Assembly: GCA_038740615.1 (NCBI GenBank) | Contig: JAVYLQ010000001.1 | Span: 1 to 64,000 of the forward strand | Direction of reading: 5' to 3' | Source: Candidatus Anstonellales archaeon | GTDB taxonomy: Archaea; Micrarchaeota; Micrarchaeia; Anstonellales; J096 | Length of the DNA: 64,000 nt | In this document: in pieces, positions 1 to 64,000 of the stretch | Position numbering within the stretch: position 1 is the first letter of the stretch | Layout: each line of letters begins with the position of its first letter | Program-made: the position numbers and the translations under genes | Notes under the pieces: model-generated | Seen by the model: the letters and a program-made list of their open reading frames with translations, nothing else | What the model was told of the DNA's origin: nothing | Databases searched by the model: none

Positions 1-2
1 TA

Positions 3-1412
3 GAAACCCAAGAATATCTCGAATATAGAGCAAATGAATGGGACAGAACTCCTAGACCCTTTTCTGTCTATGAAGTTAGAGATAATCTAGAGAGATTGGC
101 GAGAGGAGAATTGAATAAATACACAATCGCGATCAGGGAATCTGAATCAAATGAATTATTGCAGATATTATTTGAGAATAAGGACAGATTTGATATAAGG
201 ATAAGAAAGGAATCTGGATCAGAATTAATAACCATAACAGTTCAGCCCAAAGATAATCGACAATTCCAAACTCAACAACTCTCTGATCAGAAGCCAGAAT
301 ATAAAGGTATGGATAGATCCCCAATTGTTGAAGCTCATAGAAACATATTCTACACATATGCAGGTAAGAGAATATATCCGAATCTTCTATTACCTCTCAC
401 ATATGACTACTTAAATCTCTATCACTCTAAGAATCAGAATTTTTTGAGGTTCTTTAATACACTCGATGATGATACCAAAATGCTATTCTTAAGCTATATC
501 GGAGGAATGTTTATTATGGAATATGCGCGACGTAATGGGGTATCTCCAAAACTTCTAAGAGTGGAAGAACAGGAACATAGATTAGCGCTGGCCCAATTCA
601 TCCAGAGGCTTAACATAGATGCTCATATTAATAGTTTCAGTAACAGACTTAAAAGAGCTCAAAATGATGCTGATATAATTTTAGAAAGAATAGATACAAT
701 CTCCGGAAATAGTTTAGAGAGATTAGTGGGAAGAGATGGGATTCAGCATCTAAGATTTGGATTAATTACAATGTTTATGGAATTTCAGTTCAATCGATCT
801 CATCTCATGGATTCTATGAAATATTTTAAATGGAGTAATGTATTAGATACTATAGATCTCATGAAATCTCTTGCTAATCAAGGTCATAGGCACGCTCCAT
901 CCAGGGACTTAGATCAGAAGCAGATAGCGTTACATGCAATATCTGCACATTTAGTGGGCAACATCATGAGGGTAAACCCTGGATTGCTACTAGCTACTAT
1001 AGCTCAGGAATCCAATTTCAGAGTCCATGTCCACAGTCTATATGGTAGAGGAGCTAGTCAGCAAACAGATCAGGGAGGAATACATACTCACTTTAATCCA
1101 TCATTATATAATACACATTTTAAGAAGTATGGTATTGATGCCACTTTTCTGACAATCATAATAAACAGTTCTATGTATGCTGATTATATTAGAGAGCTAC
1201 CTAGTAATTTTGAAGGGAATATAGCATTGCAATACTATTTTGCATCTATAACATATATTGGTAAAGCACGTAGATTCAACGTTGATCTTTGGAATGTTTC
1301 AGATACATACACTATAAGGAAATTAGCTGAATATTATAATGGGAGTCCTGAAAAAGTGAAATATGGCCTAGATGTTGCTAATAGTCCGTACATTAGATTT
1401 TCTAAGAAATAG
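3..1412 (+). CDS. 5'-truncated protein with C-terminal lytic transglycosylase (SLT)-like domain
   Basis: Frame is open from position 3 (ETQEYLEYR...), so the gene probably starts before the window. SLT-type motifs LLATIAQESNF (Glu codon 1008-1010), GRGASQ and LAEYYNGS. Confidence 0.65.
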   Translation, partial: ETQEYLEYRANEWDRTPRPFSVYEVRDNLERLARGELNKYTIAIRESESNELLQILFENKDRFDIRIRKESGSELITITVQPKDNRQFQTQQLSDQKPEYKGMDRSPIVEAHRNIFYTYAGKRIYPNLLLPLTYDYLNLYHSKNQNFLRFFNTLDDDTKMLFLSYIGGMFIMEYARRNGVSPKLLRVEEQEHRLALAQFIQRLNIDAHINSFSNRLKRAQNDADIILERIDTISGNSLERLVGRDGIQHLRFGLITMFMEFQFNRSHLMDSMKYFKWSNVLDTIDLMKSLANQGHRHAPSRDLDQKQIALHAISAHLVGNIMRVNPGLLLATIAQESNFRVHVHSLYGRGASQQTDQGGIHTHFNPSLYNTHFKKYGIDATFLTIIINSSMYADYIRELPSNFEGNIALQYYFASITYIGKARRFNVDLWNVSDTYTIRKLAEYYNGSPEKVKYGLDVANSPYIRFSKK

Positions 1413-2691
1413 TAACTGATACTACATTCATAGTAGGGAATAGTTTGTATTTTACTATCAGATAGTATACAATCGTTGTGACAATTAATATAATAGTCAT
1501 ATTCCATAATCCCAAATATTCTACCATTATATAACCAAACTTCATTGATAGAATCGTACCTAACCTGAGGACGAACATGTAATCGGTTGAGTTCTTATCC
1601 CTTACAGCATCGTCCTGAACATCCAACAGCAACTTCCTTATAAACACCGGGCCAATCATATTTAAACCGAAGGATAGTAGAATGAATGATAGTATATATA
1701 AACCTGCTAATCCTATAAATCCTCCTAATAACATTATAAATATACCAGTACCAATTAATCTATAATAATCCTTCTCATCCAACCATTTACTCGCCAATCG
1801 GATAGCTATCGCAGATAGAAGAGTATTTATAGATATAATTAATAGTACAGTATCGATATTTACATTCAGTTGAGTCATTAGAATCCATCCGAAAAGGTTT
1901 ATAGGAATGTATAGTATTAATATACTTATAAACAGGAGTGTAAACAGAATTGTTTTCCTATCAGATTTCAGGATTGTTATATTTTCCCATCTAAATCTAT
2001 CTAAATATACTATTAAGTATATCATGGCAGCTAATATTATAAATATAGGTTGAAGATTAACAATACCATAGATCAGACTCAAAAGGATAATCACAAACAG
2101 AAAGAGATTTCTTAATTCCAACTTGTTGATCTTATATGCTTTTAGAGCCTCTTCATCAAATCTATTTAAAAATATTAAAATCACGCCTAATATCGATATG
2201 ATGTGAATTGCTGTTATGAGAATAAATAGTTCCATAGAGATATACATAATAATTATCGGTATAAATACTGCTATCATTATCCATATTATATCAATATTTC
2301 CTAAATTCTTCCCAAGATTTTTACCATCTATCTTTGCTATTACGGAATTCAATAAGGGAAACAGAACTGAAAATGTAATCCCTTCCAGAATACCTCCAAT
2401 CAATAATATATTAGGATCATTAGTATATATTCCATAGAAAAGTATAGCTATTGCCCCTAAGAAATTGATCAAACTTAGAACAATTATCCTTTTCTTTCCA
2501 ATTATATTTTTCAGATAAAATAGAATTGGTGTAAACACTAGAGCAGATGCTAAAAACAGCAGGTTAAACTCAATTATTAGATTTGGTAATCCTAATTCTT
2601 TTGATATATACAGAACATAATTATTGACCAGAGTGGAATAGAATGCGATAAAGAGATGGATCCCGAAAATAGCTATAAGAACAGGTTTCAT
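1402..2691 (-). CDS. MFS-type transporter
   Basis: 429 aa with about 12 hydrophobic segments in two halves; GKKR loop after TM2. Confidence 0.75.
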   Translation of the reverse strand: MKPVLIAIFGIHLFIAFYSTLVNNYVLYISKELGLPNLIIEFNLLFLASALVFTPILFYLKNIIGKKRIIVLSLINFLGAIAILFYGIYTNDPNILLIGGILEGITFSVLFPLLNSVIAKIDGKNLGKNLGNIDIIWIMIAVFIPIIIMYISMELFILITAIHIISILGVILIFLNRFDEEALKAYKINKLELRNLFLFVIILLSLIYGIVNLQPIFIILAAMIYLIVYLDRFRWENITILKSDRKTILFTLLFISILILYIPINLFGWILMTQLNVNIDTVLLIISINTLLSAIAIRLASKWLDEKDYYRLIGTGIFIMLLGGFIGLAGLYILSFILLSFGLNMIGPVFIRKLLLDVQDDAVRDKNSTDYMFVLRLGTILSMKFGYIMVEYLGLWNMTIILIVTTIVYYLIVKYKLFPTMNVVSVTIS

Positions 2692-2762
2692 AACAGGTCG
2701 CTTGTTTGTACTTATATCTAATGATAGTTTTAAAATATTATATGATTAATCTTTATAGCGAT

Positions 2763-2836
2763 GCCTTGGTAGCTCAGATAGGTAGAGCGCACGCTTGGTA
2801 AGCGTGAGGTCGCGGGTTCAAATCCCGCCCAAGGCT
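2763..2836 (+). tRNA. tRNA-Thr(GGT), no intron, CCA not encoded
   Basis: GCCTTGG/CCAAGGC acceptor stem, anticodon arm CACGC-TT-GGT-AA-GCGTG, GGTTCAAATCC T arm. Confidence 0.97.
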
Positions 2837-2873
2837 CTACAAATTTTAAAAACATATACTTGCTAGGCATATT

Positions 2874-4034
2874 ATGGATACTTTTGTAAATGAGTTTTTA
2901 GGAGCGACAAGAGACAGATTCTGGAGAACTAAGTTTATGGAAATATATGATAGATTGGATGAATCTTCAAAACAGAAGCTTCATAAGGTTATGAAATACT
3001 TGGTTGATAATAAAATAAAATTCGATCATATGGAGCCCAATAAATTCTTAGAATTTGCTATTGTTGATGGTGAGAATCTGGTGAAGTATCTGAGATTTTC
3101 ACAATTCTATTCCAAGTTTGATCCCATTCTAGAGCGAAGCTTTTTCAGAGATGTAGTATTGAGAGAGATGATAATAAGTATTTTAGAGATTTGGGAGGCA
3201 TATCTTAAAGATACTACAACTAGAGATAGTTTGGATTTGAGTTATGATTTCTCAAAGATTGTTGATAGCATCGTCTCAGGCTATGGTAAGGATCATGATC
3301 TAACTTCTGCCATGAATCTCTTTTGGTATGTTAATAGAAAAATACAAGACATACCTCCAAACATAAATTTGAGAATATTGGGATATATATTATCATACAA
3401 ACCAAAGATAGAGAATGTTATTGAAAATATATACACTACTCCGGTGGAGCTGAGACCATATATGATTAGAAAACTACTATTGTGGACAGATGCACCTAAG
3501 GAATACGAGACAAAAATGCAGAGACTGCAAAATCTGTTTGATCTAAACAGATATAATAATATTAAAAGAATATATGATGTGGTGTTGAAAGGAGAGATTG
3601 ATAAGCGAGTTTTAGCAGGTATAGAAGGAAAAGATACGTACGTGTACGAGCTAAAAATATTATTAAGCAAATATACTAATGATCCTGTTGAAGCTATGTT
3701 AAATATTCTTGATAAAACCAAGAAGGAGGTAGATTTGAAAATTTTCAAAATCAAGCTGTATTATAAATTGGATTTGCGAGAATTGGAGTATAAGCTTCGG
3801 ACTCTCAGTAGATCTGGAAGATATAGATTGGATCCAGAGGTATTTCTAGACGATACTCTACTGTTTGATAGAATTAACAGTTTCAGTAGAATATTTAAGA
3901 TGTTCTTCAGAGAGAGTAGAAAAGGTATGGAAGATATAATTAGTAGAAGAATTACATACAGAGAACTGATATCAAAATTGAATGGGAACTTGAATAATAA
4001 TATAAATAGACCTGAATTGTTGTATAGATTTTAA
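2874..4034 (+). CDS. hypothetical protein, likely alpha-helical
   Basis: 386 aa ORF with a TTTAAA box just upstream; no motif recognised. Confidence 0.6.
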   Translation: MDTFVNEFLGATRDRFWRTKFMEIYDRLDESSKQKLHKVMKYLVDNKIKFDHMEPNKFLEFAIVDGENLVKYLRFSQFYSKFDPILERSFFRDVVLREMIISILEIWEAYLKDTTTRDSLDLSYDFSKIVDSIVSGYGKDHDLTSAMNLFWYVNRKIQDIPPNINLRILGYILSYKPKIENVIENIYTTPVELRPYMIRKLLLWTDAPKEYETKMQRLQNLFDLNRYNNIKRIYDVVLKGEIDKRVLAGIEGKDTYVYELKILLSKYTNDPVEAMLNILDKTKKEVDLKIFKIKLYYKLDLRELEYKLRTLSRSGRYRLDPEVFLDDTLLFDRINSFSRIFKMFFRESRKGMEDIISRRITYRELISKLNGNLNNNINRPELLYRF

Positions 4035-4058
4035 AAACTATTTAACAATATTTAAAAA

Positions 4059-4766
4059 ATGATAGTATTCTGGGATTTAGATGGAACGATTAGGAAGAAT
4101 GCTGAGCTTAGCTACGAAGCAGCTAGAATAACTCTAAACAGATATTTTCCAGATTTAAGACTCAAATCAAATGATGCTGAAGAGATCTATTTCTATTGGA
4201 ATCTAGCGACATTTTTAGCTATCAAAAATGGAAAGAATGTATTCCAAGAATTTCTAAGGATCATAACTGATAAGAACGATTATGATAGAGATCTCTTAAG
4301 ATTAGCGGCTGACTATGCAAAGAGTTATGTACATCAGAGAATAGAGAATCTCCCACCATACGAATTTACTGAACAGGCGCTGAAATTAACATCTGATTTC
4401 AGAAATGGTATAATAAGTCATGCCAAAGCTGGTTCTACCAAAATCTGGTTGAGAAATTGTGGGTTGGATCGCTATTTTGATAGTAATCTGATATTCGATG
4501 GTGTACATGAGAAAGCAGATTACATGAGAGGTGATTTTATATATATAGGAGATTCAATTGCAGATCTGTATTCATTCCTCTTATCATTATCTAGAGGAAA
4601 TAATGGATTGCTCTATATGATAAAGGGTTATAGATATGGGAAATACAGGGATGAGCTTCTAGAGGAATTTGATAAAACTGGTAATATAAATTCAAAGATA
4701 ATTGATGTGGAGAATGCACTAGAGGCAGCTGAAAGGATCTCTAGCTATGAAGGTCTGAGGCTATAA
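4059..4766 (+). CDS. HAD-superfamily hydrolase
   Basis: N-terminal WDLDGT motif I and YIGDSIAD motif IV. Confidence 0.85.
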   Translation: MIVFWDLDGTIRKNAELSYEAARITLNRYFPDLRLKSNDAEEIYFYWNLATFLAIKNGKNVFQEFLRIITDKNDYDRDLLRLAADYAKSYVHQRIENLPPYEFTEQALKLTSDFRNGIISHAKAGSTKIWLRNCGLDRYFDSNLIFDGVHEKADYMRGDFIYIGDSIADLYSFLLSLSRGNNGLLYMIKGYRYGKYRDELLEEFDKTGNINSKIIDVENALEAAERISSYEGLRL

Positions 4767-4811
4767 ACTATTTAAAAACTATCATATTTTAAACAAAACA
4801 GGTGTATATGC

Positions 4812-7007
4812 ATGGCTAGGAAAGAGTATGTTGTTGAAGAAGTAGTAAAGATTATGAGCAATATAGAGAATGTTAGGAATATAGCTATCATAGCTCATGT
4901 GGATCACGGAAAGTCAACATTGACAGATAGTCTGGTGGCTAGAGCAGGATTGATAAGCAAAGAATTAGCTGGGGAGCAGAGGATATTGGATTTTGAAGAG
5001 TTAGAACAGAAGAGAGGAATCACTATAAAAGCTGCTAACATAAGTCTTGGATTCAATTTCAGAGGCAAAGATTATGTGATAAATCTTATCGATACCCCTG
5101 GTCACGTAGATTTTGGAGGCCATGTTACGAGAGCACTTAGAGCAGTAGATGGGGTTATATTGGTTGTAGATTCAGTAGAAGGGGTCATGCCACAGACTGA
5201 AACAGTACTGAGGCAGGCTCTAAAAGAACGGGCAAAACCAGTAGTATTCATAAATAAAGTAGATAGACTTATAAATGAGTTAAAATTAGATCCAAAACAG
5301 ATGATGGATAGAATTGGGAGAATAATAAGTAATATTAACAAGATCATAGATAGTGCTGCTCCACCAGAGTTTAAGAGCAGTTGGAAAGTTAGTGTAGAGG
5401 CTGGAACCGTAGCAATAGGATCTGCATTCAACAAATGGGCCCTGAGTCTACCTTACTTAAAAGAGAAGGGTATATCGTTCCAGAAGCTCTATGAGCTAGT
5501 ACAACAGGAGAAGAAAAAAGAGGCAATTGAATTAGCTCCGCTCGATGAGGTAATTTTGGGAATGGTGATACAACATTTACCTAACCCTAGAAAAGCCCAA
5601 GAGTATAGAATAAAACACTTATGGCATGGAGATTATGAATCTCCTGTAGGGAAGAGTATGTTGAACTGTGATCCAAACGGTCCGTTGGTAGGAGTGGTTA
5701 TTGGTGTAGTTCATGATAAGAATGCTGGGGAGATTTCTGTACTCAGACTATTTTCTGGAAAAGTTCAGAAAGGTCAAGATGTTTATGTGATATCCAGGAA
5801 TGAGTTAACGAAAATACAACAGGTAGCAATATACATGGGTCCTGATAGGGTTAGTGTTGATAGTGTGATAGCTGGTAATATCGCTGCAGTGATTGGGGTC
5901 AAAGATGTGTTTATAGGTGAAACAGTATCCTCTCAAGTTATAGAGCCTTTCGAACAGATCAAGCATTATTCAGAGCCTGTAGTTACTAAATCAGTAGAAC
6001 CTAAGAACAGCATGGATCTAGCAAAATTAATAGATGTACTAAAACAACTATCCAGAGAGGATCCCACTCTTAAAGTAGAGATAAACCATGAGACAGGAGA
6101 ATATTTAATATCTGGAATGGGTGAACTACATCTGGAGATAGTGGAACATAAAATAAAGAATGAACAGGGTGTAGATATAGTTGTATCTCCTCCAATAGTT
6201 GTTTACAGGGAGACTATAAAGAATGATCTTAAAGAACCTGTTGAAAGCAAGAGTCCTAATAAACACAATAGATTTTACATAGTAGTAGAGAAACTACCTG
6301 ATGAAGTAAGAAAGTGGATAGTCGAACAGGGTTTCATGGGTGGAAAAATCAAGAATGTGGATTATGTTGTTAAGAAACTGATTGAGTTAGGGATGGATAG
6401 GGATGAAGCAAAGAATTTCTGGAGTATATACGATGGTAATATTCTAATAAATGCTACTAAAGGAATACAGTATTTGAATGAGACGCAGGAATTGATTATA
6501 CAAGGATTTATAGAGGCCATGCAAAAAGGACCTCTTGCCCAGGAGAAAGTTGTTGGGGTAAAGGTCAAGCTCGTAGATGCTATGCTTCATGAGGATCATG
6601 TTCACAGAGGACCTGCTCAGGTTATACCTGCTGTGAAAAGAGGAATATATGCTGCCATGATCAAAGCGGGTACTACACTATTAGAGCCTAAACAGAAAGT
6701 ACTATTCCAGATCCCTCATGAATACGCTGGACCTATATTAAATATAGTGAATGGAAAGAGAGGGCAATTGTTAGATATGCAGCAGGATGAGGAGAGTACT
6801 ACTATCATAGCAATATTCCCTGTTGCAGAGATGTTCGGATTCAGTAATGAAGTTCGAGGTGCATCACAGGGGAGAGCACTCTGGTATCCTGAATATTGGG
6901 GTTTTGAGGAAATACCCAGGGATCTTCTAGATAGAACTGTGAGACAAATTAGAGAGAGAAAAGGATTACCTCCAGAACCACCTACAGTAGAAGTATTTTT
7001 AGAGTAA
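4812..7007 (+). CDS. fusA: translation elongation factor aEF-2
   Basis: AHVDHGKST, RGITI, DTPGH, NKVD, GMGELHLE; diphthamide loop HEDHVHRGPAQ. Confidence 0.98.
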   Translation: MARKEYVVEEVVKIMSNIENVRNIAIIAHVDHGKSTLTDSLVARAGLISKELAGEQRILDFEELEQKRGITIKAANISLGFNFRGKDYVINLIDTPGHVDFGGHVTRALRAVDGVILVVDSVEGVMPQTETVLRQALKERAKPVVFINKVDRLINELKLDPKQMMDRIGRIISNINKIIDSAAPPEFKSSWKVSVEAGTVAIGSAFNKWALSLPYLKEKGISFQKLYELVQQEKKKEAIELAPLDEVILGMVIQHLPNPRKAQEYRIKHLWHGDYESPVGKSMLNCDPNGPLVGVVIGVVHDKNAGEISVLRLFSGKVQKGQDVYVISRNELTKIQQVAIYMGPDRVSVDSVIAGNIAAVIGVKDVFIGETVSSQVIEPFEQIKHYSEPVVTKSVEPKNSMDLAKLIDVLKQLSREDPTLKVEINHETGEYLISGMGELHLEIVEHKIKNEQGVDIVVSPPIVVYRETIKNDLKEPVESKSPNKHNRFYIVVEKLPDEVRKWIVEQGFMGGKIKNVDYVVKKLIELGMDRDEAKNFWSIYDGNILINATKGIQYLNETQELIIQGFIEAMQKGPLAQEKVVGVKVKLVDAMLHEDHVHRGPAQVIPAVKRGIYAAMIKAGTTLLEPKQKVLFQIPHEYAGPILNIVNGKRGQLLDMQQDEESTTIIAIFPVAEMFGFSNEVRGASQGRALWYPEYWGFEEIPRDLLDRTVRQIRERKGLPPEPPTVEVFLE

Positions 7008-7009
7008 TC

Positions 7010-8143
7010 ATGGATCCAAAAGAATATGAGTTCCAGAAGATTATAAAGCGAATTAAGCAACTGAAAGGCACTGGAACTCAGTTGGTTAGTGTCTACATCC
7101 CTGCAGAGTATCCAATATCAGAAATAGCCAATAGATTAAGATCTGAAATTAGCCAAGCGGAGAATATAAAATCCAAACAGACTAGAACTAAAGTTATAGG
7201 AGCGCTTGAGAGAATTCTAAACGCTCTTAAGGGATTCAAACAGACCCCTCCTAATGGACTGGTGATCTTCGCAGGTGATGTGTCTGAGGATCCATCTAAA
7301 GAGAATATAATAACAATAACTCTAGAGCCGATTAAGAGATTGAATCAGAGTATATACAGATGTGATTCTACATTCTATACCGAACCTCTGGATAGCATGT
7401 TACAGCAGAGGGATAAATATGGAGTAGTTGTATTAGATGGTAGAGAAGCCACACTCGCCCTGCTAGATGGATCAAACTTCTATATACTTGATGAGATAGA
7501 AAGTCATGCACATGCCAAAGTGAGAAAAGGGGGGCAATCTGCTAGAAGATATGAGAGATTAATTGAAGAGCAAACTGAATACTACTACAAGAAAGTGGCA
7601 GAGGCTATGGATACACACTATCTAAATAAGGTTAAAGGGATAATCATAGGTGGACCTGGGCCAACAAAAGAGTATTTTGTAGATGCCAAATACTACAACT
7701 ATCAGCATAAGATTCTAGGAATTGTTGATACTGGTTATACTGGAATTGAAGGTGTAAGGGAAGCTATTGAAAAAGGAAAGGATCTTATCCAAGAGCAGGA
7801 GATGATAGTAGAAATGAGAGAGATAAATAGATTTATAAAGGAAGTTGTGAATGGTGGTAAGGCTGTGTATGGTTTGGAGGATACTATTCAAATGATAAAT
7901 ACTAGAAGGGCTGAGTTAGTGTTAGTATCATCTAGACTAGATATAAAAGTTTACAAGGATCAATCTGGACAGATAAGTTTCAATCCAATTGATAATCCAA
8001 AGGAAGTTTTAGATATACAGGATTATATTTATGAGTTATGTGTAGAAAATGGAGTAAATGTGCTAATCATATCTAGTAACTCACATGAAGCAGATATATT
8101 CTTAAATACATTTGGGGGTATAGGTGCTATATTAAGATACTAA
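7010..8143 (+). CDS. prf1: peptide chain release factor aRF1
   Basis: NIKS, YRCDS and GGQS motifs; C-terminal FGGIGAILRY. Confidence 0.97.
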   Translation: MDPKEYEFQKIIKRIKQLKGTGTQLVSVYIPAEYPISEIANRLRSEISQAENIKSKQTRTKVIGALERILNALKGFKQTPPNGLVIFAGDVSEDPSKENIITITLEPIKRLNQSIYRCDSTFYTEPLDSMLQQRDKYGVVVLDGREATLALLDGSNFYILDEIESHAHAKVRKGGQSARRYERLIEEQTEYYYKKVAEAMDTHYLNKVKGIIIGGPGPTKEYFVDAKYYNYQHKILGIVDTGYTGIEGVREAIEKGKDLIQEQEMIVEMREINRFIKEVVNGGKAVYGLEDTIQMINTRRAELVLVSSRLDIKVYKDQSGQISFNPIDNPKEVLDIQDYIYELCVENGVNVLIISSNSHEADIFLNTFGGIGAILRY

Positions 8144-8156
8144 CAGAGAGGATTTT

Positions 8157-9431
8157 TTATTCCCCGTCTCCTCCATCACTATCTGCACCTCCAACGTCAG
8201 ACACTTCTCCATCACTACTCTCATGATGTTCTGATGACATTATGTCTGTTTGAATATTCTTTATCATTTCTATCAATTTCTTACGATCAATTTTACCATA
8301 ATTTTTCTCATGAAGTATCTGGAGCTTGGCTAAATCTTCTAAAATACGTTTTAGAGTTTCAACCAATTTGCTCTGATCAGTAACTAGTAAATACACATTT
8401 GGCATAACATATGGTGACTGGATATTGGGTATAAATACATAATATGGATTAGTCTCCAATATTCCTTTATCTCTCATATCAGACACTATCAATCCTATGG
8501 CTGGTAGTCTTCTGAATTGCTTAAACATATCTACATGTTTTTCTAGAGCTTCTCTCCAACCTCTAATGTATACAATAGTATCAAGTTTATCGTCATCATT
8601 CGAGTCCTTACGTAATCCTGGATATGGTCTTATAGTTATCCTATCTTCAGAATCAGAATAACTCATATTCGCTATTTTAGTGAGATGGTTAAGATGTTCC
8701 AGGAATGCACCATTTATATGATTATGAATGCCTCCAACTCTATCCATATCCAATATCCTTGCCCTGTATATCTCTTTAAATTTTAATAATTCACCATCAG
8801 AACTCGCCTCTACTAGTTCGTGAATAGTATCTACATCAAAAATGCCTAGTGTATGTCTTTTAGGTCGCTCTTTTCTAATTCGCTTCCTTCTCTTACCAGT
8901 AACTACCCTATTAACTCTATATAGCTCAAAATCATCCGAGCCATACTCTTGCATAGAGAGAATATGATAATGAGTATTTCCTGTAAGATCAGGCTCTTGG
9001 TGTTCTAATCTAAATCCAAGTATAATAAGAGCTCTACTTAGCTCATGCATAAGACCCATCCTACTAGATACAAATCTCTCATCAGTAGCAAAATCAATGA
9101 ATTCCAACAGTCCCGGTACATTTTCTAATCTAATTCCCGACATAGGATCAGGTAATTCTGCGGATGATAAATAGAATCTAGGGTATACATATCTAGGTCC
9201 GGAGATCGTTTTAAGCTGACCTATTGGTTCAAGAGAAACTGCATAATCTAGCCGGGTTCTCAAACCATATTTCATTTGTATCTGAAGTTTGTACTTTCTC
9301 TTACCCACTCTAAGAGCATCTCCACCAAGATCTATAGAGGTAGATCTAGTAACAATATTTCTCACATTATCATATAATACTACATTATCATCCGCATATA
9401 TATTTGGAAATCTTTTTTGAATCTGAACCAT
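8157..9431 (-). CDS. hypothetical protein with acidic Gly/Asp/Ser tail
   Basis: 424 aa ORF downstream of rpoD; no family recognised. Confidence 0.55.
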   Translation of the reverse strand: MVQIQKRFPNIYADDNVVLYDNVRNIVTRSTSIDLGGDALRVGKRKYKLQIQMKYGLRTRLDYAVSLEPIGQLKTISGPRYVYPRFYLSSAELPDPMSGIRLENVPGLLEFIDFATDERFVSSRMGLMHELSRALIILGFRLEHQEPDLTGNTHYHILSMQEYGSDDFELYRVNRVVTGKRRKRIRKERPKRHTLGIFDVDTIHELVEASSDGELLKFKEIYRARILDMDRVGGIHNHINGAFLEHLNHLTKIANMSYSDSEDRITIRPYPGLRKDSNDDDKLDTIVYIRGWREALEKHVDMFKQFRRLPAIGLIVSDMRDKGILETNPYYVFIPNIQSPYVMPNVYLLVTDQSKLVETLKRILEDLAKLQILHEKNYGKIDRKKLIEMIKNIQTDIMSSEHHESSDGEVSDVGGADSDGGDGE

Positions 9432-9452
9432 TAATTTATATTTAATAAAAAT

Positions 9453-10049
9453 CTATAAAAATGTTTTGAATATCTCTACATCCTTTCTCATGTATTCTAA
9501 TGCTCTTTCTAACAATTCTCTGGCCGAGTAGTGGTATAATGTTTCTACAAACATCTTATAGGTATTTGAATCTATCTGTTCATAAGAAGCTATTGCAGTC
9601 TGGAATTTAGCATGTTTAAATCCTATTCCAGGCCTAATGATCAATTCCACATCAATCTCCTGTCCTGGTAATAGATCAATTATTTCATAACCTCTTCTAA
9701 TCTTTGTACCATTAGGATAATATTCTGCAATACTTACTTCTGAACTTTCAAATAGGATATCCTTGTGGGTTAATTCTAATATTGATTTGGTGGCTGAATG
9801 GTTTAAATACCCTCTATATTCTGGAGAAGGATTTCTTGAGACTATTCTTATAGGCAACATTCCTAGTCTATGTGCTATGTATTCTATAGGATACGCAGTA
9901 GTATTCTTTCTAACTAGTATCGAATCGATAGCATATACAGGCACCCTTCCCATTAAGTACTTTCTGAGTAAATTGGCCTCTCTGAAATCCCCCTCTAATA
10001 TAAACTCAGCATAGAATTCATCTCTGTAAGTAATATCTCTAATCTTCAT
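9453..10049 (-). CDS. rpoD: RNA polymerase subunit D (Rpo3), short form without Fe-S domain
   Basis: ANLLRK...[24 protein letters not shown]; follows rps11. Confidence 0.9.
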
Positions 10050-10432
10050 ACTCTTCTTCCTCTCCTTCCCCCTTTTCTTCGTATACTGTCAGTAGGGATT
10101 GGTGTTACATCCTCTATTCTAAGTATTCTAAGACCTGATCTGGAGAATACTCTAACTGCTGCATTTGCACCAGGCCCTGGAATCTTGGATCTATTACCTC
10201 CAGGAGCTCTTATTTTTATAATAATCTCCTCCACTCCAAGATTCTTTAGATCGCTCACTACCTTGGATGCTGCTTGCATAGCTGCATATGGTTTTCCCTC
10301 TTCTCTGTCAGCATCTACAATTCTTCCTCCACTACTCCAGCTCAATGTTTCTGCCCCACTAATATCTGTAGCTGTAATGATAGTATCATTCTTTGATGAA
10401 TATATACGAATAACTGCCACCTTTTTAGCCAT
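10046..10432 (-). CDS. rps11: 30S ribosomal protein S11
   Basis: [31 protein letters not shown]. Confidence 0.97.
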
Positions 10433-10937
10433 TATTCTTCACCTCCTGTTTAGACTCTTGAGTACCAGGATTGTAAGGTTTATACCAATTTATCATCTTC
10501 TCCTTTTCCCTATCAATAAGTGCAGAAGGAGAAGTTACTCTGTTATTTCCCACAGCTATATATCCATGAACTATTAACTGTCTAGCATGTTTGATAGATT
10601 TTGCAAATCCCTTCCTATAAACTATAGTTTGCAACCTTCGTTCTAAAACAGACTCTACCTTCAAAGACAGAATATCATCGATTTTACTATTTTCAGCTAA
10701 TATATTATACTTCACCAATTTATCGATTAATATCTTTTCCTTTGCAGCTCTAATTTCAGGAGGAAGTGCTAATAGTTTTCTAGCCTGTGCTCTTGCATTT
10801 CTTAAGAATGCTCTAGCTATCCAAAGCTCTCTCATATTTTTCAATCCGTACTTGTTTTTCAATCTACTCTCCTCTCTGATTCTATACAAATCAAACAGCC
10901 TCTTTGGTTTCTGATATTTCTTATGTAATTTTCTCAT
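10425..10937 (-). CDS. rps4: 30S ribosomal protein S4
   Basis: [27 protein letters not shown]. Confidence 0.96.
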
Positions 10938-10950
10938 CTATTACCCACCC

Positions 10951-11499
10951 CTATTTAGTATTCTGTTGTTGAGCTTGTTGCTGTTGTTTGTTTCGCATCA
11001 CTCCCACACTCATCCCTTTTCTGCCAGTATTCTTAGTTCTCTGTCCTCTAACCTTCTTACCTCTAAGATGTCGGTATCCCTGCCAATTATACATCTTTTT
11101 CTTCCTCTCGATAGACATTCTGGTTGCAAATGCTAGATCATTCATGATAAGATGGTATGATTTACCATCCCACACATCCGACCTTCGATTCATCAGGTAA
11201 GTAGGCATCACAGTACTATCAAGATTACTGAGCAAATTATCAATCTTCTGAATCTGATCATCATCCAGGTTACCTACAAGAGTATCTTTAGGTATCCCTA
11301 ACTTATCAGAAATTAATTTGACAATAAATTTACCTGTTGCAAATGAAATTCCTCTGATTTTCCAGAGTGCTCTGTATAACTTGGTATTACCTAGAACATC
11401 CACACCAGCAATTCTAACAATACCCTTTTTCACATCTTGAGTTTTCTCTGTAGTTTTCTTAGGGGTCTCCTGCTTCTCTCTTTTTTCTTTCTTAGCCAT
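10951..11499 (-). CDS. rps13: 30S ribosomal protein S13
   Basis: IVRIAG, NRRSD, GYRHLRGKKVRGQRTKNTGRKG; GGTGA Shine-Dalgarno upstream. Confidence 0.96.
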   Translation of the reverse strand: MAKKEKREKQETPKKTTEKTQDVKKGIVRIAGVDVLGNTKLYRALWKIRGISFATGKFIVKLISDKLGIPKDTLVGNLDDDQIQKIDNLLSNLDSTVMPTYLMNRRSDVWDGKSYHLIMNDLAFATRMSIERKKKMYNWQGYRHLRGKKVRGQRTKNTGRKGMSVGVMRNKQQQQAQQQNTK

Positions 11500-11544
11500 C
11501 CAATATCACCATCAGTTATGATAATGAAGTTAGATTTAAATACA

Positions 11545-12609
11545 TTATATATTTAATCCTCCAAACAGAGAGTCAATGAGATTAATGAATATATATAGAA
11601 GTAGATATCCAATTGCTAGTGTAATCACAAGATTCTTATAGAATTCACTCTTGCGACTTTCAGAATTAGATATTATCTTTGATGTAAATAGAGATGTGAC
11701 AAAAATAGATAATACTGCAAAATACAGAAATGCATCCTTGCTTATTGATGGAACAGAGAGTTGTATGTTCAATGGTAATAATCCAGGGCTAATATTCATA
11801 TCGCCTATCTGTGCAAAGGTTCTATATAGAACCTCTATCAACTTTAATGATATTGCATATAGGAGTGGCATTCCAAAAACAGATGCTATGAATATGAAAG
11901 ATCGGTAGGTTGTTAGACTTGTTGAAATCTCATCTTTATAATTCTGAATCTCTCTTATATCCAGAGCTAATTTCTCTATTATATCTGCTAATCTTGCTCC
12001 TGTTTTGATACCTTCTACTATAATAATAAAACTCCTCCTAACAATCACAGAGTCAAAATCCTCACTCAGTTTCAGTATCGCTTGATCTATGGGAACTCCT
12101 GAATAGTATTCTTTGACTCTTGCACGAACTAGTTTGGAGAAATACCCATATTCCTCTTTTGCTGCATCTAGCATGGCCTGATCAATTATATTTCCACTTC
12201 TGATACTAGCTGCCAGATTCATTAGAAATTCAGGTAATACTCTCTCAGATTCTCGACGTACTATATCTCCTTTCAAATCCACATAGCCAGATATTATTAA
12301 ATAGAATAGTATATATAGGAGTACCCCATATATAAGAGTTCCTGAGAAAGTAATTATAGTATCTCTAGTTATAACAAATCTATCTTCATTAAACTGAATA
12401 GTTATATCTTTAATCCCCAGTTTTCTGAAAACTTCCCCAACATCGTTACTAGCCAATATAAACCCTATTATAAGTGATAGAAATGCTAGCAATACTAAAG
12501 ATCCTGCAATAAATTCTCCAGATAGAGATATATTAGCGTATTTTAATTTCCTATCCCATTCATATACATATGGCCTGGGCAAGATTTTACTAAACAATTC
12601 CATTACCAT
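11545..12609 (-). CDS. type IV pilus / T2SS-F family platform membrane protein (TadC/PilC-like)
   Basis: LPEFL..LAASIRSG, YG.FS, G..LADII; multiple TM segments; adjacent to pilus ATPase. Confidence 0.85.
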   Translation of the reverse strand: MVMELFSKILPRPYVYEWDRKLKYANISLSGEFIAGSLVLLAFLSLIIGFILASNDVGEVFRKLGIKDITIQFNEDRFVITRDTIITFSGTLIYGVLLYILFYLIISGYVDLKGDIVRRESERVLPEFLMNLAASIRSGNIIDQAMLDAAKEEYGYFSKLVRARVKEYYSGVPIDQAILKLSEDFDSVIVRRSFIIIVEGIKTGARLADIIEKLALDIREIQNYKDEISTSLTTYRSFIFIASVFGMPLLYAISLKLIEVLYRTFAQIGDMNISPGLLPLNIQLSVPSISKDAFLYFAVLSIFVTSLFTSKIISNSESRKSEFYKNLVITLAIGYLLLYIFINLIDSLFGGLNI

Positions 12610-12620
12610 CTTTTTCTCAC

Positions 12621-13424
12621 CTACTCAAAAAGACTATACCTTGGTTTTGAGAATGATATATATTTATAGAAAAGATATTGCACCATTCCGACCACCATAA
12701 GTAATAGTACCAAATGGATTACATTCAAATCTGAAGCCCTACCTGTAAAAGAGAGGATTATGATCATAATGGGTAACATGAGAGTAGGGATTATTATTGC
12801 AATCAACATGTACATTAGCATTAGGGGGTTCAATCTATAACCAAATCTCCTGTATTCATTCACTTTCTCGTTTGTTATCTGTTTCTCCAGTTCCTCAAGA
12901 ATCTTAGCAAGATCGGCTCCAGAATCAATAGCACTAGCTATTTGGAGAAGTACGAATTTCATATAATTACTAGGTACATCTTCTGCCTCTTCTCTCAGAG
13001 CTTTGCTCACAGGGATCCCTGCAGCTATCTTCCTGGCAATTCTCTCCATTATTTCACTACTCTTACCATAACCTCTAGACGTAAGTAGGAATATGTTGTA
13101 TGGTGGGATACCAGCTCTAAGTAAAACTACCATATGCTTGAGTAAGAACCCAATTTCATAATCTACAGCTTTCCTATACAATTCCATCCTAACATCCACT
13201 TCCTTGATGTTTACAAGATACCATAATAGAAACGTTAGTAAAGCTATTAATACAAATAGGGGAATTAGCATTTCGACCATTGTTAATCCAGAGAGGAAGA
13301 TAATGGCCATTAAAACAATCGTTGTCATTACAGAGTAGACAAAAGATAAGAACAGAGCTCTATTGATATATGCTTTAGAATTCATTCCATAATCCAAAAT
13401 CTGTAGCTTTTTCTCCAAATCCAT
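12621..13424 (-). CDS. type IV pilus platform membrane protein (TadB/PilC-like)
   Basis: LRAGIP, GYG.SSE, SAIDSGADL; TM segments at both ends. Confidence 0.85.
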   Translation of the reverse strand: MDLEKKLQILDYGMNSKAYINRALFLSFVYSVMTTIVLMAIIFLSGLTMVEMLIPLFVLIALLTFLLWYLVNIKEVDVRMELYRKAVDYEIGFLLKHMVVLLRAGIPPYNIFLLTSRGYGKSSEIMERIARKIAAGIPVSKALREEAEDVPSNYMKFVLLQIASAIDSGADLAKILEELEKQITNEKVNEYRRFGYRLNPLMLMYMLIAIIIPTLMLPIMIIILSFTGRASDLNVIHLVLLLMVVGMVQYLFYKYISFSKPRYSLFE

Positions 13425-13459
13425 ATTTTAATTGTAGATATAGATATTTAATATTTTAC

Positions 13460-14263
13460 TCATTTATTCTGCAAGTATTTCTGAATTATGTTATCCGGGA
13501 CTCCTTTCTGCTTAAGATAGTAGTACTTAGCTCTCTGGACAGCTTCCTCTTCAGAAATCTGTTTGAGAGAATATTTCTTGAACGCTTCTGGCTCGAATTT
13601 AGCTAAATACAACATAAGGGATGAATTACTCATTCTTTCTAAAGTATCAAATATAGGTCGATATGGTTCAAAATTCATTGTTGATAGAGTATGTTGCTCT
13701 TTCGGTTGTTCAGGCTTCTGATCAACAGCTCTGACCTTCAATATCTTCTGTACCACATCCCCATCCCCCCCGAGCTTCATCACAACATATTCTGCAAGAT
13801 CTCTAGGATCCATATTACTCTTATAATTTTTCAATTTTTTAATCCTCTCGGCTATCTGTTGCTTCTTAGAACTTAGATTTTCAATCCTATAAAGATTGGA
13901 TAGTTTTATGAGCTCACTATCCACATCATTTTTCAATCTATCATATTCTTGGAGATATATATCTATATCCATCTGCTGTTCCTGAACTTTAGGTGATGGA
14001 GTATCCACTATCTTTTGCTCCAACTTTTCCCATTCTCGTTCCACGTTTGCCTTATCTTTAACCTCACTATCCTTGGGTTCGTCTTTTACCTCATCAGTTT
14101 TGATAGGCTCTTTTACAACGATCACAGAACCAGATAGAGATACTAATTTCCAGAAAGACTTTAGATCAGCATCATATAAATCTTGCTCAGTTATTCTGGT
14201 GTTTGATCCAACTATCTTAGCATATCGATCTACATATACTGCGGTCTTGAAAAAATCACTCAT
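13460..14263 (-). CDS. hypothetical protein within the pilus cluster
   Basis: ATG at 14263 after a GGTGGGAG SD-like sequence (ORF track starts at 14299); charged, coiled-coil-like. Confidence 0.6.
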   Translation of the reverse strand: MSDFFKTAVYVDRYAKIVGSNTRITEQDLYDADLKSFWKLVSLSGSVIVVKEPIKTDEVKDEPKDSEVKDKANVEREWEKLEQKIVDTPSPKVQEQQMDIDIYLQEYDRLKNDVDSELIKLSNLYRIENLSSKKQQIAERIKKLKNYKSNMDPRDLAEYVVMKLGGDGDVVQKILKVRAVDQKPEQPKEQHTLSTMNFEPYRPIFDTLERMSNSSLMLYLAKFEPEAFKKYSLKQISEEEAVQRAKYYYLKQKGVPDNIIQKYLQNK

Positions 14264-15734
14264 CAAACTCCCACCTTCTATTATTAGCTGCAAATTCAAT
14301 TATCTCCTCTGGATTCTTGTAATACCTAGATACTAAATAACCAACCCTATCCACATCGAAATATTCATTGTTCACCATCCAATTTAGAATATGCTCTTTC
14401 TCCTTAAGATCTATCATCACCTCCTCCTCTTTCCATCCCAAATACATCTCGAATAGTTCAAAGGTCTTCTTCATTCTCTTTTTCTCATAGGCAGATCTCT
14501 TAAAATTCCAGCGATATATTATATTAACCTCTCCATTATCCAACACCTCAGCTATCTCAAAAGTTTTTCTTACATTATTTCTTCTATTCCTCACCTGCAC
14601 CATTATAGCACCAAGACTATCTAACATCTCCTTAGGCAAATTAATTGGAGGGGTAGTTAATCTGTTTACAGCCTGTGCTGCACTGTCTGCGTGTATCGTT
14701 GAATAAACACTGTGTCCAGTTCGCATAGCCTCAAACATAATCTCCGCTTCTCTCTGTCTTCTTACCTCTCCTACGAGTATTCTGTCTGGTCTCATTCTCA
14801 AACTGTTTACTAGTAAATCCAACATACTAACCTCCCCTTTTCCTTCGGGATTTGGTTGCCTAACAAGCATTGGAACCCACTGTAAATACTTCGGCAGAGT
14901 CAATTCCCTCGTATCTTCTATAGATATTACTCTCTGATTTGCTGGAATGAATTCAGAGATACTATTCAATACTGATGTCTTTCCAGATCCAGTTCCCCCA
15001 GCTATCAGTACAGATATCTCGTTTTGAACATAGCTCCATATTAGAGCAGCTATCTCTGAACTAATTGTACCATTCTTTATCAATCTGGTTATAGACCATG
15101 GATTCTTAGAGAATTTCCTTATAGTTATTGTATTCCCCGTGTTTGAGATAGGAAATAGTGTTGCATTAACTCTACTACCATCTGGCAAGGTAGCATCTAA
15201 CAGTGGATTTAGAGTATTTATTTGCCTACCAACTCTTCTAGCTATGGTAGAAGAATAGTTGTATATATCCTCTTCCTTTTTTAATATCAGATTAGTCTTA
15301 CACCAACCTGCTCTCTTGTGATATACCCAAATAGGCTGATTAGATCCATTAACACATATTTCTTCTATGTTTTCATCGTAGCTCAAGATCTCCAATTCCC
15401 CTAATCCTACTGTAGTTAATAATAGATACTCTGTGAGAATTGTTAGTGATTTTTCATCAATATCTTTGAAATTTTCCTTGAGAATTTTCTGAGCTACATC
15501 TCTATATATCTCTCTAACATATTCGTATTTATTTGGATCTAGAAGGTCTCGTATATCAACGTTGGCTTTCTTTATCAGATCGTATTTTATCTTATTATCT
15601 ATTATAACTCTTGTAGCATCGCTTAGTGATGGTATTCTAATCTCATATATCGGTACAAAATCATCCTCCGGTTGAGATATGCTTACGTTTATAGGGAATC
15701 CTGTTGGACTGACAATAGAATAATCTAATTTCAT
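14256..15734 (-). CDS. type IV pilus assembly ATPase (CpaF/TadA/PilB family)
   Basis: GGTGSGKT Walker A, IEDTREL Asp box, LRMRPDRILVGEVR Walker B, TGH...TIHA His box. Confidence 0.95.
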   Translation of the reverse strand: MKLDYSIVSPTGFPINVSISQPEDDFVPIYEIRIPSLSDATRVIIDNKIKYDLIKKANVDIRDLLDPNKYEYVREIYRDVAQKILKENFKDIDEKSLTILTEYLLLTTVGLGELEILSYDENIEEICVNGSNQPIWVYHKRAGWCKTNLILKKEEDIYNYSSTIARRVGRQINTLNPLLDATLPDGSRVNATLFPISNTGNTITIRKFSKNPWSITRLIKNGTISSEIAALIWSYVQNEISVLIAGGTGSGKTSVLNSISEFIPANQRVISIEDTRELTLPKYLQWVPMLVRQPNPEGKGEVSMLDLLVNSLRMRPDRILVGEVRRQREAEIMFEAMRTGHSVYSTIHADSAAQAVNRLTTPPINLPKEMLDSLGAIMVQVRNRRNNVRKTFEIAEVLDNGEVNIIYRWNFKRSAYEKKRMKKTFELFEMYLGWKEEEVMIDLKEKEHILNWMVNNEYFDVDRVGYLVSRYYKNPEEIIEFAANNRRWEFDE

Positions 15735-16219
15735 CGTTCTAGTACCACATTTAATATTCCATTTTTGATGCTCTTATCAACAATCTTGGCCTTATGAAAA
15801 TCTTCATGAAGAGGGATCTTAATGTTCATCTCATCTGAAACTATATTCAACTTTCCTCTGACGATTTCCATATGTAGATCATTGATATCATAATTTTTAT
15901 TCAACAATACTGTAATGTTCATTCTATTTCCCTCTCTGGATACTTCAAACAGAGGCATATTAATGTTCTCTTCTTCAGCAAGCTCTATATTTTTCATATC
16001 AAACGATATCCCAAATCCTCTGAACATTCTCTCAATCATCCTATTGAACATCTCCATCTCCCTATTGAACCTCTCCATTTCCTCTTTATCAAAATTATTA
16101 CTAATCTCTATTTTGGGAGGATTGTTGCCGTCTCGTATGATCCTAATGCTAAATTTTCTAACTTTAAAATTGTCCTTGTCCTCATCCATAATATTCTCAC
16201 CCATTAATATAATACTCAT
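15731..16219 (-). CDS. small heat shock protein (Hsp20-like), divergent
   Basis: C-terminal alpha-crystallin-like pattern ending IKNGILNVVL; true start may be 16204 or 16189. Confidence 0.6.
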   Translation of the reverse strand: MSIILMGENIMDEDKDNFKVRKFSIRIIRDGNNPPKIEISNNFDKEEMERFNREMEMFNRMIERMFRGFGISFDMKNIELAEEENINMPLFEVSREGNRMNITVLLNKNYDINDLHMEIVRGKLNIVSDEMNIKIPLHEDFHKAKIVDKSIKNGILNVVLER

Positions 16220-16375
16220 ATACGCTTTAAAAGCTTATCAAAACATAAACACACCAGAAAACGCCTCTAAAATCTAAAGAAACCTATTATTTCTTCTTCT
16301 TTTTAGGCATTTTACGCCCACCTAAATATTATATAGGTTTGAAACATTTAAAAACATTATGTTCTCAAATATAGC

Positions 16376-17005
16376 ATGCTACTCAGAATGAATGGGAAAA
16401 TATATACAAGAAATTTAACCCCTGGCAAATCAGTTTATGGGGAAAAACTGATCAGATTCAATGATGTTGAATATAGAGAATGGGACCCATATCGTAGTAA
16501 ATTAGCTGGTGCTATCGTCAAAGGCCTAAAAACATTCGAATTCAATTCGGAATCAAAAGTTCTGTATCTAGGGGCATCTACAGGCACCACAATATCACAT
16601 ATATCAGATATATGTGTAGATGGATCTATATATGCAGTAGAGATATCTAAGCGTATGATGATAGAGTTATTAAAACTAGCTGATGTGAGGGATAATATAA
16701 TTCCCATATTAGAAGATGCAAATCATCCAGAGAGATATAAAGAGATAGGTGAGGTGGATATAATATATCAAGATGTTGCCCAACCCAATCAATCTGAGAT
16801 ATTTGTAAAGAATATTAGACAGTTCAAGCCTAAAATAGCATATTTATGTCTAAAAACACAGAGTATTGATGTATCCGCAGATCCTAAAGAGATATTAGAT
16901 GAGGAACTGAATAGAATCGGTTATAAGCCTCTGGAGATAATCGATCTGAATCCTTACGATAAACACCATTATTTTCTAGTTTTTAGGATCTCTCTCGAAC
17001 ACTAA
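16376..17005 (+). CDS. flpA: fibrillarin, box C/D 2'-O-methyltransferase
   Basis: VYGEK, REWDPYRSKLA, VLYLGASTGTTISH, YQDVAQPNQ. Confidence 0.97.
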   Translation: MLLRMNGKIYTRNLTPGKSVYGEKLIRFNDVEYREWDPYRSKLAGAIVKGLKTFEFNSESKVLYLGASTGTTISHISDICVDGSIYAVEISKRMMIELLKLADVRDNIIPILEDANHPERYKEIGEVDIIYQDVAQPNQSEIFVKNIRQFKPKIAYLCLKTQSIDVSADPKEILDEELNRIGYKPLEIIDLNPYDKHHYFLVFRISLEH

Positions 17006-18142
17006 TAACATAGATTTTGTCTGTTCATTTAGAAGAGCCTCTATAAGAGCTGATTTTGGAACGAGAGAGCTATCAATACCCTTTCCCTCACTTACATATA
17101 TAAATATATCCTCATCGCTCTCCAAAACATCCAATTCAGAACGATTGTCTGGGTCAATCTGTCTATAAACATCTAATCTCCTATTCATAATATCCAACGC
17201 CCAAGTTCTAATTTTTCTATCCTCAGCTCTAGACAATTTCCATAGGACCACATCATCTCCAGAATTTATAATATCCTCTAAAGTTAGTACCTCATGCTTT
17301 AGAGCCCTATATATAAGCTTCCTCAATATAGCCGCTGCCTTCAGAACCTTATTATGGTTGTATACATTCTGAAACATCATGTATCTACCTATCAACATGG
17401 CCTCTATACTCTTAGAACCTTCGATATGAATTTTCCAACTATTCTGTTCTCTCCAGTTAGGATTTACCAATAGTATGTTTTTCAATATAAAATCTGTTTC
17501 TATAACTCCGTAGGAAGTTCCTGTATAGTATGCATCTCTAACAAGATAATCCAATCTATCTAGACCTGCATCAAAACTGATTAGAGGAACCTCTAACAGC
17601 TCAAAATCCGAAGGTAATTTCAAATTTTTACCAATATCATCTATAATAAGTTGACTCAGAGCCATACCCAGCTGTTCATGAAATTTGTGATTTGGTTTAC
17701 CATTATTGTCTTTGAGATCTTCGACTTTAACACATTGCTTTTCTCGCTCAAAATGAGCCTTAATCTCACCACTATACATCAACCCAAGTACGTGTTCTGC
17801 ATCATGTGAAAAAGCTACATGACCAACATCATGGAGTAATGCATAGTATCGAGATTGTTGAATCAGGGCTCTTCTCTCATTTTCAGATAATTTCTGATAA
17901 TATGTTCTTTTTGTTCTATCTCTGGCTTGCATGATATTCTGAATGTGGAAATACTTCTCTACTAGACCATAAACCCCTAAGGAATGTTCATATCTTGTAT
18001 GAGTAGCTCCAGGATATATGAGATATGCTAAAGACAGCTGTTTTATCCTTCTGAGTCTATTCATGATAGGATGGTTTAGTAGGTATTTAAACTCTTGTGG
18101 AAAATATATCATACCATGTATTGGGTCTTTTATACTGATCAT
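16976..18142 (-). CDS. HD-domain phosphohydrolase (dNTP triphosphohydrolase/SAMHD1-like family)
   Basis: DPIHG, RLRRIKQL, YPGATHTRYEHSLG, ALLHDVGH, DRLDYLVRD. Confidence 0.9.
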   Translation of the reverse strand: MISIKDPIHGMIYFPQEFKYLLNHPIMNRLRRIKQLSLAYLIYPGATHTRYEHSLGVYGLVEKYFHIQNIMQARDRTKRTYYQKLSENERRALIQQSRYYALLHDVGHVAFSHDAEHVLGLMYSGEIKAHFEREKQCVKVEDLKDNNGKPNHKFHEQLGMALSQLIIDDIGKNLKLPSDFELLEVPLISFDAGLDRLDYLVRDAYYTGTSYGVIETDFILKNILLVNPNWREQNSWKIHIEGSKSIEAMLIGRYMMFQNVYNHNKVLKAAAILRKLIYRALKHEVLTLEDIINSGDDVVLWKLSRAEDRKIRTWALDIMNRRLDVYRQIDPDNRSELDVLESDEDIFIYVSEGKGIDSSLVPKSALIEALLNEQTKSMLLVFERDPKN

Positions 18143-18858
18143 ATTCTCTTAAACACATCAGGTTGCTCTTCCATACATTCCCCTTGATCAGCTAGAATTA
18201 CTAGTATTATCCTTACCATTTGGCTAGGAAGACCTGTTTTTTCAGAGATCTTATTGATATGGGTTGGATATTTTATCAACCTAACTATTCTATCTCGATT
18301 CTTTTCAAATAGCTCTCTTCTTATTAAGTATAATTGATTATCAATAGGATTCAAAAAAATTATAAACCTATCTATATCATCTCTCTTCTTTATTATTTCC
18401 ATATCTGATGCGGAAAATATTCCATATTCTAACTTAGGATCTGTCAGATTCTTAGTATGAGATACAATCTTCATAGCTTCATAAATATCCTTAGGTATAC
18501 TAATATTTCCATTTGGCAATAGTCTTATCAAATTCTTATCTAGAAGACTTTTCAAAATCTTTAGTTCATTCTGTGATAGTTCCTTCCTCAGATAGTCTAG
18601 ATTTCTATTTTTATAGAATATCAAAGAGACCTTCCATAGAAGATCTAACTGTTCTGGAGACAATTCTTTGAGTAATTTCTCAGATTTTGGACTAAGTTTA
18701 GATTTTCCCTTAGTTTCCAAATCTTCAATCGTCTCAATCATCTTGGGTTCAATGCTGGATAGATCTTTCTTAACAATAAGTATCACATTATCATTCAGAA
18801 AATATGCTTCAAATCCTAAGGCCTTGATTTTGTTAATATAATCATGTATAGTCTCCAT
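18139..18858 (-). CDS. hypothetical protein, possible winged-helix domains
   Basis: ATGA-coupled to the HD gene; C-terminal HTH-like segment ISEKTGLPSQMVRIILVILADQG. Confidence 0.55.
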   Translation of the reverse strand: METIHDYINKIKALGFEAYFLNDNVILIVKKDLSSIEPKMIETIEDLETKGKSKLSPKSEKLLKELSPEQLDLLWKVSLIFYKNRNLDYLRKELSQNELKILKSLLDKNLIRLLPNGNISIPKDIYEAMKIVSHTKNLTDPKLEYGIFSASDMEIIKKRDDIDRFIIFLNPIDNQLYLIRRELFEKNRDRIVRLIKYPTHINKISEKTGLPSQMVRIILVILADQGECMEEQPDVFKRI

Positions 18859-18914
18859 ATTTTAAATATTCCCGCATATAAATTTAAAGTTAATATATAA
18901 AATTAAAATTATAA

Positions 18915-18968
18915 ATGTGATGAACACTGGATATTCTGATGTGATGATGAGAAATTTGAGTACTGATG
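18915..18968 (+). ncRNA. box C/D methylation-guide sRNA
   Basis: Box C GTGATGA (18917-23), 12-nt guide, D' CTGA (18936-39), C' ATGATGA (18944-50), 12-nt guide, D CTGA (18963-66); TTTAAA at 18883-88 upstream. Confidence 0.8.
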
Positions 18969-19074
18969 ATTATGGGGAGATTAATTAGAGGATTGTTCAC
19001 AATAATAATCATGCTAATTGCAGAAGGAATTCTAGAATTATTATTTATCGTATTCAGATTCCTAAAGAGATAAA

Positions 19075-20226
19075 TCAATCTGATCGTTTCATATTTTCAA
19101 TATGTTCTAACAATCTCCTACCTTCCTCTTCATCTACTTGTCTTGTACCTTTACCAACTTTGCTCACACTTATCCTATCATACCCATTATCTCTTAAGAC
19201 GTTCACTATTTTCTGGACATACTCTTGTGTAGTGAATATGATTGGATTTGGCCCGGCATCAAAAGAATAAGCTGCTATATTTCTCCCATGATTCTGGTTG
19301 AGTTCAATTATCAACTCCGCTACTCTATGGCTAGCATCATTCATATATACTATTCTTGGATAACTCCTAAGCATCGATGAGTGTAGTCCATCAGATGCTT
19401 TCATAGTCAATTCCCAAACTCTAGGATAATCTTTACTTCTCATAGCACTGATTAGATGAGGTAATAGAATATATTCCTCGTATTTAACCCAATCCCAATA
19501 CAGAGGATCTGTCCTGGTAGTTATCTCCATCCCCTCTCTACTACTAATATTTTTCTTAGCTGAATTAACAGTAACGATTATTATTCTTAGATCATCCAGT
19601 TCTTCAGCCGGTATTAATGATTCTGCATAGCTACTTTTCAGTATCACATCACGATCAAATCCCAACTGAGAGTAGTTTCTGAGTTGGTACATATCAAATC
19701 CTCTATACCAAACCACGAATCCTCCTGATGATGGAATGCTTCTAGATGCAGAACCAGATAGCTGTGCAGCATATATAGATAGAGTTCTCTCATCTAAATT
19801 TTGAAACTCTGGAATTACTTTATAGAATGCATATGCTAGCGCAGAGAATCCAGAGGCAGATGATGCTAATCCTGCTCCTGTAGGGAAGTCATTCGCAGAT
19901 CGTATTTTATAATTATATTTATACAAACTACTCAAACCAGATACAATTGCTAGATTTCTAATAAACTCTTCCACATTACTCCATTCCTTAGAATTTTGGC
20001 TAATCTTCTCCCCATCTAGATAGAATTCAAGTAATTTTCCACTACCATTAGGAATTATGGTAAGCTCAGTAATAGTTTTGTAGCTATCAGCTATAAGAGA
20101 TGCTGAAGATTTTGTAGGGTATCTGGGAATATCTAGATCCCCTATTATCTCCTTTGGCATAACTCCCCAATACTTAACCAGAGCTAGATTGGGATGAGAT
20201 AATACATAAACGGTCTTCTCAGTCAT
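19075..20226 (-). CDS. mvaD: (di)phosphomevalonate decarboxylase, GHMP family
   Basis: NLALVKYWG, NDFPTGAGLASSASGF, SGSASRS, SSREGM, FDAGPNP. Confidence 0.88.
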   Translation of the reverse strand: MTEKTVYVLSHPNLALVKYWGVMPKEIIGDLDIPRYPTKSSASLIADSYKTITELTIIPNGSGKLLEFYLDGEKISQNSKEWSNVEEFIRNLAIVSGLSSLYKYNYKIRSANDFPTGAGLASSASGFSALAYAFYKVIPEFQNLDERTLSIYAAQLSGSASRSIPSSGGFVVWYRGFDMYQLRNYSQLGFDRDVILKSSYAESLIPAEELDDLRIIIVTVNSAKKNISSREGMEITTRTDPLYWDWVKYEEYILLPHLISAMRSKDYPRVWELTMKASDGLHSSMLRSYPRIVYMNDASHRVAELIIELNQNHGRNIAAYSFDAGPNPIIFTTQEYVQKIVNVLRDNGYDRISVSKVGKGTRQVDEEEGRRLLEHIENMKRSD

Positions 20227-20269
20227 GTGTTAGTATTCTATAAATAAGATTATAAAGAGCTATGTTATA

Positions 20270-20357
20270 TCCCGTCGGAGGGATTTGAACCCCCAACCTC
20301 CCGGTAACAACGATTTCCTCACTACAGCCGGGCGCTCTACCGTTGAGCTACGACGGG
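20270..20357 (-). tRNA. tRNA-Tyr(GTA) with 16-nt intron at 37/38 (intron 20306-20321)
   Basis: C1:G72 acceptor CCCGTCG/CGACGGG plus A73; anticodon arm CCCGG-CT-GTA-G[TGAGGAAATCGTTGTT]A-CCGGG; GGTTCAAATCC T arm. Confidence 0.93.
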
Positions 20358-20413
20358 TCTGTTTGTTTTATAAGTACATGTTTTTTAAAATCTAACTCTG
20401 GATAGATAAACTC

Positions 20414-21496
20414 ATGTTGACTGAGATATATTCAATACTTAAGATAGAAATATTTGGCAATACTGTTGAACAATATCTCCTATTTTTTATAAGTCTATTT
20501 GTCCTGACTACTATATTCAGAATATTCAAAGAGGTGATATTAGTATCTCTAAGGAAAATAGCTGAAAGATCAACAACGAAATATGATAACTATCTTATAG
20601 ATGCAATCTCAGAGCTAAAATGGCCATTTTATACTTGGATATCATTACATCTCTCGCTTCAGGTTCTTACTCTACCCAAATCATTCAGTATTTTCTTAGA
20701 TATTCTAGCTATTATAATGATAGCTTACTATATATCAAAAGCTCTATTGAAATTCATAGAATTAGTAATTAAAGATTGGAATTCCAGAGCAGATCCTGAA
20801 GATAGAGTTGAGGATAATGTTATAGATCTTGTTGTAAATGTGGTTAGGATTGTTATAATAGTATTTGCCATAGTAACAGTACTAACGAATCTGGGGATAG
20901 ATACAACTGCATTAATAACAGGATTGGGAATTGGGGGTCTTGCAGTTGCATTTGCATTTCAGCGTATAATGGAGGATATCTTTGCCTTTTTCATGATACA
21001 TATAGATAAACCTATAAAGAAAGGGGAATTTATAGTTGTGGGGAATTATGCAGGTACTGTTGAGAGAATTGGACTCAAATCTACCAGATTGAGATCTAGA
21101 AGTGGAGAAGAGATTGTAGTATCAAACAAAGATCTATTGAATTCTTGGATCAATAATTTTGGTAGGATGAGTGAGAGAAGGTATCTACTTAGAATAGGTG
21201 TTACGTATGACACTCCTGCCGATAAGTTGGAGAGAATTCCTAAAATACTAGAAGAGGAAATAATCCGAGCTAGCAACGAACTGAAGATCAATCGAATTCA
21301 CTTTGTATCATATGGGGATTTCAGTTTGATATTTGAAGCTTATATTTCAATATATAAGGTTGATTATGTAGAATATTTGAATGTAGTTCAACAGATCAAT
21401 CTGAATATAAAAAGGAGATTTGATCAGGAAGGAATATCATTCGCATTCCCTAGTCAATCTATATATATAGAGAAGATGCCTAAGGAAAAGATTTAA
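20414..21496 (+). CDS. mscS: mechanosensitive channel, MscS family
   Basis: TM region, GIGGLAVAFAFQ, GTVERIGLKSTRLR, GISFAFPSQ. Confidence 0.93.
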   Translation: MLTEIYSILKIEIFGNTVEQYLLFFISLFVLTTIFRIFKEVILVSLRKIAERSTTKYDNYLIDAISELKWPFYTWISLHLSLQVLTLPKSFSIFLDILAIIMIAYYISKALLKFIELVIKDWNSRADPEDRVEDNVIDLVVNVVRIVIIVFAIVTVLTNLGIDTTALITGLGIGGLAVAFAFQRIMEDIFAFFMIHIDKPIKKGEFIVVGNYAGTVERIGLKSTRLRSRSGEEIVVSNKDLLNSWINNFGRMSERRYLLRIGVTYDTPADKLERIPKILEEEIIRASNELKINRIHFVSYGDFSLIFEAYISIYKVDYVEYLNVVQQINLNIKRRFDQEGISFAFPSQSIYIEKMPKEKI

Positions 21497-21522
21497 AAAT
21501 ATTTTGTATAAATAGAACAACA

Positions 21523-21635
<113 letters not shown>

Positions 21636-21665
21636 CTTTTTAAGATTATTCTATATAGAACTATT

Positions 21666-22880
21666 ATGTTAGGAACTTCTGGAATCAGAGGTAAATACGG
21701 GGAAAAGATCACTCCTAGTCTGATCTATAGAGTTTCCAACCAGTTTGCTCAAGATCACAAGAGAATCTATATAGGACATGATATAAGAGATAGTTCACCA
21801 GCTCTATACTATTCTGCTGTTTCCGGAGCTTTAGCTAGTGGGGCAGAAGTATATATGATTGATACCGTGCCAACTGGAATAATGGGATTCAGTTATCCTG
21901 GAATTATGATAACTGCTTCACACAATCCCGAAGAGGATAATGGGATCAAGTTTTTCAGAGATGGAAGAGAAATTACAAAGGAAGAAGGGGAGTTTTTAAA
22001 CAGAGAGATTATAGAGAGCAAACATGGGATAATTGTTCAGGATTATCAGAACATCATTTATGAGAGATATCTTGCTGCTCTCGAGGAGAGTTTTGAATTT
22101 GATTTCAGCATAGAACCTATAGATCTTAACTCTTCTGCGTATACTTTTTTCAACTACTACATCCAAAGAACCAGAATAAGATTAAGATTGATAGATAATG
22201 TTCCATACTTTTTGAGGAAGAGTGAACCAATTCAACAGAATGTGAAAATCGATAGAGGCTTCATGCTAGATGGGGATGGTGATAGAGTAGTTCTAGTTAG
22301 AAATGGAAATATAGTTGATGGAGATCGAATGTTTGCAGGTATGGCAAAATATATGAACGAAACTAGAGGCACAGATGTGTTAGCAGTTACTGTTGAATGT
22401 CCTATAGCCATCAAAAATTTCCTAAGCGAATATTACAAAATACACGTTACACCAGTAGGATCTAATTATATCTCTAGTATCCTAATGAATTATAAGGATA
22501 GAGGATTTGGAGGGGAGCCAAATGGCCATTATATCATACCAAAATTCAATTTGGTTAGTGATGGAATTGGTGGAATGGCCCTTATCACTGAGATGTTGAA
22601 AAGAGAATATCCATTACCAGATATATCCTATAGAGTGATAAGAAAGAAGTATCCTGTATCTGATAAAATAGAGACTATGAAAAGAATAAAATCTAAGCTA
22701 AACGGTGAATATCTGGAGATTGACGGGATTCTGATAGAAACAGAGGATATTAAAATATTGATTCGACCTAGTGGTACAGAGAGCATTTTAAGATTAACTG
22801 TAGAAGCTCCTCCTGATAAGATAGATGAGATTTTGGATAAATATGAGAGTATAATTCTAGAAAGTATTAAAAATCCATAG
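21666..22880 (+). CDS. phosphomannomutase/phosphoglucomutase (phosphohexomutase family)
   Basis: GTSGIRG, ITASHNP, DGDGDR, GGEPNGH, IRPSGTE. Start moved to ATG 21666 because 21612 lies within the 5S rRNA. Confidence 0.92.
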   Translation: MLGTSGIRGKYGEKITPSLIYRVSNQFAQDHKRIYIGHDIRDSSPALYYSAVSGALASGAEVYMIDTVPTGIMGFSYPGIMITASHNPEEDNGIKFFRDGREITKEEGEFLNREIIESKHGIIVQDYQNIIYERYLAALEESFEFDFSIEPIDLNSSAYTFFNYYIQRTRIRLRLIDNVPYFLRKSEPIQQNVKIDRGFMLDGDGDRVVLVRNGNIVDGDRMFAGMAKYMNETRGTDVLAVTVECPIAIKNFLSEYYKIHVTPVGSNYISSILMNYKDRGFGGEPNGHYIIPKFNLVSDGIGGMALITEMLKREYPLPDISYRVIRKKYPVSDKIETMKRIKSKLNGEYLEIDGILIETEDIKILIRPSGTESILRLTVEAPPDKIDEILDKYESIILESIKNP

Positions 22881-22893
22881 CTGATATTAAAAC

Positions 22894-24717
22894 ATGCGTC
22901 TCCTACTACTGCATTCTGAGCATATAGAAGTAATTCCAAAGGAGAAGGCTGTTGAAATTTTTGATGAACCAGAGAGAGTAGATTTAGATAATGTTCTAGT
23001 TGTTTTTGTATCTGTGGAAAGAGGAGATCTAGAAGAATATTTGGATAGAGCAGTTGATGATATTCTATCACATCTGAAAGCTATTGATGCTAAAAACATT
23101 CTCATATATCCATATGTACATCTGACGAATGATCCAGAGAGTCCAGTCAGAGCTAGAGAACTAACAAACAGATTGTATGAGCTATTAAAAGGGTATGTGG
23201 AAAATATATATAGAGCCCCATTTGGATGGTATAAAGAATTCAAGATTCATGTTTATGGACACCCATTATCTGAACTGAGCAAGACTTATAGGAAAGATAC
23301 TGAATATATATCAAAATCTCTTAAACAAGAATCAAATATCAAATCTAGATTTGTGATACTCTGGAGAGATAGAATCTACGAAATATCTGAATTTGATTTC
23401 CAAAAATTCCCTAATTTCAAGAAGCTAGTTGATTATGAAACAAAGAAAGTGAGAACCTATGAATCTGAACCAGTACACATAGAATTAATGCAAAGACTCA
23501 AGTTAGCTAGCCATGAACCAGCAAGTGATGCTGGTAATATGAGATATTATCCTAGAGGAAGATTGATAAAGAAGATTCTAGAGAGAATGGTTAGTGAATA
23601 TTGTATAAACGACGGTGCTCATGAGGTTGAAACTCCTATAATGTATGATTACAACCATCCAAGTCTAGAGAAATATTTGAATAGATTCCCAGCTAGACAG
23701 TACACTGTATTATCTGATCAGAAGAGATATTTTCTGAGATTTGCAGCATGCTTTGGGCAGTTTCTCATAGCCCATGATACTCATATAAGCTACAAACAAC
23801 TACCTCTGAAGCTATATGAATTAACTAGATACTCATTCAGAAGAGAACAGAGTGGAGAAGTTACAGGTCTGAAGAGATTAAGGGCATTCACCATGCCAGA
23901 TATGCATACTTTAGTGAGTGATATGGATATGGCTAAGAGTGAATTTCTGCACCAGCTAGAATTATCCAAAAGATTGATGCAAGAATTGGATTTATATGAT
24001 CACATAGAAATTGCATTCAGAGCTCAAGAAGAGTTCTTCAACCAGAATAGAGATTTCTATAGATCTGTGCAGGAGATTGTTGGAGACCGACCAATATTGC
24101 TAGAATTGTTCGATCAGAGATATGCATACTTTATAACAAAATTTGAGTTTAATTTTATTGATAGTAAGGATAAAGCTGCATCACTATCCACAGTTCAGAT
24201 CGATATTGAAAATGCAGAGACTTATGATATAAGGTATGTAGATAGTGATGGTAATTATAAAAAACCTATTATATTACATGCGAGCCTATCTGGGGCAATA
24301 GAGAGAGTGATATTTGCAATACTGGAGAGAGAAGGTATGAAAATTGCTAAGGGCGGAAAAGGCGAATTTCCCATGTTTCTAGCACCTATTCAAGTTAGGA
24401 TAATACCTGTTAGTAAGGATTATTTGGATTATGCTATTAAAATACATAATGAGATCTCACATATATTCAGAACTGATGTAGATGATCGGGAGGAGAGTGT
24501 AGCTAAGAAAATAAGAGAGGCTCAAATGGAATGGATACCAGTTATAATTGTTGTTGGTAAAGAAGAGATGGAGAGTGGAATGATAAGCGTTAGTACACGA
24601 GATGGGAAGAGATTCCATACAACTGTAAACGAGTTTATAAAAACCTATTCTAAGAATCTGAAATACACAGAGAGTCTAAATATGCCATATCTGATAAGTA
24701 AGAGGGGTGATCTATGA
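22894..24717 (+). CDS. thrS: threonyl-tRNA synthetase, archaeal type with N-terminal editing domain
   Basis: MRLLLLH, YPYVHL, RAPFGWYK, LRFAACFG, RLRAFTMPDMH, LHASLSGAIER. Confidence 0.97.
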   Translation: MRLLLLHSEHIEVIPKEKAVEIFDEPERVDLDNVLVVFVSVERGDLEEYLDRAVDDILSHLKAIDAKNILIYPYVHLTNDPESPVRARELTNRLYELLKGYVENIYRAPFGWYKEFKIHVYGHPLSELSKTYRKDTEYISKSLKQESNIKSRFVILWRDRIYEISEFDFQKFPNFKKLVDYETKKVRTYESEPVHIELMQRLKLASHEPASDAGNMRYYPRGRLIKKILERMVSEYCINDGAHEVETPIMYDYNHPSLEKYLNRFPARQYTVLSDQKRYFLRFAACFGQFLIAHDTHISYKQLPLKLYELTRYSFRREQSGEVTGLKRLRAFTMPDMHTLVSDMDMAKSEFLHQLELSKRLMQELDLYDHIEIAFRAQEEFFNQNRDFYRSVQEIVGDRPILLELFDQRYAYFITKFEFNFIDSKDKAASLSTVQIDIENAETYDIRYVDSDGNYKKPIILHASLSGAIERVIFAILEREGMKIAKGGKGEFPMFLAPIQVRIIPVSKDYLDYAIKIHNEISHIFRTDVDDREESVAKKIREAQMEWIPVIIVVGKEEMESGMISVSTRDGKRFHTTVNEFIKTYSKNLKYTESLNMPYLISKRGDL

Positions 24718-25247
24718 AGATAATTTTGATTACTGGAAAGAGAGGAGCTGGTAAAAGCGAATTAGCTAAATTACTATCATCTAGAATACCTGTATATGAA
24801 ATGTCCGATTATGTATACAGAGAGATGCGAAAAGCTGGTATAGATAGATTTGATGCAATTACAGTAGGAGAATTTGCTAAGAGATTGAGAATTGAGAGGG
24901 GAAATGATATTGTGGCAAAATTGTTGTGGGAGGATATTAGAGGATTGGATATAGTGGTTATATCTGGAGCACGTTCACCAGAAGAGGTTGAATTTTTTAG
25001 GAAGAATGCCGATGTTCTGGTTATAAAAGTGGATGCTCTTCCAGAAATTAGATATCACAGAATATTACAGAGAGCTAGACCTGGTGATGTGAAAAGTTTT
25101 GATGATTTTATTAAAAAGGAGAGGTTAGATGAAGAACTTGGAGTGGGAACTATACTAGAGGATATCATAATAGATAATAATCACGACCTAGGTGTGTTCA
25201 GATTGAAAGTAGAGAATCTGCTAAAATTCATTCTAGATCGTTCCTGA
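24714..25247 (+). CDS. P-loop nucleotide kinase (UPF0200 / archaeal dephospho-CoA kinase-like)
   Basis: ITGKRGAGKS, GARSPEEV, RARPGD; ATGA overlap with thrS. Confidence 0.75.
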   Translation: MKIILITGKRGAGKSELAKLLSSRIPVYEMSDYVYREMRKAGIDRFDAITVGEFAKRLRIERGNDIVAKLLWEDIRGLDIVVISGARSPEEVEFFRKNADVLVIKVDALPEIRYHRILQRARPGDVKSFDDFIKKERLDEELGVGTILEDIIIDNNHDLGVFRLKVENLLKFILDRS

Positions 25248-26037
25248 AGCATACTTCTACAGAAGCATTACATCTGAAGGGAGAATTGATAGTTATCTGA
25301 AAAGGTAATGATATCTTTCCGATCATATTACGTTGATCCACAGGGATGAGAGTGTGATTAGAGATAATATTAATATTCACAATACTGCAATCTCCATCTA
25401 ATATCTTTATATGAACAGTGGGATCCTGAGGAACAGTATAATTCGTTTTCCCTATATCATATGTAAATACATACCCTTCAATTAGTTCTGTGTTTATATT
25501 TTGGCATGTGGCTGAGACTAACATAGTGACATAAAGCATATTGTCCTTACAGAACACGCCTATACCCACATTCTCCATAATATCGTTGAGTATTAATCTC
25601 CTGTGTCCTACACTAGTTAGCCAACCCGTAACTACTCTCCTAGAATTCTGCAGATAATCACTATTACAATTAATATTCTCCAAATAGATTATATTCTCTC
25701 CAGCTGAGAAAAACATATATCTATTATCTAGTAATCTCATAGCTACATCTCTACCTTCCTTATCAATATGACCAAAAAAGTTTTCATAGTACATCCTCTT
25801 AGCATACAATCTGGCGATATATCCTAATCTGTTATCGTATTTATATGGACTTAGATTGGATTCCAATCTAACTCTATTTATATGTTGAAATATAATATAC
25901 TCAAATTCAGTAGGAGGTGGGTAATCCAATTTTCTAAAAATACTATCTGATTTCTGATCCTGGATTTTACCTATACAACCCGAAAGAAAGAGTAAAAAAC
26001 TAATCAGTAGAAATCTCAAAAGGTGGGCGAGTCTCAT
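25228..26037 (-). CDS. CAP (SCP)-domain lipoprotein
   Basis: Lipobox-like LFLSGC; INRVR, FFGH, AGENI, W..S.GHRRLIL, VGIGV. Confidence 0.88.
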   Translation of the reverse strand: MRLAHLLRFLLISFLLFLSGCIGKIQDQKSDSIFRKLDYPPPTEFEYIIFQHINRVRLESNLSPYKYDNRLGYIARLYAKRMYYENFFGHIDKEGRDVAMRLLDNRYMFFSAGENIIYLENINCNSDYLQNSRRVVTGWLTSVGHRRLILNDIMENVGIGVFCKDNMLYVTMLVSATCQNINTELIEGYVFTYDIGKTNYTVPQDPTVHIKILDGDCSIVNINIISNHTLIPVDQRNMIGKISLPFQITINSPFRCNASVEVCFRNDLE

Positions 26038-26149
26038 CTGGCAACTTATACCATATTCGGTATACATCGAATTTTAACTGTTCAACATTATCAACATCTT
26101 CTATTTTCTTTCTCTCAAGCCTAAAATCCTTAAGAGGAGAGTATTTCAT
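26000..26149 (-). CDS. rpoP: probable RNA polymerase subunit P (Rpo12), cysteine-free; absent from ORF track
   Basis: 49 aa MKYSPLKDFRLERKKIEDVDNVEQLKFDVYRIWYKLPDETRPPFEISTD directly after rpl37Ae with GGTGAG SD; YRIWYK resembles the RpoP core motif RIL(F/Y)K. Confidence 0.65.
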   Translation of the reverse strand: MKYSPLKDFRLERKKIEDVDNVEQLKFDVYRIWYKLPDETRPPFEISTD

Positions 26150-26376
26150 CATCTCTCACCCAACATCTTTAGAACAAATTCTCCTATCTCCGTGTATGGT
26201 GTATAAGCACCTCCTGCCATTTTAAATCCACATTTCTTACATTCCCATATACTAAATGAGACCCTACGTAATGTTTTTGAATGACATTTTGGACATTCAT
26301 ACTTAGCTCTTTGCTTAACTATGATCTCATTATAGAGTGTTCTTATTTTTTTACCATATCTATTTGTCTTTAACAT
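26149..26376 (-). CDS. rpl37ae: 50S ribosomal protein L37Ae (eL43)
   Basis: RYG..IR, CPKC...WECKKC, AGGAY.P. Confidence 0.95.
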   Translation of the reverse strand: MLKTNRYGKKIRTLYNEIIVKQRAKYECPKCHSKTLRRVSFSIWECKKCGFKMAGGAYTPYTEIGEFVLKMLGER

Positions 26377-27148
26377 CTTTCTCACCCAACACTCTATTTA
26401 ATATCTTAGGTCTATTTTTTAAAGCTATTTCTATCATTTCGTCCAATTCATCTCTATTCAAACTTCCATTTCCCATTTTCTGGATCCCAACTATATTGTC
26501 ATCTCTATCTATTGCTATACTCACTAGCACATCTGCCAATTCAGATTCCATATGTGTGGGATCTAGTAATATAACATCTTCTATTTTTGCAAATGTGCTT
26601 GATATAACATGATTCTGAATGAAATTGTCCTGAACAAATTCATCTCTATTCAGCTTATCATTTTCGATCTTTGGGATTCTTATGTTGCTGAGTGCAGCCA
26701 TACCAGCCAAATAACTAGCATCAATAGCATTACCATCATAATCTATAACATACATATCTAGAAATACAGTATAACCCTTTTTAGCCTCCAGAGCTAATTT
26801 ACCCAGATTCAACACTTCTGCACTTCTGAAACCTCTATCGACAATTCTAGATAACTCAATACCTCTCTCATCAGGAGGACCACTAACAAAACTCTCATGG
26901 GCTATAGGGGATAAATCTACATTCACTATAAAATTTCCTTTATTATCTTCGAATAGATCGCCGTATTCTATTTTTATTCCGGCTACGACCAGAGTATCCC
27001 CCAGTCTTGCTATCGCTGATCCTTCTGCAGTTTTTATTACATCATGTTTTATAGCAATCTCTCTATACTGATCAGCTTTTCTCCCATCAATCCTCTTTCT
27101 ATAATTCTTATAGTACTCTAAAAATGTCTCTCTTGAATAATGAATCAT
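26360..27148 (-). CDS. rrp42: exosome complex component Rrp42
   Basis: RIDGR, AEGSA, GPPDE, LSRIVDRGFR, DYDGN, GIQKMG. Confidence 0.93.
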   Translation of the reverse strand: MIHYSRETFLEYYKNYRKRIDGRKADQYREIAIKHDVIKTAEGSAIARLGDTLVVAGIKIEYGDLFEDNKGNFIVNVDLSPIAHESFVSGPPDERGIELSRIVDRGFRSAEVLNLGKLALEAKKGYTVFLDMYVIDYDGNAIDASYLAGMAALSNIRIPKIENDKLNRDEFVQDNFIQNHVISSTFAKIEDVILLDPTHMESELADVLVSIAIDRDDNIVGIQKMGNGSLNRDELDEMIEIALKNRPKILNRVLGEKDVKDK

Positions 27149-27849
27149 ATATATCTCACCAGATCATTGCTCAGCTCTTTAGAATATCTTCTTGTAAAAG
27201 CATCTCTGATTAGATTTTCGAAAAACTCTCTTTTCGATCGAACCATTTCAATAGCGCTCTTCAATTCTTCATAACTTATCTTCCCATCAAGTTGTAGTAA
27301 TAATATATCGCCTTTCCTAGTAATGCATATAGGTATATCTCCTTGACCTAGATTATCTTCCTCCTTGGATAGATCCAACACGATCTCATTATTCACCTTA
27401 CCTGCAGATATTCCATAACCTATATCTCTAAGAGCTATACCCGCATCTATTAATGCTGCAACCGCAGCTACAAAAGATGCTACTCTTGTACCTCCTTCAG
27501 CCTGTAAAACTAGTATCTGTACTTCTATCAGACCACCAGGATATCTATCTACTAGTATCAAATTAGATAGAGCTTCCCTTAAAACTTTTGAAATCTCCAC
27601 AGCTCTCCTATTTGGAACGTATTTGCCATGCTCCTCCAGAGAACAGAATGTCGCCATTCTGTATTCTACCTTAATAATAGCTCTCTCAAGATTCTCTATA
27701 GCCGGAGGTGCCTCCTCAGGGCCATATACACCTACAAGTATCTTATTCATTCCCCATTCGATATATGCAGATCCCTTAGCATTTCTTAAAATCCCAACTT
27801 CCAACTTAATATTCCTCAATTCATCTTTCTGTCTACCATCAGATCTCAT
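27145..27849 (-). CDS. rrp41: exosome complex exonuclease Rrp41
   Basis: RSDGR..DELR, GSAYIEWG, VYGP, RRAVEISK, QAEGGTR, DLSKEED. Confidence 0.94.
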   Translation of the reverse strand: MRSDGRQKDELRNIKLEVGILRNAKGSAYIEWGMNKILVGVYGPEEAPPAIENLERAIIKVEYRMATFCSLEEHGKYVPNRRAVEISKVLREALSNLILVDRYPGGLIEVQILVLQAEGGTRVASFVAAVAALIDAGIALRDIGYGISAGKVNNEIVLDLSKEEDNLGQGDIPICITRKGDILLLQLDGKISYEELKSAIEMVRSKREFFENLIRDAFTRRYSKELSNDLVRYI

Positions 27850-28370
27850 CTACCATCACCAAAATTCTTCATGATATAATCTGTAAGCCCTCTTATATGA
27901 GCTCTCTTAACAATAGTGTTTATTATATCAATAGCACGACTAAAATCACCTCTTCCTATCCAGATGATCCCATTCCTACCTACTTCTAGCTTGCTGTTGG
28001 ATAATTTTTCTATAAGCTTAAGCATTTCCCCTTTTGATCCTACAATCCTACCAACTTTGGATTCTGGAACTCTATAGATAACACCATTACGCAATAATCT
28101 AACATTCTCTAGAGTCTCTCCAGTTTGGGATACAACTCCTATAACATAATCTCCTATGTTTAATCTTATCTCCAAACCTCTGATCATAATACTCATAGCA
28201 TAGAATGAAGAGATATCTACAATATATGCTACATTCTTCTTCTCAGCAATTATTTTACCTATAACCACATCCTTAGGTTTAGGGATATATACAGTTTCTA
28301 TAGCCGCATCTATGCCCTCTAAGTGTAAGTTATATATATTCTCCATATCTCCTGGTAGAATTACTCTCAT
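27846..28370 (-). CDS. rrp4: exosome RNA-binding protein Rrp4, shortened
   Basis: VILPGD, YIPK..DVVIGKI (S1 domain), KVGRIVGSKG (KH), GRNGIIW, AHIRGLTD. Confidence 0.9.
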   Translation of the reverse strand: MRVILPGDMENIYNLHLEGIDAAIETVYIPKPKDVVIGKIIAEKKNVAYIVDISSFYAMSIMIRGLEIRLNIGDYVIGVVSQTGETLENVRLLRNGVIYRVPESKVGRIVGSKGEMLKLIEKLSNSKLEVGRNGIIWIGRGDFSRAIDIINTIVKRAHIRGLTDYIMKNFGDGR

Positions 28371-29069
28371 CTAATCTTTCACCTTTAGCAGTTTGCTCTC
28401 CACTTTACCTCCAGATAATTTGTTTAATCTATCGTAAAACTCTCCCTGGAGGCCAGCTAGTAGCTCTATATGAGCTACAATTGATCCATCGTTTGATTCC
28501 TCTAATTTAAGGGGGTTTAGAGATTTGATATAACCGTATACTTTGTAAGCGACATCTGCGGGAACTCTAATCTCGATAATTACTGATGCCATTTTGATAG
28601 GTAGTATTTTTCTTAATTGCTCTAGAATCTCCTTGGCTTGCTGCTCAACTGGTTTGAACGGATCTATGTTATATTTTATATTATTCATTGCATTCTCTAT
28701 TCTAAGAGGTGGTATGGGCAGATTTGTCTGTCCATCAATACAGTTCTTGGCTAGAAAATCTATTATTTGCTTCCTTTTCTTCTCAACCATCTTTCTTCTC
28801 TGTTCAGTAGTTAACTGTACTTCCCCTTTCTCCAAGATTGTCTTAAGTATTATCTGTATATCATCTGTACCAAATGCCTTCTTTATATTACTAGGTGATT
28901 GACGCTCACCCTTTTTGAAATTCTTATAAACTTCCTCTACTACCAATATATTATTTAGATCTTTTTTTGTACCTTCTAGGTAGGCATATGTCTTATCAGG
29001 ATCTAGCAATACCTCAAAGTGTTCTCCCCCTATTACAATTCTTCCTATAATGGCTTTATTAAGATCCAT
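28371..29069 (-). CDS. ribosome assembly factor SBDS
   Basis: GEHFEVL, KAFGTDD, GEVQLTTEQRR, PPLRIENAM, DPFKPVEQQ. Confidence 0.95.
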   Translation of the reverse strand: MDLNKAIIGRIVIGGEHFEVLLDPDKTYAYLEGTKKDLNNILVVEEVYKNFKKGERQSPSNIKKAFGTDDIQIILKTILEKGEVQLTTEQRRKMVEKKRKQIIDFLAKNCIDGQTNLPIPPLRIENAMNNIKYNIDPFKPVEQQAKEILEQLRKILPIKMASVIIEIRVPADVAYKVYGYIKSLNPLKLEESNDGSIVAHIELLAGLQGEFYDRLNKLSGGKVESKLLKVKD

Positions 29070-29493
29070 TATCCCCACCCTGCATAGTAATATCCTTTTT
29101 TAATACTACATTATCAAGGTTAAATAGCTCTTTGAATATCTTTCTAGCAGCTCTCAATTTGGAATTGTTATTACCAAATGCAAACTTTACATCTTTTGGT
29201 TCTATAAATAGGATTAACGTTTTCTCCATATTAACATTCATCACATCATATTTATTTATTTTAGAATTATTGAAGAACAATTTTACGAATTCCTCTAGTT
29301 TATCACTATATTTAAGAATAATAATTTTCTTATTGAAAGATTCAGACAATATCTTCAGTCTCTTCAGGCCCAATTCAGGATTCTTAACTATAAAATATAG
29401 ATAATTATCATCTTGATAAACTGCCTCTGGAAATTCTCCTATCAATCTATTGTATTCATTAATATAATAGATATCTTTATCAGAGATTTCCAT
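29059..29493 (-). CDS. nusA: NusA-like KH protein, divergent
   Basis: Position after rpl30e; KKIIILKYSD..EEFVK and AFGNNNSK resemble archaeal NusA with degenerate GxxG motifs. Confidence 0.7.
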   Translation of the reverse strand: MEISDKDIYYINEYNRLIGEFPEAVYQDDNYLYFIVKNPELGLKRLKILSESFNKKIIILKYSDKLEEFVKLFFNNSKINKYDVMNVNMEKTLILFIEPKDVKFAFGNNNSKLRAARKIFKELFNLDNVVLKKDITMQGGDNGS

Positions 29494-29495
29494 CT

Positions 29496-29831
29496 TTAGA
29501 ATTTTGCCTCTCCTTTCTCTAGAACCGCTACTGCTGATACTAAAAATGGCTTTCCTATAGTCTGTCCAATCTCCAGAGAAGTATTGATGTAGATAGGAAT
29601 GAGATTCTTCTCTTTACATCTCTCTTCCAAACTTTTTAACACATCATCTCTTGCGTTTTTTGCTATGAATACAGCGATTGGTTTAGAGTTCTTTAGAGTA
29701 TCAATTACCTCTTTATAACCATAAACCACTTTACCTGTTTCAGCAGCCAATCTTAAATTTTCCAGGTTCGGATCCAGAGAGATTCTTTTAGATCTCTTTC
29801 TAACCAATATCTTTTCGCGTTTCTCTTCCAT
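29496..29831 (-). CDS. rpl30e: 50S ribosomal protein L30e
   Basis: LAAETGKVVYG, SLEIG..IGKPF.VSA; ATG 29831 preferred over GTG 29840. Confidence 0.92.
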   Translation of the reverse strand: MEEKREKILVRKRSKRISLDPNLENLRLAAETGKVVYGYKEVIDTLKNSKPIAVFIAKNARDDVLKSLEERCKEKNLIPIYINTSLEIGQTIGKPFLVSAVAVLEKGEAKF

Positions 29832-29842
29832 ATCAATCACAT

Positions 29843-33424
<3,582 letters not shown>

Positions 33425-33444
<20 letters not shown>

Positions 33445-36400
33445 CCAGATCACCTTTTTTCCTTATGAAGAGTTTTGGATAAATATGCATAGATATAATT
33501 TCGTTGAGCAGCAATTTGAAGGCATATGGAATTTCTATATGTCCTACGTTATTACTTCCACACACAGGACATACGTATTCTTCAGAAGGTTCGTCATAAT
33601 ATGCGAAACTGCCACAGTCTAAACACACATGTTCTACATGTTTATCACTATTCTCTAACAATCTATCTATCACTGTAGCTGCTGCTCCATATCCTAGTAG
33701 AGTATCTCTTTCCATCTCTCCAAATCTCAACCCTCCCTCTCTACTTCTTCCCTCAGTAGGTTGAGAGGTTAATAATTGCACTGGTCCTTTGGTTCTACTA
33801 TGCATTTTATTTGATACTAGATGATGTAATCTCTGATAATATATAACCCCTATAAATATTTTAACCTTTATTTTCTCTCCAGTAACACCATCGTACATCT
33901 CCTCCTCTCCCCATTCATCAAATCCTAGGGATTTTAACTCTTCGACAAACTTCTCTAGTTTATCACCGGAGAAAGGAGTGGCATCTACATATTTACCAGT
34001 TATACATGCTGCCTTGCATCCTAACATTTCTAATAGATGACCTGCAGTCATTCTACTAGGTATTGCATGTGGATTTATTATCAGATCAGGAACGATTCCA
34101 CTTTTTGTGAATGGTAAATCCTTCTGATCAACTAACATTCCTATTACTCCTTTCTGTCCATGTCTAGAACTGAATTTATCACCTATTTCTGGAATCTTAT
34201 TCAATCTGAATCTAACCTTTATCACTACCTCCCCGTCCTGATTCTCTGTTATCATAACTCGATCAACTCTACCCTCTTCCCCTTCCTTAACCTTTATAGA
34301 ACTATCTTTGTATTTCTCTTCTGTTGCTCTAGTAAAATCCAAATCCTCTAAGAATCTAGGTGGTGATAGCTTTCCTATAATAACATCATTTTCCACATAT
34401 TTTTCCTCCAATCTAGGTAAGCCATCATCATCTAACTTCTCATAAGAAACATTGTGTTTAACATTTATAATCATGGAACCTGGCTTTGTGATTTTATCTC
34501 TGAATTGGGCATAATACTCAACAATCTCGGTGGAATACGTTTTGAACATTATTGATCTACCAAATCCCCTATCTACAGCGGACTTGTTTATAACAATTGC
34601 ATCAGTCATGTTCCATCCTCTGTAACTCATCACTGCAACCACAAGATTGTACCCAGCTGCTCTCTTGGCTAATCCTAAGTAATCATATGTTCTAGTGGTT
34701 GCTATTGGACGTTCATTATAGTAATTAATATATGCCTTAGTGTCATATCTGAAATTGAATGCAGAATTATATATCCCTAAACTCTGTTTTAGCATACCGC
34801 TAGCCATAGTGAGTCTAGGTGAAGAGTTGTATTCAGGGAATGGTAGAAGAGCTGCGGCTATTCCAAATAGTGTTGATGGATCAATCTCCATATGAGTATA
34901 CCTCTCATCTCCAAGATCATTCATAGATTTTGCTATAAATGCATTTTCCTCTTCTTCCGCATCTAAATACTCTATATATCCCATCTTAACCAATTGTTCC
35001 CAAGAATACTTACCTGATTTAACCTCATCCCATATCCTCAAAATCTTCAGCTCACCTCTCTCTATAACTAGATAAGGTCTTCTCAATCTACCTGGGGAAG
35101 TATTGATATAAAATTCATTAAACTCTTCTCTAAAATAGAAGTTTACAGAAGAGCTAATTTCACCCGCTCTTCTTGCACTAACAAGAGCAATAAATAGTTC
35201 CTTACCATTTTTAACTTCTCCTACGTAATCCCCATCTAGATATACTTGAACATTGTGTTCTGATCTTGAATCTGTTAAGTATGGATTTAGAATAGCAAGT
35301 ATAGGGGTGACATCAACTTTTTCCGTGGTTATTTCTGCCATTATAGCCATATTCTTTAGCAATGATGTTGATGCACCTTCTGGGGTCTCAGAAGGACATA
35401 TCTTTCCATACCAGGTCCCATGCAGATCTCTTGCCTTAAAGTGTGGATGTGATTTGTCCAAAGGAGAGAGAATTCTTCTTCTGTGACTCAGAGATGATAC
35501 AAAACTAACCCTATCCATAACCTGTGATACTCCTGTCTGACCAGCTATCCAGTTACCCGTAGCCATAGCGTACATTACTTTTGTTGTGAATACATTTGGA
35601 CGGATTAGAGTACTGAATTTTATAACTCTTCTACCCCTTATTATGCTCTTATTTATCTGGTTTTTAGTATCAGCAATCAACTGATCAAAAGCATATCCAA
35701 ATAACTCAGCTATCAAATCTCCAGCTAGCTTAATCCTCTTATTACCATAATGGTCTCTATCATCTTCCTTTATCTTATTATAAGCTAATAGAGATGCTTT
35801 CATACACATTCTAAGCAAGTATTTAGCCTTCTTCTTATTAATCTCTGGATTCACATCAGTTCCCAAGTGAGGCAATACAAAATTAGACATCAATTTGTTG
35901 AAATGATTCAGCTGAACTTCCCATTCATTGTTTGGTTTTAATCTCTTTATCAGATAAACAAGAGGATCAGCAACAAAATCCTCCTTCTTTTCAATTTCCT
36001 GTTTGTTTAGCATATAGTCAAAATATGCTTCTGGATACTGTTTTAGAGCATTCTGTATTTCCTCATCACTCATACCAAGAGCTCTTATTACTACAAATAC
36101 ATTCAACTGAGGAACAGAGTGGGGGAAATCTATATAGAACAGACCTTCATCAGTTCTCCTTATTGTTAATTTAGCTCTGTATATTCCTCTAGTAGAGAAC
36201 ACTTTTGCTATAACATCTTCCTTGTTCTCCTTGACAACCAGAATCTTATTAGGTACTAAATCCTCTATACCTATAAGAGTTCGTTCAGTGCCGTTTATAA
36301 TAAAATATCCTCCAGGATCCATTGGATCAGTTCCCTTATAGATTCTTTCCTGATTGCTTCTGAGAGCTCTATTAAGATTGCACACTACTGAATTTACCAT

Positions 36401-36841
36401 TACAGGGAGATCTCCTATATGGATGTTCTCTTCTTTTCCATCAAACTCATCAACATAATTCCCATTGGCATCATATTTCCTTATGTATCTCTCTACATCG
36501 ATTAGAACTCTTCCTGAATATGTTAGATCTCTCATCAGAGCCTCTGCTGGGAATAGTATAAAGGTATTACCAGATTGTTCACTCTTCATAGGAGGTTCTA
36601 GCTTGATATTTACTATTTTGTATACTATTTTATTTCGATTATCCTCATTGGCCATGAAATTTCTATTACCTAGTTCCACCTCTATCTCATTTTCCCTATT
36701 TTTCATCTTGTTTTCTAAATACTCTCTCATTCCTTCCTGAACAAACCTATTATAGGAATCTATCTGCTGTTTTACTAGATTGTTGTATTCAAAATATTTT
36801 TTCAACAAAATTTTAGATATATCATTCATTTGGTAATTCAT
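33425..36841 (-). CDS. rpoB: RNA polymerase subunit B (Rpo2), unsplit
   Basis: GGYFIING, ETPEG, GDKFSSRHGQKG, GGLRFGEMERD; single continuous ORF. Confidence 0.98.
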
Positions 36842-37103
36842 ATTTCTCACCAATTACTATCCTATAGTAAGTATATTTTATGCCGTAATCATCTCTCTGA
36901 AATTCAAGAACATCATTTTCCTTAGCTCCTAGTGCAATCACAACTGGATCAGATTTCATAATCTTAGGCAATTTCTCCTGCTCGATCCCATATTTTCTTA
37001 GCAGTTCCTCCTTCTCACTATCACTCAATATCCTCACATTACCTATCAAGAAATGTCCTATAGGGTTCAATTTAATCTTAGAAACTTTGCTCTTGTCCAC
37101 CAT
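36822..37103 (-). CDS. rpoH: RNA polymerase subunit H (Rpo5)
   Basis: HFL, LPKI..SDPV, YYRIV; first gene of the RNAP operon. Confidence 0.93.
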   Translation of the reverse strand: MVDKSKVSKIKLNPIGHFLIGNVRILSDSEKEELLRKYGIEQEKLPKIMKSDPVVIALGAKENDVLEFQRDDYGIKYTYYRIVIGEKYELPNE

Positions 37104-37163
37104 ATCAGCTCAATATTTATAGACCAAAAGCTTTTTAAAATTTAATGTTTGAATAAAACTAAA

Positions 37164-38315
37164 TCATTTTCTAAGCTTCCTAGCTCTAACAATCCTATCT
37201 GCAGCTTCTCTAATAGCATTCTCTCTCATATGTTTAGGATCTTTGCTAAAGAGTTTCAAGAACTTGTTTAAGATTCTATCTCGGGTTTTCTGTTTCATAG
37301 TCTCCTCATCTAGATAATTACCAGTGATATTGTAAACCCACTCCATATAACTACCTATCACACCTCCTGAATTAGCTAATATATCTGGTACAATTATACT
37401 GTTTAATCGATCATCGACATTCCAATCTACTGGATTATTTGCCATCTCAACTATCCATTTAGCCTTTATATAATTGTAATTATGCTCACCTATTTGCATC
37501 TCCAAAGCTGCAGGAACCAACACATCAACATCCAACTCTAAGATCTCCTTATTATCGATACTATTCCCTCTGTAACCTTCAAAGCTACCATGTTGCTGTT
37601 TGTAGGCTAGCAAATCTGCTATATTCAACCCATTCTCATTATAAACACCCCCTTTACTATCCGATATGGCAATCACTTTATATCCAGCTTCATCCAACAT
37701 TCTAGCCAGATTTCCCCCAACATTTCCAGCACCTTGAATAGCTATTTTTAGATTTCTCCTCTCAATATTCTTAGCTATATAATCTATAATTACAAATCCC
37801 CCATACGATGTAGATATTTCTCTAAATGCTATCCCACCTAACTCAACTGGTTTTGATGTGAACATCCCCATATCTCTGGTACCAACAGCATTCTGATATG
37901 CATCCAACATCCAAGCAATTATCTGACTATTAGTATTAACATCCGGTGCAGGAATATCTTTCCAAGTTCCTATAATATCTCTAAAGGCATTTGCATAATT
38001 TCTGGATAGTTCCCTCAATTCTTCTCTACTTAACCTCTTTGGATCGACTACCACTCCCCCTTTAGCTCCACCATAAGGTAACTCCATAAGGGAATTCTTA
38101 AGGCTCATAAGTAATGAAAGCATCTTCAGCTCTTCTTCAGTCACATTTGGATGGAACCTTATTCCACCTTTAGAAGGGCCTAAAGAGGAATCATGAATTA
38201 CTCTATAAGCATCGTAGAGTTTATCCCCGGCTCTAATCTTGCTATGATATATTCCCTCCCAATCTATCAATTCCTGATAGCCTAACTCCGAGAGTCTGTG
38301 AATCATCCTATTCAT
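37164..38315 (-). CDS. gdhA: glutamate dehydrogenase (Glu/Leu/Phe/Val DH family)
   Basis: GPSKGGIRFHP, GGAKGG, DIPAPDVNT, QGAGNVG, PDILANSGGV. Confidence 0.92.
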   Translation of the reverse strand: MNRMIHRLSELGYQELIDWEGIYHSKIRAGDKLYDAYRVIHDSSLGPSKGGIRFHPNVTEEELKMLSLLMSLKNSLMELPYGGAKGGVVVDPKRLSREELRELSRNYANAFRDIIGTWKDIPAPDVNTNSQIIAWMLDAYQNAVGTRDMGMFTSKPVELGGIAFREISTSYGGFVIIDYIAKNIERRNLKIAIQGAGNVGGNLARMLDEAGYKVIAISDSKGGVYNENGLNIADLLAYKQQHGSFEGYRGNSIDNKEILELDVDVLVPAALEMQIGEHNYNYIKAKWIVEMANNPVDWNVDDRLNSIIVPDILANSGGVIGSYMEWVYNITGNYLDEETMKQKTRDRILNKFLKLFSKDPKHMRENAIREAADRIVRARKLRK

Positions 38316-38340
38316 AGTCTATTTAGAAATAAACATCGGT

Positions 38341-38346
38341 TTTAAA
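38341..38346. promoter_or_regulatory. palindromic TATA-like box shared by divergent gdhA and coiled-coil gene
   Basis: TTTAAA 25 and 22 nt from the two start codons. Confidence 0.6.
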
Positions 38347-38368
38347 AAATAATCACATATAGTTAATT

Positions 38369-40045
38369 GTGGACGAATTTGAAGAAATCCTGATATCAAC
38401 CCCTATAGACAAGCTCATAGAGATAATTAAAAATGAGCAAGAGGTCACTAGCTCATATTTAGCTCTAAAAACAAAATACGATCAGGCTACGATAGAAGAG
38501 TGGGTGAGATATTTAGAAAGAGAGGGGATTGTTGAGATTAAATACCAACTTAATGAGATGCATATATCTTGGAACTCTCCTAAAAAAGAAGAATTTGATA
38601 CGAGAAAGGAGAAATTTAAGAAACGGGCAGATACAGTAGAGAAGCAGATAGAACAGCTCAAAGAGGACGTAAATATAGAAATAAGAATAGTATATGAGTT
38701 ATTAGACCAGATCAATAGTAAGATTGATGAAATGAAGTTAGATAGGGAAAAATTGATGACATTTACTACTCAATTTACCAAATTCAGAGAAGAATTGAAT
38801 AAAGATTTGGAGATAATATCGAGAGATATTGCTAGAATTTCGCAAAATGTTGATGAGAAATACAGGCAAGTATCTTCTCTTGCCACCCTCATATCGGAAG
38901 TGTCAGTAGCTGATGTTCAGGAGCTTGAACAGAACATACGCAAATCTCTAGATGAGAAGCTTAAAATGATAGATACGAGAATTCAGGATTTGGATATATA
39001 CGTCTCCAAACTTCAGAACATATCAGAGGAGGACATAAATAAAATATACAGTAGATTAGAAGAACTAGAACAGATGAAAGAGATTATCAGAGGTTCTGAA
39101 TCTATAGAAGGAGGATTGAGGGATCTGATAAGGAAATATGAATATATTCTAGAAGTATTAGCAGAGAGAGAAAAACTCCTGAAGGAATTGGATGAATTAG
39201 AGCAGAGAAATATTGAATTGCAGAGATCTCTGAATAATCTTAGTGGAAACATATTTGAGATTAGTGAAAAATTGCAGAAACTAGCGCAGGAATACTATGA
39301 TATTCAAGGAAAATCTGCAGAACTAGCCACTCAGATTAAATCAAACCAAGATATTCTTAGGAACATTCAGGTGGAAGATACTAGTATAATTGATCAGGCA
39401 AAACAGATGCTAGAGACTCTAAGAAGTTTTAAGGATGATGTGAAATCTTTTGAGAAATTGTCTAAGGAGACACATGAGATCTTAGAGAGAATACAGGATA
39501 TAGGTAAGGTAAGAATGAATCTAGAGAGGTATAAGAGAGAATATTTGCTTGAAGTTGCCAAGTATGCTGAAATGGTTAATGAAGATCTAAAGACTTTGGA
39601 AACATTATTGGATATAAAGAAAAGAATGATTTCGGAATTGTCAACATATAAAGATACTCTACTTGGATACGAAGAGGAGTTTAAGAAATATGTAAAATTA
39701 TTCATAGAGCAAAAGGAATCATTTGAATCTATGCGAAAGACTCTGAATCAGATGATTCAAGAGGGAGAATTTGCGGAAGCTCTGAATAGGATTAATTCTA
39801 CTCTAGGGTCTTTGCAACAGGTAGAACAGAAACTAGAGGAAGCGAGAAGATTGCTAGTACAATTAGAGGAGATAAAAATAAATATAAATGTTCTGACTAA
39901 AGAGTTAAATCTATTAAAACTTAGAACTCCTGAAAATGAGAGGGAAATACAGCAGAAAATAGAACATCAGGAAAAGAGTCTGAAAGAACAGGAGATAAAG
40001 CGAAGGAGTTTAGAGGAATGGATCAGAAGTTTTACAAAGAAATAA
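38369..40045 (+). CDS. long coiled-coil protein with N-terminal winged-helix-like domain
   Basis: TPIDKL...IEEWVRYLEREGIV N-terminus followed by about 480 aa of heptad-rich E/K/L sequence. Confidence 0.7.
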   Translation: MDEFEEILISTPIDKLIEIIKNEQEVTSSYLALKTKYDQATIEEWVRYLEREGIVEIKYQLNEMHISWNSPKKEEFDTRKEKFKKRADTVEKQIEQLKEDVNIEIRIVYELLDQINSKIDEMKLDREKLMTFTTQFTKFREELNKDLEIISRDIARISQNVDEKYRQVSSLATLISEVSVADVQELEQNIRKSLDEKLKMIDTRIQDLDIYVSKLQNISEEDINKIYSRLEELEQMKEIIRGSESIEGGLRDLIRKYEYILEVLAEREKLLKELDELEQRNIELQRSLNNLSGNIFEISEKLQKLAQEYYDIQGKSAELATQIKSNQDILRNIQVEDTSIIDQAKQMLETLRSFKDDVKSFEKLSKETHEILERIQDIGKVRMNLERYKREYLLEVAKYAEMVNEDLKTLETLLDIKKRMISELSTYKDTLLGYEEEFKKYVKLFIEQKESFESMRKTLNQMIQEGEFAEALNRINSTLGSLQQVEQKLEEARRLLVQLEEIKININVLTKELNLLKLRTPENEREIQQKIEHQEKSLKEQEIKRRSLEEWIRSFTKK

Positions 40046-40070
40046 AAACACTTATCATTAAATATAAGTC

Positions 40071-42749
40071 ATGATTAAAATATTTATAATAAGTACAATT
40101 CTTCTCTTATCTGGGTGTATTGATCAACTCAGAATACAATTAACTAAATCTGCTACAGATTACTATAGACTAGCAGAGAGTGAAAATATATCGGTAAGTT
40201 TTGATAAGAACAAGATTGAAGATTTTATGAAAAGGGTAAATGAAGAGTATGATAAGAGAGATAATGCAACCCTATATGCATTTGTGTGTAATTACACTCA
40301 ATTAAAAAAGGTTGGTTTTGACAAATTCAAAGCCTATTGGAAATATCTATTCACCAAAGATTCTAAAGTGATGTTTGATGAATCTCTAATAGGAGGCAAG
40401 TGTTGGATTCAGAATGTGTCCCATTTTCCAAGTATAGAAGCGATAATATTCTCCGTGTTTTTAGAACCTGAAGAGATCAGAAACAACACTGCATTTTACA
40501 AAACTTATCTGGATAAAGATGGAAATGTTGTGGTTGAGGAGCCACCATCGGATCTCGATGAAATAAGGAGACTCTACAAGATATTTGATAGACATGTATT
40601 CTTTGGTTTAGCATCGGGTCCATCCTTTGGAGATTTCAATGAACTCAATCCATTCTGTAATAACAGCCTTAGATATCCTGTAAAATTCATCACTGGGACA
40701 GAGAACCAGTATTTGATTCCTGCAACTCCAGAAATAAGAGCTGCATGTTACTTAGATCTTGGTTATATACCTATATACGTATTCTATGCTAGAAATGGTA
40801 TTCCAGAAGTAGATAATTCATACATACTGGTTTCAAGATTAGTAGATATGAATTCTCCGGATAGGGAAGCAATAGGACCAGTCTTCTTATTCTCGGAGGG
40901 TTCATTAACACCCTCACAGCTGCTCAAAGGATTGGAAGAATATACTCCTGGTGCAGATAGATACACCGGTAGAGTTAGAGCTCAGATAGTAGGATGGAAA
41001 ACTCTGTGTCCAGATTGTATCGTAGGATTAACAGTGCCTTTTGATATCAGCCCTAATGAGTTGAAAGAGCTTAGGGATATGATTAGAAATGATCCTTGGT
41101 TGTATTCAAATATATCTATAATAGGATTTGGTATAGATGCAGATCGATTAAATAATAGATCAAACTTCCATGAAATGATTCAGAGAATAGAGATGATTGT
41201 AAAATTCGCTAGGGATCTTGGTAAACCTTCTGCAGCTCTGTATATGTATATTCCTCAGAGCTGGACAGAGAGGAAGATCAGAGCTGATGGATTTGAATAC
41301 AGTGGATTAGATTACATCATGAAAAATTTCTATTCAATAGATGCAGTAGCTAGTTCGAATGTATTTAATCTGGCTGGGAGAGGTTTGATAATGATGCCCA
41401 CCCTCCCTCTAATACCAGAATCCATGCAGATATTATTAGGCAAATCCTCTGCAGTATCGGTTCTAGATACTGCAATGAACCCTTATGAAGATGCATTCTC
41501 GTATACATTAAGCTATTGTAAGGATTATTTTAAAGTAGGCATAAACTCCCCTCTAATATTCTCCTCATCTGGTGTTGATCTAAAAAACATACAACTAACT
41601 CAGAAATCTGAGTTTTACCAGGATCAACCACAATACAGAGAACCCAGATTTACTCCTGATAAGAGATTTACTATAAACGACAAGGATGATACTATTTTCA
41701 AGTGTGTAGGATGTTTCTTGATCCTGAATAGTACTCAGGTAGGAAATTTCAAATCAATATTCAATCTAGATACATATAAACATAAATGTGAAGAACCGTC
41801 TCCTCAGATTATTAATAAGATTAAACTCTACTCAGATATAGTTGATCTAGATCCACCTTTCTTAAGAGCATTGATTGAACAGTTTAGCAATTATGACAAG
41901 TGCCACGTATCATTTGTAGATTCAAAAGCTGAACAGTTAGAGAGATGCGGACACAACCTGGAGTTCTCTGATATACAATCCGATCTAGCTAAAGCAGGAT
42001 GCTCTGTAAGCAAGAAATCTGATTATGTTTGTGGATTTGGGGTGATGGATGTTAAAATAGATATTACTAAGGAGATATTAGAACCTTGTATCCCATCTAA
42101 AGGATACATTAGAGACATGATCTTTGACGAATCTATTAATCTATGCAAGGGCGCAATTATGTTAGCAAACGCATCAGATGGTGCTGAAAAGATTATAAAT
42201 GAATATCCCAAGTATATGTTAGACACTAAATATATCGAAGAGAGGTATTTATTATATAGAATGATTTTAACATCTTTGGTGTATGATCAAGGATATAATT
42301 TCAGTAAAGCAACAGTAAGATTCTTTGAGGGGCTTGTAGATGAACTGAAAATAGTTGGGCTTACTGGTGATAAGAAAAAAGATAACCAACTATGTCTGGA
42401 TTATATGGCACTCCCACACTTCAATAATTATTGTTGCATTATCATATCAAGTAGCGAAGCGGAGATGGTTAATCCATATTGTGTTAAAATAACTAACACA
42501 GAGGCATACTGGGATTTCCTATTAGGAATGAAGCTTGCACCGGGAATGATGATAACTTCCGATCCTCCATATTCAATAGGATTTAACAAAGCTTATGAAA
42601 AAGTTGAACCAACACTAAAAGTGATGTCAAAATATTTTGATGTATACCAGAAATGCAAGGATTGTGCAGATGAGAAATGGGCTGATAATGTAATAAAGAA
42701 GAAAAAGCAAATATGTGCAAACCTACCAGATTTACCGATATGTAAATAG
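40071..42749 (+). CDS. large Cys-rich secreted lipoprotein with degenerate SLT-like domain
   Basis: LLLSGC lipobox; many Cys; LDPPFLRALIEQFSNYD, GFGVMDV, FDESINLCKGAIML. Confidence 0.6.
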   Translation: MIKIFIISTILLLSGCIDQLRIQLTKSATDYYRLAESENISVSFDKNKIEDFMKRVNEEYDKRDNATLYAFVCNYTQLKKVGFDKFKAYWKYLFTKDSKVMFDESLIGGKCWIQNVSHFPSIEAIIFSVFLEPEEIRNNTAFYKTYLDKDGNVVVEEPPSDLDEIRRLYKIFDRHVFFGLASGPSFGDFNELNPFCNNSLRYPVKFITGTENQYLIPATPEIRAACYLDLGYIPIYVFYARNGIPEVDNSYILVSRLVDMNSPDREAIGPVFLFSEGSLTPSQLLKGLEEYTPGADRYTGRVRAQIVGWKTLCPDCIVGLTVPFDISPNELKELRDMIRNDPWLYSNISIIGFGIDADRLNNRSNFHEMIQRIEMIVKFARDLGKPSAALYMYIPQSWTERKIRADGFEYSGLDYIMKNFYSIDAVASSNVFNLAGRGLIMMPTLPLIPESMQILLGKSSAVSVLDTAMNPYEDAFSYTLSYCKDYFKVGINSPLIFSSSGVDLKNIQLTQKSEFYQDQPQYREPRFTPDKRFTINDKDDTIFKCVGCFLILNSTQVGNFKSIFNLDTYKHKCEEPSPQIINKIKLYSDIVDLDPPFLRALIEQFSNYDKCHVSFVDSKAEQLERCGHNLEFSDIQSDLAKAGCSVSKKSDYVCGFGVMDVKIDITKEILEPCIPSKGYIRDMIFDESINLCKGAIMLANASDGAEKIINEYPKYMLDTKYIEERYLLYRMILTSLVYDQGYNFSKATVRFFEGLVDELKIVGLTGDKKKDNQLCLDYMALPHFNNYCCIIISSSEAEMVNPYCVKITNTEAYWDFLLGMKLAPGMMITSDPPYSIGFNKAYEKVEPTLKVMSKYFDVYQKCKDCADEKWADNVIKKKKQICANLPDLPICK

Positions 42750-42753
42750 AACG

Positions 42754-43395
42754 ATGTTGAAACTGGGTTACAACCAATTCCCTAGTTCTCAAATGGATAC
42801 AGTAAGGTTTAAGTTGTCAAATTATACAATTGAATTACGTAGATGCTGTAGAAATTACTCTGATATAATGCACTATCACATTCAATCTCCAGAAACGATC
42901 TATATTATCTCTGGGAGTGGCAAGTTAATATATAATATAAATAATAGAACGAATGAATTGAATTTTAGTGAAGGAGAGTATATAAGAGTATACGCAAAAA
43001 CACCACATTCTATATATGTCGATACAGATAGTATAATACTTACTATTCAAGAAAATATAGATAGAATCGATCATAATGGAGATTATTTGGCTCGAGGTCT
43101 ATTTCCATTTAAAAGTAATATCAAAAACCCAATTTCGTTTAGAGATCCTAAGATCAAATTATCAATATATCGAATACAAGATTATGAGCTGCAAAAACAA
43201 TCTCCCGATCTCAAAAATTACTATCTCATAATAGTAGGCATGAGCAAATTCAAATATGGTGGTAAATGGTATGATAGAGGAATTCTGGTAATAAACAGAG
43301 ATAATATGGAAGATTTGGAGAATTTACCTGATCATGGGGCTATATTGAAGATATCATCAAAACTTCTTAATCGAATATTCCTGGACCCATCATAG
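42754..43395 (+). CDS. cupin-domain protein
   Basis: HYH...ETIYIISGSG and EGEYI.V.AKTPHSI cupin motifs. Confidence 0.75.
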   Translation: MLKLGYNQFPSSQMDTVRFKLSNYTIELRRCCRNYSDIMHYHIQSPETIYIISGSGKLIYNINNRTNELNFSEGEYIRVYAKTPHSIYVDTDSIILTIQENIDRIDHNGDYLARGLFPFKSNIKNPISFRDPKIKLSIYRIQDYELQKQSPDLKNYYLIIVGMSKFKYGGKWYDRGILVINRDNMEDLENLPDHGAILKISSKLLNRIFLDPS

Positions 43396-44663
43396 TAAGT
43401 ATAACCTATTAAGTCTTTGATAAGGATATTATTTACCCCGATAGATCTTGCCCTCTCAATTTTCTTTATAGCCTCTCCTTTCCAATCCATGTACAGAACG
43501 TCAAATCTCTCTATCAATTTTTGATAATCAGCAAATCCTTCAACATTACCCAAAGTTATGAACAGCATGTCATAAGGTCGAGTGTATCTATTGAATTCAA
43601 ATCTGTCCCCTCTAAAACTCTGTTCTAGGATCACATAGAACAATCTCTCTAGACCCAGAGAGGCTTCTACTACATGTGGTGTAGGAAAAGATCCTTTTGA
43701 GAACTGTTTGTGTCTGGATAGATCATAATCAGTTCTATATGCATTACCTGCTATCTCCACAACTCCATAATCAGTAATCACCTCTACATCAAAATTACCT
43801 TTTGAGTAGTGCGGAACTTCGCTAGATTCTAATTCTCGAATCCACATCCTATTTGGATCTAACCCTAGCTTCATGTAGAATTCCCATTCCATAGCTAAGA
43901 ATGCTGCCATTATTTGATTGTCCATAACCTCTTCCATGAATTTCTCCACAGTGATTCTTTCAACTCTATCACTTCCCCTTCTACGTATATTAAACTCTCT
44001 CCCAGCATATATCTCAAAGTTCTTAAAAGAAGGGTTTTTGGGGTCGAAGAAGTACTCAACTTCCATCTGATTAAATTCTCTCAATCTCAACAACCCCTGT
44101 CTTGGACTAATCTCATTTCTAAAGCTCTTACCAACTTGAGCTATAGCCATGGGTAATCTAGAATTATATTTATAGAATCGAGGGAAATCTACGAACATAC
44201 CCTGAGCTGTCTCAGGTCTAAGGAAAGCAATCTGGTCACTGTTATAACCTATCTCTGTTCTAAACATTAGATTCACATACATAACCTCTGAAAACTCTCC
44301 TCCGTGCTCTGAGCGTAAATCTTTCAGGAGCTCATTGGCTCGATTCGGATCCCAAACTCTACCTGCAGCTTCTACAATCTTATCCGCTCTATACACCATC
44401 CCAGTCTTTTTGCATCTAACTAACGGATCTGTAAAATTATCATAGTGGCCTGATGCCTTAAGTACTATCTCTGGCGTAATTAGAGCAGTATCTATCTCCA
44501 TGAAGTTATGCCTTCTCACAAATATGTTCCTCCATAGATTGATAATTTTATTCTTGATTCTCAAACCAACCTCTCCGTAGTTATAGAACCCTGCAGGATA
44601 GTTATAGATTTCATTTGATGGATAGATTATATTATGAGATTGGGCAAACTCTAACGCGTTCAT
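43332..44663 (-). CDS. glyS: glycyl-tRNA synthetase (alpha2 type), compact
   Basis: ASGH..NFTDP, LRPETAQG, GKSFRNEISPRQGLLRLREF, PHVVEASLGLER. Confidence 0.96.
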   Translation of the reverse strand: MNALEFAQSHNIIYPSNEIYNYPAGFYNYGEVGLRIKNKIINLWRNIFVRRHNFMEIDTALITPEIVLKASGHYDNFTDPLVRCKKTGMVYRADKIVEAAGRVWDPNRANELLKDLRSEHGGEFSEVMYVNLMFRTEIGYNSDQIAFLRPETAQGMFVDFPRFYKYNSRLPMAIAQVGKSFRNEISPRQGLLRLREFNQMEVEYFFDPKNPSFKNFEIYAGREFNIRRRGSDRVERITVEKFMEEVMDNQIMAAFLAMEWEFYMKLGLDPNRMWIRELESSEVPHYSKGNFDVEVITDYGVVEIAGNAYRTDYDLSRHKQFSKGSFPTPHVVEASLGLERLFYVILEQSFRGDRFEFNRYTRPYDMLFITLGNVEGFADYQKLIERFDVLYMDWKGEAIKKIERARSIGVNNILIKDLIGYTYYDGSRNIRLRSFDDIFNIAP

Positions 44664-44699
44664 AGTGTTTTTAAATTGTAACAACATTTAAAATAGCCT

Positions 44700-45089
44700 A
44701 TGTTCAGAAAGATAGATAAGGATCCTAAGATATTAGAACTGAATATTGGTATTGAGATGGATGATTATATTTTGGTCTCGGATTATGATTTGAGATTACT
44801 GTATGATTATGGTTTGTATTCAGAAAAACCGGATGTTGATGAAAATATATACAGAACATACAGAGAGCTATATGAGAAGGCATACAACCCAGAGATATTT
44901 GTTTACGATAATTATACTTACATAAAAATAACCAAGCAGAAATATCTTCGACACAAACCTAGGTATGAATACATAATTGCGTTTGATCTAGATCTGAACA
45001 GACATTTTAGAGCTGCAGTAGCTTCAAAACTCAAACTAATAGTATTGCACGATGGTAGATATTATATAATAACACCTTCATCTCTATAG
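44700..45089 (+). CDS. putative tRNA-splicing endonuclease structural (beta) subunit
   Basis: EndA-like pattern G....ILVSDYDL.LL..G / YRTYREL..KAY / YEYII / RAAVASKLKLIV / RYY, lacking the catalytic KYG motif. Confidence 0.5.
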   Translation: MFRKIDKDPKILELNIGIEMDDYILVSDYDLRLLYDYGLYSEKPDVDENIYRTYRELYEKAYNPEIFVYDNYTYIKITKQKYLRHKPRYEYIIAFDLDLNRHFRAAVASKLKLIVLHDGRYYIITPSSL

Positions 45090-45689
45090 GAACAGCAATG
45101 CCGTCAGAGCACCCACAGAGGATCCAATCAGATTACTAGTTCCCTTGGTTCCTATTCCTCGCTCCTCAAAATGACCAGCAATTGAATCCGCAATATTACC
45201 CATAATACCTGCTAGAAATATGAATATAGATTGGTCGAGAGTTAGATTAAATGCTAATATACCAAATAGAGCTATTATCATAGATCCAAACATTCCAGCT
45301 ACAGTACCGTAGAGACTAATTGCACCACTCTTGCCAGGTATAGTCTTTTTGAACCCAATTATAGTATAAACCCTATTATCAAACACCCCTAATTCTGAAG
45401 AGAATTTATCAGAAGTTATTGCAGCTAATCCACCAAGATAACCCACAGGATTGTTTAATATAGCAAATACAGCTGGAACTAGACCATTAGATATAACATT
45501 AGATAATCCTCTAGTTCTCTCAAAGCTTCTGAGCTTTATCTTTTTAATAGCATTGAATAGAGTTATATAATTACTTACTGTTAGAAACAGAACGAATCCT
45601 AAAATGTATTCCAAACGGTTTGTAAAATAATATATAAGAGAGGCTAGAACAATCGCAGCTACTATTCCTTTGGAATCAAGACCTACCAT
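45084..45689 (-). CDS. DUF92/TMEM19-family membrane protein
   Basis: RG.SNVISNG, AAITSDKFSSELG, PGKSGAIS..G, G.IADS..G. Confidence 0.85.
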   Translation of the reverse strand: MVGLDSKGIVAAIVLASLIYYFTNRLEYILGFVLFLTVSNYITLFNAIKKIKLRSFERTRGLSNVISNGLVPAVFAILNNPVGYLGGLAAITSDKFSSELGVFDNRVYTIIGFKKTIPGKSGAISLYGTVAGMFGSMIIALFGILAFNLTLDQSIFIFLAGIMGNIADSIAGHFEERGIGTKGTSNLIGSSVGALTALLFL

Positions 45690-45704
45690 GTAACATTTTG
45701 TAAT

Positions 45705-46298
45705 CTATCTAGCTGATTGTGCAACTCTCTCTATTTCATCTTTCTTCTTAAGTGCATAGCTATTTGTAAGATCATTCTTTGCAGCTAATATTATCTCATC
45801 AGCCAGTACTTCATGAATTGGTCTTTTATTACTCCAGTGCTTGAGTATAGATGCAAGAACGATATTTCTTAGAGCCACATCTACTCTTCTTATAGATGAG
45901 ATATCTACAGCTACCTGATACCTAACTCCAGCAATCTCCACTTTTGTTATATCTTCTCTTGGTGCAGCATTTTCTATAGCTCTTACTAAAACCTCTACTG
46001 GATTAGTCTTTTCTCTCTTCTCTATCTCCTCCAATGCTCTGTAGATTATATTCAGAACTGTGTACTTCTTACCTTGCAATCTACCATGAGTCCTGATCAC
46101 CTTACCGCTCACTTTCTCTCCAGTCCCTCCTCTCATGAGCTTGTTTGCCAATCTCTCTATGATATTGACCTTTATCTTTCCCATGTATCTATTTGCATGT
46201 TTACCATGGGTATGTGGGAATACATCTCTAAGATCTATAACATCTTTTAAGCTCCTATCTCTAACTTCCACATCTAAACTCCATCTACCAAATAGCAT
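45705..46298 (-). CDS. rps7: 30S ribosomal protein S7
   Basis: LFGRWS, PHTHGKH, IIERLANKLM, AIENAAPRE, KKDEIERVAQSAR. Confidence 0.97.
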   Translation of the reverse strand: MLFGRWSLDVEVRDRSLKDVIDLRDVFPHTHGKHANRYMGKIKVNIIERLANKLMRGGTGEKVSGKVIRTHGRLQGKKYTVLNIIYRALEEIEKREKTNPVEVLVRAIENAAPREDITKVEIAGVRYQVAVDISSIRRVDVALRNIVLASILKHWSNKRPIHEVLADEIILAAKNDLTNSYALKKKDEIERVAQSAR

Positions 46299-46727
46299 TT
46301 ACCTCTTCACCTTCCCCTTTCTCAACATCTGCAAATCCAAACCAGCTACAGCAACAATCTTATATTTAATACCAGGTATAGATCCTATAGGTCCTCCCTG
46401 TGATCCCCCTATACCTGCTACCAGAACTTCATCGTGCTCTTTAATAAATGTAATTGCCTTGTCTCTAGGTGCATGTGCTGTAATCACCTTTCCATTTTTC
46501 TTGAGCTGAACTTTCACTGCTTTTATCAGACCTGAGTGTGGCTGCCTCTGCTCTACTACTACTTTCTGCAATACAATACCCGAAGCCATAGGAGCTTTAC
46601 CAAGAGGATCATGCTTCTCCTTAAGCCTCAATACTCTCCTCACATATTTAGGATCCAACCATCTATATTTTTTCCTTTTCTTCAGTAGATTTCTACCTGC
46701 AAATTCACCATTTGCTCCTTTACCCAT
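46299..46727 (-). CDS. rps12: 30S ribosomal protein S12
   Basis: NGEFAGR, QPHSG..K, VQL.KNGK, EHDEV, IPGIKYK. Confidence 0.97.
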
Positions 46728-46851
46728 ATGATTATCACCTTCAAATTCTATATATGAGATACATTTAAATATTTAATATGTTCCTAATCAGGTCATAATA
46801 TAAACACTGATTTGATAGCGTATTAGAACGGGGGCAGATAGTAAACAGTAA

Positions 46852-47739
46852 CTATTTACTCACAGAATCAGAACTATCATAATCGATATATGGTACGAAA
46901 CACTTTATAGCCTGTTTGAATTCTGTGAGTTCCAATCCATAGGATAGAGCTTTAGTGATGTTAAAAGATCTGGAGAGAGTTATTGGATATATCTCCTCTT
47001 TTCTAGAATAGATATATTCCATTGTATAGCCGAGAATAGTAGAAATTATTGGAACTTTTAATCTAGCTCTAAATAATTCTCTAACGGGCCTAGGGTTCAT
47101 TTGAATGCCTAACACCTCTGATACATCTCTAATAATCTGCATAAACTCTATTCCTGGAGAGGTTAGATTGATCACATCAGAATTATTAAATTCTAGATTT
47201 TTAGAGATAAATTTGGCTACGTCTCTTGCATAGATAAATGGAACAGTATTCTTCCCATCTCCAAAATAGAAAGGTCCGTGCCTCTTCCAAGCTCTTAACA
47301 TATCCAAATACTGCTCATAATATTCCCCGAAAACAGTCCCAATTCTTAATATCTTTGCTCTTTTAGATGATTGTATCACTATTCTCTCAGCAGCTAATTT
47401 TGAAGCCCCGTAAGCGTCATTAGGCCGTGTTGGACTAGATTCATCAAATCCACTAAAATTTCTACGTCCGTATACTGCAATTGATGATAGGAATATTATT
47501 CTATCGCTGTTCAATCCTTGTAATATCTCATCTACAATCTTATAATTTACTCTCCAAATATCATCAGCACTGCCTTTAGTTATACCGATCGCAATTATCA
47601 CAACATCATATCCCTTTACCTTATTTGCTATGCTTTCCCTATCATAATTTATATTCTGTCTGGAGTAGGGATCATATGGGATGAATTCAGATATATATCT
47701 TGCAATTCTAGAGTTGGCACCTATAAGAGCTATTTTCAT
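46852..47739 (-). CDS. NAD-dependent epimerase/dehydratase (extended SDR)
   Basis: N-terminal Rossmann segment with degenerate GANSRIA; SSIAVYG; YGASK. Confidence 0.85.
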   Translation of the reverse strand: MKIALIGANSRIARYISEFIPYDPYSRQNINYDRESIANKVKGYDVVIIAIGITKGSADDIWRVNYKIVDEILQGLNSDRIIFLSSIAVYGRRNFSGFDESSPTRPNDAYGASKLAAERIVIQSSKRAKILRIGTVFGEYYEQYLDMLRAWKRHGPFYFGDGKNTVPFIYARDVAKFISKNLEFNNSDVINLTSPGIEFMQIIRDVSEVLGIQMNPRPVRELFRARLKVPIISTILGYTMEYIYSRKEEIYPITLSRSFNITKALSYGLELTEFKQAIKCFVPYIDYDSSDSVSK

Positions 47740-47793
47740 ACATCTCTTCTATTAGAATCTGTAGAATATTTAAAATTATCCATGTAAATAGTT

Positions 47794-49401
47794 ATGATGA
47801 AATCGAAATTAAAGTATGGCAAGAGCAGCAATCTGAGTAGAGCAATAAGAATTGATTATGATAGTACCCAAGACATCTGTGATTATTCTGATAGCCAAGG
47901 GATCAGAGAGAGATTAATTAGAAAATTTCTGGAGAGATTCAAGAAAGACTTGGAGAGAGGTAAATACGAACGGGTCATATCGAATTGGCCTCTACCAATA
48001 CAAATAGAACCGAACAAACATAACGCAAGAGAGATTTTAGATTTAATATACAGCGATATAACTCGAATTTATGAGTCTTTATCTTCATTAGAGCAAATAC
48101 ATACGATCAGGAAGATTAAGACAAGTTCAGATAGATTGAGTAAGCTAATAGAGATCCTTAGAGCTACTAAATACGATAAACTAACTGAGTATTCTGTACT
48201 ATTGATAGAAGGTTTGAAAGTAGTCAGTAAAGAACGTTTTGGGGAGCAGATGGCAAATATTCTTAATCATATTATATATGATAGTGATAGTAGTTGGGAT
48301 AGAGCGGATTATAAGTTGAGTAATGATAAATTAAGATATGTTAAAGCTGCCCTCTCAATAGCTGGGATTGTGTTTGCTCTAGAGTATTCTAAGAGAAAAA
48401 ATGAGTCTAGGAAAAAGTGGGATAATGTTGCTAGATTCTTCATTGAATTCTATAAGGAGCTCGAGTACGATGGTGTTGTGGATGTTATCGAAGAAGTATA
48501 CTTTATGGATAGAGAGCAATTTAACAGAATTTATGAAGAATTAAAATGTAAAAAGTTCCAAGAGATACGAGATGTGTTAAAAAATTTAGAGAATGTAGAG
48601 GGAGTAGAATCTAGATTGAAAAGTAAATACAGTACCTATATGAAGCTTAAGAATAAGTATAAATTAGATCCGGATAATCAGAAACTGGATCTAAATACTG
48701 TAAAGGAGAAATTAAATGATGTGAATGGATTCAGAATCATACTGAAAGATCCTAATAATTTCACAAAAACTCTAGCTCTTCTACTACATAAGATATCGGA
48801 GGTAATAAGAGATATTAAGATGATAGAGTTGGAGTTCTATAATTGTGAAGACCGATTGGAGCAGATGAAACGGGATTTAAAAAAACCCCCCAATAGTCTT
48901 ATAGAGGAGCTAAACGAACATATAAAAAATAATAATACTAAGATGGAATCCAGGAAGAAAGATAATAACTATAGGGCAATTCATGTACTGTTTGCTACCC
49001 CAGAAAATGTTAAAATAGAAGTACATGTGATTGAAAGCAGAGAAATCTATGAGAGAAACAAATACTCTCAATCATCCGCACATATTATTTACAAGAACAG
49101 AGATTTGCAAGATGTGGTTGACAAACTTAGATCCACTTTACTACAGCTATTATCTCTAAATCAAATTATGCTAAAAGATGGAAATGAGGAAATAGAGTTG
49201 TCACCGGCTGATATCAAATCTTATGGTGATAAGCAGATCATATGGCAGAGTGGTGCAAATGATCGTGTGATATTGCTATTTGGAGATAGTCTAAGTTATA
49301 TGAAAGTCCTAAGTCCTAAAGTAGAAACGCCAATATCCATAAATGTTAAAATAGACAAATATACTAATAAGATGGTGGCTAAAGTTGAATCAGATAATTG
49401 A
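47794..49401 (+). CDS. RelA/SpoT-like protein: degenerate HD region plus (p)ppGpp synthetase-like domain
   Basis: SRLKSKYSTYMKL, LNDVNGFRII, KDNNYRAIH, IEVHV, AHIIYK match the RSH synthetase motifs in order. Confidence 0.75.
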   Translation: MMKSKLKYGKSSNLSRAIRIDYDSTQDICDYSDSQGIRERLIRKFLERFKKDLERGKYERVISNWPLPIQIEPNKHNAREILDLIYSDITRIYESLSSLEQIHTIRKIKTSSDRLSKLIEILRATKYDKLTEYSVLLIEGLKVVSKERFGEQMANILNHIIYDSDSSWDRADYKLSNDKLRYVKAALSIAGIVFALEYSKRKNESRKKWDNVARFFIEFYKELEYDGVVDVIEEVYFMDREQFNRIYEELKCKKFQEIRDVLKNLENVEGVESRLKSKYSTYMKLKNKYKLDPDNQKLDLNTVKEKLNDVNGFRIILKDPNNFTKTLALLLHKISEVIRDIKMIELEFYNCEDRLEQMKRDLKKPPNSLIEELNEHIKNNNTKMESRKKDNNYRAIHVLFATPENVKIEVHVIESREIYERNKYSQSSAHIIYKNRDLQDVVDKLRSTLLQLLSLNQIMLKDGNEEIELSPADIKSYGDKQIIWQSGANDRVILLFGDSLSYMKVLSPKVETPISINVKIDKYTNKMVAKVESDN

Positions 49402-50077
49402 TTATATTGCTAGTGTTGGTATAGATGGAGCCAGATGGATAGAGGAGAATGTTGATAAACAATACCAGTCATTACTAGAACTATCAGAATATCTACCCAC
49501 TGATAGATTCCTTACGTTGATTGTAAAAAATGCACTGATTGCATTCCAACTCACTTCTAAAGGTGAACACTATTGGCAGGAGTTTAGCGAATACTTCATA
49601 AGTAATCCTGATAAAGATATAGTAGATTTTTTGAGAACGAGTAAGGGAAATAGATTGTATCACAATATGAAAATTAATAGATTGAAAAGAATAGAGAATT
49701 CTGTTTTTGGAATAGAGTACTACTGGGATATGAATAAACTAAGAAGAGAACTGGAATTAAAGTTGAATAGTACTGGTAAGACAATATTCTTTGCTGTGAA
49801 AATGTACGGATATGGAGCTAGAATAGTTTCAAAACAATTCATACCGTATCCAACATCCATCCCCATACCTGTTGATTCTAGAGTAAGGAAAATAACAGAA
49901 AGGATTGGAGGATCCGACCCAGAGAAGTTCTGGCAAGAGGTATCTCACCAAACAGGAGTACCACCACTACACATAGATTCTATAATCTGGCCTTTACTAT
50001 CCGGAGATAGGGAAATACTAGATAGGTATAGATCTAGATTTAGTATACCTAAGTTTTTATCCTCTTTAATAGATTGA
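49385..50077 (+). CDS. N-glycosylase/DNA lyase (AGOG, archaeal 8-oxoG glycosylase)
   Basis: D.QY, NALIAFQL..KGE.YW, KTIFFAVKMYGY, IPIPVDSRV, PPLHIDSIIW; TTG start after GGTGG. Confidence 0.88.
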   Translation: MNQIIDYIASVGIDGARWIEENVDKQYQSLLELSEYLPTDRFLTLIVKNALIAFQLTSKGEHYWQEFSEYFISNPDKDIVDFLRTSKGNRLYHNMKINRLKRIENSVFGIEYYWDMNKLRRELELKLNSTGKTIFFAVKMYGYGARIVSKQFIPYPTSIPIPVDSRVRKITERIGGSDPEKFWQEVSHQTGVPPLHIDSIIWPLLSGDREILDRYRSRFSIPKFLSSLID

Positions 50078-51236
50078 TAATACTCTTATCATTCTTTATT
50101 TTATTAAATGCTCTCTTTGCTTCAAAGAACTTGTTCAACATATTTCTTACCTCTAATTCGTTAAGACCCGCTCCCTTAGCGATTCTTCTAATTCTGGAAT
50201 CAGATGATTTTATTATTTCAGGTTTTCTACGCTCTTCTGGAGTCATAGAATCTATCATAGCCCTAAACTTTCTCATCATATCCTGCATTTTCATTGATTG
50301 TTCTACATTTACATTTATTCCGAATCCGCTCAATATATCCTCTATATTCCTACCTCGCATTTGCTCTAGCTGCTTCAAATAAGTCTCGAAATTAAATTCC
50401 AAAGATTCGTCCAAATCATCTAAAACCTCTTTCAACTGGCTAGGATTTATAAATCCCAACATCTTTGTTAGTAGATCATCCGGATTGTAAGGGCTTATGT
50501 TATCTATTTTCTCCCCGTGTCCTACAAATACTATTGGAATTTTCAGATTTCTAACAGCAATAAATGCTCCCCCTGCCTTACCTGATCCATCTATCTTAGT
50601 GATTATAGCCCCGGTTATTCCCAATTCCTTGAAGCTCTCTGCCAATTTCTCCGCATATTTACCTGTATCCGCACCTATAACCAACCACACATCATCAGGT
50701 GAAACCCTTTCCCTTATAGATTTTAGCTTATCTATATATCTCTGTTCTTCACCAGATTTGCCAGGAGTATCGATGATCCACATTTCGTTTGGTTTTGGAT
50801 TGTAGACTTCAGAATAATCTCTAACTAGCTGTTTCAATTGTTCTTTACCAGCTGGTCGCTCATCATCAAAAGATACAACTCTGGTAGGAAGCCCTCTAGT
50901 AGAGAAATATTTCCAGAGCTTTGCGGCAGTAGTAGTCTTCCCCGATCCATACAATCCAACCAACATTATTTTCCTAGGTCTAAAATCTGGTTGATAAGGT
51001 TCACCTAATACTTCCTTTAGAATATTATAAAGAGAGCGGATTATATATTGCTTGCTTGGAAACTTATCCTTAGAGATATCTGATTTAAGTCTGTTTGTAA
51101 TTTCAAAGACCACTTTTGGAGGGATATCTGCTAGCAACATTGATTTCTGTATCTCTAGAATAAATTCTCCTATTGCCGTTTGATCTAAAATGGGCTTTCC
51201 TAGGAATTTCTCTATAATGGGTCTTAGTGATATCAT
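50049..51236 (-). CDS. srp54: signal recognition particle protein SRP54, divergent
   Basis: GLYGSGKTTTAAKL, TKIDGSGKAGGA, M domain IDSMTPEER..P...SRIRRIAKGAG. Confidence 0.92.
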   Translation of the reverse strand: MISLRPIIEKFLGKPILDQTAIGEFILEIQKSMLLADIPPKVVFEITNRLKSDISKDKFPSKQYIIRSLYNILKEVLGEPYQPDFRPRKIMLVGLYGSGKTTTAAKLWKYFSTRGLPTRVVSFDDERPAGKEQLKQLVRDYSEVYNPKPNEMWIIDTPGKSGEEQRYIDKLKSIRERVSPDDVWLVIGADTGKYAEKLAESFKELGITGAIITKIDGSGKAGGAFIAVRNLKIPIVFVGHGEKIDNISPYNPDDLLTKMLGFINPSQLKEVLDDLDESLEFNFETYLKQLEQMRGRNIEDILSGFGINVNVEQSMKMQDMMRKFRAMIDSMTPEERRKPEIIKSSDSRIRRIAKGAGLNELEVRNMLNKFFEAKRAFNKIKNDKSIINLLKRIKT

Positions 51237-52180
51237 CCTTCGTCTCCTAACAATTGAGGGGATTTAACACCTACAGAAAACATTATTACCTGAATCGTGT
51301 CTTTTAGGTCCTCTTTAATCCTAACCCCCATCTTAACCTCGCCCATCTCCACAATTCCTCGAGTCAGACTATTTGCCACCTCACTAACCTCACCTAGTTG
51401 TACATCTGGGGAGATAGTTAGGTGTATTATAGCACCTTTAGCACCTTCATAGTCTATATTTAGTAATGGATGAGATAATGTTGATTCTATTGCCTTTTTA
51501 ACTCTATCAGTACCAGAACCCTGACCAATAGATATCATTATTAATCCTCCTTTAGAGAGTAAGGCTCGCATATCTGCTAAATCTACATTTATTAGAGATA
51601 CCTCAGATAATACACTTACCAATCCATCTACAGCATTTATCACAACGTTATCTACCATTTCAAAAGCCTTACTTATAGATAGATTAGGGAAGTATTCCAT
51701 AAGTTTGTTATTGTCTATCAATACTAATGTATTAACGTATTGCATAAATCTCTGTATCCCTTCTGATGCTGTTTTCAGCCTAGCTCTTTCAAATCTGAAT
51801 GGATAGGTTGCTACACCTATTATAACTGCATATGGCATATTATCCCTTAATAGTTTTGCTAATGCTGGCGCTCCTCCTGTACCAGTACCACCCCCCATAC
51901 CAGCTACTATGAATATGAAATCTGGATCTTGGATTAGATCTAAGATCTTATCCTTAGCCAGTAATATAGCTCTCTCGCCTATCTCAGGCCTACCTCCTGA
52001 ACCATGGCCTAACATAGGAGTCTGAAGCAGTATTTTATGATCAGCTAGTGCACCAACCAAGCTGTTATATGTAGATCCAAGAACGATAGTTTTGACAACA
52101 TTAGAATTAATCCCTCTGAGTTTCATTCTTGAGATTATATTTAAACCCGCATCACCAATTCCAATAACATATATTCTCAT
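51233..52180 (-). CDS. ftsZ: cell division protein FtsZ
   Basis: GMGGGTGTGGAP tubulin signature, PFRFE, IDNNKL, INVDLAD. Confidence 0.93.
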   Translation of the reverse strand: MRIYVIGIGDAGLNIISRMKLRGINSNVVKTIVLGSTYNSLVGALADHKILLQTPMLGHGSGGRPEIGERAILLAKDKILDLIQDPDFIFIVAGMGGGTGTGGAPALAKLLRDNMPYAVIIGVATYPFRFERARLKTASEGIQRFMQYVNTLVLIDNNKLMEYFPNLSISKAFEMVDNVVINAVDGLVSVLSEVSLINVDLADMRALLSKGGLIMISIGQGSGTDRVKKAIESTLSHPLLNIDYEGAKGAIIHLTISPDVQLGEVSEVANSLTRGIVEMGEVKMGVRIKEDLKDTIQVIMFSVGVKSPQLLGDEG

Positions 52181-52207
52181 AGCACTTTATATTAGCTGAA
52201 CATCATA

Positions 52208-52213
52208 TTTAAA
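52208..52213. promoter_or_regulatory. palindromic TATA-like box shared by divergent ftsZ and infB
   Basis: TTTAAA 27 and 21 nt from the two start codons. Confidence 0.6.
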
Positions 52214-52234
52214 TTTATCTATCAAATCTAAAAC

Positions 52235-53941
52235 ATGATTTTAAGATCACCTATAATAAGTGTATTGGGTCATGTTGATCATGGTAAAACCAGTCTATTG
52301 GATAGAATAAGACAATCAAATATAGCTAGAAAAGAAGCTGGAGGGATAACTCAAATGATAGGTGCAAGCTATCTATCTAAGGATTCAATAATTGCTCTAT
52401 CTGGAGATTTTCTAAAGAGATGGAATTTTGAATTATTGATTCCAGGGTTATTATTCATAGATACACCTGGCCATGAGGCATTTACATTATTGAGAGAACA
52501 AGGAGGGAGTATAGCTGACTTAGCTATACTTGTTATAGATATAAAACAGGGTATCCAACCTCAAACAGTAGAGAGTATAAACATACTCAGGAACTATAAG
52601 ACTCCTTTTGTAGTTGCACTAACCAAAATAGATCTGATCAGTGGGTGGAAAAACTTAAGCGATAATATAATTAGTAACATAGAATTGCAGAATAGTATAA
52701 CTAGGAAGGAATTTGAAGAATTAGTCTGGAGAAGAATTGGCGAATTAGCAGAACAGGGAATAAATGCAGATCTGTTTTTCAACATAAGAGACTTCACCAG
52801 AACCGCTGCAATTGTACCTGTATCATCAGTAACTGGGGAAGGATTCTCCGAATTGATCGGATTGATATGTGGATTATCTCAGAGATTTCTCAGAAACTCA
52901 CTACAGATAGAGTTAGATGAACCTACAGAGGGCACTATAATAGATTTGAAAAGAGATTCTGGGGGGAATTATATTGATGTGATTATATATAAGGGCAAGT
53001 TAAGGAAAGGGGATACTATATACTCAATAGATCTATCAGGTAATATAAAGACAATAAAGGTCAGAGGTTTATTTATCCCAAATGTATCTTCAAATGATCC
53101 TAGAGATAGATATAAATCAATAGATCAGATAGCTGCTGCAGCCGGGGTTAGAATAGTAACTAATTCAATCGACGGATTGATGATAGGATTACCGATATCT
53201 AGTAAGACTAAGATAGATAACTATAACATAAATAGGATCTTAAAAGTGGACGACCAGGGTATAGTAGTGAAAACAGATTCTATTGGTAGCGCTGATGCAT
53301 TCAGAAGACTTGTTGAGAAAGAAGGGATAAAAATAAGGAAAATAGGGGTTGGAAACATAAACAAAGATGATATAGAAATGGCATCAGCCATGAATGAATT
53401 AAACCCAGATTATGGTTTTGTAATAGGATTTAATGTGAACATATCCAGAGAGGATCTGGAATTTGCAGAGTCACATGGGGTTAAGATAATAATAGGAGAT
53501 GTAATATACAGATTGATTGAATCCTACAAGGAGAGAGTTAGAGAGAAGCGCGAGAGGTTACTCCAGGAATTGATGCAGAAGGCCACTCCTCCAGCAAAGC
53601 TGTTTGTAATGAAAGATTACATATTCAGAATTAGTAAGCCTGCAATATTTGGTATTAGAGTTATTGAAGGGGAAATTAGGACGAATATGAGATTAATAAA
53701 TAACCAAGGAGAGATTATCGGAGAGGTTGTAGGGATACAAAAGAATAAGATTCAGATAAATTCTGCAAAGGCAGGAGAGGAAGTTGCAATAGCTGTAAAT
53801 GGTGGTGAAATAGGAGATAATATACTACCAGATAGTTTTCTATGGAGTGATGTGAGTGATATTGATAAGTGGAGAGATATGATATCTCAAGAATTATATG
53901 AGGAATACAGAAGAATATTATTACTTAGAAAAATAAGATAG
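52235..53941 (+). CDS. infB: translation initiation factor aIF5B (IF2)
   Basis: LRSPI..LGHVDHGKT, EAGGITQ.IGA, DTPGHEAF, TKID; no intein. Confidence 0.97.
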   Translation: MILRSPIISVLGHVDHGKTSLLDRIRQSNIARKEAGGITQMIGASYLSKDSIIALSGDFLKRWNFELLIPGLLFIDTPGHEAFTLLREQGGSIADLAILVIDIKQGIQPQTVESINILRNYKTPFVVALTKIDLISGWKNLSDNIISNIELQNSITRKEFEELVWRRIGELAEQGINADLFFNIRDFTRTAAIVPVSSVTGEGFSELIGLICGLSQRFLRNSLQIELDEPTEGTIIDLKRDSGGNYIDVIIYKGKLRKGDTIYSIDLSGNIKTIKVRGLFIPNVSSNDPRDRYKSIDQIAAAAGVRIVTNSIDGLMIGLPISSKTKIDNYNINRILKVDDQGIVVKTDSIGSADAFRRLVEKEGIKIRKIGVGNINKDDIEMASAMNELNPDYGFVIGFNVNISREDLEFAESHGVKIIIGDVIYRLIESYKERVREKRERLLQELMQKATPPAKLFVMKDYIFRISKPAIFGIRVIEGEIRTNMRLINNQGEIIGEVVGIQKNKIQINSAKAGEEVAIAVNGGEIGDNILPDSFLWSDVSDIDKWRDMISQELYEEYRRILLLRKIR

Positions 53942-54427
53942 ATAGGGCTGAATTAGTTTCTGAAACACGCTGTAACGATTTATCTTTATGATAATCCATC
54001 TGCCCTGTTTAAGAACTATCTCAGGATACATACCTAGATTATTCAACAACCAAAAATCCTGTGCATCCCCTAAGATTTCATTATCTTGTAGTTCTATCTT
54101 CTTAAGATTAGCTAGTTCTCTGGAAGCCTCATATAGACCTGCCAGATATGCTCCAGAGAATTCATTTAAGAATCTGAATTTTCTAATTCTTTCCCTCTCA
54201 ATTCTCTTTATCATCCCCCTCCCTTTAGTTGTTCCTCTAATAATATAGCCATTTCCTAATTTGATGACTTCATATTTATCATGTGCTAGAAAAAACTTAA
54301 CATACCAATCAATAAATTCTTTTGAATGAGTGCCTCTAATGCCTATCCCACCTTTACCATATTTTAATAGATGCCACCATCCTACCATATAAGCGATATG
54401 AGGTTGAAACTTAACGCTTGAGGACAT
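53921..54427 (-). CDS. hypothetical protein with degenerate LAGLIDADG-like motifs
   Basis: IAYMVGWW and GAYLAGLYEASR about 85 aa apart. Confidence 0.5.
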   Translation of the reverse strand: MSSSVKFQPHIAYMVGWWHLLKYGKGGIGIRGTHSKEFIDWYVKFFLAHDKYEVIKLGNGYIIRGTTKGRGMIKRIERERIRKFRFLNEFSGAYLAGLYEASRELANLKKIELQDNEILGDAQDFWLLNNLGMYPEIVLKQGRWIIIKINRYSVFQKLIQPYLSYFSK

Positions 54428-54911
54428 TTTCCTCTTTCTTCTCTTGGGTCTGTTGCTGTTGAGTGGATACAGAAGTTTTCTGTGGTTGAGATAATCTCAT
54501 TTTCAACTCAGTAGTATTAGCCAGTATCCTCTCACCTAATAACTGATCAAAGTTAGCAATAAATCTATCTGCTGTCTTATTACCATCCAAACCAATTGAA
54601 TTAAACACATCCACCAATTCCTTACGCTCTGCCTCTGTAAATGGCTGTTGATTGCTCTCTATATTCTGTATAGCTCTACTGAATATTCTTTCGATCTTAT
54701 CTAAATTCTGATTTAATTTCTCTCTATCTAATAATTTAGTCTGAGGATCTTTGGATGAAATAATGAATGCTGATATAAGAGCGATACTTGAGATCTCTAT
54801 CTGCTTTATTCTCTGTGATAAGATACTATTTATTATAGATATATCTTTCTTAGATGCACCTCCTTTTTGCAGAGCTGATAGGATTCTGTTTTTAAATTCA
54901 TTCAAATTCAT
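54411..54911 (-). CDS. hypothetical protein
   Basis: Helical ORF with a Q/T-rich tail; ATG 54911 preferred over TTG 54920. Confidence 0.55.
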   Translation of the reverse strand: MNLNEFKNRILSALQKGGASKKDISIINSILSQRIKQIEISSIALISAFIISSKDPQTKLLDREKLNQNLDKIERIFSRAIQNIESNQQPFTEAERKELVDVFNSIGLDGNKTADRFIANFDQLLGERILANTTELKMRLSQPQKTSVSTQQQQTQEKKEENVLKR

Positions 54912-54922
54912 GCTGATCAATA

Positions 54923-55342
54923 TTATTTTAGATTATTTTTTAAAAGGTTCAGTAATGCATCTGCACTAATCTCAGAAGGCTGCAATGCTACATCAGTATA
55001 CTTTCCATCTCGGTATATAATATAAGTAGTTTCAATATCAACATTCAATCTCCTTAATCTTTCCATTAGATTTGCCAGACTACCAGGTTTATCCTCCATC
55101 CTAATAACCACTATCTCTTTAGAATCAATACTCTTAATATATGGGATTTTTATCAGCTCTCTCCTAGCAGTATCATGATCTGTGGTTACTAATCTAAACA
55201 CCGCCTCCCAATCGGAAACATAAGCGAATATAGAATCTATATTAATACCTGCTTTTGATAATCTATAGGAAATCTCATGTAATACTCCAACTTTGTTCTC
55301 ACTAACAACCACAAGCTCTTTCTCTTTCCTCACTTTATCCAT
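54923..55342 (-). CDS. tandem ACT-domain protein
   Basis: ENKVGVL..IS..LSKAGINIDSI and EDKPGSLA......NVDIE. Confidence 0.88.
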   Translation of the reverse strand: MDKVRKEKELVVVSENKVGVLHEISYRLSKAGINIDSIFAYVSDWEAVFRLVTTDHDTARRELIKIPYIKSIDSKEIVVIRMEDKPGSLANLMERLRRLNVDIETTYIIYRDGKYTDVALQPSEISADALLNLLKNNLK

Positions 55343-55394
55343 GATTTATAATTGTTAGTTCATATTTTTAAAGCATACTATAATATAGAATATA

Positions 55395-56150
55395 ATGCTA
55401 CTCATACTAGGTCTATTAGCACTATTACTAAGCTCCTATAGCTTGGATGCCGAGTTGTTATCATTAGAGGTTAATGTATATCTAAATCCGGATCTTACAC
55501 TCCAGGTAACAGAACAATACAGGATAATTGTTTATAATATAGAAAAATACGTGGAATTGTCTAGTAGTAAAAATGCTACCATATCAGATTGGAGGGATTT
55601 TATAAATGATCCTAGATTCGGTTTCCATATATCTGGTGATGGGATATTCCGAGAAAATCTACAGATAGATACATCTCAGATATATCTGAAGAATTATAGA
55701 TCTGGTTTTGCAGATATAACTATAAAATATAATATGAAGGGGTTTAATAGAGATTATGGAGTATTCTATGTGAAAAACACTTCTCCAAGATATGAGATCA
55801 TCGAGTTGAATCCAAACTATTTAACATTCACCAGAACAGGTAATAGATATATTCTACTCAGTAGTAGTGAAGCAATAAGATTTAGATTTCATCCTAGCTT
55901 TTCAATAATAGAGATACAACCAGCACCCATATCGGAAGGAGATACGCATACGTGGACAAATACAGTTCTGAATAATCCAAGAATAATTCTAAGGAGATCT
56001 ATATCGTATGATCAATTAGTGATTGAAGGAATATTAGAGATATATTCTAAAGCCCTAACAATATTATCTTCAACTGTATCGATAACATATATAATTATAA
56101 CATTGATATTTATGATATTAACTGTTAAGGTGGTTCGAGATGATAAATAG
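55395..56150 (+). CDS. secreted, C-terminally membrane-anchored protein
   Basis: N-terminal signal peptide, beta-rich body, C-terminal TM helix. Confidence 0.65.
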   Translation: MLLILGLLALLLSSYSLDAELLSLEVNVYLNPDLTLQVTEQYRIIVYNIEKYVELSSSKNATISDWRDFINDPRFGFHISGDGIFRENLQIDTSQIYLKNYRSGFADITIKYNMKGFNRDYGVFYVKNTSPRYEIIELNPNYLTFTRTGNRYILLSSSEAIRFRFHPSFSIIEIQPAPISEGDTHTWTNTVLNNPRIILRRSISYDQLVIEGILEIYSKALTILSSTVSITYIIITLIFMILTVKVVRDDK

Positions 56151-57366
56151 ATCAGAATATAATTTTCTGCTAAAGATCAGTAATGGTCAGTGGTGGAAAG
56201 ATAGTGATATTGATAGCAATTTAGATTTCGTTAGAAGAACCGGATATTTCCTGAGTAGAAAGGGATTAGTTGAAATGCAAGAGCACATTTCTCAAAAAGT
56301 AGAATTAGATAGGAGAGGTTTGGAGGCAAAACAGATTATATTAGGATTAGAAGATGGAACAGATATACAAAATATACCAAGTTACATTATAGGAATTCTT
56401 AAAGAGAGTGGTATGTTAGAGGGTAGAAAGTTCAGAAAAATAGATACTAATTTAGACCAGGTACTCCTGAGAAGATTTGGTAAAGTTATAGATGAAAAAT
56501 ATTATAGCTATAGGATAACAGATCTTGGCAAGAAGATGATCGATAATTGGAAAGAGAGTGAGTATATAATAAGTATAGACTCTCTAAAGAGCCAGAACAT
56601 ACAAATACCTTATATAGATGTGAACACTATAGAAACTATAAATATATCAAGAACACATATCATAACACGATGGAAAAGAAAGATTGCTAAGATATTCTAT
56701 GAACTTGGATTCAAGGAGATGAGCGGAGATTATATACAGATGTCCTTGTGGAATTTTGATGCACTATTTCAACCTCAAGACCATCCATCCAGAGAACTGG
56801 CAGATACATTCTATTTGAGTAGAAAGAGAAGGGCAGATATTGATACATCAATTATACAGAAGGAGCATCAAGAATATTGGAGATATGAATGGGATATATC
56901 TGAAGCAGAGAAATTGGTGCTCAGAACTCATACAACAACGCTATCTGCCATTACATTATATAAAAACAAACATGGTAAATACTTCTCCATAGGCAAGGTT
57001 TTTAGAAATGAGGCAATTGATTACAAACATCTAGCAGAATTTCATCAAATAGAGGGAATAATCGCAGATACTAGCATGAATTTCAACTATCTTCTAGGTT
57101 TTCTTGAAGAGTTCTATAAGAGATTAGGTTTAGAAAGAATTAGATTCAGACCGAGCTATTTCCCTTATACAGAACCCAGTCTAGAGATCGAAGCCTACTT
57201 TCCTCAGAAAGATGCATGGATAGAGGTTGGTGGTGCTGGTATATTCAGAGAACAAGTATCAAAGATACTAGGATGCGTTTATCCTGTAGGAGCATTTGGT
57301 CTAAGTCTAGAGAGAACCATAATGCTGTTTGAGGGTATCGAAGATATTAGATTATTATATGATTAA
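56140..57366 (+). CDS. pheS: phenylalanyl-tRNA synthetase alpha subunit
   Basis: WNFDALFQPQDHPSRELADTFY, LRTHTT, FRNEAID.KHLAEFHQIEG, YFPYTEPS. Confidence 0.97.
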   Translation: MINRSEYNFLLKISNGQWWKDSDIDSNLDFVRRTGYFLSRKGLVEMQEHISQKVELDRRGLEAKQIILGLEDGTDIQNIPSYIIGILKESGMLEGRKFRKIDTNLDQVLLRRFGKVIDEKYYSYRITDLGKKMIDNWKESEYIISIDSLKSQNIQIPYIDVNTIETINISRTHIITRWKRKIAKIFYELGFKEMSGDYIQMSLWNFDALFQPQDHPSRELADTFYLSRKRRADIDTSIIQKEHQEYWRYEWDISEAEKLVLRTHTTTLSAITLYKNKHGKYFSIGKVFRNEAIDYKHLAEFHQIEGIIADTSMNFNYLLGFLEEFYKRLGLERIRFRPSYFPYTEPSLEIEAYFPQKDAWIEVGGAGIFREQVSKILGCVYPVGAFGLSLERTIMLFEGIEDIRLLYD

Positions 57367-58145
57367 ACATCCATAACAATTCTCAACATATTCCTTGTAC
57401 CTACTCCTAATCCTAAAATTGCAGCAATACTCAATATGATTCTCCTATCATCATCATTTAGACCCACTCTCTGATAGTATCGATCAATTACAAATACAAG
57501 AGCTAGTTTAAGAACATAGAACACTAAATATGATAAATTATCCCCTATTAATCCAGATAGCACATGTTTTTCTGCATATTTCCCCACTAGCTCAATTCCT
57601 ATAAAAGTAGATCCACCATCCAAACCTTGCCCAAAATATGCATAGAATTGCAATCCTGTATTCGATAATAGAACAGCTGGAATATATGCCATTACTATAG
57701 CTAGAAAACCCGCAAGATTGTGAATGTTCGGCAATACTAAGAATACGTGAAATGCTAACAAACTATATCCTATAACTGATGTAAGCTTCTTAAGATTATA
57801 TCTCAATTCTAGATAGTAGATAAAAATAAACAGACTTGCCATCACAAGATATATCCCAGGGGTTACATTCCAGAATGAATATTGATATAAACTATATATC
57901 CCATCTGCTCTTTTACCACTATCTACCAGATCCACTATAGCTCTTATAACCCCGCCAGTAATAGCATATGGAATGGCAGAATTAAACATGTCATTATCTA
58001 GCATCTTTATTCCTCTCCTCTGAAAATACTGTGATAGTAAATAGAGGGCAACTATTGCAATAATCGCATATACAATAGTATTGTATATATTATAACTTTC
58101 TCTCATTAATATAGGAGATATAAAATACTTATCTATAAAGTCCAT
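57363..58145 (-). CDS. DUF63-family membrane protein
   Basis: YNIYNTIVYA, GG.IRA..D, VTPGIY, LDG.STF.G, Y.EKHVL, LGLG.G.RN.LR. Confidence 0.8.
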   Translation of the reverse strand: MDFIDKYFISPILMRESYNIYNTIVYAIIAIVALYLLSQYFQRRGIKMLDNDMFNSAIPYAITGGVIRAIVDLVDSGKRADGIYSLYQYSFWNVTPGIYLVMASLFIFIYYLELRYNLKKLTSVIGYSLLAFHVFLVLPNIHNLAGFLAIVMAYIPAVLLSNTGLQFYAYFGQGLDGGSTFIGIELVGKYAEKHVLSGLIGDNLSYLVFYVLKLALVFVIDRYYQRVGLNDDDRRIILSIAAILGLGVGTRNMLRIVMDV

Positions 58146-58147
58146 GT

Positions 58148-59125
58148 TTAAATTCCAGATATCATTTTTAAATATACTAAAACTACCAACCATGCAGATG
58201 TTATAAGTATCTGAGCAAAGATAATTACAAATACCAGATTCTGCTCTGTTATACCTCCCGCTAATTTCATTATCATCTGAGGTAAACTTATAGGTCGGTC
58301 TGGACTGTACAATTTTCCATCAACATATTTCCCCCACCAACCCTTGGATGGAAGCCCATTTAGAATCTTTATTATTCCATCTAATCCATATAGCATGAAT
58401 ATAGGTATAGTCAGAGATTCAAAGTTATCTAATATTAATGCTGTAACTATCAATCCCCCTATAATCAGAGTTCCCGTGTCTCCTGGAAATACTTTGGAAG
58501 GATATCTATTAAATATCAGAAATGCTGTAGACGCACCTAACAGAACTAGACCTGATATAATGATTAGATCCTTACCATATATAAATCCCACTACAATAAG
58601 AAAGATTGAATTTACTATTGCTAATGAATACTCTAGACCATTGAAACCGGCTAAGATATTCGTTAGATTTGCTGCGCCAGTATACATAATTGGCAATACA
58701 AAAAATACATATAAAAATCCCAGATCTATTGTCCCTATCCCCGGAATTGTGATATTAGTATCTATTAAAGAACTATAGATTATTAGAGGAATTGCCCCAA
58801 TTATCGGCAATATAAACTTTACCCATTTGGGGATATCCAGTAGATCATCTATAATCCCTACCAACCCTACCAGAAGGACAGAATATATTAGCACAATAAT
58901 TCTTATATCAAATCCATTGAATACACTATAAATTGCTGCTAAGATAGATAAAGCCAGAGTTATCCCTAACAATACTCCCAATCCCCCCATCTCAGCTACC
59001 TCTGGTTGATCTGGTTTATTCACATCTCTCCCCACTATCCCTTCAGCCTTAAGTCTTGGTATGGCCCATTTTAGAAACAGATAGGTAATAACAAATGATA
59101 TAGGTGCCACCAGATACAATATCAT
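58148..59125 (-). CDS. polyprenyl-phosphate GlcNAc-1-P transferase (AglH/GPT, MraY-WecA family)
   Basis: G.DVNK, VAEMGG, GIIDD, NLTNILAGFNGLE, FNRYPSKVFPGDTG. Confidence 0.92.
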   Translation of the reverse strand: MILYLVAPISFVITYLFLKWAIPRLKAEGIVGRDVNKPDQPEVAEMGGLGVLLGITLALSILAAIYSVFNGFDIRIIVLIYSVLLVGLVGIIDDLLDIPKWVKFILPIIGAIPLIIYSSLIDTNITIPGIGTIDLGFLYVFFVLPIMYTGAANLTNILAGFNGLEYSLAIVNSIFLIVVGFIYGKDLIIISGLVLLGASTAFLIFNRYPSKVFPGDTGTLIIGGLIVTALILDNFESLTIPIFMLYGLDGIIKILNGLPSKGWWGKYVDGKLYSPDRPISLPQMIMKLAGGITEQNLVFVIIFAQILITSAWLVVLVYLKMISGI

Positions 59126-60339
59126 CTGATTTCCCTCAATAATTCTTTAGCATATTCATATGAAAATCTATTATTCTTCACCATTTCATTAACTATTCTA
59201 TCTATCTCCTCTCCCTTAGCACCTACCGAGATAGCTATATTCCTAGCATGCAATTTCATGTGTCCTCTTTGAATACCTTCTATAGCCAGATGATAGTTAG
59301 CTCCAAAATTGTTAGCTAATCCTACTGCAGCCATTAATATAGCAAGATCTCCAGAATTCTTCACATTAGATAATTCCAGCAAAGTTCTAGCATGATTTAG
59401 TGATTTGATACTACCGCCAACAGTACCTACAGCTATAGGAACCTCTATCTTCCCATGTAATTTTCCATCTTCATACCAGAAATTCGTCAGAGACAGTTGG
59501 AAATAATTCGAATATGTGTGTATCGCTGCTTCTATTGCCCTCCAATCCTGACCATAAGCAAGAGCCGCTGCAGATATTCCATTCATTATACCCTTATTAT
59601 AGGTAGTTTTCCTGTAGATATCTGATTGAGCTAGAGATATGACATCTAAGATATCACTAATTGCCTGTTGGTAATCTATTCCTTTACTCTCTATATCAGC
59701 TCTCAGCTTATCCCCCCAACTGGCTCTAACAATAGCTCTTCTATAGATGGATAGATTGGACAGGATTTTGAGAGTTGCTCTTCTTCCAGTGATATTCTGT
59801 ATATCATCGGCGATTTCTTCAAGAAAGGAGTTTACTATGTTTGCGCCCATTGCATCTCCAACGTTTATTCTAAACTCTAATCTAGTGAATTCACCTCTTG
59901 TATTAGCTAGATCATCTACTTTCAAGTCCACAAAACCCCCTCCATACTTCTCCAATCTACGCAATTTCTCTCTCGCCAATTTTTCTATATCTACTAGATG
60001 ATCTCTAATTATCTTTGCAATTGATGGATTAGATTTTATGTACACATGACCTAACATAATAGAACCAGTATATTCTCCAAAGAAGCCATCGGATAGTTTG
60101 AATGCTTTATTAGCTGCAGCTACTACTGATGGTTCCTCTACACTTAAGAAGATGATTCTATCTTGGTTATTTACACTTCCAAAAACAACTCCTAAAGGTA
60201 GAGTAATTCTACCCACGACATTCTCAATCATACTATTCATAGTTTCCAGATCTGTTTCCAGTTCTCCAAACTGTTTACCTACTAAACTCTCCAGATATTC
60301 CCTCCTCTCCTGAATTGACATATCTCTAAACTTTTTCAT
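59122..60339 (-). CDS. mvaA: HMG-CoA reductase, class II (bacterial-type)
   Basis: IENVVG, EEPSVVAA, GDAMGAN, ILSNL, TYNKGIMNG, GQDWRAIEA, EGIQRGHMKLH. Confidence 0.95.
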   Translation of the reverse strand: MKKFRDMSIQERREYLESLVGKQFGELETDLETMNSMIENVVGRITLPLGVVFGSVNNQDRIIFLSVEEPSVVAAANKAFKLSDGFFGEYTGSIMLGHVYIKSNPSIAKIIRDHLVDIEKLAREKLRRLEKYGGGFVDLKVDDLANTRGEFTRLEFRINVGDAMGANIVNSFLEEIADDIQNITGRRATLKILSNLSIYRRAIVRASWGDKLRADIESKGIDYQQAISDILDVISLAQSDIYRKTTYNKGIMNGISAAALAYGQDWRAIEAAIHTYSNYFQLSLTNFWYEDGKLHGKIEVPIAVGTVGGSIKSLNHARTLLELSNVKNSGDLAILMAAVGLANNFGANYHLAIEGIQRGHMKLHARNIAISVGAKGEEIDRIVNEMVKNNRFSYEYAKELLREIR

Positions 60340-60860
60340 CTTTCCAGATACACCTCAGTATTATAATCGATAGATAGAGTATTAGAGTTATACACAGCAT
60401 TTTTGATTATAATCTCTCTATTTATATATCTAGATAGAGTATCTAACCATCCGTCAGATATCTTCAGATTTATCTCTCGCTTTCTAGTCTTAAGTTTCAT
60501 TATTCCATTATCGATTATAAGCTTTCCCTTTAGTATTGGAATAATTCCGTCGCTAATCTTTATCTTCATAGGTTTCCTATCAATCATAAGTTCGCCCCTA
60601 ACAATCAGAGTATTATTTTTCTTGTAGAAATTCCTAAACCATATTATATCTCCTTCAAGAATATGTAACGATATCCCTTGGATCTTACATAAAAACCCGT
60701 CCCCAAAAACCATAATGTAATCTGGCTTTTCAATAATTTTCTCAACCTTAATATGAGTGTAAACTCTGTACTTTGCATCAGGAAAATTGATCAGAGTAGC
60801 CGGGGAGATAACCTTGGGAGCCAGTCGCATCATGTCAAAATAGCTATCAATATCCATCAT
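60336..60860 (-). CDS. putative tandem OB-fold protein
   Basis: Beta-rich; EGDII.FRN.Y and IIIKNA.Y resemble OB-fold strands. Confidence 0.45.
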   Translation of the reverse strand: MMDIDSYFDMMRLAPKVISPATLINFPDAKYRVYTHIKVEKIIEKPDYIMVFGDGFLCKIQGISLHILEGDIIWFRNFYKKNNTLIVRGELMIDRKPMKIKISDGIIPILKGKLIIDNGIMKLKTRKREINLKISDGWLDTLSRYINREIIIKNAVYNSNTLSIDYNTEVYLER

Positions 60861-60884
60861 TAACTTAACAGATTCAAAAAGCTA

Positions 60885-60890
60885 TTTAAA
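60885..60890. promoter_or_regulatory. palindromic TATA-like box shared by the OB-fold/HMGR operon and the first PvcA-like gene
   Basis: TTTAAA 24 and 21 nt from the two start codons. Confidence 0.6.
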
Positions 60891-60911
60891 AATATTTGAT
60901 TAGAATTAGCT

Positions 60912-61817
60912 ATGGATAGAAAAATCACAAACTACGTACCTTTTCAGACGCCAATAGCAAGGCTAAAATCCATCCAGAGACAATCAATAATGAAAAGATA
61001 CAATAAACTTGAGGATTTTCAGATATCTATATTTGATCTGAGAGATATGATTGAGAGGTTGATAAGAGATGTTAGAATTGAATATCCTTCGAATATAAAT
61101 AATAGAAAAATAGCATTCTTTTTCTATATCGCTAAAATAAGAAATTTTCTGAAGAGCGAGAGTTTTTTACCCGATCTAACTATGCTAACGTTTCTTGAAT
61201 CACTATCCAGATCTGCTAAGAATGGTAATAAATTTGTAATAATTGTGGAAAATGAATTTTTTGATCCGAATGTTCTAAACATCTCTTACAATACCTACTC
61301 TCAATCAATGAAATGGATTGACCTATTCAGAGAATTTGATTTCTTCAAGAACCTAGAATTCATATCGATGGCGGAATTAAATGAGGATATAGAAGATTTT
61401 GAAATAGTATTCGAAGAGACCAAATCAGAGATATCTGTAAATAGAGATGATGAAGTTTATAGAGTACTAAGAGATTCTGTGAGTTTTAAAAGTCTAGATC
61501 ATGCTCTGAAGTATTACTCTAAGGAGAGTACTCTAACTAGAGTTGATAAAATATATATAAACTATATGTCTTTCATTGAAGCTAGAGCCAAAGTGGATTA
61601 TTGGAATAGATTAATTTCTAAATATAAGTGGGTTAGAGCTACTGTTAGTAAAAAACAGGGAATAGTGTATATAGAACCTACTGTCTTCAATATTCCTGCT
61701 GCACATTCCATATTTAATGCAAGGGTTCTAAGAGATAGTTACCTGATTGATGAACTCTACTATAAAAAAATAAACTACAGGGTAAAAGTTGATAATAATG
61801 TAATGTATTATTTCTGA
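60912..61817 (+). CDS. divergent PvcA/Dit1 (isonitrile synthase)-fold protein
   Basis: IAFFFYIAKIRNFLKSESFLPDL..L.FL, GNKFVIIVENEFF, VRATVSKK, PAAHSI parallel the PvcA motifs in order. Confidence 0.55.
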   Translation: MDRKITNYVPFQTPIARLKSIQRQSIMKRYNKLEDFQISIFDLRDMIERLIRDVRIEYPSNINNRKIAFFFYIAKIRNFLKSESFLPDLTMLTFLESLSRSAKNGNKFVIIVENEFFDPNVLNISYNTYSQSMKWIDLFREFDFFKNLEFISMAELNEDIEDFEIVFEETKSEISVNRDDEVYRVLRDSVSFKSLDHALKYYSKESTLTRVDKIYINYMSFIEARAKVDYWNRLISKYKWVRATVSKKQGIVYIEPTVFNIPAAHSIFNARVLRDSYLIDELYYKKINYRVKVDNNVMYYF

Positions 61818-62884
61818 GACTGTTTATCAATGGTGGTCTTCTTGAAAATGTGCTCAAATAATGAGATTGTATCTAGATCCTCTGTAAATGTAAATACACC
61901 AACTTTTACATTTCCATCACTCATAATATGATGGTAAACTCTCATACCCTTTTCTTTTATAGATGTAAACAGATCGATGAGGGGAACTACATATAGAGAA
62001 CTATTCTTGAATACTGCTACACCATAATTAGGATTCCTATCCCCAGGTGTCTTGAGTTCATATCTATCGTGCTCTCTCTTACCAGTAATAGTTATGTGCA
62101 ATAGTTCTTTAGGTATCTCTCTAAGTTCTCCAAGTACAAGAGACTGAGCAGCTATTAGGTATCTTGTTATAGTATCGGCTAATTCTGGATCATCTACCCA
62201 TCTATTAACTCGTTCTCTTATTATATTATAATTTTGATGACTCTGGTCTATCTGCCTGAACCTATTTAATATCTTATCCTCAACATTTGTCTCATCTTTT
62301 AGCCATTTGATATTATCACAATACATTACTTCATATTTTTCAGTATGTTCAATATTATATTTGGATTTAAGTTCCTTTACGTCCTTATCATCTACAGGAG
62401 ATCTGAGTATTGGATATCTATGTTGATTTTCATTCCAATCCTTCAAGATATATCTGCTCTCATCAGCTACAATCAATCTCTTTCCTGCCAATTGTGCAAA
62501 CAGGGCAAACTTGGTGTAGAGTAAATAATCTAACACAGACATTATACCTAACAGATCATAAGTTGAAACATGTGGGGCAACAGCTTTGGAGTAATAGAAT
62601 AGAATAAATCCTTCCCTATCCAGATCTTCGTCTTTTATCTCCCCAGAATCTTTCATCTTACCCCAGTTTAGAAATCTGGCCTTCTTATGTTTAATCTGCT
62701 TTTCACTAATCGGTTGATATTGATTGAGAGCATGAATTATTATGCCTTTTAGTACAGAACTGGGGGAAATATCTTGCTCTATAGTAATTATTCTTCCCTC
62801 CTTAACCAGCTTGCAATACTGTTCTTTGATCTGCTCTTTCTTCTCGCTTAAATAACTCTGATACTTTTCTAAAATTTCTTTCAT
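61808..62884 (-). CDS. second divergent PvcA/Dit1-fold protein
   Basis: FILFYYSKA, GKRLIVADESRY, LHITITGK, NPNYGVAV parallel the PvcA motifs in order. Confidence 0.45.
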   Translation of the reverse strand: MKEILEKYQSYLSEKKEQIKEQYCKLVKEGRIITIEQDISPSSVLKGIIIHALNQYQPISEKQIKHKKARFLNWGKMKDSGEIKDEDLDREGFILFYYSKAVAPHVSTYDLLGIMSVLDYLLYTKFALFAQLAGKRLIVADESRYILKDWNENQHRYPILRSPVDDKDVKELKSKYNIEHTEKYEVMYCDNIKWLKDETNVEDKILNRFRQIDQSHQNYNIIRERVNRWVDDPELADTITRYLIAAQSLVLGELREIPKELLHITITGKREHDRYELKTPGDRNPNYGVAVFKNSSLYVVPLIDLFTSIKEKGMRVYHHIMSDGNVKVGVFTFTEDLDTISLFEHIFKKTTIDKQSQK

Positions 62885-62906
62885 ATTTATATTTACATAG
62901 ATATGT

Positions 62907-63494
62907 TTAAAAATTATTAAGTTTATTGTTTTTGAGAGTTCTATAAGTAGACCATTTCTTCCGTATGTATCTTTCCAAATCTCTGAAATTCTGAGGATCT
63001 TTCAGGAACTCAATTGTTCTTGGGTCGGAAGGATACCCACTACCGAAATCACCGTATCTTGCATGCAATTCATCAATATATCTATCTCGATATACTTTAG
63101 CAACTATACTAGCAGCACTCACTATGGGGTATTTAGAATCTGCTTTGTAGTCAGCAATCACATATCTACCTAGTTTTTTTAGAGATAATGGGTCCATAAA
63201 TGCATCTATATATATCCCATCATACTCTCCCCGATCTTGCAACCATTCTTGGATCTTCCTATACTCTAATCGATTTATATTTTCCCTATCAATCTCCCAG
63301 GGTTCTATCTTTATATGATCTACAAGATCGGCCTGCTCTACAATCTCTTGAAACAGATTCTCTCTTTGCTGTCTACTAAGCTCTTTAGAATCACGAACAG
63401 CAGAACGTAGAGGGGAGGATATCTCAACCAATCCAATAACCAGAGGACCTATTAGTGCCCCTCTACCAGCCTCATCTATTCCAAGCAATCTCAA
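62907..63494 (-). CDS. rnhB: ribonuclease HII
   Basis: GIDEAGRG..IGP, DSK.LS, KAD..Y..VSAASIVAKV.RD, GSGYPSDP; TTG start. Confidence 0.96.
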   Translation of the reverse strand: MRLLGIDEAGRGALIGPLVIGLVEISSPLRSAVRDSKELSRQQRENLFQEIVEQADLVDHIKIEPWEIDRENINRLEYRKIQEWLQDRGEYDGIYIDAFMDPLSLKKLGRYVIADYKADSKYPIVSAASIVAKVYRDRYIDELHARYGDFGSGYPSDPRTIEFLKDPQNFRDLERYIRKKWSTYRTLKNNKLNNF

Positions 63495-63496
63495 AT

Positions 63497-63775
63497 CTAT
63501 TTCTGCCCTGTGATCAAGAATCTCTGATCTACAATAACGTAATCTCTTGCAGCTAATACTGCATCAAAAGGCAATTTGATTTTACCATCCTCAACTTTTA
63601 TCTTATTTTCATTCTTGTAAAGGAAATTCTCATTTGGATCAACAATTATATATAGCAATTTTCCAGTCTTGGTATCAAATTCTATATCTAACAGATTCCC
63701 CACCTCTTCTCCATTAGTAGCAACAATCTTCTTACCTGGAAGATTTTTTGCAGTTATTATTCCCATTAAGCTCAC
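63497..63775 (-). CDS. PRC-barrel protein (CdpB-like cell division family)
   Basis: L.GKKIV..NGEEVG.L.DI.FD.KTGKL, LPFDAV.A.RDYVIV; start may be ATG 63766. Confidence 0.85.
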   Translation of the reverse strand: MSLMGIITAKNLPGKKIVATNGEEVGNLLDIEFDTKTGKLLYIIVDPNENFLYKNENKIKVEDGKIKLPFDAVLAARDYVIVDQRFLITGQK

Positions 63776-63828
63776 CTATATTAAGATTTAACTAACTATT
63801 TTTAAATTTATTTATACTTAATCAAATC

Positions 63829-64000
63829 ATGGCGAATGTAAGAGTAAAGTATCTATCAAGAGATGATATGGAACTATTGAATAATCTTGGATTTCCATCC
63901 GAAGATGGTATTGTAGAGGTCACTCCAAATAGACCAGATATGTTAAGCGAAGTGGGGATAAGAAGGGTAATCGATCTGTACAGAGGCAAGAAAATATCTC
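63829..64000 (+). CDS. pheT: phenylalanyl-tRNA synthetase beta subunit, 3'-truncated by window end
   Basis: MANVRV...EVTPNRPDMLSEVGIRR; not in ORF track. Confidence 0.88.
   Translation, partial: MANVRVKYLSRDDMELLNNLGFPSEDGIVEVTPNRPDMLSEVGIRRVIDLYRGKKIS

Follow-up and report, generated by a model that had tools for sequence, protein, structure and literature searches.

The gene described here raises the question of whether a hot-spring archaeon of the Anstonellales encodes a working alarmone synthetase that belongs to the superfamily of RelA/SpoT homologues (RSH), what has become of the hydrolase domain within it, and what its product would be. It lies in a 64,000-nucleotide stretch of DNA (the window), and a prior, sequence-only reading had taken it for an RSH-type synthetase with its motifs in canonical order, joined to a dead hydrolase domain derived from a long RSH, and had named the RelA_SpoT and HD_4 profiles as the searches by which this could be checked. 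The locus has the following features.

46852..47739, - strand: divergent NAD-dependent epimerase/dehydratase gene (Pfam Epimerase, E 3.1e-18)
47767..47779, + strand: AT-rich TATA-like element about 22 nt 5' of the ATG, from direct reading of the sequence
47794..49401, + strand: the RSH-like gene, a single open reading frame of 535 aa plus stop with an ATG start
47881..48591, + strand: N-terminal all-helical domain, residues 30-266 (about 235 aa), a candidate degenerate HD pseudo-hydrolase
48595..49101, + strand: RelA/SpoT synthetase (nucleotidyltransferase-like) domain, residues 268-436
48841..48951, + strand: clade-specific insertion of two helices, residues about 350-386
49102..49398, + strand: C-terminal beta-rich domain, residues 437-535, model pLDDT 50-70
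49385..50077, + strand: downstream AGOG 8-oxoguanine DNA glycosylase gene, taken from a TTG start

The translation holds the synthetase strings SRLKSKYSTYMK (residues 273-284), DVNGFRI (309-315), KKDNNYRAIH (388-397), IEVHV (408-412) and AHIIYK (429-434), together with SVLLIEG (134-140), ERFGEQMANIL (147-157), VARFFIEFY (212-220), IEEVYF (232-237) and FNRI (243-246) in the N-terminal part. Across positions 47700-50100, copies in hot-spring metagenome contigs differ from the window by substitutions only, with no indels in any of the four independent runs compared (4/4), which represent four studies, and a single metagenome contig covers the whole interval with two differences. Near-identical or 95-97% identical copies of this interval occur in runs labelled hot-springs metagenome, and their presence in the runs of four studies makes it appear that the lineage recurs in hot springs; the stretch is listed for 19 runs from seven studies, none of them RNA runs. 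The assembly, 83% complete, has 31 contigs totalling 541,905 bases. The TATA-like element sits in the 54-bp gap that separates the RSH-like gene from the divergent epimerase gene and, read in the light of what is generally known of archaeal promoters, suggests that the RSH-like gene may be expressed as a leaderless transcript.

The downstream gene is clearly an AGOG glycosylase (Pfam AGOG, E 1e-55; NCBIfam NF009785, 240.4 bits). The TTG at 49385 is the first start codon in its frame, the Pfam match begins at residue 6, and reading of the translation finds no other start codon 5' of the match; if AGOG does start at this TTG, it would overlap the RSH-like gene by 17 nt. The overlap proposed earlier is thus upheld on that start, and the stress operon that had been built upon it is not supported: AGOG adjoins the gene in three same-genus relatives and was not seen to do so at three more distant loci. 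The order epimerase, RSH-like gene, AGOG is kept in G290 and G313, and in G176 across two contig fragments, these being the same-genus relatives examined that carry this type of RSH-like gene; the epimerase neighbour is conserved at L003, L004 and L005, and the three-gene order was not seen at the three more distant loci. Directly beyond AGOG and on the opposite strand (50049-52180, -) are genes for SRP54 (395 aa) and FtsZ (315 aa), both of which we take to be short relative to typical homologues, as would fit a streamlined genome.

While synteny is kept (L003, L004, L005/L014), the RSH-like protein diverges about twice as fast as the products of the flanking genes. Its identity to the G290 protein is 87%, against 95% for AGOG and 96% for the epimerase; the corresponding values are 28% against 59% and 51% in G313, and 32% against 56% and 50% in G176. 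The dN/dS ratio relative to the G290 orthologue is 0.22 for the RSH-like gene overall, 0.11 for AGOG and 0.09 for the epimerase, and by domain it is 0.205 in the N-terminal domain, 0.243 in the synthetase and 0.216 in the C-terminal domain. All three domains are under purifying selection.

Several lines of evidence identify the central domain. Pfam RelA_SpoT (PF04607) matches residues 273-436 of the protein with an E-value of 6.4e-6 and 26.9 bits, which is 0.1 bit below the curated cutoff of 27 bits; in a six-frame search of the genome the same profile scores 30.5 bits, above the cutoff. Three close relatives of the window protein carry a precomputed PF04607 annotation, and the RelA_SpoT scores of relatives are 36-71 bits. 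Searches of the PDB with phmmer and with a four-sequence profile gave no relevant match, and a clade profile (A2) built from the protein and six relatives matches YwaC (E 9.1e-6) and YjbM (E 3.5e-4), with other solved small alarmone synthetases (SAS) following down to E 1.7e-3. The AlphaFold2 model has a pLDDT of 74 and a pTM of 0.77, with the synthetase region at 85-92, and a Foldseek search with the full model returns chains of Rel, SpoT and RelA, from E 5.2e-5, as the only matches at E<=0.001. The nucleotidyltransferase-like synthetase fold is closest to Rel or SAS structures, and a two-domain superposition of the model on Rel aligns 265 residues. The protein is therefore a real, if very divergent, member of the RSH superfamily, and the earlier identification of an RSH-type synthetase in an archaeon stands.

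The active-site residues are better conserved than the protein around them. The motif set R.K...S...K, D..G.R, Y..(A/S).H, E.Q and H..YK is present with deviations, and its residues align with the canonical motifs of L046, an intact long RSH from the same phylum. Seven sequences were aligned, four of them with just 25-37% identity to the window protein, and all seven share R274, K276, S280, D309, G312, Y393, A395, H397 and E409; H430, Y433 and K434 are also present in the window protein. In the literature on RelSeq, RelP and RelQ, these motifs supply the basic residues that bind ATP, the two carboxylates that hold Mg2+ and the Tyr and His of the acceptor site. The invariance of catalytic positions amid such low identity is the main argument for an active enzyme, and we consider the synthetase probably active on this pattern of conservation. 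As for the deviations, Asn replaces the canonical Gly before the stacking Tyr Y393, His at position 411 replaces the Gln of E.Q, and the RT of QIRT is IE. It had been proposed that the change from EVQIRT to EVHVIE may alter the acceptor or inactivate the enzyme; we find little to recommend this: the loss of RT is general across the clade, only the closest relatives have His for Gln while others keep Gln, and the catalytic Glu is retained throughout these motif changes.

The clade to which the protein belongs is small. When 1.84 billion representative proteins were searched exhaustively with HMMER, six hits came back, five of them real relatives; P0007, a 985-aa repeat protein matched in five stretches, was judged spurious. 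A word-indexed homologue search, with either the single sequence or the alignment, scored 7,999 candidates and found just three close relatives. Among relatives with a name, the nearest is a hypothetical protein, 92% identical, from a Candidatus Anstonellales archaeon (Micrarchaeia), and the clade profile finds matches in 12 of 401 genomes of the phylum. PF04607 itself has matches in 105 of these 401 genomes (103 above the cutoff), which puts RelA_SpoT domains in roughly one quarter of the genomes sampled from this single DPANN phylum, and the proteins that carry them form a set running from canonical HD-SYN-TGS-ACT proteins through a graded series of degenerate forms, the most diverged of which is the product of the window gene. 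The passage of Li et al. 2021 (PMC8407392) on DPANN archaea, whose figures come from automatic annotation and do not cover Micrarchaeota, gives RelA/SpoT for 69.0% of Diapherotrites, 41.7% of Woesearchaeota, 21.3% of Pacearchaeota and 19.0% of Nanoarchaeota, with predicted acquisition from Bacteria. Together with the count for the present phylum, these figures from several DPANN phyla do not agree with the earlier remark that RSH genes are only sporadic in archaea; a 2011 RSH survey (PMC3153485) reported no archaeal long RSHs, and our literature search found no characterised DPANN or micrarchaeal RSH protein.

Other members of the phylum show how varied the set is. A canonical long RSH of about 650 aa is present in six of the seven sampled genomes of one phylum family (L045-L049 in G093, G051, G304, G274 and G168; for example L046:610-2550 (-)), with HD_4 at 142 bits, RelA_SpoT at 132 bits, matches to TGS and ACT_4, and an intact HD dyad, so full bacterial-type Rel/SpoT proteins do exist in Micrarchaeia. 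A tight clade (SH-aLRT 100) of proteins of 354-385 aa from four phylum families (L054, L056, L060, L061, L066, L068 and L072) has RelA_SpoT near the N-terminus (about residues 70-190) followed by an unannotated extension of ~170 aa. In five genomes, two RelA_SpoT frames of about 450-540 aa each lie on the same strand within about 1.5-2 kb (G341:C4:26821-28491, G275:C32:5230-7176, G284:C35:5202-7035, G180:C48:20500-22430 and G377:C2:43641-45554), an arrangement that suggests tandem paralogues in one genus of the same order. A tree of the synthetase domain, made by a quick method from 56 rows and 130 columns, with an arbitrary root and deep branches left unresolved, places the window clade among the HD-like/synthetase proteins of the phylum, with weak support (SH-aLRT 86). 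Four proteins were left out of it: L057 as a duplicate of L006, L048 and L049 as near-identical to L045, and P0002, which is 93% identical to the window protein.

HD_4 was found in 77 of the 401 phylum genomes. It was found neither in the 83% complete assembly of the window's own genome nor in the five other genomes of the genus (0/5), and at that completeness the absence of a hydrolase from the genome itself is not established. One NUDIX gene is found in the genome, and Ppx-GppA was not found. This sole NUDIX hydrolase (G000:C13:6494-6832, L095; a 156-aa frame, 72.7 bits) is, given that neither HD_4 nor Ppx-GppA was found, a candidate for an alarmone-degrading enzyme.

What, then, of the hydrolase within the protein? 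The N-terminal helical domain occupies the place where the hydrolase (HD) domain sits, and neither HD_4 nor HD profiles match the protein at E<=1, so that the HD_4 search proposed earlier gives a negative answer. In the seven-sequence alignment the invariant residues of this domain are F149, Q152, G191, F194, E197, R201, W209, F219, Y220, E222 and V228, of which F194, R201 and E222 alone are still invariant as window residues when ten sequences are aligned; neither alignment contains an invariant His or Asp, and the HD dyad is absent. The hydrolase motif is HDXXED (PMC2666561). Since no HD profile matches and the domain conserves neither His nor Asp, the protein has no HD-type hydrolase site, whatever the origin of the domain, and this part of the earlier dead-hydrolase reading is supported.

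The ancestry of the domain is a separate matter. Of 59 RSH-like proteins in the phylum, iteration of the HD profile took in 36, none of them from the window clade, where its best score is 2.0 bits, and the N-domain profile of the clade reaches 12 of the 59. Alignments of the N-domain to HD by hhalign are never better than E 0.011 or a probability of 3.8%; an alignment in global mode was meaningless and was set aside. The best of these alignments are nonetheless colinear, if non-significant: FGEQMA pairs with the canonical EFG..VA, FALEYSKRKN with LGDRLHNMRT, and FFIEFYKELEY with ETIEIYVPLAHKLN. The last pairing agrees with the resemblance to long-RSH linker helices noted previously for the VARFFIEFY region. 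The first rescues half of the claim that SVLLIEG and ERFGEQMANIL correspond to the hydrolase segment, in that FGEQMA does stand opposite EFG..VA, and the other half is not borne out, as hhalign does not set IE opposite the HD dyad. Folded alone, the N-domain gives a pLDDT of 83.9, and Foldseek finds no match to it at E<=0.001 (best E 0.42); all matches are below the noise level of the tool, and Translin and MA3 outscore the HD chains. HD-type chains, which to judge from their titles we take to be two SpoT, RelH, B. subtilis Rel, T. thermophilus Rel and the HD phosphohydrolase DatZ, give the longest alignments (130-158 residues) and span the whole N-domain, with scores in the noise range. In the ESM Atlas language-model comparison, HD_4 is the family of every one of the ten top family-bearing neighbours of residues 30-266, the best scoring 0.90.

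We think it likely that the N-domain descends from an HD domain, as is suggested by the weak fold matches, the colinear alignments, the language-model neighbours and the proteins of the same layout elsewhere in the phylum that still have weak HD_4 matches. The competing account of its origin, that an unrelated helical domain was fused to a small alarmone synthetase and owes its position to coincidence, draws on the want of any significant sequence or profile similarity to HD_4, on fold matches that lie in the noise with Translin and MA3 above the HD chains, and on a synthetase tree that leaves the placement of the clade unresolved. We regard it as doubtful, because three independent weak signals, namely the colinear motif-to-motif pairings, the HD chains as the sole matches to cover the whole N-domain, and the language-model neighbours, point to HD_4 and to no other among thousands of families, and because the 265-residue superposition on Rel spans two domains and the same-layout proteins keep recognizable traces of HD_4. 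The earlier derivation from a long RSH is accordingly suggested by the colinear alignments and HD_4 neighbours of the N-domain, and tempered by hhalign E-values of at least 0.011 and a fold search in the noise.

The C-terminal domain has no Pfam family match, the ESM Atlas returns nothing for it (best score 0.76), and its profile reaches only five of 60 phylum proteins, all in the closest clade. An ACT domain had been described as not recognizable, and we concur: neither ACT nor ACT_4 matches the window protein, which has only 99 residues after the synthetase domain, whereas the phylum's canonical long RSH scores 42.3 bits. TGS has no match in the window protein at E<=1, and a TGS profile made from the phylum's canonical long RSHs finds those proteins alone (5/59). 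The C-terminal domain, beta-rich in a model of low pLDDT, may conceivably be a degenerate TGS or beta-grasp. Iteration of HD, TGS, N-domain and C-domain profiles gave no bridge from the clade to the other RSH-like proteins of the phylum.

We favor, as a somewhat probable reading, a monofunctional pyrophosphokinase of a hot-spring micrarchaeon (Anstonellales, DPANN) that is a much diverged homologue of RelA/SpoT. Such an enzyme would hold Mg2+ with D309 and E409 and would pass the beta,gamma-pyrophosphate of ATP on to a purine nucleotide stacked on Y393, at its 3'-OH; the acceptor would most probably be GDP or GTP, giving (p)ppGpp. The N-domain would be a degenerate HD that, as in RelA, has been retained to serve the synthetase structurally or allosterically, and the product would be turned over by something other than an HD_4 hydrolase, with the single NUDIX protein as a candidate. 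Counting against this reading are the Pfam score 0.1 bit short of the cutoff, the Asn before the Tyr together with the Gln to His and RT to IE changes, the evolution at about twice the rate of the neighbours, and the 45-aa insertion beside the acceptor motif.

That insertion lies between the '..Y' and 'K.N.Y..H' motifs, next to what is presumed to be the acceptor-binding motif, and by our own reading of the synthetase alignment an insertion of about 20-45 aa is present in all ten rows that have the window-type N-domain (10/10) and in none of the eight with an HD-profile-type N-domain (0/8). Its helices (352-363 and 368-380) are modelled with a pLDDT of about 90, and no other part of the gene is under less constraint (dN/dS 0.705). 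We also note, as a lead only, that the clade has E-x-E in the four residues before Y349, which may be the position of the EXDD/RXKD motif. One could suppose that the site works and has been re-specified for an acceptor other than GDP or GTP, which could be ATP or ADP (giving (p)ppApp), GMP (giving pGpp) or the 3' CCA of tRNA as in toxSAS, with the insertion and the altered G-loop and E.Q.RT motifs remodelling the acceptor pocket. The location of this clade-specific segment directly beside K.N.Y..H, the substitutions of GY by NY and QIRT by HVIE, and the fast evolution all agree with such a change, as does the statement in PMC8646023 that (p)ppGpp was undetected in the archaea examined so far. 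We consider it unlikely, however, because, of the solved structures, the (p)ppGpp synthetases RelP and RelQ match best in sequence, because neither the stacking Tyr nor the acceptor-motif His varies, and because the locus has no toxin-antitoxin-like partner gene, its neighbours being the epimerase and AGOG; PADLOC matched no families, and PHROGs and NCBIfam gave weak, unrelated matches only.

A bolder variant is a lineage-specific, fast-evolving RSH derivative of hot-spring Micrarchaeota in which a pocket remodelled by NY, EVHVIE and the two-helix insertion would either give a non-canonical product or act on a macromolecule, for instance by modifying tRNA, and in which the former hydrolase and the private C-terminal domain would act as sensors. 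We rate it as distinctly unlikely; if true, the protein would not be a classical stringent-response enzyme, and its sensor domains would possibly be tied to a symbiont-host lifestyle. Least plausible is a catalytically dead pseudoenzyme whose RSH scaffold is retained solely for binding or structure, a notion that could appeal to the borderline Pfam score, the non-canonical NY and EVHVIE, the insertion, a dN/dS double that of either neighbour and the precedent of an N-domain kept without any catalytic site, and that we discount since R274, K276, D309, Y393, H397 and E409, which we take to be the ATP-, metal- and acceptor-binding positions, are invariant at 25-37% identity, the signature of a retained active site.

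A genome of about 0.54 Mb retains a 535-aa gene under purifying selection with no HD_4 hydrolase partner found, and the conserved catalytic residues, the selection and the missing partner together make the gene a compact, testable candidate for asking which alarmones, if any, are produced by reduced symbiotic archaea. It is a natural case, too, of the distance over which a pseudo-hydrolase domain may drift and still be kept beside a synthetase.

Among known systems, the protein does not fit a canonical long RSH, a SAS or a toxSAS module. Bifunctional Rel and SpoT carry the metal and catalytic residues H...HD...D that the window N-domain lacks, and the N-terminal HD_4 of a long RSH is not recognizable by profile in the window protein. 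The SAS proteins RelP (YwaC) and RelQ (YjbM), from Firmicutes, consist of a single domain and have about 200-250 aa, whereas the window protein has 535 aa, with two further conserved domains under purifying selection and an internal insertion. ToxSAS modules pair with a small antitoxin or SAH, and the window gene has neither at hand, nor was HD_4 found in its genome. Closer in form are L051, L053, L063 and L067 of the same phylum, which are of similar length (440-550 aa) and share the layout of an N-domain, RelA_SpoT and a short C-terminal part. Unlike the window protein, they have weak HD_4 matches (24.7-37.5 bits) and, in one case, a TGS match, they lack the insertion, and profile iteration from them does not reach the window N- and C-domains. 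In its manner of working, the window protein would most resemble RelA. E. coli RelA is a monofunctional long RSH whose inactive pseudo-hydrolase domain is still recognizable as HD_4, and its regulatory domains, by which it binds the ribosome, are TGS, helical, zinc-finger and ACT/RRM; the window protein, in contrast, is without an HD_4 match or a recognizable TGS or ACT, and has instead about 100 residues after the synthetase and the 45-aa insertion within it.
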